This document shows, in pieces, positions 1 to 64,000 of a stretch of DNA of 64,000 nucleotides. Numbering within the stretch: position 1 is the first letter of the stretch; each line of letters opens with the position of its first letter. This DNA is from a virus. Its lineage: Duplodnaviria > Caudoviricetes. The position numbers and the translations under genes are program-made. A model generated the notes under the pieces. That model was not told the origin of the DNA and made no database searches. It saw nothing but the letters and a program-made list of their open reading frames with translations. Location: the IMG/VR virus record IMGVR_UViG_3300010352_001202; one strand, given 5' to 3'.

Positions 1-330
1 GAAGTAAACAGCATTATTCAGCAGAGATATCCACTTGATGCATGGAATGTTTATTGTGTTCAAGCTTCAGATGGCGATAACTTTGATCACGATAATGCTT
101 CATTGAAAGATGAATTAGAACTTCTAATACCTAAATGCCAGTATTATGTCTATAATGAAGTTCTGCAGGATAGAGCATATGGCAGCAGTAGCGAAACAAA
201 TGTATTAACCGTAATGAAAGCATTGGCTGAAGAATATTCTAATTTGTCTATTGTGAATATTGGATCAGTTGAAAATGTTGTGCCAACATTTAGAAAAATA
301 TTTACAAAGAAACCCAAAGATGCAAAATAA
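1..330 (+). CDS. yeaH: YeaH/YhbH (DUF444, vWA-like) family protein, C-terminal part (truncated by window start)
   Basis: Frame 1 from base 1 reads EVNSIIQQRYPLDAWNVYCVQASDGDNF..., matching the YeaH motif RYPxxxWNxYxxQASDGDN; directly upstream of SpoVR. Confidence 0.85.
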   Translation, partial: EVNSIIQQRYPLDAWNVYCVQASDGDNFDHDNASLKDELELLIPKCQYYVYNEVLQDRAYGSSSETNVLTVMKALAEEYSNLSIVNIGSVENVVPTFRKIFTKKPKDAK

Positions 331-1783
331 ATATTTGTTTGAAGGGTCCGAATGGGACTTTAATCTCGTGGATAGAACAATGAAGGAGCTAGATAAAATA
401 GCTCCCGAATTAAAGCTCGATATTTATCCTAACCAACTAGAAGTTATTACAAGCGAACAGATGCTCGATGCTTATGCCAGCGTTGGACTTCCGGTTATGT
501 ATAAACACTGGAGTTTCGGTAAACAATTCTCATACGAGAGCGATATGTACCGTAAAGGCAAGCGTGGCCTAGCGTACGAGATGGTCCTAAATACAAATCC
601 TTGCATTAATTTCCTTATGGAGGAAAATACAGCAACAACACAGGTACTTGTATTGGCTCACGCTGGATACGGGCATAATCATGTGTTTAAGAATAACTAT
701 ATGTTCAAGCAATGGACAGATGCTAGTAGCATTGTTGATTATCTTATCTTTGCTAAGAATTTCATTGCCGAATGTGAAGAAAAGTATGGTGCAGATGAGG
801 TTGAAAAGACTTTAGATGCAGCACATGCCTTAATGAATCACGGAGTCGACAGATATCGTAGACCTTCCAAGCTAAGTCTCGATAAAGAAAGAGAAAAGCA
901 AGAAGAACGAAAGAAATATCTGCAAGAGCAGGTAAATGAGTTGTGGAGAACTATTCCGACCACTAAGGCAAAGCCTGTTGAGGATACAAAATTTCTAAAA
1001 GAACCAGAAGAAAACATTCTTTACTTCTTAGAAAAGAAATCCCCTAAATTAAAGAACTGGCAGAGAGAAATTCTTCGCGTAGTTAGAAAGATTGCACAGT
1101 ATTTTGAACCACAAAGATGCACAAAGGTGCTCAATGAAGGATGGGCAAGCTTCACACACTATTACATGATGAATAGACTTTACGATAAGGGTCTACTATC
1201 TGAGGGTGCAATGCTTGAATTCCTTCAATTGCACACAAATGTTCTGTATCAACCAGATTTTGATAGTAAGTATTACAACGGAATGAATCCTTACTACTTA
1301 GGATTTGAAATCTTCAATGATATTCGCCGCATTTGCGAAAATCCTACCGCAGAAGACGAGGAATATTTTCCAGATCTAATGGGTGTTAATTGGGTTGACG
1401 CATGTATTGATGCTGTAGCAAATTACAGAGACGAAAGCTTTATTAGACAGTTCCTTAGCCCGCACCTGTGCAGAAAAATGGGTTTATTCTTGCTAAATGA
1501 CGACAACAAGAGTGATTACCTTGTAAAAGCTATTCATGACGAGCGCGGATTTAAACAAATAAGAAAATCTCTTGCCGATAATTATCTAACAGAGAACTAT
1601 ATGCCTAAAATCGAAGTGGTCGATGTTGATCATTACGGTACACGAAAGCTAACACTCATGTATTACAAGGTAGGTAATAGGGAATTGTCTCCCCAATCAA
1701 AGAATGTTATCAAACACATTGAAAATTTGTGGGGATTTCCTGTAGAGCTTGTTGATCAGGATATGAAACAGTACAAAGTTTAA
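320..1783 (+). CDS. spoVR: SpoVR/YcgB family protein
   Basis: Motifs HWSFGK, GLAYEMVLN, HAGYGHNHVFKNN, TKVLNEGWASFTHY; likely start ATG 320 overlapping the yeaH end. Confidence 0.95.
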   Translation: MQNKYLFEGSEWDFNLVDRTMKELDKIAPELKLDIYPNQLEVITSEQMLDAYASVGLPVMYKHWSFGKQFSYESDMYRKGKRGLAYEMVLNTNPCINFLMEENTATTQVLVLAHAGYGHNHVFKNNYMFKQWTDASSIVDYLIFAKNFIAECEEKYGADEVEKTLDAAHALMNHGVDRYRRPSKLSLDKEREKQEERKKYLQEQVNELWRTIPTTKAKPVEDTKFLKEPEENILYFLEKKSPKLKNWQREILRVVRKIAQYFEPQRCTKVLNEGWASFTHYYMMNRLYDKGLLSEGAMLEFLQLHTNVLYQPDFDSKYYNGMNPYYLGFEIFNDIRRICENPTAEDEEYFPDLMGVNWVDACIDAVANYRDESFIRQFLSPHLCRKMGLFLLNDDNKSDYLVKAIHDERGFKQIRKSLADNYLTENYMPKIEVVDVDHYGTRKLTLMYYKVGNRELSPQSKNVIKHIENLWGFPVELVDQDMKQYKV

Positions 1784-1805
1784 GGGCCCCGTAGGGCCCT
1801 TTTTT
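1783..1805 (+). terminator. Intrinsic terminator between convergent genes
   Basis: AGGGCCC-CGTA-GGGCCCT followed by a T-run. Confidence 0.85.
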
Positions 1806-3135
1806 ATATTCCTGCAAATATTCTAAACTGACGCGGCGGTAAGCCGTGTTTCTTTACATAGTATTCAAACGCCCATTTAACACCATGCTCCGCAATGGTG
1901 TCCTGAACAAGTTGGCTAAATGTCGCAGCACTAGAGCCTTGCATTGAACTTTTTGGTGCTTTGGCAAGTTTCTGTGGATCACCGACATGAGGGCCTTGAT
2001 ATACTTCGTCGAGCATAGGAGCCAATAGTTCAGCAAGCTTTTCTTCGTAAGCCCTGTTACTGTTGGGGCCGGATCTGTCACCGGTTTTTGTTCTAATTTT
2101 CTGATCTGCTCTGTTAGAGCCCTCGACATCCTTATTTAATCGATATAGGGAAGCTTTCTTTGTGCGATCAGGTGACTTTACCTTTTGCTTATAGCTTTTC
2201 ATGGTATCGACACTCAATTCGTTTAGCTCTTGCTCTTTTACAATTTCGTCAAGCATCTTTTCATAGCTTACATCTTGTGCAGGGGCACAGCGATTGATAC
2301 CGCCCATAGAACCCTCACCAAATCTGTCGCGATATGTATTTTGTTTCATGCCACGCGGTGTTCCTATAACGCTATTACCTTCGCCCGATAGTAAAAGATC
2401 GTACATTAGTTTGATAATCGCCATTGGCCTAGTCATTCCGTCGATCTTATCATAGAAATAAGCAATCTTTTCAGGCTTCATTCTTCTTGCAGCCTTTCCT
2501 TTTATTAGAACTTTGGCTTGAGCTTGCAAAGTTGGTAGATCTCTAATTGTTTCTAATCTCTTGATATCGTCTACTGTGAAATTATCATTAGAACCGTCAT
2601 TTGGCCCTTCCTTGACATGCTTCTTAGCATCATTTGCAAATTGCTTCTTGGTTGCTTGCACAATTCCGTGGAATCTCTTATTGCCACGAGCGGTATCACC
2701 TGCCTTATCGGCAGCCCTTGCATCAGCACCAGCAGCAGTTTTGTACTGTGCAAGCTTTTCGGTCGAAACTTCCATAATGTCTTCATCTTCGTCGGCAAGT
2801 TTTTCAACAACAATAACATTGCTTACAGGAGTCTTCATTAAGCGTCCATCGCCCACCCTAAAAAGAACTTCTGCATATCCTGCGCGATTTTGCCCGATAC
2901 TTTCAACCTTACCTTCCATCTGCATCTTCTTTGTGCGAATAGTATCGCCTGGTTTAGGAGTATCTGACTCGTCTTCTTCCATTTTCTTAGAAGTTTTCAT
3001 CCATTCGTCGTAGTTGAACGGTTGTTTTTGGTAGTCAGGATTAGTAGGCGGCTTATTTAGTGGAGGTGCATTCTTTCTCCACGGAGTTTCCCTACGGTCT
3101 CTGTTATCATCACTTTCGAACTGGGCTGAATTCAT
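1804..3135 (-). CDS. Hypothetical modular protein, probable head-internal protein
   Basis: 443-aa ORF with late promoter upstream; repeated modules beginning IME|VSTEKLAQYK, LNE|LSVDTMKSYK, VKE|G, LDE|V. Confidence 0.6.
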   Translation of the reverse strand: MNSAQFESDDNRDRRETPWRKNAPPLNKPPTNPDYQKQPFNYDEWMKTSKKMEEDESDTPKPGDTIRTKKMQMEGKVESIGQNRAGYAEVLFRVGDGRLMKTPVSNVIVVEKLADEDEDIMEVSTEKLAQYKTAAGADARAADKAGDTARGNKRFHGIVQATKKQFANDAKKHVKEGPNDGSNDNFTVDDIKRLETIRDLPTLQAQAKVLIKGKAARRMKPEKIAYFYDKIDGMTRPMAIIKLMYDLLLSGEGNSVIGTPRGMKQNTYRDRFGEGSMGGINRCAPAQDVSYEKMLDEIVKEQELNELSVDTMKSYKQKVKSPDRTKKASLYRLNKDVEGSNRADQKIRTKTGDRSGPNSNRAYEEKLAELLAPMLDEVYQGPHVGDPQKLAKAPKSSMQGSSAATFSQLVQDTIAEHGVKWAFEYYVKKHGLPPRQFRIFAGI

Positions 3136-3157
3136 GTCAAAATCCTTTTCTTTAGAC

Positions 3158-3165
3158 TATTTATC
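3158..3165 (-). promoter_or_regulatory. T4-type late promoter GATAAATA
   Basis: TATTTATC on + strand, 23 nt before the 3135 start. Confidence 0.65.
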
Positions 3166-3171
3166 CATTAT

Positions 3172-3200
3172 TTGACAAAACCGTTAACATTGTATATAAT
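3172..3200 (+). promoter_or_regulatory. sigma70-type promoter
   Basis: TTGACA-17 nt-TATAAT perfect consensus. Confidence 0.85.
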
Positions 3201-3269
3201 GGTAATGTTGCTGGGCTAAATAATTAGCCTGTTGGTATATCCAACTAGGGCAATTTAGGAGAAAGAAAG

Positions 3270-3809
3270 ATGCTTACAGCAAAACTTCTCCTTGTATATC
3301 TTTTGAGCACAGCAGGCGCCATTGATTTAGGCGTTGACACATCAACAATAGACCCTTCCGAAGCATATTGCTTGGCAGAGAATATTTACTATGAAGCGAG
3401 AAGTGAAAGTATACAAGGTCAATTTGCAGTTGCTTCTGTTACCCTAAATCGTGTAAATGATTCACGATTCCCAAATACTATCTGTAGGGTGGTTAAACAA
3501 ACAGCCACATCGAGGATTAGTAAGAAGATTGTCTGCGCTTTTTCATGGTATTGCGAGAATGACAAACGGGGTAAAGAAATACCTGTTCGAAACAAGGACG
3601 GATCCGTTAACCAAAAGGTGGTTGACCAGTTTCAGGTAGCGAGTATCGTAGCAATTAAGGTACTCAGCGGAGAAGTCAAGGATAACACACACGGGGCGAC
3701 CCATTTTCATAACCCGACTGCTAGTCAACCTGGCTGGACATCGGAATTAAAGAAAACAATGAGAGTGGGAAACCACGATTTTTACAGACTACCTCCTGTA
3801 AGGGAGTAA
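3270..3809 (+). CDS. Cell wall hydrolase, SleB/Hydrolase_2 family
   Basis: CLAENIYYEARSE, VASVTLNRV, FPNTICRVV, GATHFH, GNHDFY; N-terminal signal-like segment. Confidence 0.9.
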   Translation: MLTAKLLLVYLLSTAGAIDLGVDTSTIDPSEAYCLAENIYYEARSESIQGQFAVASVTLNRVNDSRFPNTICRVVKQTATSRISKKIVCAFSWYCENDKRGKEIPVRNKDGSVNQKVVDQFQVASIVAIKVLSGEVKDNTHGATHFHNPTASQPGWTSELKKTMRVGNHDFYRLPPVRE

Positions 3810-3810
3810 A

Positions 3811-4098
3811 ATGGGCGGGGCTTCGGCCCCGTTTTATATGGTAAATCCAAATCACAATTGGCGGAACGATCCGGGAATTTCTTCTGTAGTAGAATATAAG
3901 AAGAGATTTGCATTCACACCGGTTAAATGTTCCGATGGGACACGCATTTGGTGGGAACCCTATTACGAAAAGTTTCTTACATGGTCTGCAGGGCATGGCA
4001 GAGTATTTAACGATGACGACGAATACGGTCACAGGGAATCTGTGGAGTATATTACTGAGGCAGATTACATAATCAGGAAGTTGTCCGAAACACTTTGA
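3811..4098 (+). CDS. Hypothetical phage protein
   Basis: 95-aa ORF; RFAFTPVKCSDGTRIWWEPYY; C-terminal EYITEADYIIRKL motif. Confidence 0.6.
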   Translation: MGGASAPFYMVNPNHNWRNDPGISSVVEYKKRFAFTPVKCSDGTRIWWEPYYEKFLTWSAGHGRVFNDDDEYGHRESVEYITEADYIIRKLSETL

Positions 4099-4140
4099 CA
4101 TTCTTATAACTACAGCGTAAAATCGTTTCGTAGTTAAGGG
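4095..4140 (+). promoter_or_regulatory. sigma70-type promoter embedded in a hairpin reaching the thyA SD
   Basis: TTGACA(4095)-17-TAAAAT(4118); TAACTAC 4107-4113 pairs with GTAGTTA 4130-4136. Confidence 0.7.
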
Positions 4141-4146
4141 GTGTAC

Positions 4147-5013
4147 ATGCAAAATTTCGTTGATTTATTACAAGATATTCTACAGAATGGTGTAGACAAG
4201 TCAGACAGGACAGGAATCGGCTCACGCGCCGTATTCGGCCGTCAACTTCGCTGGGATCTAAGCGAAGGGTTTCCAATTTTAACAACTCGTAAGGTTCCGT
4301 TGCGCATAGCTTTTGAAGAGACTATGTTCTTTCTTCGCGGCCATACACAAACAAAGTTGCTAGAAGAAAAGAAAATTAATATCTGGAAGGGTAATACCTC
4401 TAGAGAGTTTCTAGATAATCGCGGACTAAATTATTTGCCCGAAGGAGATATGGGTAAAGGGTACGGATATCAATGGAGACACTGGGAATCGCCGGATCGT
4501 CTGTATGCAGGTAAGACAAATGAAATAGATCAAATTAAAGATCTATTAGAAGGCATTAGAAAAGATCCATTTGGTAGACGGCATGTTGTTACTGGCTGGA
4601 ACCCGGGGCAATTGCACGAAATGGCATTACCGCCATGCCACATGTTACATATGTATTCGGTTGATCCATTAGGCAAACTGCATACTTCATTTGTAATGCG
4701 TAGTAACGATGTTCCTTTTGGATTACCGTTCAATATTATGAGTTATGCACTTCTAAATCATATTTTTGCAAAACACCTGGGACTTATCCCGGGAGATTTA
4801 ATTTATATGGGTCATGATGTTCATATCTATCAGAATCAAATGGATATGGTTAAGGAACAGCTCACAAGAACTCCTAAAGCATTGCCTACACTCAATATTA
4901 AGAAAGATTTACCTACGCTAGAGGCCATTATGGATCTGCAATGGGAAGATGTTGAACTGATTGGATATGATCCACATCCTGATATCGCTAACAAGCCGGA
5001 GATGGCAAAATGA
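4147..5013 (+). CDS. thyA: Thymidylate synthase
   Basis: DRTGIG, YGYQWR, MALPPCH, RSNDVPFGLPFN, DVHIY. Confidence 0.97.
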   Translation: MQNFVDLLQDILQNGVDKSDRTGIGSRAVFGRQLRWDLSEGFPILTTRKVPLRIAFEETMFFLRGHTQTKLLEEKKINIWKGNTSREFLDNRGLNYLPEGDMGKGYGYQWRHWESPDRLYAGKTNEIDQIKDLLEGIRKDPFGRRHVVTGWNPGQLHEMALPPCHMLHMYSVDPLGKLHTSFVMRSNDVPFGLPFNIMSYALLNHIFAKHLGLIPGDLIYMGHDVHIYQNQMDMVKEQLTRTPKALPTLNIKKDLPTLEAIMDLQWEDVELIGYDPHPDIANKPEMAK

Positions 5014-5330
5014 TCACAATGTCAAACGACCAAATTCTAAAAATTGCACTTCTTGATAAGTTGTTTGGCTCCGTAGATGTTACTACCCTGAAGGAATTTA
5101 CCGAATCTGAACAGGTTGTGGCAAAGCTAAAGGGCATAGATCAAAATCCAGAAATTTTTATGCATCTTATTAGAGAACACGATATGCTGACTCTGGATCT
5201 TGCAACCACAAAGGCCGATTTGGCGTCTCTAAAGGGAGATTTCTCGACATTGTTGAAAGCGTTGAACATGACTGTATTCAGCTATAGTCAGGATATGAAC
5301 AATTTAAAGCAAAAGCACAATGTCTATTAA
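5010..5330 (+). CDS. Hypothetical protein
   Basis: 106-aa ORF with ATGA overlap to thyA. Confidence 0.65.
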   Translation: MITMSNDQILKIALLDKLFGSVDVTTLKEFTESEQVVAKLKGIDQNPEIFMHLIREHDMLTLDLATTKADLASLKGDFSTLLKALNMTVFSYSQDMNNLKQKHNVY

Positions 5331-5332
5331 GC

Positions 5333-5398
5333 AGCGGATAAATACTTGTGTCACACAACGGTGACAACTTTTCAAAACTAATATCCGCTTAAGGAAGG
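5333..5398 (+). promoter_or_regulatory. Late promoter within a structured leader of folE
   Basis: GATAAATA 5337-5344; AGCGGATA 5333-5340 pairs with TATCCGCT 5382-5389; inner hairpin TGTCAC/GTGACA; SD AAGGAAGG follows. Confidence 0.6.
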
Positions 5399-5405
5399 AT
5401 TCAAA

Positions 5406-6086
5406 ATGTCATACAATAAAACCAAATGCGACCCCGAATTGGGTCAACAAGTTCATGCTCACCTCGTAAAGATGGGAGTAGAAACCCCGATGGGCGAAGA
5501 GCTCTTCGAAGATAGAAAAACTAAGATTGAAGAAATCGAAATTCATTTCGGTCAAATTATGAAAATCTTAGGACTTGATTTAACTGACGATAGCCTAATC
5601 GAAACACCAAAGCGTGTTGCCAAGATGTATGTAAACGAAATTTTCTGGGGTCTCGATTACGATGCATTCCCGAAATGTACAGCAGTCGACAACAAAATGT
5701 CTTATGACGAGATGGTTGTCGAAAGAAATGTAAATGTACAATCAAATTGCGAACACCACTTCGTTGTTATCGACGGGCTTGCCACAGTCGCTTATATTCC
5801 AAATAAGAAAGTCTTAGGATTATCTAAGATCAACCGCATCGTTGAATATTTCAGCAAGCGTCCGCAGATCCAGGAAAGACTTACAGAACAAATCTACCAT
5901 GCACTCCAGCATATCCTTGACACAGACAATATCGGTGTCGTAATCCATGCACAGCATTTCTGTGTAAAGAGCAGAGGTGTCGAAGATACAGGTTCCAGTA
6001 CAATCACTAGTAAACTAGGCGGTGTGTTTAAGACCGACCCCAATGTTCGTACCGAATTTATGAGGTTAGTGTCTGTAAAGGAATAA
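5406..6086 (+). CDS. folE: GTP cyclohydrolase I
   Basis: [39 protein letters not shown]. Confidence 0.97.
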
Positions 6087-6088
6087 TA

Positions 6089-6448
6089 ATGGACCAAGTC
6101 GACACATTTAACAGATTGAAAAGAATTCCCTTTTCGGAAATGGCTGAAAAAATAGATATACGAAATTTTGCTGCACCAATTGCACCTGTATACAAGCTAG
6201 GGCAATTGACTGTAGAATCTTCACAATACTATAATAGAGAATTGACCATACATTATTGGAGAATAAAAACATTCGAAGATAATGGCTGGACTTTTGAAGA
6301 TTTTATGCTAGAGTCCGAAAAGAAAGCTATCAAAGAGCAGATAGCTGAATTTAATACTGAAAATCAGATACCGCAAGCATTAATTGATAGGGCTAAAGTA
6401 TTCTTTCCTAATGTTAAATTTGTCCACGCAAGTGTAGAATTGGAGTAA
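6089..6448 (+). CDS. Hypothetical protein
   Basis: 119-aa ORF packed between folE and queD. Confidence 0.65.
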   Translation: MDQVDTFNRLKRIPFSEMAEKIDIRNFAAPIAPVYKLGQLTVESSQYYNRELTIHYWRIKTFEDNGWTFEDFMLESEKKAIKEQIAEFNTENQIPQALIDRAKVFFPNVKFVHASVELE

Positions 6449-6450
6449 TC

Positions 6451-6900
6451 ATGGGAAAATTTGTATCAACAAAAACATATAGTTCCGAAAGAGGATATGC
6501 AGTTGCTTATCGTCAGTGGCGTGCAGAAAGCCATTGCCGTCTAATCCACGGTTATGCATTAAGCTTCTATCTAGAGTTTGAATCTGAAACTGTAGATGTA
6601 AGAAACTGGGTTGTAGACTTCGGATCATTGAAATCATTCAAGGATTTCCTCGATGACACATTCGATCATACAATGCTAGTTGCGCAGGATGATCCCGAGT
6701 TTAAGACATTCGAAATGCTTCACGAAAAGAAGCTTTGCAAGATGGTTGTAGTTGAGCGAACCGGGTGCGAAGGATTAAGTAAGTTCTTGCATGAATATGT
6801 AAACGAGATTTGGCTGCCCGAAAACGGCTATTCTGGTGTCCACTGCAGGAAAGTAGTTGTATCCGAAACACCCGCTAACTCTGCGTGGTACGAAGGCTGA
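6451..6900 (+). CDS. queD: 6-carboxytetrahydropterin synthase / PTPS (QueD-like)
   Basis: HCRLIHGY, VVDFGSLK, FDH, C-terminal VSETPANSA. Confidence 0.88.
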   Translation: MGKFVSTKTYSSERGYAVAYRQWRAESHCRLIHGYALSFYLEFESETVDVRNWVVDFGSLKSFKDFLDDTFDHTMLVAQDDPEFKTFEMLHEKKLCKMVVVERTGCEGLSKFLHEYVNEIWLPENGYSGVHCRKVVVSETPANSAWYEG

Positions 6901-6901
6901 T

Positions 6902-7165
6902 ATGGCTGTAACAGAAGTTCGCGGAGTACACGGAATTGTAGGTTATCTACACGAAGTTGAATGCAATGAGCCTCATAGCATTCTTATCTTTCAATTACCG
7001 AGAGAAACAAAATTCTTGAGCGATACTTATGTTAAGGGGGCAATGGATTCTGTCACAAAATCCTTGCCCGCTGGCAGGACTGCTTTAATCATCGGCTGTG
7101 ATGTAAATGTATATGAATTGGCAGAAGCCGATGCTATAATACTAAAGCTAAAAGGCCTCGTCTGA
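6902..7165 (+). CDS. Hypothetical protein
   Basis: ATG 6902 right after queD; C-terminal ELAEADAIILKLKG motif. Confidence 0.6.
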   Translation: MAVTEVRGVHGIVGYLHEVECNEPHSILIFQLPRETKFLSDTYVKGAMDSVTKSLPAGRTALIIGCDVNVYELAEADAIILKLKGLV

Positions 7166-7183
7166 AAATCAGGTAAATAATAG

Positions 7184-8974
7184 ATGATATTCGCACTGCT
7201 AACTTTATTAGCAGCCTTAGCATTGGCTGCTGTCGCTGGATGGTTTTCTATTGTAGGATTTATGGCAATTTATGCCGGAGCTCCTATGTATGCCCTCATC
7301 ATGGGTGTGGTCACAGAGTGTGCCAAGCTGGTAACAACCAGTTGGGTTTACCGAAACTGGGAACATGCTGGGTGGCGATTAAAAGGACCACTCATTTATT
7401 TCACCCTAGCCCTAATGACTGCCACCAGCATTGGGGTTTTTGGCTTTTTATCAAAGGCACACTTAGAACAAGGTGCTGGCACAATTGATAATTCAGCTAA
7501 GATCGAACAACTTCAGTATCAAATTGAGCGAGAGAAAGCAACAATCACTGATAATGAAAAGCTTACAAAGCAATTAGATGATACTGTTAATTCGTTATTA
7601 GGAAAAGATAGAGCTGACCGTGCTTTGTCGGTAAGAAAGAGCCAGGCCGCTCAACGCACCCAGTTGCGTAATGATACAGCAGAAGCACAAAAGAGAATTG
7701 ACGGCATAAATGCTGAAAAGTTCAAACTCGAATCCGAAGTTAGAAAGCAACAATTGGATGTAGGTCCAATTCGGTACATTGCTGAATTATTTTACGGCGC
7801 TACCAATGACACAGGTAAGAATATAGAGACTGCTGTTCGAATCTTTACCTTACTTCTTGTGTCGACACTTGACCCTCTTGCTGTTATATTGTTAGTTGCG
7901 GCAAATCACACATTAATGCGGTTACGGAATGAGAAAGACACGAAAACCCAAAAAGAAGAGCCTGCTAGACAAGCTGGACATGACAACATTCCCGAAACTG
8001 ACACGCCAGACAGCCAAGCATTTGTTGAAGGCCCAATCATACTTCCGGACTTTGGTTTTAAAGACACCGACAATGCGGCGAATAATAGCGCACCAAGCAC
8101 AGAGACATCCAAAACCGAGATACATGTTCCGTTACCTCAGGAAACTGTGGGATTACTAGATGAGATTGAAGAAGTCATTGAGGAAAAGGTTAGAGATATT
8201 CCAGTCGAAACATTACCACATACAATCGTGGTGGCCGACCCGCCTGCGAATGATTCGTTATATGAAGACTCCGAAGAATCAACCGCCCCCGAGGCCGATC
8301 CGGAACCGAGGTTACAAGACGAAGAGGTAATCGATGAAGAAGAACTCGGTATGGTACCGACTACAATACAGGAAGAAGATATTCAGGATATTTTGGCACC
8401 AACCCTCAATTGTGAGGATCCGGAAGAAGAAATTAATATTACAACCTCACCGAAAGTTCCCAAGATACAAAGTGAAGGCAATGTAAATGAGATTGAAGCG
8501 TCAGTATTGGAGAAATTTCAACCAAAAATTACAACGACACCTATTGCCGGCGCAATTTCGCCTATACCTACAAGTGTTATCAGGCCGCAAACCGCAATCA
8601 GCACTGAGATCGAAGAAATTCCCTCGTTATCGACACCTAAGATAAAAGAAGTCCCGGATGCAAAACAACCATGGGCACAGAATGAAGCTATCCTAAGAGA
8701 AATATTAGGTGCAAGACCACATTTTATTCCACAAAAAGTAAATGAAGAAGAAAAGCCTGCAATTGTTCACCCATCCGAAACCGGCAAGACGGATTCCGAG
8801 ATTGAGACCGGGATCCAGATTGAAGAAGAAGCTAAAGAAATACATACCGAAGCACCGGGAACAGATAAAGGTTCGGATGACGCGTCGAGCAATCGCAATG
8901 AAGGCACTTTTCGGGTCGCCGATAATAAGTATCCTAAAGCATTGAGCTGGTTATCCGAATTTAAGAGGGCATAA
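7184..8974 (+). CDS. Membrane protein with coiled coil and long acidic Pro/Glu-rich tail
   Basis: Three N-terminal hydrophobic segments, heptad region, VGPIRYIAE..., fourth TM (LDPLAVILLVAAN), acidic C-terminus. Confidence 0.7.
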   Translation: MIFALLTLLAALALAAVAGWFSIVGFMAIYAGAPMYALIMGVVTECAKLVTTSWVYRNWEHAGWRLKGPLIYFTLALMTATSIGVFGFLSKAHLEQGAGTIDNSAKIEQLQYQIEREKATITDNEKLTKQLDDTVNSLLGKDRADRALSVRKSQAAQRTQLRNDTAEAQKRIDGINAEKFKLESEVRKQQLDVGPIRYIAELFYGATNDTGKNIETAVRIFTLLLVSTLDPLAVILLVAANHTLMRLRNEKDTKTQKEEPARQAGHDNIPETDTPDSQAFVEGPIILPDFGFKDTDNAANNSAPSTETSKTEIHVPLPQETVGLLDEIEEVIEEKVRDIPVETLPHTIVVADPPANDSLYEDSEESTAPEADPEPRLQDEEVIDEEELGMVPTTIQEEDIQDILAPTLNCEDPEEEINITTSPKVPKIQSEGNVNEIEASVLEKFQPKITTTPIAGAISPIPTSVIRPQTAISTEIEEIPSLSTPKIKEVPDAKQPWAQNEAILREILGARPHFIPQKVNEEEKPAIVHPSETGKTDSEIETGIQIEEEAKEIHTEAPGTDKGSDDASSNRNEGTFRVADNKYPKALSWLSEFKRA

Positions 8975-8975
8975 C

Positions 8976-16339: not shown

Positions 16340-17710
16340 ATGAGCATTCTGAAGATTCTGGAAGACATCGGCTCCGACACCAAGCGCGGGCACAAGCTTG
16401 CACTCATCGAGCAGCATAAAAGCAATAAACAATTTATGCAGGTGGTGAAGCTTGCACTGGATCCATATGTCAACTTCTATATCAGAAAAATCCCCGACCA
16501 TACATTCCGATTCCTCAGCGGATCCGATGACAGTCACAAGACCCTCGACTGGGCACTGGCTGAACTTGACAAGTTGTCGTCTAGACAACTCACTGGCAAC
16601 GCAGGTATTGAGCATCTTAGCCGTATTCTGTCTGAGCTTGATAGTGATGACGCCACTGTTATTAAGCGGATTATTGGTAAAGATCTGCGCTGTGGCATGG
16701 CGGACGGTATCGTCAATGCTGTCGTAGAAGGATTTATCCCTAGCTACCCGTGTTTGCTTGCTCGTCCTTACGATGCGAAAAACATCAAGAACATTACCTA
16801 TCCTGCGTACAGCCAATTGAAGGCAGACGGCCTCCGTGCAAACGGCATTGTTGAAGGCACCAAGGTTACTTTGTGTGGTCGTAGCGGTCGTGAAATCGAC
16901 ATGCTCGGACACATGGAACCTGAGCTGATTGAACTTGCTCAGCAATTTTCCTACCATTGCGTTTTCGACGGCGAATTCGTTGTTGTCGACCAAAACGGTA
17001 AGGTCATTGATAGAAAGACCGGCAACGGCATTATCAACAAGGCAATCAAGGGCACTATTTCCGACGAGGAAGCACGCCAAATTCGTTTCCAGCTGTGGGA
17101 TGTCATTCCCTTGGAAGAATTTAAGAAGGGTGTTTCCAAGCAAAAGTACAAAGACCGCTTTGAAGCACTTATCAAGGCAGTAAACGCTGTACAAAAGACC
17201 GGCGAGGATGCACTTGCGGAAAAACTGAAGGGACACACCGGTAAGTTCTGGGTTATTCCTTACCGCATTGTCAATAATCTGGAAGAAGGTGAAGCTCACT
17301 TCCAGGAATTGCTGGGTCTGGGATACGAAGGTACCATCCTGAAGAATTACTGTGCTCTCTGGGAAGATTCGCGCAGTAAGCACCTGGTGAAGATGAAAGC
17401 TGAGAAAGACTGTGATCTTGAAATCACTGGCTATAATCCCGGCACTGGTAAGTTTGAGGATATGGTTGGTAGCTTGCAAATGGCAAGCAGTGATAGATTG
17501 GTTGAAGTATCTATTAGCGGCTTCTCGGATGATTTGCGCCAGTGGATTACCGACAACATTGATGATTTGATTGGCACAATTGCTGCTGTCACTTATAATG
17601 AGCGCATCAAGAGTAGAGACAGGCCGAATGTAGATTCCCTGTTCCTGCCGCGATTTGCAGAATTCAGGACTGATAAGACTGTTGCTAACTCAAGTAAGGA
17701 AATCAAGTAA
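16340..17710 (+). CDS. ATP-dependent DNA ligase (T4 gp30-like)
   Basis: Motif I QLKADGLR, FDGEF, LWD, EGTILK, VKMK, SLFLPRF..FRTDK. Confidence 0.95.
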   Translation: MSILKILEDIGSDTKRGHKLALIEQHKSNKQFMQVVKLALDPYVNFYIRKIPDHTFRFLSGSDDSHKTLDWALAELDKLSSRQLTGNAGIEHLSRILSELDSDDATVIKRIIGKDLRCGMADGIVNAVVEGFIPSYPCLLARPYDAKNIKNITYPAYSQLKADGLRANGIVEGTKVTLCGRSGREIDMLGHMEPELIELAQQFSYHCVFDGEFVVVDQNGKVIDRKTGNGIINKAIKGTISDEEARQIRFQLWDVIPLEEFKKGVSKQKYKDRFEALIKAVNAVQKTGEDALAEKLKGHTGKFWVIPYRIVNNLEEGEAHFQELLGLGYEGTILKNYCALWEDSRSKHLVKMKAEKDCDLEITGYNPGTGKFEDMVGSLQMASSDRLVEVSISGFSDDLRQWITDNIDDLIGTIAAVTYNERIKSRDRPNVDSLFLPRFAEFRTDKTVANSSKEIK

Positions 17711-17859
17711 TGGAAAAGTTTGGAGCTATTGTATTAGGCATTTTCTTTGTATGTATGTTTGGTGGCCTTGCCCTTGAGCAACATCAGAAAAACGAATGCC
17801 GCATAGAAGCAATCAAGGCAAATAAGTCTGCTGACGATATTGCAAGAATTTGTAAGTAA
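17710..17859 (+). CDS. Small membrane protein (49 aa, not in ORF track)
   Basis: TAATG overlap; MEKFGAIVLGIFFVCMFGGLALEQHQKNECRIEAIKANKSADDIARICK. Confidence 0.65.
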   Translation: MEKFGAIVLGIFFVCMFGGLALEQHQKNECRIEAIKANKSADDIARICK

Positions 17860-17894
17860 CTGGTAGCACTGTGCTATCAGCACAGGAGTTTATC

Positions 17895-18530
17895 ATGTTT
17901 ACTAAATATCCGAGAACATTCCATCTCCCTTGGAGTCCCGGATTTACCGATGACGACAAGGTCCTAACGGACCTTTCGTGTTTTGTTGGTAAGCGTGTTA
18001 TCGGCACCAAGAAAATGGATGGCGAAAACACTACCGGATACAGCAACGGGTATGTCCATGCTCGTAGTATTGACAGTCGTGGCGGTGTAGACAGGGACTG
18101 GGTCAAGCAGTTGTGGGCAGGTATAGCACACAATATGCCCGAAAACTGGCGAATTTGCGGTGAGAACCTTTGGGCTCGTCACTCGATTGCTTACGCAGAC
18201 CTGCCGTCGTATTTTATGGCATTTTCCATTTGGGACGAGACAAACATTTGCCTAGGTTGGGATGATTCTGTTCAGTATTTTGACTTGTTAGGTATTGAGC
18301 ATGTTCCTGTCATCTATGATGACATCTGGGATGAGGCAAAAATCCGCAAGTTACACGAAGGATTGTCTCCTACTGACGATGAGGGTTTTGTTATTCGCCT
18401 TGCAGGTAGCTTCCATTACGATGATTTTGGAAAAAGTGTTGCAAAATATGTTCGTAAAGGACATGTGCAGACCGGCAGCATTCACTGGCGTCATCAATCA
18501 ATTGTTCAAAACGGTCTCGTAGATAAATAA
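17895..18530 (+). CDS. RNA ligase family nucleotidyltransferase
   Basis: KYPRTFHLPWSPG, KMDGEN, ICGENL, FMAFSI, EGFVIR, AKYVRKGH. Confidence 0.88.
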   Translation: MFTKYPRTFHLPWSPGFTDDDKVLTDLSCFVGKRVIGTKKMDGENTTGYSNGYVHARSIDSRGGVDRDWVKQLWAGIAHNMPENWRICGENLWARHSIAYADLPSYFMAFSIWDETNICLGWDDSVQYFDLLGIEHVPVIYDDIWDEAKIRKLHEGLSPTDDEGFVIRLAGSFHYDDFGKSVAKYVRKGHVQTGSIHWRHQSIVQNGLVDK

Positions 18531-18533
18531 TTG

Positions 18534-19385
18534 ATGATTGTTTACATACTTTCAGATCTCGGTATCCCGTTTTATGTGGGTAAAGGCTCATCGAAAGATA
18601 GAGCCTATTCTCATGAGAAATATGCCATAACAAATAGTGTGGAAGATCTTGGGTATGGTTTATTGAAAGACTATAATCCAAGGAAAACTCGAAAGATTAG
18701 AAAAATACTTAGAGAAAATCGCTGTATTGAATATAATATTATTGAATGTGATACCGAATCGACTGCATTTGATTTAGAGATTGAATTAATCAAGAAATAT
18801 GGACGCAAAGGCATTGATAAAGACGGGATACTAACAAATATTCATCCGGGTGGGACAGGTGGAGATGTTTATTCTACCTTATCGGAAATAAGAAAGATAG
18901 AGATGATGGCAAAGCGTCGTAGGACTTTGGATAATCTTCCAGACGAAGTAAAAGAAGAAAGAAGTAGAAATAGATCTATATTGACTAAACAGATGATGGA
19001 TAATATGTCTGAGAAGCAAAGAAAAGAACGATCAGATAAGATATCAAAAAGTCGTGTCGGAGTAAAATTAGGACCGTCTCCAAAGAGGGGTAAACCTGCT
19101 ACCGGTGGAAATGCAAAAGGCACGAGGCAAGCTTGGAATAAAGATATAGATAAAAATTCTAAATTAGCAATAAATCATAGACAGAAATGCAGAGAATATC
19201 AAGAAAATATAGATCCAGAGGAAAAAGGAAGAACGCCTTATAAATTGATTTCCCCGGCTGGTGATATTGTAGAAGGTAAGAATCCGAGATTATTAATGGA
19301 AAAATACAATCTTGGGCAGAGAGTTATGGATTTGATTACAGGAAAGAAAGATCAATATAAAGGATGGAGAAGATATCATGGGTGA
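18534..19385 (+). CDS. GIY-YIG-like homing endonuclease
   Basis: IVYIL...FYVGKG..DRAYSH, AFDLEIELIKKYGR, LTNIHPGG; basic C-terminal DNA-binding region; AT-rich. Confidence 0.8.
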   Translation: MIVYILSDLGIPFYVGKGSSKDRAYSHEKYAITNSVEDLGYGLLKDYNPRKTRKIRKILRENRCIEYNIIECDTESTAFDLEIELIKKYGRKGIDKDGILTNIHPGGTGGDVYSTLSEIRKIEMMAKRRRTLDNLPDEVKEERSRNRSILTKQMMDNMSEKQRKERSDKISKSRVGVKLGPSPKRGKPATGGNAKGTRQAWNKDIDKNSKLAINHRQKCREYQENIDPEEKGRTPYKLISPAGDIVEGKNPRLLMEKYNLGQRVMDLITGKKDQYKGWRRYHG

Positions 19386-19830
19386 AGCCAAAATTAGAAA
19401 AAAAGAAATTGAAATGCTAAAATCTCGTAGTAAAGGATTGGAGTTAGCTAATCTAAATTCGACACCCGAGGAACTCGAGACAAAACTGACAGAAATCGGA
19501 TCGGGCGTAGTAAGAAACATAACTCATCCGTTCGGGGATTATATAAAGAATGGTCTACCAGCAGCAGAAACGAGAAATAACAGGTGCTATGACTTAACAA
19601 GATGGCTAAAATCTCAGATTCCGGGCACAACTTGGGCGAGTTGGCAATGCAATGTAATCGACGGTGAAGTTCGTATGACAAAATATGCCGATAATATCAG
19701 ATCAGGTCATTCATGGATAGAATTTATCGATGGAGAAAATGAATTTTGTTTTGATGTTGTACAAGCTATCACGGCTGAGAAGAATGATTATTATAGAGCC
19801 TTTGATATCACGAATGCTAAGGTAGTGTAA
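19378..19830 (+). CDS. Hypothetical protein
   Basis: 150-aa ORF, MGEAK.RK start. Confidence 0.6.
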   Translation: MGEAKIRKKEIEMLKSRSKGLELANLNSTPEELETKLTEIGSGVVRNITHPFGDYIKNGLPAAETRNNRCYDLTRWLKSQIPGTTWASWQCNVIDGEVRMTKYADNIRSGHSWIEFIDGENEFCFDVVQAITAEKNDYYRAFDITNAKVV

Positions 19831-19856
19831 TCCATTTTAAGATTATGTTACGCCAC

Positions 19857-19880
19857 AAAAGGCACTCCGGTGCCTTTTTT
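19857..19880 (+). terminator. Intrinsic terminator
   Basis: AAAAGGCAC-TCCG-GTGCCTTTTTT. Confidence 0.85.
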
Positions 19881-19939
19881 AATGGCCGTAAAGACCGTAG
19901 ACCTTGATAAATAAGTACATTGAATAGTCGAGGCTTTTG

Positions 19940-22900
19940 ATGTCTGAAATGAGAAAACTGTTAAAGATTATGGAGAGCGTCCCGCCTGTTATTGCCAATG
20001 TACCGGCAAATAAAGGATTTGAAAGGGATGCTACCGTAGTCATAAATCCAAGAGCCGGAGGCGGCGTTGGTAGATTCATGGAGTTTACAACCGAAGATAG
20101 CGCAATGATCGATATCAAGGGTGTAGCAAGGGAATTTGCAAAGGATGATTTTTCCATGCCCGAAAGGGATCTGCAAAACGGCAATGATTGGTTTCATATG
20201 TCCGTTCAGCCAGAGTCAATGGGAACATCCAACGATAAGCCAGAGTTCCGTCCAGGCGACATGGTAAAGATTGCAGATGTATATGGAACTGTTATCGGAC
20301 CAGGCTTCGGTACATTTATTGGATACGGAACTACAGGCGAGGATTGCATTGTCCTCTTTGACGGAAAACAAATTGTTGTTCCTGTTGAGAATGTAGCTTC
20401 TGTATTAGAACAAGATGCGAAAGATAATTTTGACGAAATGGATAACGATGGCAATTTATCGCCCATGTCCTTTGGATCAGAAAATGTAAAAATTGAACAG
20501 CCAGCAAATGGCGGTATGACTTCGAAGGAGCCAGCAATGGATCAAAGAGACGAATTTTCAAGTTGGATGAAATCAGTTGAGGAGGCTCTTACAGTTGATG
20601 AAGATAGTCTTATCACAGAAAACCCACCAGAGGCGAACCAATGTGGATGCGGACGCTGGAGTTGCCAGACATGCTTCCCAGAACCCGATGCACAGGAACC
20701 TGTCGATGGATTAGGCCTAGGCGACCCAATGGGTGCAGTTGTAGTTGGTGGCAATGATTTTGCTCCGATGGACGAATTGCCAGCCGATGAAATGGAATTT
20801 GAAGTTGGCATGGAAGAGGACGATGACGCAGTTGCAGCATTCAAGGCAAATGGCGGCCAAGTCCAGCAACTTCCATACATGAATCGTCCTCGTAATCCTG
20901 GATCATCTTTTGGTTCGAAGCACATTGGTTCTGCCACAGGTCAAGGAAATAGATCACAACAGCGTGGCGCTGGAGCTAATGTTGCAGTTGGTCAAACTCC
21001 ATCAACAAAGCCGGTTGTCGGTGAAGACGAAATGGAAATGGATCAAGTTGCTGAGAAGCCAAAGTCTGGAAGAGGCGTAAAGCTAGGTGATATTGTTCAA
21101 AACACAACAGTAGTTCCAACCGGCGGTCAACAGTCGCCTATGACAAATGGCGGCGATAATTTAGACGAAGGCCCGGATGATATGGATTTTGATCCAGATT
21201 ACGATGCCCAAGAAGAACTAGAAATGGGCTCGCCGTTGTCCCGCCAAGATGCCCGTGACGAAATGGAGCAAATTGATCCCGACGAAGCAATGGACATGAT
21301 CTCAGTTATCAAGTACATGCAAGACATGGGTTTAAGCAATTCACAAAGACCGTATTCCGAGCAAGAACTTGCCGGAATGAATGCTCCACAATTGCGTAAG
21401 GTACATCAAGAAGTTACCGGCGATATGGATGAAGCTGCAAAGCCCACAAAGACAAGAAGCACATCGCACTTAGATGACATCGACGATATTCTAAATCCTG
21501 CACAAAGCCACCCAATTGCAAATATTGATGAGCCAGCAGGCATGGACGACGAGCCAGAGCAAGGCGGAATGGGTGCCCTTCCAAGAGCAGGTGCAGATGC
21601 AACACGCAGAGCAACAGCAGGAATGACTCCTTCTGACACAATGCGTGATTATATGAATCGTATCAACCCAGAAGCAGGTGCAGGCGAGCCAGACTTAGAT
21701 CCTACAGCACAGAATGCGGTAGCAGTTAGAACAGCTACAGATGTTCCAGCAGTAATTAGCAATGCTATGCAGGCATCGGGAGTACAGACACCAAACTGGC
21801 ATAGCGTTAGCGATTTGCCAGGTTTCGGCCAACGCAATATTCGTGGTATGGGTCGCAATGTATTCAGCATGTTTACTTCTACTCCACTTGAAGATTTGTT
21901 GACAATTGCCAATGTGGACGGACAAGGTCCTAATACAGATGCAGAAATGCGTGCTGTAGCAGGATGGCTAAGAGACAATGCTCAAGACTTAGGAAAGGTA
22001 GAATTGAGCCATGGACAAGCTATCCCTGGTTATAAGCCAGATGTCAAGGAATACTCCATTAATGGAGTTAGATTCCATGTTGTTAGAGATCCAATGGGAC
22101 AATACATTTATGCTTATCCTGATGCCGATGCAAGAACACCAAATATTGCCGGTGGCGGCGCAGGACAAGGTCAGCTACCGGGAGGAAATGTGCCTAGACT
22201 ACGCGAAGAAATTGCACATTTGATTCTAAAACCTACACTAATGGAAAGAATCAAATGGGACGAGGAAATCAGGGAAATCTTCAAGCAGGTTGCCCTTACT
22301 GAATCTGTAAATGAAGAAATCATTGATGAAAGTACATTGAGCAGAACACTTGGTAAGAGACCCGGCGGGCAAAATCTTGTTAAGTGGATGCACAGAAGGC
22401 ATAAACTCAGTAATGACGCCGGTCTAACACCAGCATCGTTCAATGAAAGATTGTTCTGGAAACAATTCAAGAGTGGTCCAGATAACTTTGTTATTGTTTC
22501 TGCTGAAAACGGTGTCGCAGGTATTAAGCCAGACGAAAAGTTTATTAAGAATCGTACAGCAGAATTCCAGAAGAAGGGAAAGACATATAATCCAGGTGGC
22601 GATAGCACATTGCCTTACCAGATTGTTGCTTTCACTGATGACGGCCAACAGATTAATCCAGAGTTGCTAAGAGCACCTGCAGAGGATGGTGAGGATTATA
22701 GAGATCCTACTGATCCAACAACTATGCGTGCTAGAATGGGTAAGCACAATGGTAAGGATATTCAAAATCCTACAAATGTGTTTAACCTACTTGCAGATCA
22801 AATCGGTCCACTAAAGACAGTTTGGATTAGCGGATACGAAAATGAGAAGGATGCCCCGGCCGGACCGGGTTCTGTCGAACGTGATAAGATGAGCAAGCGT

Positions 22901-23323
22901 GCTGACATGAAGAAGGGTGCAACACTAGATCCACAACAAGGTGTTCAGCAAATCTTTAAGCGTGTTCGTCCAGTTCTTAAGAAGCTTGCCGACCAAGCAT
23001 ACAGCCAGATTACCAGATCTGCGCAGCGTGCAATGAACGGCGGTAACTTAGAAGGCGCACAGAAGATTATGGGCAGCGGCGTTAAGCTAAAGCAATTCCT
23101 TGTAAGTCTAGATACAGGCAAGGATATCAATATCGATACAGGATACGGTTCCCCAACACAAGCGTTTTCAAAGGCTATTGTTAAGTCTATTGAAAAAGCA
23201 TCTGGTGGCCCACAGGGTTCAGATGAATTCAACCACTGGTTAGAAAATGCTGCTAAGGGTAATGCTACAGCATTGAAGCCAGTTCTTGACGGACTAAGAG
23301 ATACACTCGTTGCATTGACATAA
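19940..23323 (+). CDS. Large acidic late protein, probable virion head-internal polyprotein
   Basis: Late promoter GATAAATA 19906; MSEMRKLLKIME|S start; many [ILMV]xE sites in disordered linkers. Confidence 0.65.
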   Translation: MSEMRKLLKIMESVPPVIANVPANKGFERDATVVINPRAGGGVGRFMEFTTEDSAMIDIKGVAREFAKDDFSMPERDLQNGNDWFHMSVQPESMGTSNDKPEFRPGDMVKIADVYGTVIGPGFGTFIGYGTTGEDCIVLFDGKQIVVPVENVASVLEQDAKDNFDEMDNDGNLSPMSFGSENVKIEQPANGGMTSKEPAMDQRDEFSSWMKSVEEALTVDEDSLITENPPEANQCGCGRWSCQTCFPEPDAQEPVDGLGLGDPMGAVVVGGNDFAPMDELPADEMEFEVGMEEDDDAVAAFKANGGQVQQLPYMNRPRNPGSSFGSKHIGSATGQGNRSQQRGAGANVAVGQTPSTKPVVGEDEMEMDQVAEKPKSGRGVKLGDIVQNTTVVPTGGQQSPMTNGGDNLDEGPDDMDFDPDYDAQEELEMGSPLSRQDARDEMEQIDPDEAMDMISVIKYMQDMGLSNSQRPYSEQELAGMNAPQLRKVHQEVTGDMDEAAKPTKTRSTSHLDDIDDILNPAQSHPIANIDEPAGMDDEPEQGGMGALPRAGADATRRATAGMTPSDTMRDYMNRINPEAGAGEPDLDPTAQNAVAVRTATDVPAVISNAMQASGVQTPNWHSVSDLPGFGQRNIRGMGRNVFSMFTSTPLEDLLTIANVDGQGPNTDAEMRAVAGWLRDNAQDLGKVELSHGQAIPGYKPDVKEYSINGVRFHVVRDPMGQYIYAYPDADARTPNIAGGGAGQGQLPGGNVPRLREEIAHLILKPTLMERIKWDEEIREIFKQVALTESVNEEIIDESTLSRTLGKRPGGQNLVKWMHRRHKLSNDAGLTPASFNERLFWKQFKSGPDNFVIVSAENGVAGIKPDEKFIKNRTAEFQKKGKTYNPGGDSTLPYQIVAFTDDGQQINPELLRAPAEDGEDYRDPTDPTTMRARMGKHNGKDIQNPTNVFNLLADQIGPLKTVWISGYENEKDAPAGPGSVERDKMSKRADMKKGATLDPQQGVQQIFKRVRPVLKKLADQAYSQITRSAQRAMNGGNLEGAQKIMGSGVKLKQFLVSLDTGKDINIDTGYGSPTQAFSKAIVKSIEKASGGPQGSDEFNHWLENAAKGNATALKPVLDGLRDTLVALT

Positions 23324-24771
23324 TGGATCGTTTAGACTTACTCATTGAAGCAATATTGATGGAAGCTGCTACCCTAACAAAGGGTAGTCAGCGCGTCATG
23401 AACAATAAAGCTATGGTTGCAGATCTTGCCGATGCAATACGCGATGATGCAAGAACAAATCCGCCCGCTTTTCCACCTAATGCAGCAAGGACATTTCAAA
23501 AGGCACCAGATGAGCAACTTGCACAATGGTTCTTAGAAAATATTGATAATATCGAGCGCGAAGGGTACGAAGGAACAATTTATTCCCGTGACGGCGTAAA
23601 CAGCGAATGGATTGCAAGACGCTATATTGCAGGAAGTCATAGCTGGGAAGACTTAACTGGTGTTATGAATATGAACATGCGCGATTTCTATATCTTAAAG
23701 AATAGAAATATGCTCGATGCAAACCATACAGATATTCCAAAGTTTAATAGTGTACGCGATATCGGTCATTACATGACTACACATTATAAAGATAAGTTAG
23801 ATAAGGTTAGAGATGCAGCTAAGAATGCAGCCAGAAATAAAATGGCCAAGAGCATCAAACTTATCGATAACGATGATTATCGCGTATATACAACACTTAA
23901 CCGTGCTGCAGGATGTTTGCTTGGGTTAGGTACACAATGGTGTACAGCCAATTCAACTTCGGATACTTGGTATCACAAGTATAGTGATAGAGCTATGCTA
24001 TTTCAGATGTTTCCTTATGCAAAACAGCAAGATAAGGAAGGTAAGTTTATCAATGTAAAAGACGAAGACGGTAAGAAAGAACTTAGCGATACAGAAAAGT
24101 TTCAATTCGATGCTGGCACCCCTGCTTTTATGAATGCAACTGATCAACCTGCTCCTGCCGCAGCAATTGCAAAGAAATTTCCTTATCTTTATACAGACCT
24201 TGCGAAAGCACTAAAAGCAAATAAAGAAAAAATGTCACAAGCCTTTAAAGATATGTCGGGAGATCCAACTTTACAAGCAAAGGATTATAAGATAAAGACT
24301 TACGAAATAGATGACGAGATTAAGAAATTAGAAGTATTCCTAAATAAGGGATATTTTACAGACGAAGTTCGCCCAAAATCTAAAGCCGAAGCTGAAGCTG
24401 AGCAGGGCGCAGAACAACCACAGGCACAGGCACCACAACAGCCACAGCTCGGCAATGAACAACCACAAGGAAATCCTCAAATGGAAAATGTAGATAAAGA
24501 TGTAGCAGCAATGCTCGCAAGTTTAAAGAAATACGACAAGTTAGTAGAATCAGCTGCACCTGTTCTAGGTATGGTTACACTGGGCGAAAAGAAGGGAGAT
24601 CTCCCACCTTGGCTCAAAGACAAAGATGCTAAGAAAGATGAGCCAGAAGCAAAAGACGACGCCAAGGAAGAAGAAAAGGAAAAAGTCGACGAAGCTACTG
24701 ACACAGCCGATCAAGAAGTGCTTGCATGGATGAAGCGTTTCTCTAAATTAGGTGATATGAAGGGCTATTAA
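23323..24771 (+). CDS. Late hypothetical protein, probable virion-internal
   Basis: TAATG overlap; LIEAILME|A start; AGCLLGLGTQWCTA motif; KLVE|S, KVDE|A. Confidence 0.65.
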   Translation: MDRLDLLIEAILMEAATLTKGSQRVMNNKAMVADLADAIRDDARTNPPAFPPNAARTFQKAPDEQLAQWFLENIDNIEREGYEGTIYSRDGVNSEWIARRYIAGSHSWEDLTGVMNMNMRDFYILKNRNMLDANHTDIPKFNSVRDIGHYMTTHYKDKLDKVRDAAKNAARNKMAKSIKLIDNDDYRVYTTLNRAAGCLLGLGTQWCTANSTSDTWYHKYSDRAMLFQMFPYAKQQDKEGKFINVKDEDGKKELSDTEKFQFDAGTPAFMNATDQPAPAAAIAKKFPYLYTDLAKALKANKEKMSQAFKDMSGDPTLQAKDYKIKTYEIDDEIKKLEVFLNKGYFTDEVRPKSKAEAEAEQGAEQPQAQAPQQPQLGNEQPQGNPQMENVDKDVAAMLASLKKYDKLVESAAPVLGMVTLGEKKGDLPPWLKDKDAKKDEPEAKDDAKEEEKEKVDEATDTADQEVLAWMKRFSKLGDMKGY

Positions 24772-24793
24772 TCCTTTATTGTTATCCGAAAAT

Positions 24794-24839
24794 TTGACTC
24801 TCCAGTAAGTAAGTGTTACACTTATATTTACTGGAGAGT
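24794..24839 (+). promoter_or_regulatory. sigma70-type promoter embedded in a long hairpin covering the exonuclease SD
   Basis: TTGACT(24794)-17-TACACT(24817); ACTCTCCAGTAAGT 24797-24810 pairs with ATTTACTGGAGAGT 24826-24839. Confidence 0.75.
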
Positions 24840-24844
24840 TTCTT

Positions 24845-25621
24845 ATGTCACATAGAGAAGATTTTTTACAGAGTTGTCTTGTATTGGATACAGAGACTAA
24901 CTCCGATGATTATAAAATTGCCGAAATTATTGAATCAGGATTTGTAATCCGCGACAATAATGATTGGACAATTTTCCAAGAGCTGCACGATACCATCGAG
25001 CGCCCTATTCCCCCGAAAGTACAGTCTATTTGTTATATTACGCCAGCGATGGTTGTAGATAAGCCTACATTCATAGATTCGAAAGATACATTTCAAGAAG
25101 TTGTAAACGGATATTCCACAGGGTATCTAGTAGCACATAATCACTTCTACGATATGCGTGTTTTAGAAAGACACGGCATTGATACATCAAAGCATAACTG
25201 GATTTGCACATGGAGAATGGCTAAAAAGCTATTCAGCGATAATCCGGAGATTGCAGAAACAAATCTCCCATATCTTCGTTTCGCATTAGAACTCGATGTT
25301 CCTATCGAAATGCGTTGCCATCGCGCCGGCAATGATTCCTATATGACGGCAAAGCTCTTAGAAGTATTTGTTACTTTCATGGAGCAAATGGATATTATCG
25401 ATAGGGATCAGCCTTATGGTCCGCAGATTATGGCCTGGGCCTCTGCACCTATTATCTACGAACGCATGCCGTTCGGTAAGCACAAGGGCGAGCTAATGAC
25501 TGACATTCCGCACGGTTACTGGGAATGGGGTATGAAGAACACAGATTGGTTTAACGAAGAAGCCGATAACTATGATCCCGATTTCGCTGCAAGTGTACAC
25601 AAGGCACTCGGTATTGACTGA
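24845..25621 (+). CDS. DEDDh 3'-5' exonuclease, ExoX-like
   Basis: VLDTET, VAHN..YD, WICTWR, HRAGND, C-terminal MPFGKHKG. Confidence 0.9.
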   Translation: MSHREDFLQSCLVLDTETNSDDYKIAEIIESGFVIRDNNDWTIFQELHDTIERPIPPKVQSICYITPAMVVDKPTFIDSKDTFQEVVNGYSTGYLVAHNHFYDMRVLERHGIDTSKHNWICTWRMAKKLFSDNPEIAETNLPYLRFALELDVPIEMRCHRAGNDSYMTAKLLEVFVTFMEQMDIIDRDQPYGPQIMAWASAPIIYERMPFGKHKGELMTDIPHGYWEWGMKNTDWFNEEADNYDPDFAASVHKALGID

Positions 25622-25917
25622 TGTTTGGAATTGAAAAACCCACTGGTGAGATAATGTGTCATGCTATCTCAGATGCCGATAGCACCAGATTTCATTCATT
25701 TGTTGCGTGGAAACAATTACACGAATCTGTGGGTTTTACACATACTGGTAGAGCATATTCTCCATTTATAGCAGAGCACCAGTTGCTTGCAGAAGTAAGA
25801 ATGCGTAAACTAAATATAATCTATAAAGGTGCCCTAAAGGTTAGGGAATTTACCGAAGAAGAAATATACGATATTACCATTCTAAAACTTAAAAATGTAC
25901 GGGATCAAACGACATGA
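25621..25917 (+). CDS. Hypothetical protein
   Basis: 98-aa ORF; C-terminal EFTEEEIYDITILKLK. Confidence 0.6.
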   Translation: MFGIEKPTGEIMCHAISDADSTRFHSFVAWKQLHESVGFTHTGRAYSPFIAEHQLLAEVRMRKLNIIYKGALKVREFTEEEIYDITILKLKNVRDQTT

Positions 25918-26122
25918 TGCTATAATGTGCCGAGTTGGAGATAAATTCCAATTCCGCAGGCGCGAGCGTGTTCGTAGTCCCATAATGGTAGAATCAGCTA
26001 CAGAAATAGATAATCTGCTACAGCAATGTATGGTAGCATTTGGATTGTATGATTTGGTTGTATTTGAATTTACAAAAGAACAAGAAGCCGAATTTCTTAT
26101 AAGGAAACTACAGGGTCATTGA
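25895..26122 (+). CDS. Hypothetical protein, paralogue-like to the preceding ORF
   Basis: M(Y/F)GI start; C-terminal EFTKEQEAEFLIRKLQG. Confidence 0.55.
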   Translation: MYGIKRHDAIMCRVGDKFQFRRRERVRSPIMVESATEIDNLLQQCMVAFGLYDLVVFEFTKEQEAEFLIRKLQGH

Positions 26123-26505
26123 CCGTTATTATTACGGGCACCATCCATAGTTTGTGATGCAATCATTCTTGTTGCATTAGGTTCGTATCGCTGAACCTTG
26201 TGGTTGTATGGCAATCCAGCTGCTGCTAGTGCATAATTAAGACCGCGGTATCCCGGTGATTGTAGCTTACCTTCTTTGGGTGCATTGGTAAACTCTGGTT
26301 GTGGCTTGGTAACTGGTTTTGTAAACACAGGAACTACTTCTTCGCTAAACCATTGTTTAAAGTGCTCTTCATAATATTCTTTATTCAGGTTTTTGTATTT
26401 CACATCTTCCGGATTATAGAATTTGTCGGCTTCTTGACTTGCTTCTTTGTAAAAGCGAGCAACAACATCGGTAGCACTTTCATTAATAATGTCTTTGAGT
26501 TTCAT
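26116..26505 (-). CDS. Late hypothetical protein, probable virion-internal
   Basis: MKLKDIINE|S start; late promoter GATAAATA at 26511-26518 (- strand). Confidence 0.65.
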   Translation of the reverse strand: MKLKDIINESATDVVARFYKEASQEADKFYNPEDVKYKNLNKEYYEEHFKQWFSEEVVPVFTKPVTKPQPEFTNAPKEGKLQSPGYRGLNYALAAAGLPYNHKVQRYEPNATRMIASQTMDGARNNNGQ

Positions 26506-26522
26506 AGCACTATTTATCAACA

Positions 26523-26750
26523 ATGATTAGATATGATATAAAAATCCCCCGTGATCCGCACTGGGACGGTTTGTGGGAAGAAATTGAAAAGAATGAAAAA
26601 GTAACATTCCCGTATGATATAGATGCCTACCTAAAGAAATATAAAGGTAAGGTATATATGGATCCGGGGTTCAAAGAACTCACTGTTATAAAAGGCATAG
26701 AGTTCAGAACCGAAGAAGATTTAACATATTTCAAATTAAAATTTAACTAA
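26523..26750 (+). CDS. Small protein of the FxxExDxxxFxL family
   Basis: C-terminal IEFRTEEDLTYFKLKF. Confidence 0.65.
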   Translation: MIRYDIKIPRDPHWDGLWEEIEKNEKVTFPYDIDAYLKKYKGKVYMDPGFKELTVIKGIEFRTEEDLTYFKLKFN

Positions 26751-26759
26751 GGAAAGCAA

Positions 26760-27356
26760 ATGAGAAACGCACTGATTCCGATCGTAGTAGAACAAACCGC
26801 ACGCGGAGAACGCTCGTACGATCTATATTCACGCATGATGAAAGAACGAGTTGTGTTCTTCACCGGCGAAGTTGAAACCAATATGTGTAATGTGATGATT
26901 GCACAATTACTGTTCCTGGAAGCAGAAAATCCGGAACAACCCATCAACATGTACATAAATAGTCCGGGAGGCAGTGTTTATGATGGTTTAGGCGTGTATG
27001 ATGTCATGCAGTATATCAAGTGCCCTGTGGCAACTTATGTTACTGGAATGGCAGCTAGCATGGGTAGCTTTATTGCTCAAGCAGGTGCGCCGGGTATGCG
27101 TTATCTTCTACCTCGCGCCATTACAATGATTCACCAGCCTTCATCGGGAACACGCGGTAAGGTTTCGGACATGGAAATTGACTTGATCGAAAGTTTGCGT
27201 ATCAAGAAGGAAATGACCGAACTCTATGTGAAACATAATTCGAAGGGAGTTCAGTACGAGAGATTTGTTGAGTTGATGGATAGAGATAAGTGGCTCACCG
27301 CCCCTCAAGCTCTTGAACTTGGCCTTGCAGATCATATCGTCGAAAAGAGAGCATGA
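26760..27356 (+). CDS. clpP: Clp protease proteolytic subunit
   Basis: [35 protein letters not shown] (Ser), MIHQP (His), DRDKWL (Asp). Confidence 0.97.
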
Positions 27357-27673
27357 TAACAGTAACAGATAAAGCAAAAGAAAAGATTGTCGATGTACTA
27401 ATCGGGGAAAAAATGCCTTATCTCCGATTTGGCCTCCAAGGCGGCGGATGTAACGGATTTCAGTATTACTTTGCCCCATCAGATGAAAAAGATGAGGATG
27501 ATACTGAATTACCGTTGTCTGACGGATATACACTTATTGTGGATGCAATGAGTATGATGTATCTGGAAGAAGCTGAGATCGATTATAAGAAAGATATCAT
27601 GGGCGAGACTTTTGTTTTCAATAATCCAAACACAAAAACAAGTTGCGGTTGTGGTAGCAGCGTAGGCTTCTAA
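27353..27673 (+). CDS. A-type Fe-S carrier (IscA/ErpA, HesB family)
   Basis: [31 protein letters not shown]. Confidence 0.95.
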
Positions 27674-28407
27674 TGGAAGACCTCGAGCAGCCATCTAAAA
27701 CATTACTCAGTCTCGAAGGGGTTCGTGGAATTTACGAATACTTGCTGGGCTGGGCCTTAAATGTTCCGTTGCAGTTTATATGTTCCAAAGGCGATAATCA
27801 TCCTGTTATGATTATTCCGGGCCTCGGTGGCGCAGACGGCTCAACCCATTACATTCGTAATTTCTTAACAAACATTAATTACGAAACACATCCTTGGGGA
27901 TTGGGAAGAAACTTTGGGCCTCGTGACGGTTTAGATACATTACTAAACAAACTTGCCGATCGTGTACGCGATATCTCAGAACAATCGGGCGGTAAAGAAG
28001 TTAGCCTAATAGGCTGGAGTTTAGGCGGTATCTATGCACGGGAAATTGCCAAGATTGCCCCAGAATCTGTAAGGCAGGTAATTACACTGGGTACACCCTT
28101 CAAGGGAGATGCCGCAGGTACCAACGCTACATTTTTATACGAAATGTTAAGTAAGGATAAGAGCCACCGTAATCCACAAATTTTGAAAAGAGTAGGTGAA
28201 GTTCCGCCGGTTCCGTTTACTTCCTTATACAGCAAATCCGATGGTGTAGTCCATTGGCAATGCTCGCTTGAGGAAGAAGGGCAATTTTCTGAAAATATCG
28301 AAGTTCCCGGTGCAAGTCATTTAGGATTAGGGCACAATCCAATATCCATGTATGTAATAGCTGATAGGCTAACGCAAACAAAAGATACCTGGAAACCGTA
28401 CAAATAA
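27673..28407 (+). CDS. Alpha/beta hydrolase (esterase/lipase)
   Basis: IIPGLGG, GWSLGG nucleophile elbow, TLGTP, SDGVV, SHLGL. Confidence 0.9.
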   Translation: MEDLEQPSKTLLSLEGVRGIYEYLLGWALNVPLQFICSKGDNHPVMIIPGLGGADGSTHYIRNFLTNINYETHPWGLGRNFGPRDGLDTLLNKLADRVRDISEQSGGKEVSLIGWSLGGIYAREIAKIAPESVRQVITLGTPFKGDAAGTNATFLYEMLSKDKSHRNPQILKRVGEVPPVPFTSLYSKSDGVVHWQCSLEEEGQFSENIEVPGASHLGLGHNPISMYVIADRLTQTKDTWKPYK

Positions 28408-28430
28408 GAAACCGCCGCAAGGCGGTTTTC
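28408..28430 (+). terminator. Intrinsic terminator
   Basis: AAACCGCC-GCAA-GGCGGTTTT. Confidence 0.85.
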
Positions 28431-28431
28431 G

Positions 28432-28476
28432 TATTGTGTCAATAAAAATTGACACAATATAAGTTTGTGTTATAAT
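28432..28476 (+). promoter_or_regulatory. sigma70-type promoter with a 12-bp inverted repeat over the -35 box
   Basis: TATTGTGTCAAT-AAAA-ATTGACACAATA; TTGACA(28449)-16-TATAAT(28471). Confidence 0.7.
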
Positions 28477-28503
28477 ACATTAATAAATTAGGGGAGATCG
28501 TTT

Positions 28504-28737
28504 ATGTCTGATAATAATACATATGTACCTATGAACGAGCTTATTCGTGAAAAGGAAAAATCCTGGACATTTACGCATATAAACTTGCCATATGCTGAAA
28601 TTGCTAAGAAGGGAATTGTAATTTGGTGCGTAGAAAATCTAGAAGGTAGATGGACTATGCTAGGTGGTAATAAATTCGGATTTGAAGACGGTACTGACGC
28701 AACTATGTTCAGAATGCAATTTGGACTGGGAATTTAG
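28504..28737 (+). CDS. Small protein of the FxxExDxxxFxL family
   Basis: WCVENLEGRW...FGFEDGTDATMFRMQF. Confidence 0.7.
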   Translation: MSDNNTYVPMNELIREKEKSWTFTHINLPYAEIAKKGIVIWCVENLEGRWTMLGGNKFGFEDGTDATMFRMQFGLGI

Positions 28738-28776
28738 CGTGGTATAAATAGTTTATCACACAAACGGGAGAATACC

Positions 28777-28974
28777 ATGTACGATAATGCAGAACTGAAC
28801 GAAAGACTAGTTATTATCAAGCATTCAAATCTTGATGATGCAGTAATCCTTGATGAAAATTACAAGCATCTTATGAGAGAAACTCCGAACCCAGAAGAAC
28901 AACAACAATTATTAGTCCTGCACAGGATTGTCGAGCGCAGGGTTAAGGAACTTTCACAAACACATAATGCTTAA
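28777..28974 (+). CDS. Hypothetical protein
   Basis: 65 aa, SD GGGAG, TATAAATA at 28743. Confidence 0.6.
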   Translation: MYDNAELNERLVIIKHSNLDDAVILDENYKHLMRETPNPEEQQQLLVLHRIVERRVKELSQTHNA

Positions 28975-30109
28975 TATTGCAAGAAATATCTATTTAGCCT
29001 GGAACACAACAAACCAAAAATTTGAATTACCTGAGGTAGAAGTAATACCAATCGGAGACTCGGCAAACGAGAAGCGGAAAGGTGCCTCTGCGACAAAGAA
29101 GTATGTAAATCTGCGTGAATTTGAAAATCGACCATTGCCCGGATTCGCACTACATAAGACCGATCGTAAAAATTGGGGATCAATCGATCAAACTTGGCTG
29201 GTCATTGATCCCCGCGGATTCCTAGTTAGAATCACAAACGATAATCTAGAACAGATCTTACATGTAACAGGAATTACAGAAGGGCTGATTCAAGAAAAGT
29301 GTATCTGGGCACGCAAAGATACACAGACAAAGACGATGTTGATTCCCGTAAGTTCTGCAAAATATGCAGAAGCAGTTTCGAATACAGAATTACTCGAAGG
29401 CAAGGTAAACATCAAGGATGTGCAAATCGGCGATGAAGTATTATTACAGAATCAGCTAAAAGGCACATACATGGGTGTTGTATCTCTATATGGCCCAATG
29501 AATGATTATTCTACAACATGCGTATATAAGCCGCAGGTCTATCTAAGGCGCCAGGTTGTTAAGATTTCCCCGGGAAAATATCACTATCAAACCGATGTGA
29601 AAATCCTAAAGGTTCTTAAGAAGGCAGCAACACCGCTAACACGGGAAGACTCAGTTGAAGAAATGAGTAAAGATATTGCCGGCGGCGCCGCGTACTTTAC
29701 CAGCAGTTCAAATATGAACGGTCGATATTATTCTATTCGCGGAGTTATATCTGCTGTATCGACCAACGCTGTTCCTAAGGTGTCAATGACATTTGAAGAA
29801 GTAGATAAAGTTGAAGCAGAAGCATTGTTTAATCTAGGAACGGTAAATAGCGACATTGGAAGACTATTATTAGTTGACAAGAGTGATAATAAATTCTTAG
29901 TTGATTATCCGTATTCGTTTAACAGCACGAAGACAACTTCAATACATGGCTTTGATGTATCGAGACTAACTCCGTGTACATTAGACAAGACTGAAATGAT
30001 TAAGCTAGATTATAAGCGACAAGCTTATTTTCCAGGTGTTCAGACACTTGACAATTTTGCGAAATTCTATAAAATAGTCAAACATGTAAAGGACAAGTCC
30101 TACATTTGA
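28967..30109 (+). CDS. Hypothetical phage protein
   Basis: 380-aa ORF; FENRPLPGF, WLVIDPRGF, GLIQEKCIWAR. Confidence 0.7.
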   Translation: MLNIARNIYLAWNTTNQKFELPEVEVIPIGDSANEKRKGASATKKYVNLREFENRPLPGFALHKTDRKNWGSIDQTWLVIDPRGFLVRITNDNLEQILHVTGITEGLIQEKCIWARKDTQTKTMLIPVSSAKYAEAVSNTELLEGKVNIKDVQIGDEVLLQNQLKGTYMGVVSLYGPMNDYSTTCVYKPQVYLRRQVVKISPGKYHYQTDVKILKVLKKAATPLTREDSVEEMSKDIAGGAAYFTSSSNMNGRYYSIRGVISAVSTNAVPKVSMTFEEVDKVEAEALFNLGTVNSDIGRLLLVDKSDNKFLVDYPYSFNSTKTTSIHGFDVSRLTPCTLDKTEMIKLDYKRQAYFPGVQTLDNFAKFYKIVKHVKDKSYI

Positions 30110-30121
30110 CTAAGGATAGAA

Positions 30122-30532
30122 ATGACAAAAAATATCGATCTAAAAAAGTATGCACAATTTGTTGATGGCGTAACAGCCCAGCCAAGCAAGGAACTTCAGG
30201 CTCTTATTAGCCGAATGCAAGAGCTAGAAGCACAGGGCGCTAATGTTCCCCGCTTGCTTACAGCAGGCATTGGAATGCCTGGCGAATCTGGAGAGTTCAG
30301 CGAATTGGTAAAGAAGATTGTATTCCATGGTAAGGCATACGACGAAGAAAATATTACCAAACTGAAGAAGGAATTAGGCGATGTCGCTTGGTATTGGACT
30401 CAAGCTTGTCTTGCTCTTGATATCGACCCTAACAGTATTATTGCTGAAAATGTGGCTAAGTTAGAGGCACGCTACCCGGGTGGTAAGTTTTCTGTGTGGC
30501 ATGCAGAAAACAGGCAAGAGGGTGATGTCTGA
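30122..30532 (+). CDS. MazG-like nucleotide pyrophosphohydrolase
   Basis: GESGEFSELVKK, KKELGDVAWY, NVAKLEARYP. Confidence 0.9.
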   Translation: MTKNIDLKKYAQFVDGVTAQPSKELQALISRMQELEAQGANVPRLLTAGIGMPGESGEFSELVKKIVFHGKAYDEENITKLKKELGDVAWYWTQACLALDIDPNSIIAENVAKLEARYPGGKFSVWHAENRQEGDV

Positions 30533-31052
30533 TTTTAGAAAAATAATGTTGCCCATGATTCGGAGAATACTTCCGAGTCTTGTGGCACAGGAAATTATGA
30601 GCGTTCAGCCCATGACCGCATCAACAGGGAAACTATTTAAAATGGGATTAGGGCCGCCAGTTTGTACCTTATGCATGATTATAGGTACTCTTAACAATGA
30701 AGATAAGGGGCACCCCTGGCGTTGCCACAACTGTGGTGATTTTAAATTACCGGGGCACTTGTGGTCGTATACTGAAGATTTGCAACAATATATCCAGAAT
30801 AGAACTACATTGTATAAGGGTAGAAAAATTATGGAATCTAAAAAACTTCTACCTCATTCAGTAATAAAATCCTTCATGTTTGTTGGCAGCAATTTAGAGC
30901 CTAACGAACGGTATAGAGCATGGCTAGAAGAACATATTGGAAAACAAGGCGAAGCGTGGAACTGGGACATAAAATCAGTAACTGCTAACTTACTTGAAGT
31001 TTCTTTTGAACAGGAAGAGGATGCAGTCCTCTTCAGATTATCATGTCAGTAA
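30525..31052 (+). CDS. Fusion protein: Gol/gp23-like peptide + Zn ribbon + FxxExDAxxFxL domain
   Basis: IMLPMIRRILPSLVAQEIMSVQPMTASTG; CTLC...CHNC; WLEEHIGKQG..W.W...FEQEEDAVLFRL. Confidence 0.7.
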   Translation: MSDFRKIMLPMIRRILPSLVAQEIMSVQPMTASTGKLFKMGLGPPVCTLCMIIGTLNNEDKGHPWRCHNCGDFKLPGHLWSYTEDLQQYIQNRTTLYKGRKIMESKKLLPHSVIKSFMFVGSNLEPNERYRAWLEEHIGKQGEAWNWDIKSVTANLLEVSFEQEEDAVLFRLSCQ

Positions 31053-31077
31053 CAAAAGCATATGTTGATGCAATGGA

Positions 31078-31320
31078 ATGGTTATGGGTGTAAACTTCTT
31101 AGGATCTAAACCTCTCCATCCTCAATTAGGCGATGTCTATGTAGATCAAAATACCTACCGTAGTTATATATGGGAAGGCAATCAATGGGTGGCTTTTTCA
31201 ACTGCCGAACCTGCTCAAGCACTTATTCCTACGGAAGAAGAACTTAATAAGCATCCTGCACTGAAACAGGCGTGGGAAGAATATATGGTTATTAAAAGGT
31301 TAATAGGCAGTGGAAAATAA
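31078..31320 (+). CDS. Hypothetical protein
   Basis: PQLGDVYVD..YIWEGNQW; HPALKQAWEEY. Confidence 0.65.
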   Translation: MVMGVNFLGSKPLHPQLGDVYVDQNTYRSYIWEGNQWVAFSTAEPAQALIPTEEELNKHPALKQAWEEYMVIKRLIGSGK

Positions 31321-31489
31321 TAAATAGGAAAAAGTCGAAGGCTGGTTTCTAATACCTTCGAAGGAAGAACAAACACTCTTGATTCTGCAAGGTAAATGCC
31401 CGCATAATAAAGCATGGTACGAGGACGGGCATTCGCATAACTCCACTGCCTATAAATGTAGTATGTGTCGTGAGATTAAATTCTGGTAA
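31310..31489 (+). pseudogene. Small Zn-finger ORF with in-frame TAG near its 5' end (or a shorter gene starting at TTG 31379)
   Basis: GTG-ENNK-TAG-EKVEGWFLIPSKEEQTLLILQGKCPHNKAWYEDGHSHNSTAYKCSMCREIKFW-TAA; TAATG-coupled to the next gene. Confidence 0.5.
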
Positions 31490-31779
31490 TGGAATTCAAA
31501 ACAATAGTTCAGCATTGGAGATATGAAGACGGTTGGAGGGAAATTCCAACCATTCTTCGCGACAAATACGACGGGCGGGAAAAAGAATTTGATGAAGCTT
31601 TAGTAGGATGGCATTGCTGGGTCTATCCAGCAAATGATAAAGATTTTGCTCGCTGGATGAAAAAGAATATGAAAGGGAAGTACGAATGTGACTTCCGATT
31701 TAACTCGGGAGACCCAATGTTCACCGTCCTAATAAAAGATGATCAAGACGCTACCTTATTTAAATTAACCTGGATGTAA
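31489..31779 (+). CDS. Small protein of the FxxExDxxxFxL family
   Basis: C-terminal LIKDDQDATLFKLTW. Confidence 0.7.
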   Translation: MEFKTIVQHWRYEDGWREIPTILRDKYDGREKEFDEALVGWHCWVYPANDKDFARWMKKNMKGKYECDFRFNSGDPMFTVLIKDDQDATLFKLTWM

Positions 31780-31780
31780 T

Positions 31781-32080
31781 ATGAAAGAGCTAATTAGAAG
31801 ACTTATTAATTGGGCGCACAGTGGCGGCCAGGATGTAATTATCGGAGAACCCGTTCGTGGAAACTATAATCACACGAAAGTAAGAGAGAGTGTGGACATT
31901 GAAGATAACAGGTCTCTGAACTTCCGTGTATATAATGCATCGGGTGGAAAAATTGTACAGATGAGTTCGTACGATGCACGCACTGATAGGATGACTAATA
32001 ATCTGTATATTATTACCGATCAGGAAGATATGGCGACCGAACTCTCTCAAATCATCACAAGGGAAAGCTTGTCTAGATGA
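31781..32080 (+). CDS. Hypothetical protein
   Basis: LNFRVYNASGGKIV...YD..TDR....LYII. Confidence 0.7.
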   Translation: MKELIRRLINWAHSGGQDVIIGEPVRGNYNHTKVRESVDIEDNRSLNFRVYNASGGKIVQMSSYDARTDRMTNNLYIITDQEDMATELSQIITRESLSR

Positions 32081-32095
32081 TGCTGAATTCTGCTG

Positions 32096-32124
32096 TTGAC
32101 ACACCTGCTGTGTCATAGTAAAAT
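32096..32124 (+). promoter_or_regulatory. sigma70-type promoter with TGACACA/TGTGTCA inverted repeat
   Basis: TTGACA(32096)-17-TAAAAT(32119). Confidence 0.75.
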
Positions 32125-32154
32125 AGTAACTCAACAACCTACAGAAAGTGTAAT

Positions 32155-32415
32155 ATGAACAAGGCAACTACTCCTCCGGTCAACCTGAAGGAACAGAACG
32201 CGGCTCATACCTTCCGTGTTACGATTCGTGATCGTGACCATTTCTACAAGCTGGTCAACTGGCTCAATACCAATGTTGGTAAGGGCGAAGACAAGTGGAC
32301 GATGGAAGGCCGTGTGCTGAAGACGCTGAAGCAAGGCAAGACTGTCGCTCCGAAGATCTACATCTTCAAGGAAGACTTCGATCCGTCGTCGTCTCTGTAC
32401 CTGAGCCTCCTGTAA
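32155..32415 (+). CDS. Hypothetical early protein
   Basis: 86 aa, host-like codon usage; WLNTNVGKG..KW similar to the small-protein family. Confidence 0.7.
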   Translation: MNKATTPPVNLKEQNAAHTFRVTIRDRDHFYKLVNWLNTNVGKGEDKWTMEGRVLKTLKQGKTVAPKIYIFKEDFDPSSSLYLSLL

Positions 32416-32700
32416 ATGCTCTTTACGAAGGATTTCCTATACACCGACAACAAGGCAGCAATTGCGCTAAAGTTTGTCGAGAGTATGCGTTATCCTTCGG
32501 AAGACGAAGATTTAACAGTCGCAAAACTAAAAGACGATCTCTTGATTGAGGTTGTTATGACCTCTGGTAGGGAATACACCATTTCCACCCGGGCGCAGTT
32601 TAGCGATTCAGATTGGAGAGTAAAAGACGAAGGCATCGACGGTGCCCGTTCTTCCATCTTCGAAAAATGGTGTCGCATTTTAACAGGGAAATCAACATGA
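32416..32700 (+). CDS. Hypothetical protein
   Basis: 94-aa ORF abutting the previous stop. Confidence 0.6.
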   Translation: MLFTKDFLYTDNKAAIALKFVESMRYPSEDEDLTVAKLKDDLLIEVVMTSGREYTISTRAQFSDSDWRVKDEGIDGARSSIFEKWCRILTGKST

Positions 32701-32939
32701 GACTGCAAGGAAAGTGTATTGTCGGTGATCCGATTCGTATTACCAGTTTTACTGCTGACTGGATGTCTGTCCGTTTGCACCCTACAACCTTCTATCGCAG
32801 AATGGAAGAATTTCAGGAAGGCTTTGGAAAAACCAAGGGCCTATACACCGAGCTTGATCTTGGGCAGTTCATCCTGATTCGATTCTCCGAGAAGGAAGAC
32901 CTAACTGCCTTCCACAGAAGGCATCACGAAGTCCTTTAA
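32697..32939 (+). CDS. Small protein of the FxxExDxxxF family
   Basis: ATGA overlap; IRFSEKEDLTAF. Confidence 0.65.
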   Translation: MRLQGKCIVGDPIRITSFTADWMSVRLHPTTFYRRMEEFQEGFGKTKGLYTELDLGQFILIRFSEKEDLTAFHRRHHEVL

Positions 32940-33373
32940 TGGCAAAACTGTTGCACACCAGAGTAAAAGTACCGTTCGCGAATCCGTATGTGGTTCGCGT
33001 TCAGTATGAGAGTGATGTAACAGAAGAAGCGGCTCACGCAATGTTTAGAAAGACTATGCGGACCGCTTATAGACTAATCGAAGGTTCGTGGGGTTATTCG
33101 TCTTTAGAGTACGAAGAAGTGAAAGTAAAAGACGAGTTTAACCACCCTGCGCCGCCCGGTCCAGGGCATTTTGCTGGTATGCATCAGCAAGTTCAAATAG
33201 CATCCTTATTCAATCCCGATTATCAACGCAGACTGCGTGCTTACATTGTCTTTACGGATGAGCTCGATGCACTGCAATTTAGATTGTCTATTGATACAAA
33301 TTCCGTGCAAGTAAAAATGTGGCCGCAGCGTTGGTTCACTATCCATGAGGTAGTAGAAACGGATGAATCTTGA
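32939..33373 (+). CDS. Hypothetical protein with FxDExDAxxFRL motif
   Basis: YIVFTDELDALQFRL. Confidence 0.65.
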   Translation: MAKLLHTRVKVPFANPYVVRVQYESDVTEEAAHAMFRKTMRTAYRLIEGSWGYSSLEYEEVKVKDEFNHPAPPGPGHFAGMHQQVQIASLFNPDYQRRLRAYIVFTDELDALQFRLSIDTNSVQVKMWPQRWFTIHEVVETDES

Positions 33374-33971
33374 TCTATATACAGACGAATTTAGGGACTT
33401 CAAGTTCCTAAAGTGCAATGCATGGCAAGTCGAATATTATAAAAAGACAGCCGCACAACTCAATAAAATACAACCATGGGCACAGACAAATGATCCTAAT
33501 TTTGTCTGGCCCCATCGCCTTGAGTTCTTAGAACAATTGTTTGATTTAAGAAACGATACGCTTTATATTGTCGAACCCGGGACGCTCTACAACACGCATA
33601 AGGATAGATATTCTTACGACTTTGAGCAGGCTCGTCTAAGCGAAATTGTAAATCCTGTTGTGTTTAAAGGACATCCAATGATGCCGGGCGAAGGCTGGAT
33701 AGCACAACCGGAAGACATACCGGAGATAGAAGATTCAACTGAGAATCACGATTGGTATATTTGTTCCAAGGAATACTTTATAGCAGATCCAGACAATCAC
33801 AGAGATGATAGAGTTTTTAAATTCTTTGAAAATTCGTTAGTTCCGAGCGATTATCCCAGCTATATGGCTCTATTCTATAATAGGGAAACTGCCGTAAAAT
33901 ACCAGGAAGCCATAACAAGTTTCCTTCGTAAGAATAATGATTCAATTTCAGCAATTAGCAGGCTACTCTAG
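33363..33971 (+). CDS. Hypothetical protein
   Basis: 202-aa ORF. Confidence 0.65.
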   Translation: MNLDLYTDEFRDFKFLKCNAWQVEYYKKTAAQLNKIQPWAQTNDPNFVWPHRLEFLEQLFDLRNDTLYIVEPGTLYNTHKDRYSYDFEQARLSEIVNPVVFKGHPMMPGEGWIAQPEDIPEIEDSTENHDWYICSKEYFIADPDNHRDDRVFKFFENSLVPSDYPSYMALFYNRETAVKYQEAITSFLRKNNDSISAISRLL

Positions 33972-33977
33972 AGCCGA

Positions 33978-34008
33978 CATAAATACATTGTACTAAGGAG
34001 TATTTATG
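33978..34008 (+). promoter_or_regulatory. Late promoter complementary to the downstream start codon region
   Basis: CATAAATAC 33978-33986 pairs with GTATTTATG 34000-34008 (contains the ATG). Confidence 0.65.
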
Positions 34009-34254
34009 CACCCATTTTTGGATGTGAGTAAATTATCAGACGAAGAAATTATTGAGCGCCTTGGAAAAGCATATACATATATGAATGCTCAAGTAGCATT
34101 AGGACATAATCCTACCGTATTAAGTATCAAGGAAATAATTCAATCTCTAGAAGATGAAAGAAGTTTGCGCATGCGCAAGAATTTTGACGAAGAATATAAA
34201 AGAAAATACCCCGATGAGCTTAAACCCATCGAATTAGGTAAATTAGAAGATTAA
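34006..34254 (+). CDS. Hypothetical late protein
   Basis: MHPFLDVSKLSDEEI; SD AAGGAG. Confidence 0.7.
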   Translation: MHPFLDVSKLSDEEIIERLGKAYTYMNAQVALGHNPTVLSIKEIIQSLEDERSLRMRKNFDEEYKRKYPDELKPIELGKLED

Positions 34255-34265
34255 GGAAAAGTCTC

Positions 34266-34979
34266 ATGATGAAAAGGGGAAGACATTTAATCAAAAGCCA
34301 TATGACAATGGAGTATGCGTTTACCGGGATCAGAATTCAATCAGCATGCTTAACTCCGGTTGAATGGCATCTAACAGTAGACCTTGTAGCCACTGAGAAG
34401 AAAGGTAAAACAAAGACAGAAATCGAATACAATGCAGGTGTCACATATCAGAAGCTTTATTTTTGGTTAGACACAAATTTACCTAACATTGTGCTAGTTG
34501 ATGTCACTAATGAAGACGACTTGTATATTGCAAATTTATCAGCTAATATAGCACTGTATTGCCCGGCAAATCCCGGAGATGATTTGTTTGCACAGTTACT
34601 GCACTCTAAATTAACAGCATTGGCTGGTGAAGATTTACTCATAGGCGAAATACACCTAAAGGGTAGTGATATGTCACTTCAGTACACATTTGATTGTGTC
34701 GATGGTGCATATGACTTACCGATTGCAACAGCAGATTATTACACCGAAGGTACCACAAGAGATGAAATACCTTGGTGGACCAGAGATGATGGATTCTGCT
34801 TTGAATTTGTAAAGCCTGCAGATTCCGAAGTTAGCGATGAAGAATTGTTTAAAGACATTTTTGATCCTATGGATGAATTTGAAAGAATAATGAAAGAGGC
34901 TTCTGAGACACATATTGGTGTTGTTCGGGAACCAGCAAGGATAGTTCAGGTTGAAAAATGGAAACCAAAAACTGTATGA
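34266..34979 (+). CDS. Hypothetical protein
   Basis: 237 aa; PGDDLF, PWWTRDD. Confidence 0.7.
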   Translation: MMKRGRHLIKSHMTMEYAFTGIRIQSACLTPVEWHLTVDLVATEKKGKTKTEIEYNAGVTYQKLYFWLDTNLPNIVLVDVTNEDDLYIANLSANIALYCPANPGDDLFAQLLHSKLTALAGEDLLIGEIHLKGSDMSLQYTFDCVDGAYDLPIATADYYTEGTTRDEIPWWTRDDGFCFEFVKPADSEVSDEELFKDIFDPMDEFERIMKEASETHIGVVREPARIVQVEKWKPKTV

Positions 34980-35593
34980 CAGTCCCGTTTACCTATAGAA
35001 TTATATGCCCCAACGGCACTAAATATTACGGTGTAAGATATGCTATAGGGTGTAAACCCGATGATCTATGGAATACATATTTTACATCATCCAAAGAAGT
35101 TAAGGCTTTATTAACAATATTTGATAAAGAATTATTCATCTGCGATATAAGAAAAGTATTTAATAATAAGATAGATGCACTTAGTCATGAAGGTAGGGTA
35201 TTAAAAAGAATTGTAGATAAGCCGGGATGGTTAAATAAGCATAAGGGCGATTTAAAATTTCATAACTCGTCCCCGCATTCAGAAGAGACAAAAAGAAAGA
35301 TTAGTATTGCTATTACCGGAAAGAAACAATCATCCGAGACTATAGAAAAGCGAGTTAAAAAGAATACAGGTAAGAAAAGAATTAATCCACAAGGTCATGC
35401 TCAAACAGAGGAAACAAAGAAAAAAATTTCCAAATCTCGTAAGGGTTTACCGGGGCCTATGTTGGGAAAAATTCATTCAGAAGAAACAAGGAAAAAGATA
35501 TCTATAGCTAATTCTGGAAAAATTCATAAGCCACATTCAGAAGAGACAAAAGCAAAGATGAGAGAAGCATGGATTCGTCGAAAAACGGTGTAA
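34976..35593 (+). CDS. GIY-YIG-like homing endonuclease with NUMOD3 repeats
   Basis: PFTYRI...YYGVR, YFTSS, repeated HSEETKxKIS. Confidence 0.85.
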   Translation: MTVPFTYRIICPNGTKYYGVRYAIGCKPDDLWNTYFTSSKEVKALLTIFDKELFICDIRKVFNNKIDALSHEGRVLKRIVDKPGWLNKHKGDLKFHNSSPHSEETKRKISIAITGKKQSSETIEKRVKKNTGKKRINPQGHAQTEETKKKISKSRKGLPGPMLGKIHSEETRKKISIANSGKIHKPHSEETKAKMREAWIRRKTV

Positions 35594-36105
35594 AAGTTAA
35601 CATGTATGGTCAAGCCATACTATCTAGTGAAAATTTAAGGGATCTGCTGCTACAAGGAAAAAATATAAGTCACTTGAATGTTGTGTTTGATGATGAGATT
35701 GAGTTATTCCAGAAATATCAATCGGAACTATTACACGACACAATTACATTCCTTGATGCACCAGAGGAGAAGTTATCCTTTGATGAGTTTCATCAACAAT
35801 GTGCCGAAGAATGGATTTTTCCCGAAATTTACCAGCAAATCGATGTTTTAAAATGGTTACTTGATAAATGTAAGACGCAGCAGGAAAGAGATCGTGTAAA
35901 CGAAGAATATAAACTGTATGAAGAGCGTGATTTAATTATGCTTCTAAGATTGTTTATATTTCTTGTAGATTACATGAGAAAGAATAAGTTTTTATGGGGT
36001 GTAGGAAGAGGCTCAAGTGTAGCATCCTATGTCTTATATTTAATTGGTGTACACAGAGTAGATTCGTTAAAATACGGTCTCGAAATTAAAGATTATCTAA
36101 AATAG
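35569..36105 (+). CDS. DNA polymerase III alpha (DnaE)-like fragment
   Basis: RVNEEY..LVDYMRKN...WGVGRGSSVASYVLYLIGVHRVDSLKYGL; ends before the catalytic PDxDxD motif. Confidence 0.8.
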   Translation: MDSSKNGVKVNMYGQAILSSENLRDLLLQGKNISHLNVVFDDEIELFQKYQSELLHDTITFLDAPEEKLSFDEFHQQCAEEWIFPEIYQQIDVLKWLLDKCKTQQERDRVNEEYKLYEERDLIMLLRLFIFLVDYMRKNKFLWGVGRGSSVASYVLYLIGVHRVDSLKYGLEIKDYLK

Positions 36106-36116
36106 GGAACAAGAAT

Positions 36117-36497
36117 ATGAGTAGACATGTATCATATAGAGGAGTTGCAATTGATATGGACTCTTTGAGCAGGGAGAACGAAAAAGTTCCTGCGATTGGC
36201 AATATGCGAGTAAACGCAAAAGGCGATCAAATTTCGGGCGGCAAGGTAACAAAAACCGCAGATCAGATTGCTAGAGAAAATCACAGAGTTCAGTCTGCTG
36301 TAGTTAATACTGGTCTAAAGGGAAAGCAACCTGTTGCTCCTACTCCTGTATTAGAGGCACCTAAGGCTACTCCTATTCAGACAAAGCCTGCTCCGTCAGC
36401 AGTTGCAGCACCAGCAAGGGCTGCTCCTAAGATGGTCGAGCGCGAATTGCCAAACGGCGACATCGTAATGGAAGAAGATTCAACTAAGAAAGAATAA
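36117..36497 (+). CDS. Hypothetical protein
   Basis: SYRGVAIDM...PAIGNMRVNAKGD. Confidence 0.7.
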   Translation: MSRHVSYRGVAIDMDSLSRENEKVPAIGNMRVNAKGDQISGGKVTKTADQIARENHRVQSAVVNTGLKGKQPVAPTPVLEAPKATPIQTKPAPSAVAAPARAAPKMVERELPNGDIVMEEDSTKKE

Positions 36498-36499
36498 GT

Positions 36500-36856
36500 A
36501 TGAAAGCTAAAGCACTCAAAGGAAAAGTTCTTGTTACAGATTTAGAACGCGGTAGTCGCGTTCTAAGGGGTATTATTTTACCTGACGACAATGGCAAGAG
36601 CGAAGGTATCCGTCCCCGTTGGGGAAAGGTCTATTCTGTCGGCGAAGACATTACCGATATTGTACCCGGGCAGTGGATACTTGTTGAGAACGGCCGATGG
36701 ACCAGAATGCTTAAGGTTAAGCAGGATGACGGTTCAGAACTTCAAATGTGGGGCGTTGAGTGGCCCAAGTCTGTAATGCTTGTTTCGGACGAAGATCCCG
36801 AAGTAGAAATCTTCTCTGAGTTTGTACAAGCAAACGAACGCGGCCAAGTTTACTGA
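36500..36856 (+). CDS. GroES-like co-chaperonin
   Basis: KALKGKVLV, GIILPD, GKVYSVG, DIVPGQWILV. Confidence 0.75.
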   Translation: MKAKALKGKVLVTDLERGSRVLRGIILPDDNGKSEGIRPRWGKVYSVGEDITDIVPGQWILVENGRWTRMLKVKQDDGSELQMWGVEWPKSVMLVSDEDPEVEIFSEFVQANERGQVY

Positions 36857-36870
36857 TTGTTTTGCGAAAA

Positions 36871-36902
36871 TATTGCATATCCTCACAGATATGCAATACA
36901 CT
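36871..36902 (+). promoter_or_regulatory. 11-bp inverted repeat overlapping a probable promoter
   Basis: TATTGCATATC-CTCACA-GATATGCAATA; TTGCAT-18-TACACT. Confidence 0.55.
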
Positions 36903-36933
36903 TGCCTTAACACTAGTTACGAAAGAATAACGA

Positions 36934-37869
36934 ATGAAACAGCTTTGGACTGAGCAATACCGACCTACCTCTATTAAAGACTATGTCTTTAAAGACGGAA
37001 AACAAAAGAGACAAATCGAGCAATGGATTTCTGGCGGAGCACTTCCGCATATGCTTTTATCTGGTGCTCCTGGCACAGGTAAAACAACCCTTGCTAAAGT
37101 TCTATTAAACGAACTAGGTGTTGATCCATTTGATATTAAAGAAGTGAACGCTTCTAAAGATAACAATGTAGACTTCATTCGTGATAGTATTACACGGTTT
37201 GCTGAAACAATGGGCGTAGGCGAAATCAAATATGTATTACTCGACGAGGCAGATTATCTAACTATTAATGCGCAGGCTGTATTGCGCAATACCATGGAAA
37301 GATATGCAAGCACGGTTAGATTTATTCTGACTTGCAATTATCCCCACAAGATTATTCCTGCGATTCAGTCACGCACTGAAACAGGGCGCATGGACATTAG
37401 CAAGCTAGACAAAGACGAGTTTACTCTGCGGCTTGTTAACATTTTAACACTGGAAAACATCGAGTTCGACATGGACATTGTCGACACTATGGTCCAGGCA
37501 GCTTACCCAGACCTGCGTAGGGGAATTAGCTTGATTCAGGCGAACTCCTTTAATGGTCAGCTTCAATTACCTGACAACAGCGAGACCGTTAGCGATTATA
37601 AGATCGATATGGTCGCTTTATTTAAAGCAGGCAAGTATAAAGAAGCACGACAGCTTATTTGTACACAAGTAGGCCAAGAAGAATACGAAGACATCTTTAA
37701 ATTCATGTATCAAAACCTTGAGATTTGGGGTGACGACGATGTTAAGGAAGGCAAGTGTATTCTTGCAATTAGAGATGGATTGGTAAAGCACACAAGTTGT
37801 GCGGATGTAGAAATTAACCTTTCAGCTACACTGTGCGAGCTGGAAATGATCGCAAAGGGCGTTTTATGA
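36934..37869 (+). CDS. Sliding-clamp loader AAA+ subunit (T4 gp44/RFC-small-like)
   Basis: LWTEQYRP, GAPGTGKTT, EVNAS, LDEAD, FILTCNY, IQSR, PDLR. Confidence 0.93.
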   Translation: MKQLWTEQYRPTSIKDYVFKDGKQKRQIEQWISGGALPHMLLSGAPGTGKTTLAKVLLNELGVDPFDIKEVNASKDNNVDFIRDSITRFAETMGVGEIKYVLLDEADYLTINAQAVLRNTMERYASTVRFILTCNYPHKIIPAIQSRTETGRMDISKLDKDEFTLRLVNILTLENIEFDMDIVDTMVQAAYPDLRRGISLIQANSFNGQLQLPDNSETVSDYKIDMVALFKAGKYKEARQLICTQVGQEEYEDIFKFMYQNLEIWGDDDVKEGKCILAIRDGLVKHTSCADVEINLSATLCELEMIAKGVL

Positions 37870-38225
37870 GCAAAGAAAAAGTATTCATCGTTTTATCACA
37901 CAAGCATAACCTTAAGAAGGGTACTCGTGATGAATGGGAAGTTACGGAAACTGTTGAGTTTGTAAACCAACTCCGTAATAAGCACACAACAATGTCCAGT
38001 GCCATCGGCGATTATTTGAATAGAAAGATGTTGTCGGGCTCCCGCGTAGGAATGGGCGATTACGAAAAGTTCGAAGAGTATATTCGTAAGAAGTATCCTA
38101 AGCAATTGGGAGAACTCGATGCAGCTTATCGTGAAAAACAAGTTGTCATTGAACAGCCGGTATCTGATCTTATTACAGATGAGTTTGGCAATCTGCGTCC
38201 CAGAACGGTTTTTGACACAGTATGA
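37866..38225 (+). CDS. Hypothetical protein
   Basis: ATGA overlap; FEEYIRKKYPKQ. Confidence 0.65.
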   Translation: MSKEKVFIVLSHKHNLKKGTRDEWEVTETVEFVNQLRNKHTTMSSAIGDYLNRKMLSGSRVGMGDYEKFEEYIRKKYPKQLGELDAAYREKQVVIEQPVSDLITDEFGNLRPRTVFDTV

Positions 38226-38824
38226 AACAAAAAATCATACTAACAGACGCCGATGGCGTTCTTGTAGACTGGAACAACGGATTCCGTAGATTTATGGAAT
38301 CCAAGGGCCATCCGCAATTACCGGACACCGATAATGATTATAGTATGGCTGTTCGACACGGAATTACAATTCCGCAAGCGCAGGCATACATTAAGGAATA
38401 CAACGAAGGACCGATGATTGCCGAACTCGATGCATTTGCTGATGCAATTAAAGGTGTTAAAGAATTAGCATCTTTAGGTTTCAGGTTCACTGTTGTTACG
38501 AGCATTAGCAGCCATCCGGATGCTAAGGTTTATAGAACACAAAACCTAAAGGCTTTATTCGGCGATGTGTTTGATGAGATCCATTGCATTGAAATGGGCG
38601 CAAGCAAAGCCCACATTCTGTTAAGCAACTGGGCCGGTACAGGATATTTCTGGATCGAGGATCATATGCGTCAGGCAGAAGCAGGATGGGAAGCAGGACT
38701 GAAAACTGTGCTGATTAATCATCCCTACAATGCACACTATAAGACTGATTTGTTTCCAAGGGTTAGTTACGAAACGCCCTGGGCAGAAATAGTTCAAATG
38801 GTTAAAAAAGAATATAACCTATAA
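38222..38824 (+). CDS. HAD-family 5'(3')-deoxyribonucleotidase-like (T4 gp30.2-like)
   Basis: ILTDADGVLVDW, VVTS, FWIED, HPYN. Confidence 0.85.
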   Translation: MKQKIILTDADGVLVDWNNGFRRFMESKGHPQLPDTDNDYSMAVRHGITIPQAQAYIKEYNEGPMIAELDAFADAIKGVKELASLGFRFTVVTSISSHPDAKVYRTQNLKALFGDVFDEIHCIEMGASKAHILLSNWAGTGYFWIEDHMRQAEAGWEAGLKTVLINHPYNAHYKTDLFPRVSYETPWAEIVQMVKKEYNL

Positions 38825-38826
38825 TC

Positions 38827-39321
38827 ATGGCAAAACCTTATGTGTATCGGTGTGAGCATAAGGAAACTAAGCGATTCTATATAGGATATAGAGAAGCCAA
38901 CCATTTTCCTGCATATTTAGATTTCGGAACACACTACTTTACAAGTTCTATTGAAGTTAGCAATAATTTCAAAGATTATACATACGAAATACTTGCAGAA
39001 TTCACTGAGCCAAAGACAGCATTTGAAATTGAGCAAATGCTTATATACAAATCAAGAAACAATCCATTGCTAATTAACCAGCATTGGAAAACAACTGTTG
39101 TATCTATCGATGAATTAAAAACTCTAAGATATTTTAAGGAACATGTAGTCAAATATAGTAAGGTTAATGGAAATCCTTACCTTGCCAGAAAGAAAAAGAA
39201 AAAGAAAAAACTGCGCATACTAACCGAGGCCGAAAGGTTAGGACGGTCTGATGCCGAATGGATGCAAAGAAGGAAAGAAAAAAGAATTAGAAGAGAGCAA
39301 AAGAAATTACTCTCTAAATAA
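38827..39321 (+). CDS. Small GIY-YIG-like nuclease with Lys/Arg-rich C-terminal tail
   Basis: PYVYR...FYIGYR, DFGTHYFTSS, AFEIEQMLI, NPLLIN; tail RKKKKKKKLR...RRKEKRIRREQKK. Confidence 0.7.
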   Translation: MAKPYVYRCEHKETKRFYIGYREANHFPAYLDFGTHYFTSSIEVSNNFKDYTYEILAEFTEPKTAFEIEQMLIYKSRNNPLLINQHWKTTVVSIDELKTLRYFKEHVVKYSKVNGNPYLARKKKKKKKLRILTEAERLGRSDAEWMQRRKEKRIRREQKKLLSK

Positions 39322-39325
39322 TTAT

Positions 39326-39810
39326 GAAGCTGTAAGGTTGGTGCGCCTAATTAAAATTGCACTGGCGCATAGCTCGGAATGGAGCTCGATGGTCAAGCCG
39401 AACTTTATTGGTACGGTTATCCCGTGGGCTTCCACGATTAGGGCATGGTGTTATCAGAGTACATAACTCTGATCATCAAAGTATGTGGAATCCACAGAAA
39501 TTAACACCAGATAAAAATAAGTTCGCTATCGGTATGTGAAAGAAAGGTATGGCCGATAGATTGCGTTACAAGCGACTGAAATGCGAGTAACATATGCAAT
39601 GACTCGAAAGAGCCCATCAACGATTTCCATATGGTTGCAGTTAGACATAATCAATCCGACACTGCGTAAAGTTGTTTTTCAGTCTGTGGCGATGCCTGTC
39701 AGGTGAGTTGAAATTCCAAATTTTTATTTGGGTGTTTTGACGATACCCTTTCTGTGGACTCCACCGTCAGGTACCAAATACTCTCATATTCCGCATTATG
39801 CCACATATGC
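39326..39810 (+). ncRNA. Putative large structured non-coding RNA (strand inferred)
   Basis: ~530-bp gap with no credible ORF; more than 12 nested helices and a pseudoknot GACTGAAA(39574)/TTTCAGTC(39677); GAAA tetraloop and G-U pairs favour the + strand. Confidence 0.7.
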
Positions 39811-39882
39811 AATGTTCTGATTTATGTGCATACACAATATTGTTCACTCTCATAATAAATATATCATTCAGAGGATTATATT

Positions 39883-40200
39883 ATGGCAGTCATGCAAACA
39901 GTCAAGGACAACCCAGGGAAACTTCTACTAGGATCAGCCGGATCAGTTATTGCTATTGTGACCGCATTATTTGCAGTAGATGCACGATACGCTCACGCAG
40001 CGGATGTTGAGAAGAACAAAGCGGAAACCCACATAATTATTAGAGAAACGACTGCCAATTTACGAAAGCAGATGCTTGAAGACAAACTATTCGAAATTGA
40101 TGTAAAAGAAGCACAAACAAAACTATCTCCTGTCGAGATGGCTATGAAAGAAAGATATAAGCGTCAAATAAAAGAAATAACAAGAGACAGCAGCAAATAA
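39883..40200 (+). CDS. Membrane-anchored coiled-coil late protein
   Basis: One N-terminal TM, VDARYAHA; AATAAATA at 39854. Confidence 0.7.
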   Translation: MAVMQTVKDNPGKLLLGSAGSVIAIVTALFAVDARYAHAADVEKNKAETHIIIRETTANLRKQMLEDKLFEIDVKEAQTKLSPVEMAMKERYKRQIKEITRDSSK

Positions 40201-40203
40201 ACA

Positions 40204-40228
40204 AAAAGGGCCTATACGGCCCTTTTTT
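40204..40228. terminator. Bidirectional intrinsic terminator
   Basis: AAAAAGGGCC-TATAC-GGCCCTTTTTT between convergent genes. Confidence 0.85.
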
Positions 40229-40244
40229 ACTGTATCACCCCTGT

Positions 40245-41000
40245 TTAATCATCTTCCCCGTAAATCTCTAGAACTTCAGCAACAAGCGGATCACGCTCAA
40301 TGTGTTCGCGTTTGAACACACATACTGCCATTGATCTCTTATTGTTTAATGCTAGTCTTTCTAGAAAGTCCTTAAGTCCGTTTTTATCAAAGCCACGATC
40401 ATGTTGCTTTAAGTCACCAGTGATAACCATGCTACTATTCTCACCGATACGAGTTAATAGCATTTTGGTTTGGTCTGGTGTAGCATTTTGCATTTCGTCA
40501 GCAATGATGTACGAGTTCTTAAATGTTCTACCACGCATGAAGCCTAATGGTGCAATTTCAATTGAACCTTCTTCTAGCATACGCTTTGTTTCTTGTAATC
40601 CATAATATTCTTCGAACACGTCAAAAATAGGTCTTGTCCAAGGTTCCATTTTCGCATTCAAATCGCCTGGTAAAAATCCGTGCTTCTCGTCTACGCTAAC
40701 AGCTGGTCTTGTTAGAATAATTTTAGTAATTTCCCCTTCTCTTAGTGCCTTGATTGCTCGCAGAACTGCTAGTAATGTCTTGCCTGTACCTGCAGGTCCT
40801 ACTGCAAATACCATGCGTTTTTCTAGCAATTGTTCTACATAATTTTCCTGTGCTGTATTACGAGGGATCATCTCAACTCTCTTGTAATTTCTATTTCCCA
40901 ACTTGACTACATTAGTAGTCTGCTGATCATCATGCTGATATTGGCGTGGTGAACGAGATTGTGGCGAAGACTTAGCCGCCATTTTGCGATTTTTGCTCAA
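40245..41000 (-). CDS. phoH: PhoH family ATPase
   Basis: GPAGTGKT, ILTRPAV, GFLPGDL, FMRGRTF, ADEMQN, ITGDLKQHD; probable TTG start at 41000 with SD AAGGAG. Confidence 0.95.
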   Translation of the reverse strand: MSKNRKMAAKSSPQSRSPRQYQHDDQQTTNVVKLGNRNYKRVEMIPRNTAQENYVEQLLEKRMVFAVGPAGTGKTLLAVLRAIKALREGEITKIILTRPAVSVDEKHGFLPGDLNAKMEPWTRPIFDVFEEYYGLQETKRMLEEGSIEIAPLGFMRGRTFKNSYIIADEMQNATPDQTKMLLTRIGENSSMVITGDLKQHDRGFDKNGLKDFLERLALNNKRSMAVCVFKREHIERDPLVAEVLEIYGEDD

Positions 41001-41206
41001 GGTTATGCTCCTTACTGAGTTGTTTTTTTGGTGTGATGGATTGCTGAACAGGAATTGTTCATCCGGAGGAACGACGATAGATCTATCGCGTGTATTTGTC
41101 ATACCAGATATTTATGTGATTGCGATAATATTGTACTGGAAAGGCGGGTCTTTCAAAACTTTAGAAATCTTATTGAATACTGATAAATAATCAAAACGAG
41201 GTGAGA

Positions 41207-41779
41207 ATGAGTACCGATTTAGACACCATTAAGCAGACGCTAGTAAACATTTCCAAGGGTAACGATATCCTCGACACCCTACTTGAGTTTGAAAGAACAC
41301 TAGACAATGCTGAATTATTTGCATATAAAAATTGGATCTTGGGCGAACTCGTCGAAGGTCCGACTATTAGTCGTTACTGGTACAAGACTGTATGGATGTA
41401 TCCATATGCTATGATGCCAGATCCAAACGGCGGTTTACGCCTACGCAAGATCGGAGCTAATGTTAGCTTCAAGAAGGGCGTGTTTAAGAAGCCTGTAAAA
41501 GTGGAAGGACCACAGGACTGGGTTAACCCAGAATCAAAGAGGGCCAAAATGGCCGAACACGAAATTTGGCTCGTGACAATTGAATTGCCATTAAAGTATA
41601 TTAATCGTGGGCTGGAACAAACCGACGATATTATTCAAAGAGACATCGAAGATACGAATGCGGAAATTGCAGATGCTTATGAGGAAGAAATGCCAGAAGA
41701 GTCAGTTGATGATGGCACAGGCGGTGATATGTCCGCTGGTCCTACAAGTGAAATGCAGCCTCCAGAGGAAGAAGTATGA
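41207..41779 (+). CDS. Conserved late hypothetical protein
   Basis: LLEFERTLD...YKNWILGELVEGP, MPDPNGGLRL; GATAAATA 41182. Confidence 0.7.
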   Translation: MSTDLDTIKQTLVNISKGNDILDTLLEFERTLDNAELFAYKNWILGELVEGPTISRYWYKTVWMYPYAMMPDPNGGLRLRKIGANVSFKKGVFKKPVKVEGPQDWVNPESKRAKMAEHEIWLVTIELPLKYINRGLEQTDDIIQRDIEDTNAEIADAYEEEMPEESVDDGTGGDMSAGPTSEMQPPEEEV

Positions 41780-42531
41780 GCTTAAAGAATGGCGATCTAG
41801 CAGGTACTATCTTGCCTGATGTTTCTATTGACGAGTTTGAACCAAAAGCCGGCAGTAATGAAGATGTTATAGTAGTGGCTTTTTATCTCAACGACGAGGA
41901 ACCGGCGGAAGACCTTAACACATTCATCCAAAGAGGGTTTATCGACACCCTGGATGTTGAAGTAAGTCCCAATACAGATGAAGAAGGGCGCTATCTCGTC
42001 TTTGTCGAAATGTCGAGAGATGATACTTTTCCTCAAAAGTTCCAAGCGTTACTAAAGGACATTAATAATCTGGCAGGAGACAACACAGAGTGGAAGGTTA
42101 AAACCTACTTCTCAGAAGGTCAGTCTTTCTCGCCCGATGATCCTGCGCTATACAATTATGTTATTATTGATCCGGGCGACTATGTCCCAAAGGAAGACTT
42201 TAAAATGAAAGATATGACTGAAAACATCCAACATTTTTTTAGTGATTCCTATTTGGCTGGCTTGACTATTGATGGTAATATCGTTACACTAAGAGGTAAT
42301 AGTAAAAAGGTGGTCGCTGAAGTCGTTGACATTGGTGACTACGATACAGTGATAGGCAGAAACTTCTTAAGCGAATCTGCCTTTGGAATTAGTAATATAC
42401 CCATTGAGGCTAAAGTATTAAGCAGCATCTTAGGGAATTGCGATGTTCTACCACTTGGAAAATATCTTTTTGTCAATAGGGACGAGAGGGTAATGTTGCT
42501 TAAGAATACACAAATTGAATACGGGAAATAA
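41776..42531 (+). CDS. Hypothetical protein
   Basis: [17 protein letters not shown]...DLNTFIQRG. Confidence 0.7.
42262..42290 (+). promoter_or_regulatory. Intragenic sigma70-type promoter, possibly for infA-dnaJ-clpA
   Basis: TTGACT-17-TACACT, same boxes as the promoter at 24794. Confidence 0.45.
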
Positions 42532-42535
42532 CAAC

Positions 42536-42757
42536 TTGGCTAAAGACAATAATGACATGATTATCACTAAGGGTCGCGTAACTGATACCGCCCCTGGCGC
42601 TCGATTTAAAGTTAAACTGGAAAACGGGCATGTCTTGAATGCAGTTGTTAGTGGAAAAATCCGTAAGAACAATATCCAGATCATTCTCGATGATCTGGTT
42701 GAGATTGAGATGAGTCCATACGATCTAACTCTAGGTCGCATCACATATCGCTTCTAA
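42536..42757 (+). CDS. infA: Translation initiation factor IF-1
   Basis: (M)AKD..I..KGRV....[42 protein letters not shown]; TTG start. Confidence 0.95.
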
Positions 42758-42769
42758 TAGAAAGCACAC

Positions 42770-43594
42770 ATGAGCGAACGAAATTTCTACGAGATTCTCG
42801 GTGTCCCAAAGTCTGCATCGGAAGATGACATCAAGAAAGCTTATCGCAAGCTAGCAAGTAAATACCATCCCGATAAACTCAGCGATGCCGAGAAGGTATC
42901 AGGTGAGGCAAAGTTCAAAGAGGCTAAAGAAGCCTACGAGACTTTATCCGACGAACAGAAGCGTGCCGCATACGATCAGCACGGGCACGCATCTACAGAT
43001 CCCAATTTTGGTAGATCTCACTTCCACGATTTCGAACAAGGTTTAAATCCAAACGATATTAACGAAATCTTCAGCACTATCTTTGGCGGTAGGAGCTTTA
43101 ATTTTGGTACAGGCGCACAAACACAACAGCGCCAACCTATGTACCAATTAAACATTTCGTTAATGGACGCATACATTGGCAGAACTGTAACACTAGAGGG
43201 CAACCTGACGGTAAATATCCCGAAGGGCGTTCGCTCTGGTACTAAGTTCTATGCCGGTGGCAAGCTGATCAGGATTGAAGTTGCACCGGATTCTAAATTC
43301 AAGCGTGCTAACGACGATTTGCTGGTTGATGTTGAGATCAGCGCAATCGAAGCCATACTAGGTGCCGAAGCAGTTCTTGAACATTTAGACGGCTCTAAAT
43401 TACAGTTTGCTATCCCCGGTGGTATTCAGCCCGGGCAGATAATCAAGTTGGGTGGCAAGGGGATGAGAAACCCCGAGAATGATAGATATGGCGATTTGTT
43501 AGTGCGCATCGCAATTACCATACCAAGGACACCAACACAGGAAGAAAGAGTTGCACTTAAATCTCTGAACCACAGAGCATCAATTACAATCTAA
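42770..43594 (+). CDS. dnaJ: DnaJ-family co-chaperone without Zn finger (CbpA-like)
   Basis: J domain with HPD, G/F region, DnaJ_C (LGGKGM, GDLLV). Confidence 0.92.
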
Positions 43595-43602
43595 GGAAAA
43601 CA

Positions 43603-45825
43603 ATGAGTACAAAAAAAGTTGAGAAGATGGTTGAGCGGGCAGTTGCCATTGCAAATGATAACAATCATGAGTATGTAACACTCGAGCACATTCTTCTGTC
43701 ACTACTGCACGAGAAAGAGATCGATGCCCTGGTTCAGGCAATTGGCGGACAACCTGCAAAGATCAAAACAGATACAATTCAGTTCTTAGGTGATCCTGCG
43801 CTGAAGAAGCCAGATGCACTGAAAGAAGTTCCTGCCAAGCGCACCGCAGTACTGAATAGAACATTCCAGCGTGCCCTTACACAACTTGTGTTTAGCGGCA
43901 GGAATGAACTCAACAACGAGTCGGTGTTGCTCAGTATTTTGAGCGAAGAAACCAGCCACGCATATTACTTCCTTGGTAAGAACGGTGTTACCAGAGAAAA
44001 GATTATTGCCTATATGCGTAAGGCAGAAGAGAAGGCAGGCGATGCAGAGGAAACTCCGCTTGATTTGTTTGCACGCAACCTGAATAAGGAAGCATCAGAC
44101 GGTTCCATCGACCCTGTTATTGCACGCGAACGCGAAGTTATCGATACCATTGAAATCTTGGCTCGTCGCAAGAAGAACAATGTCATTTATGTGGGCGAAC
44201 CTGGTGTTGGTAAGACCGCACTTGCAGAAGGCCTTGCATTGAAGATTGTCAACAAGGATGTTCCTAAGGCGCTGCAAGACAAGGTTGTTTACAGCCTGGA
44301 TTTGGGTGCATTGCTTGCCGGAACTAAGTTCCGCGGTGACTTTGAAGAGCGTTTGAAGGGCGTACTTGATCAAGTCAAGAAGCTTGGTAACTGCATTATG
44401 TTCATCGACGAAATCCACATGATCCTTGGTGCAGGTTCTACAACCGGTAGCCAAATGGATGCTGGTAACTTGCTGAAGCCTATGCTTGCCAAGGGGCAAC
44501 TCATGTGCGTTGGTGCAACGACATACGACGAGTTCCACGAACACTTTGAGAAGGATAAGGCACTGTTGCGTCGTTTCCAGAAGTACGACATTCTGCAACC
44601 CAGCGCAGCTGATACCAAGCTTATCCTTAAGGGCATTGCGTATCAATACGAGAAGTTCCACGGCGTTACATTTGCCGAAGGTGCTACCGACATGTGCGTA
44701 GATTTGGCAGATCGTTACTTGAAGTCTAAGTTCTTCCCTGACAAGGCTATTGACATCATGGACTCGGCCGGTGCAATTGCCAAGCTTCGTGAAATCAAGG
44801 AAGTTAGTTGCGATATCGTTGTTGAACAGGCAGCTAAGATTGCACGCATTCCTGCAGCAATGATTGACATGAAGGAAAACGACCAACTGGAAAATCTTGC
44901 ACCGCGTGTGAAGAACAAGGTTTACGGTCAGGATGTTGCAATCGACAAGCTTGTGGAATCTATCTACATGTCTAAGGCAGGATTGCGTAACCCAGCCAAG
45001 CCCATCGGCAGCTTCTTGTTTACTGGTCCGACTGGTACTGGTAAGACATACACTGCAAAGAAGCTTGCAGAAGCACTCGGCGTACATTTCCAGCGTTTTG
45101 ACATGTCGGAATACATGGAAAAGCACACTGTATCCAAGTTCATTGGTGCTCCTCCGGGATATGTCGGACACGGCGAAGGCAAGATGGGCGAAGGTCAGCT
45201 TATTCAAGCAATCGATACCAACCCGAACTGCGTATTGCTGCTCGACGAAATCGAAAAAGCCAATCCAGATGTTATTACTGTGCTATTGCAGGTAATGGAT
45301 GACGGACGACTCACTTCTGCTAAGGGCAAGACTGTTGACTTCAGCAATGTGATTATCATCATGTCTGCCAACCTTGGCGCTGCTGATGCCGAAAAGCTGA
45401 AGATTGGCTTCGGGGATCAAGACAACGGTGGTGCAGTGGATGCAGAAATCAAGAAGTTCTTCAGCCCTGAGTTTAGAAACCGCCTTGATGCAGTCGTTAA
45501 GTTCAACAAGTTGACAATGGTCGAAATGAACCTTATTGTCAACGCTGAAGTTGAGAAGACTGAAGCAATGCTTGCTCCTAAGAACATTACACTGAATGTT
45601 ACTCAACAAGCACGCGACTGGTTGGCTAAGAGCGGCTACGATCCCAAGATGGGTGCAAGACCGTTCGAACGCTTGTTTGAAGCAAGAGTCAAGAAGCCGT
45701 TGTCAACAGAAATCTTGTTCGGCAAGCTGAAGAATGGTGGCCGTGCAAATGTCGACTACGATGTGGTTTGCGATACGATTACTGTTAATGTGTTGGATCC
45801 GATTCCTGTACAGACACTGATCTAA
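43603..45825 (+). CDS. clpA: ATP-dependent Clp protease ATPase subunit ClpA
   Basis: HEYVTLEHILL, GEPGVGKT, GTKFRGDFEER, GPTGTGKT, GAPPGYVG, KIGFG; no ClpB middle domain. Confidence 0.96.
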   Translation: MSTKKVEKMVERAVAIANDNNHEYVTLEHILLSLLHEKEIDALVQAIGGQPAKIKTDTIQFLGDPALKKPDALKEVPAKRTAVLNRTFQRALTQLVFSGRNELNNESVLLSILSEETSHAYYFLGKNGVTREKIIAYMRKAEEKAGDAEETPLDLFARNLNKEASDGSIDPVIAREREVIDTIEILARRKKNNVIYVGEPGVGKTALAEGLALKIVNKDVPKALQDKVVYSLDLGALLAGTKFRGDFEERLKGVLDQVKKLGNCIMFIDEIHMILGAGSTTGSQMDAGNLLKPMLAKGQLMCVGATTYDEFHEHFEKDKALLRRFQKYDILQPSAADTKLILKGIAYQYEKFHGVTFAEGATDMCVDLADRYLKSKFFPDKAIDIMDSAGAIAKLREIKEVSCDIVVEQAAKIARIPAAMIDMKENDQLENLAPRVKNKVYGQDVAIDKLVESIYMSKAGLRNPAKPIGSFLFTGPTGTGKTYTAKKLAEALGVHFQRFDMSEYMEKHTVSKFIGAPPGYVGHGEGKMGEGQLIQAIDTNPNCVLLLDEIEKANPDVITVLLQVMDDGRLTSAKGKTVDFSNVIIIMSANLGAADAEKLKIGFGDQDNGGAVDAEIKKFFSPEFRNRLDAVVKFNKLTMVEMNLIVNAEVEKTEAMLAPKNITLNVTQQARDWLAKSGYDPKMGARPFERLFEARVKKPLSTEILFGKLKNGGRANVDYDVVCDTITVNVLDPIPVQTLI

Positions 45826-45835
45826 GAAATCACAG

Positions 45836-45861
45836 TCAAGAGAAAGCAAGCTTTCTCTTGA
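45836..45861. terminator. Hairpin between convergent genes
   Basis: TCAAGAGAAAGC-AA-GCTTTCTCTTGA. Confidence 0.7.
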
Positions 45862-45869
45862 GTTTAATA

Positions 45870-47924
45870 TCACAAAGTAGGGAAGGATGCAGTAGGTGCT
45901 GTGAAGTTTGATATATAACGAGCAACACCCTTTGTAATGCGAAGTTGGCTAATAAATCCTGTTACTGGATATGCGGTATGTAATGCATGGTCGGTACCTA
46001 TTGTAAATGGTTCAGTCAATGATGTTAGATCGGTACTATTTGTAGTTGTCGAACCGACCTGAGTGCCGTCAATAAACATTTTAAATGATGTTCCGTTTCG
46101 TGCAAATGCAATATGGTGCCACGAACCTGTTGTGAATGCTGCTGCTGCCGATGATACTATTGTTGTTCCTAGATTAAAAGTAAGAACTCCTGTATTACTT
46201 AGGGAGCATGACCATCCTGCTACATCAGCAGCAGTTGATGTGGTTCCCCCCTGCGCACAGAGAACGCATGAAGTATTTACATACGAGGTAATATTAACCC
46301 ACATTTCAACTGTGAAACTACCTGTACTAAAATTAAATGCAGGATTATTAGGTGCCCACAAGTAATCACCGGCTGCTGCTAGTGATAGGGAACCCGAGCC
46401 ATACTTTACTATAGATGTCGAGACTTTGGCATTTCCGCGCGTTTCGAGATTGAGCTTAGATGAATTATCATATATACCTGAATTTGTAAAATTCAATAAT
46501 AGTTTTGTATTACTGCCTGTTGATGTAGATGGCATCGCAGGAACAGAAGATATAGCAGTCCCGTCTACAAGTCTTACATCACTAATATAACCGGTAAATG
46601 GTTGGGCAGAGTTGTTGCTATTTCCAATTACTATAGTTTTTGCCGGATCTCCCACTGTTCCCGAGAATGTATACTGACTACCAACAGCTACACCGTTTAC
46701 ATATGCTGTTATAGTCGAGCCAGAGCGTGCTACAGCAATATACATCCACTCGTTTGTTGATATAACACCAGCAGATGATACTATTCTAGCAGTTGAGCCA
46801 TTTATGTATACTCGTAAGACACCACCTGTAAATATTTCAATCATCCAATCGGTTGTATTATTTCCTGTATAATTCCCCATAATAGCATTTGTTGGCGTCG
46901 GAGCAGTTAATGCTGTTGCATATATCCACACCCCTATTGTGAAATCACCGGTTGGTGTAAATTGTCCGGATGTTGGAGTTGTAAGATAATCACCTGTTCC
47001 ATCGAAATATCCGCTTCCACCAACACTAGGTGTAGAATAGCTTATAGGAGGAACATATGGGCCGAATGCAGAAATTACAGGGCTTGATCCATTATTACTC
47101 GATGGGGTTATGGTATAATGTGTAGGTCCATTATCTACAAATCTATTACTCTGTGCAGTTAATAGTGTTGTATTAGCGTCGGATACAAATGCCGATGTCT
47201 GCGGAGTAAATGTTGATGAGTATCTAGCCACATTTGAGAATCGAATATTGCTCATATTACCGATAAATCCTGCAACGCCATTTCCTGTGCCAGATCCGAG
47301 AAATGCCGTAATACCGGTACTACCGGCATAAGTCGTATTATCTGTTGTTGAACCGGCGGCCACCCCATTGACATATACAGTTATACCCGAACCACCATTA
47401 GAGACAAAAGCAAGATGAAACCATACATTCGGTGTTAATGCCGATGATAATGTAATGCTTATATATGATATATGATCTCGTGTACTTAAATAAACAGTTG
47501 TAGAATTACTAAATCCCCAAGTTCTGATATTAGAATTTGCACCGGTACCCGATGATGTACACATAATAGCTCTGTTTCCGGACGATCCTGCAGCACCACT
47601 GCCGAAATCAGGCATCATAAACCAGCCTTCTAATGTATAAACTGATGCCATATCTACAGCAGCAGCTGAACCGGCACCGAATCCTAAATTTTGTCCATTG
47701 GCATTATAATATAAGCTCCATCCTGTCTGGCTATATGGAGAAAAAGATCCTTGTGTTGTATTTCCGCTTCTTGTAATAGTCCAATTCTGCGGACCGCTAT
47801 CAACAAATGAATTATTTTGAGCATTATTTGTTCCGGTTGTAGATAAAAGAAGAGAAATATTCTTAAAACTTGAATCCACTACTGTTCCCGAAAATGATGA
47901 AATGATTTGTTGTATAATCGCCAT
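45870..47924 (-). CDS. Virion protein with three LamG/concanavalin-A-like domains
   Basis: Repeated FT(I/V)ExW...W.H.A..R.G....Y(V/I)(N/D)G...G.(I/M)S..R; late promoter 47950-47957. Confidence 0.85.
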   Translation of the reverse strand: MAIIQQIISSFSGTVVDSSFKNISLLLSTTGTNNAQNNSFVDSGPQNWTITRSGNTTQGSFSPYSQTGWSLYYNANGQNLGFGAGSAAAVDMASVYTLEGWFMMPDFGSGAAGSSGNRAIMCTSSGTGANSNIRTWGFSNSTTVYLSTRDHISYISITLSSALTPNVWFHLAFVSNGGSGITVYVNGVAAGSTTDNTTYAGSTGITAFLGSGTGNGVAGFIGNMSNIRFSNVARYSSTFTPQTSAFVSDANTTLLTAQSNRFVDNGPTHYTITPSSNNGSSPVISAFGPYVPPISYSTPSVGGSGYFDGTGDYLTTPTSGQFTPTGDFTIGVWIYATALTAPTPTNAIMGNYTGNNTTDWMIEIFTGGVLRVYINGSTARIVSSAGVISTNEWMYIAVARSGSTITAYVNGVAVGSQYTFSGTVGDPAKTIVIGNSNNSAQPFTGYISDVRLVDGTAISSVPAMPSTSTGSNTKLLLNFTNSGIYDNSSKLNLETRGNAKVSTSIVKYGSGSLSLAAAGDYLWAPNNPAFNFSTGSFTVEMWVNITSYVNTSCVLCAQGGTTSTAADVAGWSCSLSNTGVLTFNLGTTIVSSAAAAFTTGSWHHIAFARNGTSFKMFIDGTQVGSTTTNSTDLTSLTEPFTIGTDHALHTAYPVTGFISQLRITKGVARYISNFTAPTASFPTL

Positions 47925-48005
47925 GATTAAAATTCCTTTTTAGTTTATCTATTTATCTATCTAACCGATTTGATAAATACCTATAACTTATTTGGAGAAA
48001 CAATC

Positions 48006-49550
48006 ATGGGTGTTCAATTTGCTGGTAATATTTTAGTTCAATCAAACGGTGGTCCGCTTCCAATCGCACAAGGTGGCACAGGACAAACGAGCGCCACATC
48101 GGCTATTAATGCATTACTTCCTTCACAAGGTGGAAATGCAAATAAGGTTTTAAAGACAGATGGTACAAATGTTTCATGGGTTGCCGCAGCTGGTACACCC
48201 GGTGGAGCAGATACACAAATTCAGTACAATGACGCCGGGAGTTTTGGTGGAAGTGCTAATCTAGTTATCAACAAATCAACTGGTGCTGTAACTGGTCTTT
48301 CGACTATTACGGCCCTTGGATTAAATGCAAGTGGTGCCGCAGCATCTTCGCGCCTTGTAAAATTTCAAACAGCTGGCAGCGATCGTTGGTTCTTTGAAGC
48401 AGATGCAACTCCAGAATCTGGTAGTAATGCAGGATCGAATTTTGCCTTTACCCGTGTGGCAGATAACGGTTCTACAACTAATCAGGTATTCACAGTATTG
48501 CGCTCGTCTGGTGTGGTTGACTTCAAGACAACACCAACGGTAAATGGAACACCAGTTGGGGCAAACCCATCGGGTTCGAATACACAAATTCAGTATAATG
48601 ACAGCGGTGCTTTTGCAGGCTCGTCAAAATTCACATGGACAGATAGCTCAACCACATTGCAATTAGGTGCAGACGGTGGTACATCTCCATCAACTATCAC
48701 AACAGGTGCAGGTTTTACACTAAACATTGTTCCTGCTCCGATTATCAGTACAAACCCCGGCGGTGCAGTAAATGTCACCGGTGGTACATCTTCCCGTACT
48801 GGTGGAGCAGTAAACTTAACAGGTGGTGCTGAAAATACAAGCGGTTATTTTGGTGGTTCGGTTGTACTTCGGGGCGGTAACGGTGTTTCTAATGGTGCCG
48901 GCGCTAAGGTAGTAGTTGAAGGTGCATTTGGTTCAGGATCGTCAGGAGCAGGTAACGGCGGTTCTTTTGTAGTTTCATCGGGACCAGGTACATCGCTTGT
49001 TGAAAGATTCCGTATTCTAAACGACGGTTCATGGTCCGTGGGTTCTACAGGAACAGCATTCGGCACATCAGGGCAAGTTCTAACTTCAAACGGAACTGGT
49101 GCTGCACCTACATGGCAAACAACTCCAGCTGCCGCAGCAGGTTCATTAACTGGTTCAACTCTAGCAGCTGGTGTAACATCATCAAGTTTAACAACTGTTG
49201 GTGCAGGTGTAACTGACGGAACATATGCACTTGGTTGGAAGATTATTCCACAAAATGCAACTGGTTCCACAACACTAACATTGTCGGATTCCGGTAAGCA
49301 CATTTTCAACACAACTGCTGCGCAGACTTATACAATTCCTGCAAACAGTTCTGTAGCTTATCCAATCGGAACAGCCCTTACATTTATTAACCAAGGTTCG
49401 GGTACTTCTACTATCGCTATCACTACAGATACAATGTATCTTGCAGGTGCCGGCACAACAGGTAGCAGAACACTTGCTGCGTATGGTGTGGCAACAGCTA
49501 TCAAGATTACTTCAACATCTTGGATTATTTCAGGAACAGGTCTAACCTGA
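48006..49550 (+). CDS. Tail fibre-like protein
   Basis: Gly/Ser/Thr-rich; LPIAQGGTG, TQIQYND.G.F x2, GTSGQVLTSNG, C-terminal TIPANSSVAYPIGT. Confidence 0.8.
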   Translation: MGVQFAGNILVQSNGGPLPIAQGGTGQTSATSAINALLPSQGGNANKVLKTDGTNVSWVAAAGTPGGADTQIQYNDAGSFGGSANLVINKSTGAVTGLSTITALGLNASGAAASSRLVKFQTAGSDRWFFEADATPESGSNAGSNFAFTRVADNGSTTNQVFTVLRSSGVVDFKTTPTVNGTPVGANPSGSNTQIQYNDSGAFAGSSKFTWTDSSTTLQLGADGGTSPSTITTGAGFTLNIVPAPIISTNPGGAVNVTGGTSSRTGGAVNLTGGAENTSGYFGGSVVLRGGNGVSNGAGAKVVVEGAFGSGSSGAGNGGSFVVSSGPGTSLVERFRILNDGSWSVGSTGTAFGTSGQVLTSNGTGAAPTWQTTPAAAAGSLTGSTLAAGVTSSSLTTVGAGVTDGTYALGWKIIPQNATGSTTLTLSDSGKHIFNTTAAQTYTIPANSSVAYPIGTALTFINQGSGTSTIAITTDTMYLAGAGTTGSRTLAAYGVATAIKITSTSWIISGTGLT

Positions 49551-49568
49551 TATAAACTGAAACAAATT

Positions 49569-49589
49569 AGCCCCGCAAGGGGCTTTTTT
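49569..49589 (+). terminator. Intrinsic terminator
   Basis: AGCCCC-GCAA-GGGGCTTTTTT. Confidence 0.85.
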
Positions 49590-49645
49590 GTGGGATATAA
49601 TATTCGCCAACTTCTGATAAATAATAGAGAACAAGAAGGAAGGCT

Positions 49646-50218
49646 ATGGCAACTGGGATTATCTACAAAACCACTAACCAGATAAATGGTAAGTGGTATA
49701 TCGGAAAATATCAGGGAAACAGACCCGGATATATCGGTAGTGGAAAAGCTTTAACAAATGCTATAAAAAAATACGGTAAAGAAAATTTTATAAGAGAAAT
49801 CATAGATGTGGCCGAATGCGGAGTTCCGTTAGCCGAATTAGAGGTGCAGATAATTAAGGAAACAGGGGCAGTAAATAATCCAATGTCATACAACATTGCA
49901 GCAGGTGGTCAAGGCGGCAGGACATGGAATTATCCGCCAAGAACAAAAGAACATTGCGATAGAATATCTAAGGCACTGAAAGGGCGTAGTGGCGGAAAAC
50001 GAACAAATGAAACTAAGAGTAAAATGTCGATATCCCGCAGAGCTCGCAATGACTTGTATAAAATAATACTTATAGACACCGGTGAAGAAATTATAACAAA
50101 TTGCCTTGAAGAATTTTCTAAAAAATATAATGTATCTGGTAAAACTTTAAGATATTCGGCAAAAGAAAATATTGTAGTAAAGGGGAGATTTCTTGCTACA
50201 AAACAAGGAGTAGAATAA
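49646..50218 (+). CDS. Seg-like GIY-YIG homing endonuclease
   Basis: GIIYKTTNQINGKWYIG, YIGSG, AIKKYGKENF, YNIAAGG, NUMOD3-like repeats. Confidence 0.9.
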   Translation: MATGIIYKTTNQINGKWYIGKYQGNRPGYIGSGKALTNAIKKYGKENFIREIIDVAECGVPLAELEVQIIKETGAVNNPMSYNIAAGGQGGRTWNYPPRTKEHCDRISKALKGRSGGKRTNETKSKMSISRRARNDLYKIILIDTGEEIITNCLEEFSKKYNVSGKTLRYSAKENIVVKGRFLATKQGVE

Positions 50219-50655
50219 TGGCAATTAGAAAAAGTGTTCTAATGCTTACAAACACCGGTACACACTGGAATGTCTTTGGTGAGCCCATCAGAGCTGATGC
50301 GTACTATGGTTATACCGACGGAATACACACAGTTCAGGTAATTTACCAGAATTTTGTAGGTGGTTTTGGCCTACAAGGAACTCTTGCACTAAAACCCGAA
50401 CCAGAGGATTGGTTTTGGATTAAGCTAAACCCGATGGGCGATGTTTATACACCATTTATTCCATTCCCAACTGACCCTTATGCACCAACAGGGGCTAATG
50501 GTGGTGATACAGGTTCGATAGCAACAACTTTTATAGGAAACTTTGTTTACCTAAGAGCTGTTCTAACAAGAGATTATATTCAACCACCACCGACAAATCC
50601 CCAATGGCAGACATGGCAATGGGGACAAATCGATAAAGTATTACTGAGCTTGTAA
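50218..50655 (+). CDS. Virion structural protein (hypothetical)
   Basis: ADAYYGYTDGIHTV...LQGTLA..P...DWF...FIGNFVYLRA; first gene of the structural operon. Confidence 0.65.
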   Translation: MAIRKSVLMLTNTGTHWNVFGEPIRADAYYGYTDGIHTVQVIYQNFVGGFGLQGTLALKPEPEDWFWIKLNPMGDVYTPFIPFPTDPYAPTGANGGDTGSIATTFIGNFVYLRAVLTRDYIQPPPTNPQWQTWQWGQIDKVLLSL

Positions 50656-50667
50656 GGAAAATATATA

Positions 50668-51792
50668 ATGGCAATAGTAGGACAAAATGCACTGTTAAAC
50701 CAGTACATGCCCACCTTTTTTATTAAGGACCTTAGGGACGGTCAAACAGTTCGTTATGACTCTGTTAGAAAAGCATTTGTTAATGCAGAAGGTGGTGGCG
50801 GTGGTGGTGTTGATAGACTAGGCGAATTACTTGATGTTTCAGATTCAGTTGATAACCCGCTAAGTCTACAAAATGGCCAGGCTCTTGTTTACAATTCATT
50901 TACAAGTCTATGGGAAAATAAATTCATAGACTATAATACATTATTGAATAAACCAACAGTTGGTTCGGGTTCAGTAACAAGCGTTTCTGTTGTAACAGCA
51001 AACGGAGTGTCTGGTGTAGTTGCTAATCCAACCACAACACCTGCAATTACACTTACCTTAGGAAATATTACACCTTTAAGTGTTCACGCAACAGGTACTG
51101 TTCTAGGTTCAAATTTAAGTGGAACAAATACCGGGGACCAAACAATTATTCTTACCGGTGATGTCACTGGTTCTGGCACAGCAAGTTTTCCTACAACGCT
51201 ATCTGCAACAGGTGTTACAGCAGGCACATATGGAACAAGCACAACAGTTCCTAGAATTACAGTAGATACGAAGGGTAGAATCACAGCGGTAACAAATGTC
51301 CCAATTTCAGAATCTGGATTAGGTACAGTCACTTCTGTTTCTGCAAATGGAACACAAGGTGTTACAACTTTAGTTACAAATGCTACCACTACGCCAAATA
51401 TTACAGTCGGCTTAGGTAATATTACTCCTACTTCTGTAGCAGCAACAGGCACCGTAAGCGGTTCTAATTTATCCGGTACAAATACAGGCGATCAGACCAT
51501 TGTACTTAGTGGTGACGCAACAGGTTCGGGAACTGGAGCATTAACATTAACACTTAATACAGTGAACTTGACACCGGGTGTTTATGGTGATGATCACTTC
51601 GTACCGACAATAACTGTTAATAATAAGGGTTTGGTAACTTCGATAACTACACAGCATGTCGACACAACTGTTCGTGATTTAGTTCCAGAAACAGAAACAT
51701 TTGTAGTTGCACCAAGGCACCAATATATAGTAACCGGAGTTCTTGAAGTAGACGGTTATATGATCAACAACGGAGTTATAGCTATATTATGA
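50668..51792 (+). CDS. Tail fibre-like repeat protein
   Basis: LGELLDV, GQALVYN..W.N, repeated GTNTGDQTI.L.GD.TG and ITVD.KGRIT. Confidence 0.8.
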   Translation: MAIVGQNALLNQYMPTFFIKDLRDGQTVRYDSVRKAFVNAEGGGGGGVDRLGELLDVSDSVDNPLSLQNGQALVYNSFTSLWENKFIDYNTLLNKPTVGSGSVTSVSVVTANGVSGVVANPTTTPAITLTLGNITPLSVHATGTVLGSNLSGTNTGDQTIILTGDVTGSGTASFPTTLSATGVTAGTYGTSTTVPRITVDTKGRITAVTNVPISESGLGTVTSVSANGTQGVTTLVTNATTTPNITVGLGNITPTSVAATGTVSGSNLSGTNTGDQTIVLSGDATGSGTGALTLTLNTVNLTPGVYGDDHFVPTITVNNKGLVTSITTQHVDTTVRDLVPETETFVVAPRHQYIVTGVLEVDGYMINNGVIAIL

Positions 51793-52270
51793 GCACACCA
51801 GCAAGAATTTTAATGGTCGAGGGAGATACCGTTCCTCCAGCACCGACGAACGGACAAATTCTGTTCTATGCTAAAACAAGCGGTACATTCTATTCGTTGA
51901 ACTCGTCGGGAGTTGAAACACCTTTAGGCGGTGGCGGCGGTGGCGGAGTTTCCTCTGTTTCTGTTGTAACAGCAAACGGTGTCTCTGGCGTGGTTGCTAA
52001 CCCGACTACAACACCTGCAATTACACTAACTCTTGGTGCAATTACACCAACAAGTGTAGCAGCAACAGGCACTGTAACAGGTAGCAATTTCAGCGGATCG
52101 AGTTCGGGTACAAATACCGGCGATCAAACAATTACATTGACAGGCGATGTTACCGGTTCGGGAACAAGTTCGTTTGCAACAGCATTATCAGCAACAGGTG
52201 TAATTGCTGGTTCGTACACCAATGCAAATATTACAGTTGATTCAAAAGGTAGAATTACTTCAGCAAGTAA
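50983..52270 (+). repeat. ~100-aa fibre module in three copies across two adjacent genes
   Basis: VSVVTANGVSGVVANPTTTPAITLTLG identical at 50983 and 51957 with synonymous changes; third diverged copy at ~51325. Confidence 0.85.
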
Positions 52271-53405
52271 CGGTGCAGCAAGTGGTGTTTCTTCCTTTAA
52301 TACAAGAACAGGTGCAGTTACCCTAACAAGCGGTGATGTAACAACAGCATTAGGATTTACACCGGGGCAAGGAACAGTAACATCTGTTACCGGTTCGGGT
52401 GGTACAACTGGATTGACACTAAACGGTGGTCCAATTACAGGTTCTGGAACACTTACTCTAGGTGGGACATTAATTGCAGCAAACGGCGGTACTGGTATTT
52501 CGACATATGCAGTCGGTGATATTCTATTTGCCAGCACAACATCAGCACTTTCAAGATTAGCAGATGTAGCAACAGGAAATGCATTAATTTCCGGTGGTAC
52601 AAACACAGCACCAAGTTGGGGTAAGATTGGACTAACAACTCATGTTAGCGGAACATTACCTATTGCCAACGGTGGTACCGGAGCAACAACTCAGGCTGGT
52701 GCAGCAAATGCAGTTCTTCCAACACAGTCTGGCAATAACGGCAAATTCCTAACTACTGATGGTACAAATGTTTCTTGGGCAACCGTAGGCGGTGGTTCGG
52801 GAACAGTAACATCTGTTTCTGCAACAGGTTCGTCGGATATTTCAGTTGGTGGCTCACCAATTACAACTTCCGGAACATTAACATTTGCATTGACAACAAC
52901 AGGTGTAACAGCAGCCACATACGGTAGTGCAACTCAAGTTCCTGTATTTACAGTAGATTCCCGTGGTAGAATTTCAAATGTTACAAATACCACAATTACA
53001 GGTGGCTCAAACACACCAGAAATCGTTGTATTTCACTATAGTGCGGGCGGCGCAGGAACATTTACGCCAGTTGATGCAATCTTTTCGCAGACATCTGGTG
53101 TTACAGCAACAGTAACAGATGGCGCAAACTGTATTGCAACATATGCATTTACTGGTAAATCTAATCCACCAAAGTCCATTACAACTTATGGACAGAATTT
53201 TGCAGCTAACACATTCAACATTAAAGATACCACAAGTTTACCATCGGCAAGTATCGTTGGTGGTGGTACATCTGCTTCGCCAGATCTTGCTAATGGAATT
53301 TTTAGTGCAACCAATGTAGTAACATTGCAAACAAGAATGTCAGACACAGGAGCATCGTCAACAGTCGGCAATAGAGCCTGGTTAATTGTTGTTTTTGGAT
53401 TCTAA
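51789..53405 (+). CDS. Tail fibre-like repeat protein
   Basis: VSSFNTRTGAVTL, GTVTSV, LPIANGGTG, TVDSRGRI. Confidence 0.8.
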   Translation: MSTPARILMVEGDTVPPAPTNGQILFYAKTSGTFYSLNSSGVETPLGGGGGGGVSSVSVVTANGVSGVVANPTTTPAITLTLGAITPTSVAATGTVTGSNFSGSSSGTNTGDQTITLTGDVTGSGTSSFATALSATGVIAGSYTNANITVDSKGRITSASNGAASGVSSFNTRTGAVTLTSGDVTTALGFTPGQGTVTSVTGSGGTTGLTLNGGPITGSGTLTLGGTLIAANGGTGISTYAVGDILFASTTSALSRLADVATGNALISGGTNTAPSWGKIGLTTHVSGTLPIANGGTGATTQAGAANAVLPTQSGNNGKFLTTDGTNVSWATVGGGSGTVTSVSATGSSDISVGGSPITTSGTLTFALTTTGVTAATYGSATQVPVFTVDSRGRISNVTNTTITGGSNTPEIVVFHYSAGGAGTFTPVDAIFSQTSGVTATVTDGANCIATYAFTGKSNPPKSITTYGQNFAANTFNIKDTTSLPSASIVGGGTSASPDLANGIFSATNVVTLQTRMSDTGASSTVGNRAWLIVVFGF

Positions 53406-53408
53406 TAA

Positions 53409-55442
53409 ATGGCTTTTCTAAATATACCACTAAAATCAATTCAGGTTAGTATCAACACGGTTGTTGGTACTGAAACCATGCCTTGGTATAATCCTTTAAG
53501 TTTCCCAATTGGTCCCGGCGATCCTATGCCTGCACCTATTCAGAAAGATTTTAGATGGCGTGTGGTTATGAATGTTTCTAATCAAGAACAAAGTTCATAT
53601 ATCACAAGAGATCCGGGAACATACAATGGACAGGATATTACTGTTGGGCAATGGATTGCTAATTTAACAACAGGTCAGGCCTGGCAGATTATTTTAATTG
53701 AATCTAAATCTACAACTTCTGTAACAGCTATTGTACAGGATATCTATAGATACAATACTTTTAGAGATCCTGCACAAGTTGGTAACGGTGGTCCTGCCAC
53801 AGGAACATATGTTGTATTCAACATAGGTGATGGCGGCCTGCCACAGATTGATCCTATTCCTCCTGCAGGTGCATCGGCACAATTTTCTCAAAATATTCAA
53901 AGTAGATTTGAATACATAAATTTACAATATGATTATCCGTTATATCAATCGGGTAATACTTTTGTTGTAAATGATACGATTGCAGCAGATTCGGACACAA
54001 ATCAATTTGTATTATCAGATTCAACAAACAGAATTGTTATTGGTAGAGTAACATCTATTTCTGATACAATATCCGGTTGGTTCACTATTAACCCTGTTCA
54101 GAAGATTGTCGATAATTTAGATTATCTCCCCGGTGGCGTTGGCGACATTATCTATTCATCTTTGACTGTTCCGGGCGGCATAACAACAACCCCCGGCGGT
54201 TCTCAACTTTATATTAAGTTAAGAAATAATACATCTTCTATTTCCCTTAGTACAGCACCTGGGCCAACAACAGCAGGCAATGTTTTTCAGCTCAACGGAG
54301 AAAATATTACCGTTGGTGGTGCAGGAACCGCAGCAAATGTTATTTCTGCAACAAATGCAGTTTCTGGAACAACAGGAGTATCGGCATTATCTGTTCTTTC
54401 AGCATCATCTGTGCAGACAAACAATGGATTAATTTCTCCTACATACGGTGAACCTGTTCTATGGGCATCGAGCTCACCGGCAACGGCAGTTATTAATGGA
54501 ACAACTGTAATATTTAACATTGTTTCAACTGATCCAGGATATGAAGATTATTCCAGACCTGCGCAGATGGCGCAGGCCATCAACAATGCAAACATTTCTA
54601 ATATTGTTGCATCTACTCCCAGCACGCTTGTATTAAAGATAACCAATACATCAGGGGGTAGTATTACCATAACAAACGGTTCGTCGGATGTTAATGGAGT
54701 TCCATTTGGTGGTGCAAATTCTGGATCTGGTTTAGCCCTTTTCACCCCAGCAAGTACATCGTATCAAATTCAATTTACTGCTGTGGATGCTCGTCCTATT
54801 AATTTCTTAGATGTTATCGGAACTACTGTAGACGACTTTGGTTTAATTTCAGTAGAAAATGGCGTTAAGGCGTGTGGTTTATACATCGAAGAAGGACTAA
54901 GAACAGCAACATCTACCGTTGTTACTAATCTCACACAACTGAATACACTTAGCCCATTAATTGGTGACCAAGCGTATGTTATCGATAGCGGCGATGCCCA
55001 AGGCAACAATGCTAATGAATGGAGTTTATGGTTATTTGATGGAACTAACTGGATTGAAACAAGCAATCAAGATAGTGCTTCAACTGATGCGAAATCTCTC
55101 GAATATACCGTTACAACGGCAAGTCCATCCTCGATAAATATCGGTGAAATAAGCACAGGAAGAAGAGTAACATTGATCACTGTCGAAGTAATGACTCCGT
55201 TTGATCAACCAGCAGCATTATCAATTGGCTATCAAGTCAATAATACCGTCCCGCCTCCGCCTGTCCCATCTGGATTAATGATTAGTGGACTAATAGATTT
55301 AACAGTTTCCGGTACTTATACAACCAGCACAGACATACTTTTCGGCACAGACACAGTACAAGGTGATGTAACTATAACAGCAGATTTTCAAAATAACGGT
55401 GCATCCACCGGTACTGCTCAAATTATAGTCTCTTATGTATAA
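53409..55442 (+). CDS. Virion structural protein
   Basis: 677-aa beta-rich ORF in the structural operon; GDQAYV..WSLWLFDG.NW. Confidence 0.7.
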   Translation: MAFLNIPLKSIQVSINTVVGTETMPWYNPLSFPIGPGDPMPAPIQKDFRWRVVMNVSNQEQSSYITRDPGTYNGQDITVGQWIANLTTGQAWQIILIESKSTTSVTAIVQDIYRYNTFRDPAQVGNGGPATGTYVVFNIGDGGLPQIDPIPPAGASAQFSQNIQSRFEYINLQYDYPLYQSGNTFVVNDTIAADSDTNQFVLSDSTNRIVIGRVTSISDTISGWFTINPVQKIVDNLDYLPGGVGDIIYSSLTVPGGITTTPGGSQLYIKLRNNTSSISLSTAPGPTTAGNVFQLNGENITVGGAGTAANVISATNAVSGTTGVSALSVLSASSVQTNNGLISPTYGEPVLWASSSPATAVINGTTVIFNIVSTDPGYEDYSRPAQMAQAINNANISNIVASTPSTLVLKITNTSGGSITITNGSSDVNGVPFGGANSGSGLALFTPASTSYQIQFTAVDARPINFLDVIGTTVDDFGLISVENGVKACGLYIEEGLRTATSTVVTNLTQLNTLSPLIGDQAYVIDSGDAQGNNANEWSLWLFDGTNWIETSNQDSASTDAKSLEYTVTTASPSSINIGEISTGRRVTLITVEVMTPFDQPAALSIGYQVNNTVPPPPVPSGLMISGLIDLTVSGTYTTSTDILFGTDTVQGDVTITADFQNNGASTGTAQIIVSYV

Positions 55443-55508
55443 AATAAAATCTTTTGGATAAATAAAGCGTAGAAGGCCAGTGCGGCCCGATAAATTAGGA
55501 GAAAAACA

Positions 55509-58500
55509 ATGTCAAATGTAAAGAATTTCGGTCTCATTGGCGTAGGTGCAGATCTACAATTTGGTAAGGCCGGTACACGCCTTGTCAACAATGCAGGCAC
55601 ATTCAATTTCAAGGCAGCAAACGGTTCGACCGATGCAGCTTTAACAGCAGCAGGAATTACATCCTCTGCAGGTAACGTAACACTTACCACAGGTGATTTA
55701 GTATTAACTGATACTGCCGGTGTTCTTACCGTTGGTACAGATACAACACTTAGCCGTGCTCAGGCAGGCGTCTTCCGTTTCAATGGAACAGCAGCCGTTG
55801 TTATGCCAGCAGGTACAACAGGACAAGAACCAGGAACACAAATTGCTGGTATGTTCCGTTATAACTCGACACTCGGTGCTATGGAATACTCAAACGGAAC
55901 ATCATGGTTCCCATTGAGTTCGTCTGCAGCATTACAAACAGAAATCGATAACATCGAAACTTCGTTAGGTGGCGCTATTGATTCATCGGGTAACTTTATT
56001 CCAGGTGGATTCACTGGTGCAGTTATCGGCACAGTAGCAAGCTTCACAGAAGCTATTCAGAATGTAGCTAACTATGCATTGTCGAAAGACACTCTAGATG
56101 AAATTTTCCTACAAACGGGTGCTGGAAAAGTAATCTATTCTAACGGTACAAGCTGGCAACAAGCACTCCCGGGTTCGACATCCGGTGTTCAGAAATGGGA
56201 TGCAGGTCTCGATAACCTTGCAGCACTCGCAGGAACAGGTATTGTTGTTGAAACAGCCGACGGTGTCTTCGCCAACCGTACTTTAGTAGCTCCGGCAGCC
56301 GGTATCACAATTACCGATGCCGACGGTGTAGCAGGAAATCCAACATTTGCTCTTGCTAATGACTTAGCAGCACTCGAAGGTCTTACAACAACTGGATATA
56401 TTGTTCGCACAGGTGACGGTACAGCAACAACACGCTCTATGAATGTTGTTTCGGGTGATTTAGTTATCACAGGCGATGCATCTGGTGTTTCTACAGATAC
56501 AACTTTCGGTCTTGCTACAGTTACTCAAGCAGCAACCGGAAACTTTGTTAAGGTCACACTCGATACCAAGGGCCGCGTAACTGGTAATACACCGGTAGTC
56601 GCAGCAGACATTACAGCACTTGTAGATGCAACATATGTAAACGTAACCGGCGATACAATGACTGGTTCGTTGACAATGGCCACAGGTACTCACATCACTC
56701 TAACTGATGATCCTGTAAACCCAACAGACGCAGCAAACAAGAACTATGTTGATAACGCAGTTACTGGTCTAACATGGAAGACAGCCGTTCTAGCAGCAAC
56801 AACAACTAACGGAACTTTTGCTACAGCTTTCGCTAACGGCCAAGTTATCGACGGTGTTACACTTGCTACAAACGATCGTATCCTTATCAAGAACCAAACA
56901 GACCAAACACAAAACGGTATCTATATTGTTCAGGCTTCGGGTGCTCCAGTTCGTTCTTCGGATGCTAACACTGGTCCAGAACTTGACAGCGCGGCAGTTT
57001 TCGTTCAGACTGGTACAGCAAACGCTGATTCTGGATGGGTACAAGTAACATCCAATGTAACAATTGGTACTTCGAACATCGTATGGCAACAGTTCTCTGG
57101 TGCTGGTGCTTACACAAGCGGTGTTGGTATTGACATTACAGGTAACGTGATCAGTACAAGGCTTGGAGCAGGTATTGGTGAACTTCCAACAGGCGAAATT
57201 GGTGTTGATCTTTATGACCCAACAAACGGTGCAGTTATCCTTACAACAGATGGCACAACACCATCGACAGCAACCGGTGCTCAACTTTACTTGAAGCTTG
57301 ATGCTGCTGGTGCTCTAGCACAGACATCGTCTGGATTAAAGATTAACGCAAATTCTGTAACCAATGCTATGATTGTTAATGACACAATGGTTGTTAATGG
57401 TGATACAGGTTCGGGATCGTTGGCATTAGGTGGAACATTAGAAGTTAAGGGTACATCTACTCAGGGTATCGTTACATCTGTTAACGGAACAGGAACATTT
57501 ACCGTTACTGCTAGCAATGCTTCTTCTTCACAGAAGGGTGTCGCAACATTTGATGCTACTGAATTTACAGTAACAACAGGTAATGTTGTTCTTGGAACAG
57601 TTCCTATCGGCAAGCTATCTGCAAGTACAATTACATTTGCAGGTAACACAGGTACACCGGATGCAGTAGCTCTCGGTGAAACAGTTACAATCTCGAGTGC
57701 AGATTCTGCTATTACAACAACAGCAGGTGCAAACAGCATTTCAATTCAGCTTAACACGGTTGATGTTCCACACGGCGGTACTGGTGCAACATCGTTCACA
57801 GCTAACCAGATCCTATTCGGTAACGGTACATCGGCAATCCAGTCGGATGCAGGCTTAACATTCACACCTGGTTCACCAGTTGCCACATTGGCAATGGGTG
57901 GCGCTACTGGCTTAACATTGACAACCAATGCTACATCACATGATGTTACATTGACAGCAGCAGGTTCGAATGCTGATATCGTTCTTGTTCCAACTGGAAC
58001 AGGCTCGGTTGTTGTTGGCCCAGTTGGTGCTGGTTTAATCCAGTCGGATGCAGCTACAGCATTAACAGTTCGTGGTAACACAACATTGACACTTGAGTCC
58101 GGTACAGGCAGCACCACAATGGTTCTACCATCCGGCACAAGCAACAAGGTTACAGTTTCTGGCCCAACAGCAGCAGATTATGCTACTGGCTTGGCAGCAG
58201 CAGATCTCGTCAACAAGCAATATGTTGATGGTGCTATTGCTACCGGTGCTTCAGCTGGTTCTGTTAAGGCAGTTACAGCAACAGTTAGCTTGGCCTCCGC
58301 AGGAACAGTTAACGTTGGTGCAGCTCTCCCAGCAGGTGCAACAATCCTTTCTGTTAAGGTTAATGTTACAGCAGCTGACACAGCAACTGGTACACTCCAG
58401 ATTGGTAAGTCAGGTGGCGGTCAGTACATGGCTACAACAGAAAACGATACACAAACAACTGGTCTATACCTTGCAGAAACATATGTTGTTGAAGCAGGTT

Positions 58501-58586
58501 CTGTACAAGTACAGGCAACAGTTGGCGGCACACCAGGTGGTTCTGGTTCCGCACAAGTATTCGTTGAGTACAAGGTTGCAGGTTAA
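55509..58586 (+). CDS. Long tail fibre-like protein
   Basis: GMFRYNS, DAANKNYVD, DRILIKNQTDQTQNGIY, WQQFSGAG; late promoter 55457. Confidence 0.85.
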   Translation: MSNVKNFGLIGVGADLQFGKAGTRLVNNAGTFNFKAANGSTDAALTAAGITSSAGNVTLTTGDLVLTDTAGVLTVGTDTTLSRAQAGVFRFNGTAAVVMPAGTTGQEPGTQIAGMFRYNSTLGAMEYSNGTSWFPLSSSAALQTEIDNIETSLGGAIDSSGNFIPGGFTGAVIGTVASFTEAIQNVANYALSKDTLDEIFLQTGAGKVIYSNGTSWQQALPGSTSGVQKWDAGLDNLAALAGTGIVVETADGVFANRTLVAPAAGITITDADGVAGNPTFALANDLAALEGLTTTGYIVRTGDGTATTRSMNVVSGDLVITGDASGVSTDTTFGLATVTQAATGNFVKVTLDTKGRVTGNTPVVAADITALVDATYVNVTGDTMTGSLTMATGTHITLTDDPVNPTDAANKNYVDNAVTGLTWKTAVLAATTTNGTFATAFANGQVIDGVTLATNDRILIKNQTDQTQNGIYIVQASGAPVRSSDANTGPELDSAAVFVQTGTANADSGWVQVTSNVTIGTSNIVWQQFSGAGAYTSGVGIDITGNVISTRLGAGIGELPTGEIGVDLYDPTNGAVILTTDGTTPSTATGAQLYLKLDAAGALAQTSSGLKINANSVTNAMIVNDTMVVNGDTGSGSLALGGTLEVKGTSTQGIVTSVNGTGTFTVTASNASSSQKGVATFDATEFTVTTGNVVLGTVPIGKLSASTITFAGNTGTPDAVALGETVTISSADSAITTTAGANSISIQLNTVDVPHGGTGATSFTANQILFGNGTSAIQSDAGLTFTPGSPVATLAMGGATGLTLTTNATSHDVTLTAAGSNADIVLVPTGTGSVVVGPVGAGLIQSDAATALTVRGNTTLTLESGTGSTTMVLPSGTSNKVTVSGPTAADYATGLAAADLVNKQYVDGAIATGASAGSVKAVTATVSLASAGTVNVGAALPAGATILSVKVNVTAADTATGTLQIGKSGGGQYMATTENDTQTTGLYLAETYVVEAGSVQVQATVGGTPGGSGSAQVFVEYKVAG

Positions 58587-58610
58587 TAGTTTCTAACTAA
58601 CCTAAAATCC

Positions 58611-58637
58611 AAAGCCCCTCCCCGGAGGGGCTTTTTT
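58611..58637 (+). terminator. Intrinsic terminator
   Basis: AAAGCCCCTCC-CC-GGAGGGGCTTTTTT. Confidence 0.85.
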
Positions 58638-58679
58638 ACGGCTATTTCGTATAAATATAGGTATATTAGGAGATTTCCA

Positions 58680-58973
58680 ATGTTTAGAGAACTTTGCAGA
58701 CTCTGTAGAGAGTCATTACAGGATAATGCTACTGGCAGATATTCACATGCCCGCGTTATTGCTATGTTGGTTGCATTCGCTGCGACTATTTTTATGTGGA
58801 AACTTATACTGCTAGGTGGTATGAGTTTGGATTATTTTGTTGCGTATCTTGCATACGGAACTGGCCACCAAACACTTAATAAGTTTTTAGAAACAAGAGA
58901 CAAGGCCCGACCTGTTGCTGTACCACCTGCTAAGGAAGAGGAAGATCCTCCACCAAAGCCTCCAAAGCCATGA
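58680..58973 (+). CDS. Small two-TM late membrane protein (holin-like candidate)
   Basis: TATAAATA 58650; GRYSHARV, two hydrophobic segments, charged Pro-rich tail. Confidence 0.55.
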   Translation: MFRELCRLCRESLQDNATGRYSHARVIAMLVAFAATIFMWKLILLGGMSLDYFVAYLAYGTGHQTLNKFLETRDKARPVAVPPAKEEEDPPPKPPKP

Positions 58974-58974
58974 T

Positions 58975-59003
58975 TTGACATTCAAATGTAACTATGTTAC
59001 TCT
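58975..59003 (+). promoter_or_regulatory. sigma70-type promoter
   Basis: TTGACA-17-TACTCT; ATG only 7 nt downstream (possibly leaderless). Confidence 0.55.
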
Positions 59004-59009
59004 ATAAAA

Positions 59010-59558
59010 ATGACGAGTATTGTTTTTACATTTGGCCGAATGAATCCTCCAACAAAGGGGCATGAACGGTTAGTAAAGAAGGTAGTAGAAACTGCCAAAA
59101 AAATCGGTGGAGACCATGCAGTGTATCTGTCACATACACATAGGGCACCCACCGATCCTCTTGAGTGGAATTTCAAGCGCCGTGTTTGCGAGAATGCATT
59201 CAAAGGTGTAAATATATCGAAAGATGAATCAATCCGAAATCCCTTTATTGCACTCGAGTCTTTTATAGGCAAGTACGATCGTGCTATCTTTGTTGTTGGT
59301 AGCGATCAATTACCTGAATTTACACAAAGAATGTTACCTTACGGCCCGTTGTGGGGTATAGATTTAGAGATTATATCTGCCGGTGAAAGATTGGCTGAAT
59401 CGCGTGGCATAGCAGGTATGAGTAGTACCAAAATGCGCCAATATGCATTAGAAAATAACAAGGAAAAGTTCTATGAAGGACTTGCTGGTAATCTAAGTGC
59501 ATCACTAAAGAAGCTTGTCTTATCTAATACCCAAAAAGGTATGAAAAAGCCTAAATAG
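59010..59558 (+). CDS. Cytidylyltransferase-like nucleotidyltransferase
   Basis: FTFGRMNPPTKGH, DPL, VVGSD, SAGER, MSSTKMR. Confidence 0.88.
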   Translation: MTSIVFTFGRMNPPTKGHERLVKKVVETAKKIGGDHAVYLSHTHRAPTDPLEWNFKRRVCENAFKGVNISKDESIRNPFIALESFIGKYDRAIFVVGSDQLPEFTQRMLPYGPLWGIDLEIISAGERLAESRGIAGMSSTKMRQYALENNKEKFYEGLAGNLSASLKKLVLSNTQKGMKKPK

Positions 59559-59883
59559 GATATTTAGTGTGAGTCTTTTTCTTTCCAAATAATTTTTTAA
59601 TTCTATCTTGATTTATTTGTAAATCAGATTTTGTTTCTTTTGATAACACCGACTCGAAAAAATATGCTGATTTCTTATCGAAAAATTCAGCAACGATATA
59701 ATGATCAAAATTATCAAAGTTTTCTTTTACATACGCATTTGATGTAAAATATATTTTTCCAAAATCCTCAGATGACGGTAGATAGTTTTTATATCTATAA
59801 CCGATATAAAATCTTCCTGTATTCTTTTCAATGCACATATAAACATATGGCATCTTTTTTGTAGATTTTTCAAAAATTAACAT
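59551..59883 (-). CDS. Minimal GIY-YIG-like protein, paralogue of 38827..39321
   Basis: PYVYMC..K.TGRFYIGYR..N..P...DFG..YFTS...AEF....AY.FE. Confidence 0.65.
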   Translation of the reverse strand: MLIFEKSTKKMPYVYMCIEKNTGRFYIGYRYKNYLPSSEDFGKIYFTSNAYVKENFDNFDHYIVAEFFDKKSAYFFESVLSKETKSDLQINQDRIKKLFGKKKTHTKYPI

Positions 59884-60005
59884 CTAATATTTACCGATAA
59901 AATTGTGCGGTCGCAGCAATTCTGATAAATAAGTTACACTACAAAAACTATGCTCATGGTGAGATAGTTCAATCAGTGGCTTAACTGCACTAAGGAAATA
60001 ATATC

Positions 60006-60368
60006 ATGTTTACAACATCAACACCACAAGAATTTTTCAACTTAACCCAAGACTACCTAAAGCTCTTTCCAAAGAATGAGCACGATGTAAGAGAAGTAGC
60101 AAGCAAGGTTAAGGGAGTTTACATTTCTGAGACAAAGAAAGCACTCGAAATGCTAAAGACTTATAACAAGGCAACATCGGGAGATGCTTCCCCTAATGAA
60201 ATTGCTTCTGCAAATAAGCTAGCACAGGAACTAATGGTAACAGCACGATTTGCTGCATTCATGGCAATTCCTGGATCTATTTTTGCATTGCCAGTTGTTT
60301 CAAAGGTATCGAAGGAATTTGGCGTAGACTTTGTACCACAAAGCGTAGCTAAGGAATTCAACCTTTAA
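60006..60368 (+). CDS. Hypothetical protein with LETM1-like C-terminal pattern
   Basis: ETKK..EML...SPNEIASANK...FAAFMAIPGSIFALP...FVPQS; SD TAAGGA. Confidence 0.5.
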   Translation: MFTTSTPQEFFNLTQDYLKLFPKNEHDVREVASKVKGVYISETKKALEMLKTYNKATSGDASPNEIASANKLAQELMVTARFAAFMAIPGSIFALPVVSKVSKEFGVDFVPQSVAKEFNL

Positions 60369-60384
60369 TTTATTGATGCATTTA

Positions 60385-60408
60385 TAAAAGGGCCTTCGGG
60401 CCCTTTTT
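60385..60408 (+). terminator. Intrinsic terminator
   Basis: AAAAGGGCC-TTCG-GGCCCTTTTT. Confidence 0.88.
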
Positions 60409-60425
60409 CAATAAATATGTACATT

Positions 60426-60932
60426 ATGCAAAATTTACCAAAATCTAAAGAAGAAGCACTATTGCAAAATTCAAATCTTTATTTTACCGGAATTCCATGC
60501 TGCAGAGGACATATATGCGAGCGCAGAACATCGACCAATAAATGTATTTTGTGTGCTAAGGAAATAGGATTAAAATTCACATTAAAAAATAAAGATAGAG
60601 TAGCACAATATCATATCGATAGGAAAAAAGAAAATCCAAAACAATACCTATTGCATGGCGCCAGAGTGCGATCAAGAAAATATAATATACCCTTCGCTAT
60701 TACATTAGATGATATTATAATTCCGGAATATTGCCCCATACTAAATATAAAACTAGAAATAAATACAGGTGGTTATAAAGACAATAGCCCGAGCCTTGAT
60801 AGAACTATACCAGAACTTGGATATATTCCTGGTAATGTAATGGTTATCTCAATGAGAGCAAACATGATTAAGAATAATGCCACCGTTGAAGAACTTGGAA
60901 AAATTTATCACTATCTTTTATCAATAAAATAA
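60426..60932 (+). CDS. HNH-type endonuclease
   Basis: YFTGIPC.RGH...C..C; IPEYCPIL, SPSLDR..PELGY.PGNV.VIS.RAN..K. Confidence 0.8.
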   Translation: MQNLPKSKEEALLQNSNLYFTGIPCCRGHICERRTSTNKCILCAKEIGLKFTLKNKDRVAQYHIDRKKENPKQYLLHGARVRSRKYNIPFAITLDDIIIPEYCPILNIKLEINTGGYKDNSPSLDRTIPELGYIPGNVMVISMRANMIKNNATVEELGKIYHYLLSIK

Positions 60933-60955
60933 AGATTTTTTAGATAAATAGTAAT

Positions 60956-61528
60956 ATGAGAATAATTGAAATTCTATTACCGAAGGGCATTGACAGAAGT
61001 TTATCACCGCAGACTGTGCGTAAGATAGATAATCTCCAGACACGCATGGACAAATATGTTGATGCTATCCTTGATCCTTCGACCACACCCAACGGTAGAG
61101 AATTTCTAAAAACACGCCTACGCGACGATTATTATGAACTTAGAAGCATTATGCCTCATATTCATAAAGTTGCAGAAGCAGTTCATAAACTTCCATTATC
61201 TAATGAAGATTTTGATTTGATAAAGGAAGTAATGAGCAGGCCAATTCCTGCTGCTATTGCACCTATCTATATTTCCGAGATTATCGATGATGACGAATTC
61301 AACGGCATCTTACTAGAACTAGAAGATTCCGATCCAAACCTAGACGTTCGCCCGCTCATTGTAGAATGGTTCAACCGCGTAATGCCAGACCAAATGTATC
61401 GTTTCGCCGATAATCAAGATGGCGAAAATCAAAAGAAAGGACTCCTATCCCCGATACACGGATATGATCCTCATATGTATAAGGGCGCCAACGACCCACT
61501 AACGGGTAACGCATTCGGCCGCCGCTGA
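60956..61528 (+). CDS. Late hypothetical protein, probable virion-internal
   Basis: GATAAATA 60943; MRIIEIL start; KVAE|AVHKLP; IIDDDEF...DVRPLI. Confidence 0.6.
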   Translation: MRIIEILLPKGIDRSLSPQTVRKIDNLQTRMDKYVDAILDPSTTPNGREFLKTRLRDDYYELRSIMPHIHKVAEAVHKLPLSNEDFDLIKEVMSRPIPAAIAPIYISEIIDDDEFNGILLELEDSDPNLDVRPLIVEWFNRVMPDQMYRFADNQDGENQKKGLLSPIHGYDPHMYKGANDPLTGNAFGRR

Positions 61529-61533
61529 AACTT

Positions 61534-61562
61534 TTGACTTTCAGAAACAATATTGCTATACT
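61534..61562 (+). promoter_or_regulatory. sigma70-type promoter
   Basis: TTGACT-17-TATACT upstream of the polymerase operon. Confidence 0.75.
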
Positions 61563-61603
61563 TGCAACAAAGCTAAGTATTAGCATAAAGCTCAAGGAGT
61601 CAC

Positions 61604-61855
61604 ATGGCTAAGTTATCCCCAGAAAATGTCTCACGATTGAAACAACTCGTTGCAGACGGTGTACAAGTATTACAGGAATGCGAAGATCTAAAGCAAGGTC
61701 TAAGCGAAACGGTAAAAGCCATCGCTGAAGAACTCGAAGTCAAGCCAGCCCAGTTGAATCGTCTAATCAAGGCTGTACAAAAGGGCACAATGAACGATCA
61801 ACGCGAAGCTTTTGACGAGTTAGAGGAACTATATAAGGCCGGGGGTCTCGGCTAA
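61604..61855 (+). CDS. Small dsDNA-binding protein (T4 DsbA/GapR-like)
   Basis: RLKQLV...EDLKQGLSETVKAIAEELEVKPAQLNRLIK. Confidence 0.6.
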   Translation: MAKLSPENVSRLKQLVADGVQVLQECEDLKQGLSETVKAIAEELEVKPAQLNRLIKAVQKGTMNDQREAFDELEELYKAGGLG

Positions 61856-64000
61856 TGTATGTAGACTGCCTCTTCAAACGTGGCGGTGATAGTGAAGTAA
61901 TCAAGGTTGTAGAAAGAGTAAACGGTAAACGAGTTTACCGTGAATTTCAGCCTGACTATCACTTCTTCATGAACGATCCACGCGGATCGCACAAATCCAT
62001 CTATGGCGACACAGTAAAGAAAGTGGTTCCACGATCTTTTACTGAAAAGCAAAAATTGGTAAAATCAATGTCGGGTAACGTAAAGAAATGGGAAACAGAC
62101 GTTGATCCCATTTTTCGTTGCCTTGAACAAAACTATCAGCATATTGATGCACCACATCTAAATATTGCATTTTTCGATATTGAAACCAGCTTTGATAAGG
62201 AATCAGGCTGGTCAGAAGCATCCGACGCAGATAACTTTATTACCTCTATTTCTATTCATCTACAATGGTTAGATGAAATCATTTGTTTGGCACTTCCACC
62301 AGAGACGCTTACGTGGGATGAGGCACAGGCTATTGCGGATGAAGTGGGTAATGTTGTATTGTTCAAGTCAGAAGGCGAAATGCTTCAGGCATTTATGGAT
62401 GTTGTAGAAGACGCAGACGTTCTTAGTGGTTGGAATAGTGAAGCATATGATATCCCGTACGTGGTAAATCGTATCAAGAAAGTCTTAGGTAAACACGAAG
62501 CAAGGAAACTATGCTTGTGGGAACAAGAGCCAAAGGTTAGAGAGTTTGATCGTGGTGGAAAAGTTCAAAACACATACGACTTGATTGGAAGGGTACACGT
62601 AGATTACCTCCAGCTTTACAAGAAATACAACTACGAAGAACGTCACTCCTATGCGCTGAATGCTATTGCAGAAATTGAGCTTGGTGAAAACAAGGTCCAG
62701 TACGAGGGAACACTGGACGAGTTGTACAACGATGACTTTAAGAAGTTCTTAGAGTACAACATTCAAGATACACGATTACTTGATAGATTAGATAAGAAGC
62801 TTGATTTTATTAGCCTGGCAAACTCTATTGCGCATTCCAGTTGCGTGTTAATTCAAACAACAATGGGTGCGGTAGCGGTAACTGACCAAAACGTACTAAT
62901 GGAAGCACACAGTAGAAATATGGTGTGTCCAGACAAGAAGCATAGCAAAGACGAAACGTCTACAAGAGCAGCAGGCGGCTGGGTTGCAACACCCAAAAAG
63001 GGATTTCATAAGTGGATCGCATCTACTGACATGAAGTCGCTATATCCATCTGTCATTAGAACGTTCAACATGAGTCCTGAAATGATTGTAGGGCAGATTA
63101 GACTTGATAGAACAAATCAAGCAATCAAAGATTGGGAAGCTAAGGGAGCGAAATATACATTTGCATCTTGGTGGAACGATAGATTCAATGTGCTCGAAAT
63201 GGAAGATTTTTACAATCAGGATATTGGCAACAAGCTTATTCTTGATATGGAAGATGGGCAATCATTTGAAGTTACAGGTAAGGAGCTATATGAACTAATT
63301 TTCAATAGTGGCCAACCTTGGTGTATTAGTGCAAACGGCACAATCTTCAAGACAGATACAGACGGTGTGATTCCGGGTCTATTAACTCGCTGGTACAGTG
63401 AGCGTAAGACACTACAGGCAATCATGACAAACTATCAAGACATCGAAGATAATGCTAAAATCGAAGGTATACAAATACCCGAAAGTTTGTTTACTAATGC
63501 AGATATTAGTGATGTTGAGACAAAGGCTAATCCCTATCTCGAATCTGAGGCATATAAGCCGAAAAAGCTAAAGGAACTAATTACAGAAGGGCATAAAAAG
63601 CGTGTTGTTCAGTACATGAATCAACACAACCTTATGGTTAAGGACGGTAAAGCTATCCACAGGGATCAGAAGGACCTAAAGCGTATTATCGGATTCTGGG
63701 ATAAACGCCAGCTGGTAAAGAAGATCAACCTGAACTCTGCATATGGCGCTTTGTTGAATGCAGGTAGCAGATTCTTCGATCAAAGATTAGGACAATCGAC
63801 TACATTGTCTGGTAGAACTATTACCAAGCACATGGCAGCTAAAACAAACGAAATGATGACGGGGGAATATGATCATTACGGTAAAGCCATCGTCTACGGG
63901 GACACCGATTCCTGCTATTTCTCTGCGTACCCTATTCTTAGAGAAGAAATCGAGCGTGGAGAAGTTGAGTGGACAAAGGAAAGTATTATTGAAACTTACA
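61855..64000 (+). CDS. Family B DNA polymerase (T4 gp43-like), truncated at window end
   Basis: Not in ORF track; TAATG start MYVDCLFKR; exonuclease FFDIET, GWNSEAYDIPY; polymerase STDMKSLYPS, KINLNSAYG, VYGDTDS. Confidence 0.95.
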   Translation, partial: MYVDCLFKRGGDSEVIKVVERVNGKRVYREFQPDYHFFMNDPRGSHKSIYGDTVKKVVPRSFTEKQKLVKSMSGNVKKWETDVDPIFRCLEQNYQHIDAPHLNIAFFDIETSFDKESGWSEASDADNFITSISIHLQWLDEIICLALPPETLTWDEAQAIADEVGNVVLFKSEGEMLQAFMDVVEDADVLSGWNSEAYDIPYVVNRIKKVLGKHEARKLCLWEQEPKVREFDRGGKVQNTYDLIGRVHVDYLQLYKKYNYEERHSYALNAIAEIELGENKVQYEGTLDELYNDDFKKFLEYNIQDTRLLDRLDKKLDFISLANSIAHSSCVLIQTTMGAVAVTDQNVLMEAHSRNMVCPDKKHSKDETSTRAAGGWVATPKKGFHKWIASTDMKSLYPSVIRTFNMSPEMIVGQIRLDRTNQAIKDWEAKGAKYTFASWWNDRFNVLEMEDFYNQDIGNKLILDMEDGQSFEVTGKELYELIFNSGQPWCISANGTIFKTDTDGVIPGLLTRWYSERKTLQAIMTNYQDIEDNAKIEGIQIPESLFTNADISDVETKANPYLESEAYKPKKLKELITEGHKKRVVQYMNQHNLMVKDGKAIHRDQKDLKRIIGFWDKRQLVKKINLNSAYGALLNAGSRFFDQRLGQSTTLSGRTITKHMAAKTNEMMTGEYDHYGKAIVYGDTDSCYFSAYPILREEIERGEVEWTKESIIETY

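Follow-up and report, generated by a model that had tools for sequence, protein, structure and literature searches.

A homologue of the capsid N-arm at the front of a small non-capsid protein in an uncultured giant phage

Why would a phage carry the most conserved strip of a T4-type capsid protein on a protein that is not a capsid protein? The question is raised by the gene at 30525-31052 (+) of a 64,000-nucleotide stretch of viral DNA, hereafter the window, which encodes a protein of 175 aa (P0001). A first-pass annotation of the sequence had described this gene as a stand-alone homologue of the T4 Gol peptide, fused to a zinc ribbon and a small paralogous domain, in a non-structural cluster coupled to MazG. 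It had inferred an EF-Tu-binding module, a decoy for capsid-sensing defence systems or a poison of competing capsid assembly. We first checked whether or not the capsid similarity is real, and then examined what the gene, its family and its surroundings could tell about its role.

A capsid-like block in a non-capsid protein

The segment 30543-30629 reads exactly as annotated, and its similarity to capsid proteins holds in four independent tests. The Pfam Gp23 profile (PF07068) matches residues 2-40 to model positions 2-40 of 376, with an E-value of 4e-10 and 40.1 bits, above the curated cut-off of 24.4. PHROG 138, 'major head protein', matches at E 3.6e-8. A phmmer search against PDB aligns residues 8-40 without gaps to residues 95-127 of T4 gp23, with 14 of 33 positions identical, and a profile of 13 orthologues extends this alignment to T4 87-127 at E 3e-4; the T4 sequence used by the first-pass annotation agrees with the PDB chain. 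Finally, a major capsid protein profile that we built from seven capsid proteins scores the piece at E 2e-13 among 5277 six-frame pieces of the genome. The observation is thus confirmed and lies far beyond chance. The protein does not, on the other hand, possess the complete HK97-type body (P and A domains, spine helix; roughly 390-520 aa) of gp23/gp24-type major capsid and vertex proteins: there is no match beyond model position 40, and propeptide, P domain, A domain and insertion domain are all missing. It is therefore not a capsid protein.

The capsid-like tail comprises residues 1-40 (30525-30644, +), with a 27-aa core, F4-M30, at 30534-30614. The first-pass annotation would have been undermined by the absence of a significant gp23 profile match, which is excluded above, or by translation starting downstream of the motif, and we found no support for the latter. 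The ATG at 30525 overlaps the MazG stop (ATGTCTGA) and is preceded by AAGAGGG, whereas no Shine-Dalgarno sequence is conserved before the internal Met40, which we thus reject as the main start. We then analyzed the 27 codons of the core, which lie outside the MazG overlap, across seven loci. Synonymous sites are saturated (pS 0.33-0.96), non-synonymous differences are low (pN 0.06-0.36), and dN/dS is 0.08-0.5 in the pairs where dS could be estimated. Compared with distant orthologues, the tail is about 70% identical (19 of 27) while the whole protein is about 34% identical. Moreover, the conserved positions (P7, I9, R10, P14, A18, E20 and VQPM) are the same as in real capsid N-arms (Spearman 0.64, p 3e-4). 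One difference is that the invariant second Arg of the capsid 'RR' pair (core position 11) is variable in the small proteins, so that the interface need not be identical. A further stretch of conservation upstream, 'GTPKID', first looked like additional capsid homology but proved to be the alternative reading frame of the conserved MazG C-terminus, and was discarded as evidence.

These data bear on the possibility that the capsid-like stretch is only a passenger relic, left for example by a rearrangement driven by a homing-endonuclease cassette, the working protein starting at Met40. Met40 is indeed invariant in the 13 close orthologues, and many relatives start at MGLGPP. Gene pieces linked to homing endonucleases also occur nearby: a NUMOD3-motif homing-endonuclease-like gene (34958-35593, E 1e-20) is directly followed by, and overlaps, a 178-aa stand-alone piece of DnaE (35569-36105; DNA_pol3_alpha model positions 15-94 of 260, E 2.6e-8), which suggests that endonuclease traffic creates or carries gene pieces in this phage. 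However, the purifying selection on the tail, its retention across about 10 clusters at 50% identity with and without the ribbon, and the start signals make this reading very unlikely. It may describe the origin of the tail but not its present state.

The same genome holds two further capsid-like pieces. A 77-aa ORF at 43312-43557 (-) of contig G000:C1, about 6 kb beyond the window end (locus L002, 1525-1758, -), matches only the strand plus spine-helix block of gp23 (Pfam model positions 147-199, E 1.4e-9; our capsid profile, E 3.9e-12) and lies just upstream of a glycosyltransferase-like gene. A syntenic but more divergent 79-aa counterpart exists in a related 52-kb record (G001; locus L092, 1453-1689, -). 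The other piece, KVGYRDKQIFDVSAYYAPYIPY (E 1.4e-3), at 144934-145077 (-) of G000:C1 (locus L003, 1480-1623, -), is a C-terminal 'VGY...YYAPYIP' stretch without ATG, GTG or TTG start. It lies in the -1 frame behind a paralogue of the small C-terminal domain that ends FKLAFQKEKK* in an A-rich run, and may be a relic or a frameshift fusion. Homing-endonuclease traffic is a plausible source of such pieces, but the one studied here has clearly been kept by selection.

Predicted anatomy and family of the protein

AlphaFold2 was run with a 13-sequence and then with a 44-sequence alignment. Both models leave residues 1-40 without secondary structure, with pLDDT below 50 in the first run and 50-57 in the second, whereas residues 41-175 fold confidently (block means of 79-97). 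The folded body begins with a four-cysteine zinc ribbon, residues 44-82 (30654-30770, +; Cys codons at 30663, 30672, 30723 and 30732), whose two CxxC knuckles, C47/C50 and C67/C70, are invariant in the 13 close orthologues and lie on beta-hairpins modelled at pLDDT 86-92, although no Pfam zinc-ribbon family was hit. It is followed by a helix (residues 84-98) and by a beta-alpha-beta-beta-alpha domain, residues 108-175 (30846-31049, +), with the conserved motif EPNxxYRxWLEExxGxQGxxWxW...F...DAxLFxL (D/H at the D position in the family-wide motif). Fold searches of the pdb, viral and pdb_via_wide sets gave only generic ferredoxin, RRM or ACT-like matches, with Z no higher than 5.6.

This C-terminal domain is the constant core of the family. 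It has about 11 paralogues in the genome: at 26523-26750, 28504-28737, 31489-31779 and 32155-32415 of the window and at least 7 more elsewhere (W..xN.G...W...F.xExDAxxFxL), 11-12 small ORFs being collected by iterative HMM searches with loose inclusion thresholds. Besides the 13 orthologue clusters (42-100% identity), it accounts for most of the 395 clusters of wider relatives found among 1.84 billion representatives, nearly all of them unnamed viral proteins of 57-135 aa. Most members are the domain alone; only about 10 clusters at 50% identity carry the capsid-arm tail, and about 11 carry the ribbon without the tail.

No cultured phage among 50,697 records has such a gene: megablast found no match and tblastn hit only capsid genes, the one longer hit being itself a 491-aa capsid protein. 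A word-based search with the tail alone returned one short protein and three capsid proteins, too few to place the tail among capsid arms. Our literature searches found no description of such a gene. The architecture is new and the family is conserved.

Gene neighbourhood and exchange of modules

The window lies in a 184-kb IMG/VR record from an activated-sludge metagenome, rated 48% complete by CheckV, which belongs to a T4-like jumbo myovirus with rIIA, a gp32-like SSB, UvsX, terminase, sheath and tube genes. No full gp23 was found in this record, a result that does not extend to the 388-kb contig that holds the protein. The gene directly follows and overlaps a MazG-like nucleotide pyrophosphohydrolase of 136 aa (30122-30532, +; Pfam MazG, E 5e-7; phrog_229, E 1e-46), and the same arrangement is seen in all 11 related loci examined. 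The whole block is collinear across these phages, so that the adjacency reflects conserved gene order in one clade rather than repeated re-association, and is only weak evidence of a functional link. The other neighbours are non-structural as well: ClpP (26760-27356, E 1e-66), an IscA-like Fe-S assembly protein (27353-27673), an alpha/beta hydrolase (27673-28407) and a DEDDh exonuclease. With a 740-aa AAA+ 'ATP-dependent protease' homologue (43603-45825), the phage encodes a sizeable proteolysis toolkit of its own.

A sigma-70-type promoter, TTGACA-16-TAAAAT (30048-30075, +), precedes MazG and matches 11 of 12 consensus positions. The same motif lies 45-75 nt upstream of the MazG ATG in 10 of the 11 related loci. 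In the window, matches of 11/12 or better number 9 on the + strand and 0 on the - strand; they include one at 32096-32124 and a perfect TTGACA-16-TATAAT with an extended TG (28449-28476), which follows at once a strong hairpin terminator (28408-28429). We thus consider the operon to be of an early type, a status inferred from sequence alone. However, a late-promoter-like motif, [TG]ATAAATA, occurs 15 times on the + strand and 4 times on the - strand of the window, often 20-35 nt before a start codon (for example 12620, 28743, 41182, 47972, 49616 and 58650), and the copy at 28743, with no clear terminator before the gene, could also give late expression.

On this fixed backbone the orthologous gene changes its modules (L designates a locus and P a protein). 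Tail, ribbon and domain occur together in the window, L004, L005 and P0018; tail and domain without the ribbon in L011, L014, L015, L016, P0024, P0028, P0030, P0033, P0035 and P0160; ribbon and domain, starting at the Met equivalent to Met40, in L013 (checked on DNA) and about 10 protein clusters; and the domain only in L006. L018 contains an apparent decayed remnant of the tail. Another metagenome orthologue, L017 (880-1348), has a frameshift inside the tail, between LPMIR and VLPGIIANEFIGVQPM, which is either an assembly error or a recently broken copy. A tree of the domain, based on only 86 alignment columns, is poorly resolved and shows only that tail-bearing and tail-less forms are interleaved.

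What the tail may bind

In T4, the Gol block (gp23 residues ~94-122) binds EF-Tu domains II-III, preferring the GDP form, is the most conserved part of gp23 and enables Lit to cleave EF-Tu at Gly59-Ile60, a property known for T4 only (PMC3014915). Several defence families sense capsid proteins, and Avs7 builds EF-Tu into its complex (PMC13581612). Our analysis establishes that the first ~40 residues of the protein are a translated and selected copy of this block, unstructured in the models, at the free N-terminus of a folded body made of a zinc ribbon, a helix and a ferredoxin-like domain, and that the gene lies behind a conserved sigma-70-type promoter among non-structural genes; any binding to EF-Tu, effect on Lit or other function is inferred only. 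The interpretation of the first-pass annotation is therefore partly supported, its description being upheld while its three functional proposals remain hypotheses.

We propose, tentatively and at less than even confidence, that the tail is a peptide mimic occupying the site on whichever partner normally holds the capsid N-arm, the folded body adding bulk or a second activity. The early-type operon, the conservation of the same positions as in capsid arms, and the arms-race-like gain, loss or decay of the tail among otherwise collinear phages point, though only indirectly, to a host partner. The most likely one would be EF-Tu, the only documented binder of this block in T4, and/or, if the host carries one, an immune protein sensing the capsid protein or the capsid-EF-Tu complex (Lit-like, Avs7-like). 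If made before the capsid protein, the mimic would pre-occupy or block that partner, as a decoy or competitor. As in T4, a short peptide would be the active unit here, but Gol is an internal part of a 521-aa capsid protein made late. Moreover, a free Gol peptide activates Lit in T4 rather than blocking it, so that a plain mimic could harm the phage in a Lit-carrying host. Our evidence cannot separate EF-Tu binding from a sensor decoy, or either from scaffold or capsid docking.

The main rival hypothesis, which we consider less likely, is an assembly-directed role. The tail would dock the protein onto the phage's own scaffolding core or capsid lattice, at the site that normally holds a capsid N-arm, and the protein would then be packaged like a capsid-targeted internal protein, or would tune head size, timing or vertex or portal positions. 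In T4, this part of gp23 is disordered in the unexpanded head and points inward to the scaffold, carries the head-length mutations A94V and G97S, contacts the portal whisker through Met98, and forms inter-capsomer contacts after expansion (PMC9546572). The conservation of capsid-arm positions, the late-type motif at 28743 and the two further capsid-like pieces are also compatible with this view. On the other hand, the gene has its own conserved sigma-70-type promoter and non-structural neighbours, and the absence of the tail in collinear phages (L013, L006) and its apparent decay in L018 would be unusual for an assembly factor. A parallel can be drawn with the internal proteins IPI-III and Alt of T4 (core composition in PMC9546572), since a short N-terminal peptide on an otherwise unrelated protein could address it to the prohead core. 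T4 targeting sequences are, however, ~10 residues long, unrelated to gp23, followed by an L/I-x-E cleavage site and expressed late. None of these features is seen here, no L/I-x-E following the tail, although late read-through is not excluded.

An inter-phage weapon, in which the tail would act as a dominant-negative arm poisoning the capsid assembly of co-infecting gp23-type phages while the phage's own capsid protein tolerates it, appears unlikely. The tail is as similar to capsid arms of unrelated jumbo phages (40-59% identity) as those arms are to each other, expression looks early, and the distribution is patchy and accessory-like. Nevertheless, nothing indicates that the phage's own capsid protein is immune, and no precedent was found in our literature searches.

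A bolder hypothesis, which is not excluded but which we regard as unlikely, is that a clade of giant phages encodes a set of capsid-epitope mini-proteins: the N-arm/Gol mimic, the spine-helix mini-gene and the C-terminal-strand piece. Made ahead of the capsid protein, they would be decoys that blind or jam host immune sensors recognising conserved capsid surfaces or the capsid-EF-Tu complex. This would be a new class of anti-defence by self-epitope mimicry.

The Gol block is the classic example of a phage peptide that a defence system, Lit, reads through EF-Tu, and recent work shows that many immune families sense capsid proteins (PMC13581612). Here the same strip is detached from the capsid, kept under selection and displayed on a small protein in an early-type context. 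This gives a direct handle on what the strip binds in cells, and on whether phages counter capsid sensing with their own capsid peptides. If the strip instead docks to scaffold or capsid, it would be a new way of addressing cargo to, or regulating, giant-phage heads.

What the first reader, a model, noticed from the sequence alone, without database searches (positions are those of the whole stretch)
38827..39810. Small GIY-YIG-like nuclease with a basic tail followed directly by a ~480-nt pseudoknotted RNA: candidate ribonucleoprotein system
Seen: the largest non-coding gap in the window starts at the nuclease stop and is full of helices. These are TGCGCC 39342/GGCGCA 39364; AGCTC 39371/GAGCT 39382; long-range GATGG 39388/CCATC 39614; CGAACTT 39399/AAGTTCG 39519 enclosing CGTGG/CCACG and TGGTGTTA 39446/TAACACCA 39502 (with ATCAGAGT/ACTCTGAT and TGTGG/CCACA inside); CTATCGGT 39526/GCCGATAG 39552; ATTGC-GTTAC 39560/GTAAC-GCAAT, whose loop GACTGAAA 39574 is complementary to TTTCAGTC 39677 (pseudoknot); CTC-GAAA-GAG; GCAGT/ACTGC; TGTGGC 39685/GCCACA 39800; and a second long-range option TTGGTAC 39408/GTACCAA 39771. 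CTAAATAA (late-promoter-like) overlaps the nuclease stop. The 164-aa protein has no NUMOD DNA-binding modules but has a poly-Lys/Arg tail. I could not match the RNA by eye to tmRNA, RNase P or a group I/II intron core. Inference: a new large phage ncRNA, possibly bound by the nuclease (analogous in layout to HEARO/omega-RNA partners), or a ribozyme or origin-associated RNA.
Basis: partly seen in the sequence, partly recalled or inferred. Interest (0 to 1): 0.9.

Follow-up and report, generated by a model that had tools for sequence, protein, structure and literature searches.

The report
New jumbo-phage RNA beside homing nuclease
The gene-free stretch holds a real, intricately folded RNA of about 450 bases that belongs to an uncatalogued family shared by dozens of uncultured giant phages. 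The small nuclease gene in front of it looks like a selfish mobile gene that repeatedly lands next to the RNA, not an obligatory partner.

Summary
Window 39331-39776 (+ strand) encodes a structured RNA. I found 50 or more distinct homologues in uncultured jumbo-phage and metagenome contigs. Over 44 sequences, 56 base pairs in 13 helices are 95% paired (76% in shuffles). A second pseudoknot lies at the 5' end. Rfam 15, 50,697 deposited phage genomes and 185,579 prokaryote genomes hold nothing like it.

The family has two paralogous types. One follows the endolysin gene. The window's type follows the HAD phosphatase gene. One complete 385-kb phage carries both.

The 164-aa ORF is a GIY-YIG nuclease by motifs and predicted fold. 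Every orthologue I examined sits between HAD and this RNA, and ORF and RNA share a history that HAD does not. But complete genomes carry the RNA with no homologue of the ORF. The ORF is AT-rich, patchily distributed, and has paralogues elsewhere with other tails. My best reading is a free-standing homing endonuclease that has colonised the HAD/RNA junction. An RNA-nuclease particle is unlikely but not excluded. The RNA's function is unknown.

This scan already noted the same family on other DNA (e1-5374376).

The parts
38222..38824 (+). HAD / 5'-nucleotidase-like gene (200 aa), the conserved upstream anchor of the locus
   Evidence: Weak Pfam NT5C hit; phrog_420 E 1.8e-33. Orthologues precede the RNA, or ORF plus RNA, in related contigs.
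38827..39321 (+). 164-aa GIY-YIG-type nuclease ORF: an N-terminal catalytic domain of about 88 aa plus a variable Lys/Arg-rich tail. Probably a free-standing homing endonuclease.
   Evidence: phrog_314 'homing endonuclease' E 3.7e-6. 28 homologues with invariant Y18, G20, R22, E69, N84 and nearly invariant Y5, Y7, I19. AF2 pLDDT 83.6; top Foldseek hits are the I-TevI catalytic domain, PD-T4-3 and UvrC GIY-YIG. GC is 33.5% against 41.6% for the window.
39331..39776 (+). Structured non-coding RNA ('type B' member of a new jumbo-phage RNA family). The true 5' end may lie a few bases upstream, near 39328.
   Evidence: nhmmer homologues. Alignments A4 and A6. Covariation statistics. G-U pairs fit the + strand only.
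39335..39363 (+). 5' pseudoknot: P0 AGG(U) 39335 / (G)CCU 39345, with its loop GGUGC 39340 pairing to GCACU 39359 (P1)
   Evidence: P0 G-C pairs hold in 42 of 44 sequences, with GG/CC changing to AA/UU in L149. P1 has 4 of 5 pairs with compensatory change.
39364..39394 (+). P2 stem-loop: GGC / GUC closing stem, A-U, then AGCUC / GAGCU, with loop GGAAUGG
   Evidence: 98-99% paired, and all 8 pairs of the two stem segments have compensatory changes.
39398..39443 (+). P2a and P3 hairpins
   Evidence: The same two hairpins fold in nearly all 14 type B sequences (L174 lacks P2a) despite different sequences. P3 covaries in A4.
39446..39509 (+). P4 three-way domain: outer stem plus hairpins P4a and P4b
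   Evidence: The same topology folds in all 14 type B sequences, with many compensatory stem sequences.
39526..39559 (+). P5 stem (7 bp) closing a 20-nt loop with invariant GGUAUG
   Evidence: 99.7% paired, and 7 of 7 pairs are compensatory.
39560..39600 (+). P6 two-part stem. Its loop GACUGAAA (39574-39581) is the 5' strand of the pseudoknot.
39603..39612 (+). P7 hairpin CUC-GAAA-GAG
   Evidence: 99% paired, and 3 of 3 pairs are compensatory.
39618..39674 (+). Three-way junction P8 / P8a / P9. The P9 loop carries the invariant GACAUAAUCAAUCC.
   Evidence: P8 is 100% paired with 4 of 4 pairs compensatory. P9 is 97% paired. The loop is invariant in 44 sequences.
39677..39684 (+). 3' strand of the pseudoknot, UUUCAGUC, pairing with 39574-39581
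   Evidence: The 5 core pairs are 97% paired and all 5 have compensatory changes, for example CGUUGAA/UUCAACG and GUUAUA/UAUAAC.
39685..39771 (+). 3' domain: direct repeat DR1 (39685-39703), hairpin P10 (39702-39747) closing on invariant AUACCCUU, and direct repeat DR2 (39752-39771)
   Evidence: P10 folds in all 14 type B sequences. DR1 and DR2 change in parallel across homologues.
39883..40200 (+). 105-aa membrane-protein gene. It is not part of the element: it is present without the RNA in relatives and absent from most RNA-bearing loci.
40245..41102 (-). PhoH-like ATPase gene, convergent. It is the downstream anchor of the locus.
   Evidence: Pfam PhoH E 5e-71; synteny.

Best explanation
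Two separate things lie side by side.

(1) The RNA. Positions 39331-39776 encode a stable, multi-domain, doubly pseudoknotted non-coding RNA of a previously uncatalogued family. The family is confined, as far as searched, to uncultured jumbo phages of about 360-390 kb that are distantly related to Pseudomonas phage PA5oct. It has two paralogous types. Type A lies after the GH108 endolysin gene. Type B, the window's type, lies after the HAD gene and is convergent with phoH. Both types sit at the end of a rightward transcription unit. I infer that the RNA acts in trans. Its invariant single-stranded elements would be the working surfaces for a conserved partner or for its own tertiary or quaternary fold. 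Those elements are the 18-nt P9 loop, the GGUAUG loop of P5, AUACCCUU, and two equivalent direct repeats.

(2) The ORF. The 164-aa ORF is a free-standing GIY-YIG homing endonuclease that has inserted exactly between the HAD stop codon and the 5' end of the RNA gene. I infer that it cuts the ORF-less allele at or near this junction. Repair would then copy the ORF together with the neighbouring RNA gene. That would explain why ORF and RNA are always adjacent and share a history.

Shown here: the RNA family, its structure and strand, the distribution of the ORF, and the ORF's fold. Inferred: transcription, trans action, nuclease activity and homing.
For: RNA family and structure:
- nhmmer gave 71 hits and 48 distinct sequences, plus 5 more distinct loci.
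- On 44 sequences, 56 pairs in 13 helices are 95.1% paired against 76.3% in shuffles. 49 pairs have compensatory changes. The covariation score is 0.570 against 0.208, with 0 of 500 shuffles reaching it. Slid controls score 0.06-0.11.
- Predominantly G-U pairs at several positions fit only the + strand.
- Variable domains fold to the same topology in all 14 type B sequences.

No known relative:
- No Rfam hit at gathering score or at E<=10 for either type.
- No tRNA or tmRNA.
- No match in 50,697 phage records or in PA5oct.
- The two pattern matches in prokaryote genomes were chance.

Paralogues:
- The 385-kb contig carries both types (L004 and L016).

ORF as a GIY-YIG nuclease:
- Conserved GIY-YIG residues and structural hits to I-TevI, PD-T4-3 and UvrC.
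- phrog_314 match.

ORF as a mobile gene:
- GC is 33.5% against about 42% in the neighbours.
- Complete genomes G002 (type B RNA) and G003 (type A RNA) have no homologue. G001 and G004 carry N-domain paralogues in longer ORFs far from any RNA copy.
- None of the type A loci has the ORF.
- ORF-bearing loci are scattered over the HAD tree among RNA-only and empty loci.
- Between the window and L191 the RNA is 86% identical in nucleotides and the ORF N-domain 83% in amino acids, while HAD, gp62 and clamp loader are 63-64%. That is the mosaic pattern expected of homing with co-conversion.
- Other upstream neighbours of the RNA include an APS-kinase-like gene (L004), an unrelated gene (L144), or HAD directly (L131, L175, L170, L149).
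Against: There are no expression data, so the transcript, its ends and its stability are inferred.

No promoter or terminator was identified.

The ORF has no recognisable DNA-binding module. No target site is known.

All six distinct orthologue loci have the RNA immediately downstream. ORF and RNA similarity rank the same way across those loci. A functional ORF-RNA link would also predict both of these.

Structural matches to GIY-YIG domains are weak in E-value (0.05-1.7).

The function of the RNA is not established by anything here.
Confidence: 0.7

Rival explanations
1. ORF and RNA form a functional ribonucleoprotein. The basic-tailed GIY-YIG nuclease would bind the RNA, as scaffold or guide, and the pair would move as one mobile module.
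For: All six distinct orthologue loci have the RNA 6-130 nt downstream. ORF and RNA similarity rank alike and disagree with HAD and clamp loader. The ORF has no recognised DNA-binding domain, and its tail is Lys/Arg-rich.
Against: Complete genomes carry the RNA with no homologue of the ORF (G002, G003). At least five type B loci have HAD, or another gene, directly before the RNA. None of the type A loci has the ORF. Both RNA ends are conserved, so there is no guide-like variable segment. The tail is the least conserved part of the protein. N-domain paralogues with other tails lie elsewhere, as in homing-endonuclease families. Physical linkage alone explains the shared history.
Confidence: 0.08
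2. The RNA is a cis-acting element of its own transcription unit. It could be a leader controlling the downstream 105-aa gene, or a 3' UTR or processing and stability element of the HAD operon.
For: It always lies at the 3' end of a co-oriented unit. In the window it lies about 100 nt upstream of the 105-aa gene.
Against: The 105-aa gene is absent from most type B loci, and relatives have that gene without the RNA. Type A lies between convergent genes. About 450 nt with two pseudoknots and invariant loops kept across phages whose proteins are 50-65% identical is far more than a terminator or stabiliser needs. No terminator follows it.
Confidence: 0.12
3. It is a DNA-level element, such as a replication origin, a packaging site or a recombination hotspot, and not an RNA.
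For: It lies in the replication-gene module, and homing endonucleases cluster here.
Against: The compensatory changes preserve pairing on one strand only. Positions that are mostly G-U would be A-C on the other strand. A hairpin-loop pseudoknot with covariation is not expected of duplex DNA.
Confidence: 0.03

Closest known systems
GOLLD (Rfam RF01998) and ROOL (RF03087): large ornate RNAs of phages and prophages
   Same: Both are large (over 400 nt) multi-helix RNAs with pseudoknots and conserved loops. Both are carried by phages and have no known function. Both stand as independent non-coding genes rather than leaders.
   Different: There is no covariance-model match even at E<=10. This RNA is not next to tRNA genes: none were found in the window. 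It has a different helix layout. It is found in uncultured jumbo phages of about 360-390 kb, with two paralogues in at least one complete genome. Self-assembly into cages, shown for GOLLD and ROOL (bioRxiv 10.1101/2024.12.08.627333, abstract), is untested here.
Free-standing GIY-YIG homing endonucleases of T4-like phages (Seg proteins) and the I-TevI catalytic domain (PDB 1mk0, 1ln0)
   Same: The GIY-YIG residues and fold match. The gene is small and AT-rich, is inserted between conserved genes, and is patchily distributed among relatives. There are several paralogues per genome with different C-terminal parts. The flanks are mosaic.
   Different: There is no Pfam PF01541 match and no NUMOD, IENR1 or helix-turn-helix DNA-binding module. 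The tail is short and basic. The insertion site abuts an RNA gene rather than lying between two protein genes. Cleavage and homing are not shown.
HEARO / IscB omega-RNA and TnpB omega-RNA systems (RNA-guided nucleases with an adjacent structured RNA)
   Same: The layout is alike: a small nuclease gene next to a large structured RNA, and the pair travels together.
   Different: The nuclease is GIY-YIG, not RuvC/HNH. The RNA exists without the nuclease in complete genomes. No variable guide end is present. There is no Rfam HEARO hit.

Membership tests
GIY-YIG nuclease superfamily | Catalytic motif residues: GIY Tyr, YIG Tyr-x-Gly, Arg, Glu, Asn | tested here: met
   Across 28 homologues Y18, G20, R22, E69 and N84 are invariant and Y5, Y7 and I19 nearly so.
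GIY-YIG nuclease superfamily | GIY-YIG alpha/beta fold | tested here: met
   AF2 model pLDDT 83.6. The best meaningful Foldseek hits are all GIY-YIG: I-TevI 1mk0 (prob 0.97, E 0.05, TM 0.56 by target), PD-T4-3 9u75, and UvrC 1yd3. E-values are weak.
GIY-YIG nuclease superfamily | Match to a curated profile (Pfam PF01541 or relatives) | tested here: not met
   No Pfam GIY-YIG hit at E<=0.1. Only phrog_314 'homing endonuclease' matches, at E 3.7e-6.
Free-standing homing endonuclease | Sporadic presence at one fixed intergenic site among related genomes | tested here: met
   Six distinct loci are HAD-ORF-RNA. At least five are HAD-RNA or have another gene before the RNA. Presence is scattered on the HAD tree. 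Two complete genomes have no homologue.
Free-standing homing endonuclease | Separate sequence-specific DNA-binding domain | tested here: not met
   No NUMOD, IENR1 or HTH is detected. The C-terminal part is a variable basic region with a predicted long helix.
Free-standing homing endonuclease | Site-specific cleavage of the ORF-less allele and gene conversion | not testable with these tools
   Only indirect evidence: the ORF plus RNA block is more conserved than the genes upstream of it.
RNA-guided nuclease with omega-RNA (HEARO/IscB, TnpB) | The RNA always accompanies the nuclease gene, and the reverse | tested here: not met
   The RNA is present in complete genomes without any homologue of the ORF. 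Type A copies never have it.
RNA-guided nuclease with omega-RNA (HEARO/IscB, TnpB) | Variable guide segment at one end of a conserved scaffold | tested here: not met
   Both the 5' end (AAGGUU...) and the 3' end (...CCGUCA) are conserved across homologues.
GOLLD / ROOL / OLE / raiA and all other Rfam 15 families | Covariance-model match | tested here: not met
   No hit at gathering score over the whole window. None at E<=10 on the region. None at E<=5 on ten homologous loci.
Group I intron | Interrupts a gene, with flanking exons that join into one frame or RNA | tested here: not met
   Both flanking ORFs are complete and are conserved without the element in relatives. No Rfam intron hit.
Large ornate phage RNAs (the kind, not a family) | Over 400 nt, many conserved helices, pseudoknots, phage-borne, stand-alone | tested here: met
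   About 446 nt, at least 14 helices, two covarying pseudoknots, and 50 or more phage or metagenome homologues.

The most novel reading that the evidence does not exclude
The RNA is the founding member of a new class of large functional phage RNA: a ribozyme or a self-assembling or protein-organising particle. Some of these jumbo phages keep two diverged paralogues, one in the replication-gene module and one in the lysis/baseplate module. A GIY-YIG homing endonuclease uses the gene's conserved sequence as its landing site, or less likely the RNA itself as a cofactor.
Probability: 0.3. Interest if true: 0.85.

Novelty: new variant of a known kind. Interest (0 to 1): 0.68.

Why it matters
Large, highly structured RNAs with conserved tertiary features are rare. 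The known classes have repeatedly turned out to be ribozymes, riboswitches or, recently, RNA-only cages. This family has enough diverse members for a solid consensus structure, and it is small enough (about 370-450 nt) for in-vitro folding and cryo-EM. It sits in a clade of giant phages that, by earlier notes of this scan which I did not check, carries several other uncatalogued RNAs. The nuclease gene next to it also offers a testable case of a homing endonuclease that targets a non-coding RNA gene. Through its mosaic flanks, it offers a natural marker for gene flow among uncultured jumbo phages.

Tried and rejected
- Rfam at gathering and permissive thresholds found nothing, on the window and on ten homologous loci.
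- ARAGORN found no tRNA or tmRNA.
- BLASTN of both RNA types against deposited phages gave no match. The PA5oct genome has no match to the invariant 14-mer, even with 2 mismatches.
- The pattern scan of prokaryote genomes gave two matches. nhmmer showed both to be chance. Seven of the 42 metagenome pattern matches were also chance.
- The held 184-kb genome fragment has no second copy of the family.
- The T4-type late promoter idea was rejected: TATAAATA is not enriched.
- A 3' hairpin CUGAC/GUCAG and a mini-hairpin UGAC/GUCA in the direct repeats were rejected, because variants are not compensated.
- A long-range pairing GGUAU/AUACC between the P5 loop and the 3' domain is possible. Both strands are invariant, so it cannot be tested.
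- By eye and from memory, AUACCCUUGGUCUGACUCC resembles the 16S rRNA 790-loop region. This is untested and is not used in the argument.
- A full-length covariance model was not built, because the alignment exceeds the 400-column limit. nhmmer profiles and per-sequence folds were used instead.
- The apparent 818-nt ORF-free stretch at 62222-63039 is coding. It lies in a 715-aa ORF that runs off the window.

Full report
**Where the window comes from.** The window is part of a 184-kb fragment of an uncultured virus (CheckV completeness 48%). Its clamp loader is 52% identical to that of Pseudomonas jumbo phage PA5oct. The local gene order on the + strand is co-chaperonin-like, clamp loader (36934-37869), gp62-like, HAD/5'-nucleotidase-like (38222-38824), the 164-aa ORF (38827-39321), a 561-nt gap, and a 105-aa membrane protein (39883-40200). 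A convergent PhoH gene follows (40245-41102). The gap is the largest stretch without an ORF of 80 aa or more. An apparently larger one at 62222-63039 lies inside an ORF that runs off the window.

**Is the RNA real?** Single-sequence folding is only mildly better than shuffles (z = -2.6 and -2.5 on the two strands). The answer therefore rests on homologues.

- The 105-aa protein led to seven related contigs. Only one of them, a 385-kb phage (L004), has a homologue of the gap, at the same place (nhmmer E 6e-31). The others go from HAD to the 105-aa gene in 45 nt. PA5oct goes from HAD straight to PhoH.
- The two copies share perfectly conserved blocks interrupted by indels that are not multiples of three. 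The conserved thing is therefore not a protein.
- Scanning public viral and metagenome contigs with an invariant block, then with a two-block pattern, and confirming with an nhmmer profile gave 71 hits and 48 distinct sequences.
- Five further distinct loci came from the neighbourhoods of ORF homologues.

**Structure.**

- On a 44-sequence alignment (A4), a model of 56 pairs in 13 helices is 95.1% paired against 76.3% in column shuffles. Compensatory double changes occur at 49 pairs. The covariation score is 0.570 against 0.208 (0 of 500 shuffles), and 0.06-0.11 when partners are slid by 1-3 columns.
- Several pairs are predominantly G-U, which fits only the + strand.
All five core pairs show compensatory changes, for example CGUUGAA/UUCAACG and GUUAUA/UAUAAC.
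- I found a second pseudoknot at the 5' end. AGG/CCU (39335/39345) encloses GGUGC, which pairs with GCACU at 39359.
- MAFFT misaligns the variable domains, so I folded them sequence by sequence. All 14 type B sequences give the same topology for the P3 hairpin, the P4 three-way domain, P6, the P8/P8a/P9 junction and the long P10 hairpin, and all but L174 also form P2a, with very different stem sequences.
- Three blocks are invariant in all 44 sequences: GGUAUG in the 20-nt P5 loop, GACAUAAUCAAUCC in the P9 loop, and AUACCCUU closing P10.

**An unexplained feature.** Two direct repeats flank P10, at 39685-39703 and 39752-39771, both ending in C(C/U)GUCAG. Across homologues they change in parallel, not in complement. 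Examples are CGGUGAUG in both, CUGGCA/CCGGCA, and CUCCCAAAG/CACCCAAAG. No third covarying strand was found. I read them as two equivalent sites for one partner, but this is a guess.

**What the RNA is not.**

- No Rfam 15 family matches the window or ten homologous loci, even at permissive thresholds.
- There is no tRNA or tmRNA.
- Neither type matches any of 50,697 deposited phage genomes.
- The pattern scan of 185,579 prokaryote genomes gave only two chance matches.
- Literature searches for large phage RNAs returned GOLLD, ROOL, OLE and raiA work, and nothing describing this family.

**Two paralogous types.** Type A has a core of about 370-390 nt plus a further conserved 5' region. It lies after a GH108 endolysin gene and is convergent with an unknown 190-aa gene and a baseplate-hub gene. 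Type B is about 450 nt, with extra hairpins in the 5' half. It lies after HAD and is convergent with PhoH. The 105-aa gene is present between the RNA and PhoH only in the window, L004 and L191. The complete 385-kb genome has both types (L004 and L016). The held fragment of the window's own genome has only the type B copy.

**The ORF.** It has no Pfam hit but matches phrog_314, 'homing endonuclease'.

- 28 homologues share an N-terminal domain of about 88 residues with the GIY-YIG residues invariant or nearly so. The C-terminal part is basic and poorly conserved.
- An AlphaFold model (pLDDT 83.6) has as its best meaningful matches the I-TevI catalytic domain, the GIY-YIG restriction enzyme PD-T4-3 and UvrC's GIY-YIG domain. 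E-values are weak.
- I accept it as a GIY-YIG nuclease.

**Are ORF and RNA partners?**

For a link:
- Every orthologue whose neighbourhood I read sits 2-14 nt after the HAD stop and is followed at once by a type B RNA. These are the window, L161, L191, L192, L194 and L195, with protein identities of 54-73%.
- ORF and RNA similarity to the window rank alike (L191, then L161 and L192, then L194 and L195). HAD and clamp loader rank differently.
- L192 and L195 have a HAD gene of a different clade, yet their RNA is close to that of L161.

Against an obligatory link:
- The complete 364-kb genome G002 has a type B RNA directly after HAD and no homologue of the ORF anywhere. Complete G003 (type A) also has none.
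- G001 and G004 have N-domain paralogues in longer ORFs far from any RNA copy.
- None of the type A loci has the ORF.
- Other genes can occupy the slot: an APS-kinase-like gene in L004 and an unrelated gene in L144.
- The ORF is AT-rich: 33.5% GC against about 42% in its neighbours.
- ORF-bearing loci are scattered over the HAD tree.
- The RNA has no variable, guide-like end.
- This neighbourhood holds other homing-endonuclease-like genes in relatives: a NUMOD3 protein in L192/L193 and HNH-motif ORFs in L004 seen by eye.

**Conclusion on the pair.** The pattern fits a free-standing homing endonuclease with one fixed insertion site at the HAD/RNA junction. Double-strand-break repair would co-convert the adjacent RNA gene. 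That explains both the strict adjacency and the shared, mosaic history: the window and L191 have 86% RNA identity and 83% N-domain identity, but 63-64% in the three upstream proteins. I put this at about 0.7. A true ribonucleoprotein gets about 0.08, a cis-regulatory or 3'-UTR role about 0.12, and a DNA-level element about 0.03.

**Function of the RNA.** It is not determined. What can be said:
- It is under strong selection for an intricate fold.
- It is independent of every neighbouring gene.
- It sits at the end of a co-oriented unit in both genomic contexts.
- It exists as two diverged copies in at least one complete genome.
- It presents invariant loops and two equivalent repeats. These look like binding surfaces or tertiary or quaternary contacts.

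I therefore favour a trans-acting, stably folded RNA of the ornate kind (GOLLD/ROOL-like in kind, not in family). Whether it is catalytic, self-assembling or protein-binding needs experiments.

**Relation to earlier notes of this scan.** Note e1-5374376 described, in another genome of about 365 kb, a pseudoknotted RNA after the endolysin gene with a second copy elsewhere. My independent search agrees with that. It adds that the second copy is the HAD-linked type B studied here, and that a GIY-YIG gene often sits in front of it. Note e1-5641452 reports a post-endolysin RNA in this same genome. That region is not in the 184-kb record I could search, so I did not test it.

Noticed in passing
L025:3538-3770, L082, L016, L099 and others (upstream of type A cores): Type A copies have a further conserved region 130-200 nt upstream of the core (GAUAGCGGGACUGACGCGCCCCGUGAACGUA...). 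A C/A-rich linker follows it. The type A RNA is therefore probably about 600 nt. Type B lacks this part.
   Followed up: partly
window 39685-39703 and 39752-39771: Two direct repeats flanking hairpin P10 vary in parallel across 44 homologues, and no complementary third strand was found. This is unexplained. They may be two equivalent binding sites.
   Followed up: partly
window 39376 and 39381 (P2 loop; A4 columns 210 and 215): Two loop positions covary as A..A versus G..G (AGAAUAG versus GGAAUGG). This hints at a non-Watson-Crick or tertiary contact.
   Followed up: no
L004:1032-1769 and L004:5372-5974; L192:5132-5707: Relatives carry other homing-endonuclease-like ORFs in the same neighbourhood. 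L004 has a 245-aa ORF between clamp loader and gp62-like and a 200-aa ORF with an HNH-like HHIVPK motif beside PhoH. L192 and L193 have a NUMOD3 protein. The region looks like a hotspot for such genes. Only the NUMOD3 hit comes from a tool.
   Followed up: partly
L003:4001-4306 and 4348-4524: The 105-aa membrane-protein gene appears tandemly duplicated in one relative (tblastn).
   Followed up: no
window 15946-16119: Another note of this scan calls this a tRNA-Ile-like RNA with a giant D-loop. ARAGORN finds no tRNA anywhere in the window, and Rfam finds nothing at gathering score.
   Followed up: partly
same genome, outside the window: Earlier notes of the scan list several other large uncatalogued RNAs in this phage: after tRNA-Val, after tRNA-Pro, after rIIB, and one released by a hammerhead. 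None resembles the present family in the 184-kb record (nhmmer --max).
   Followed up: partly
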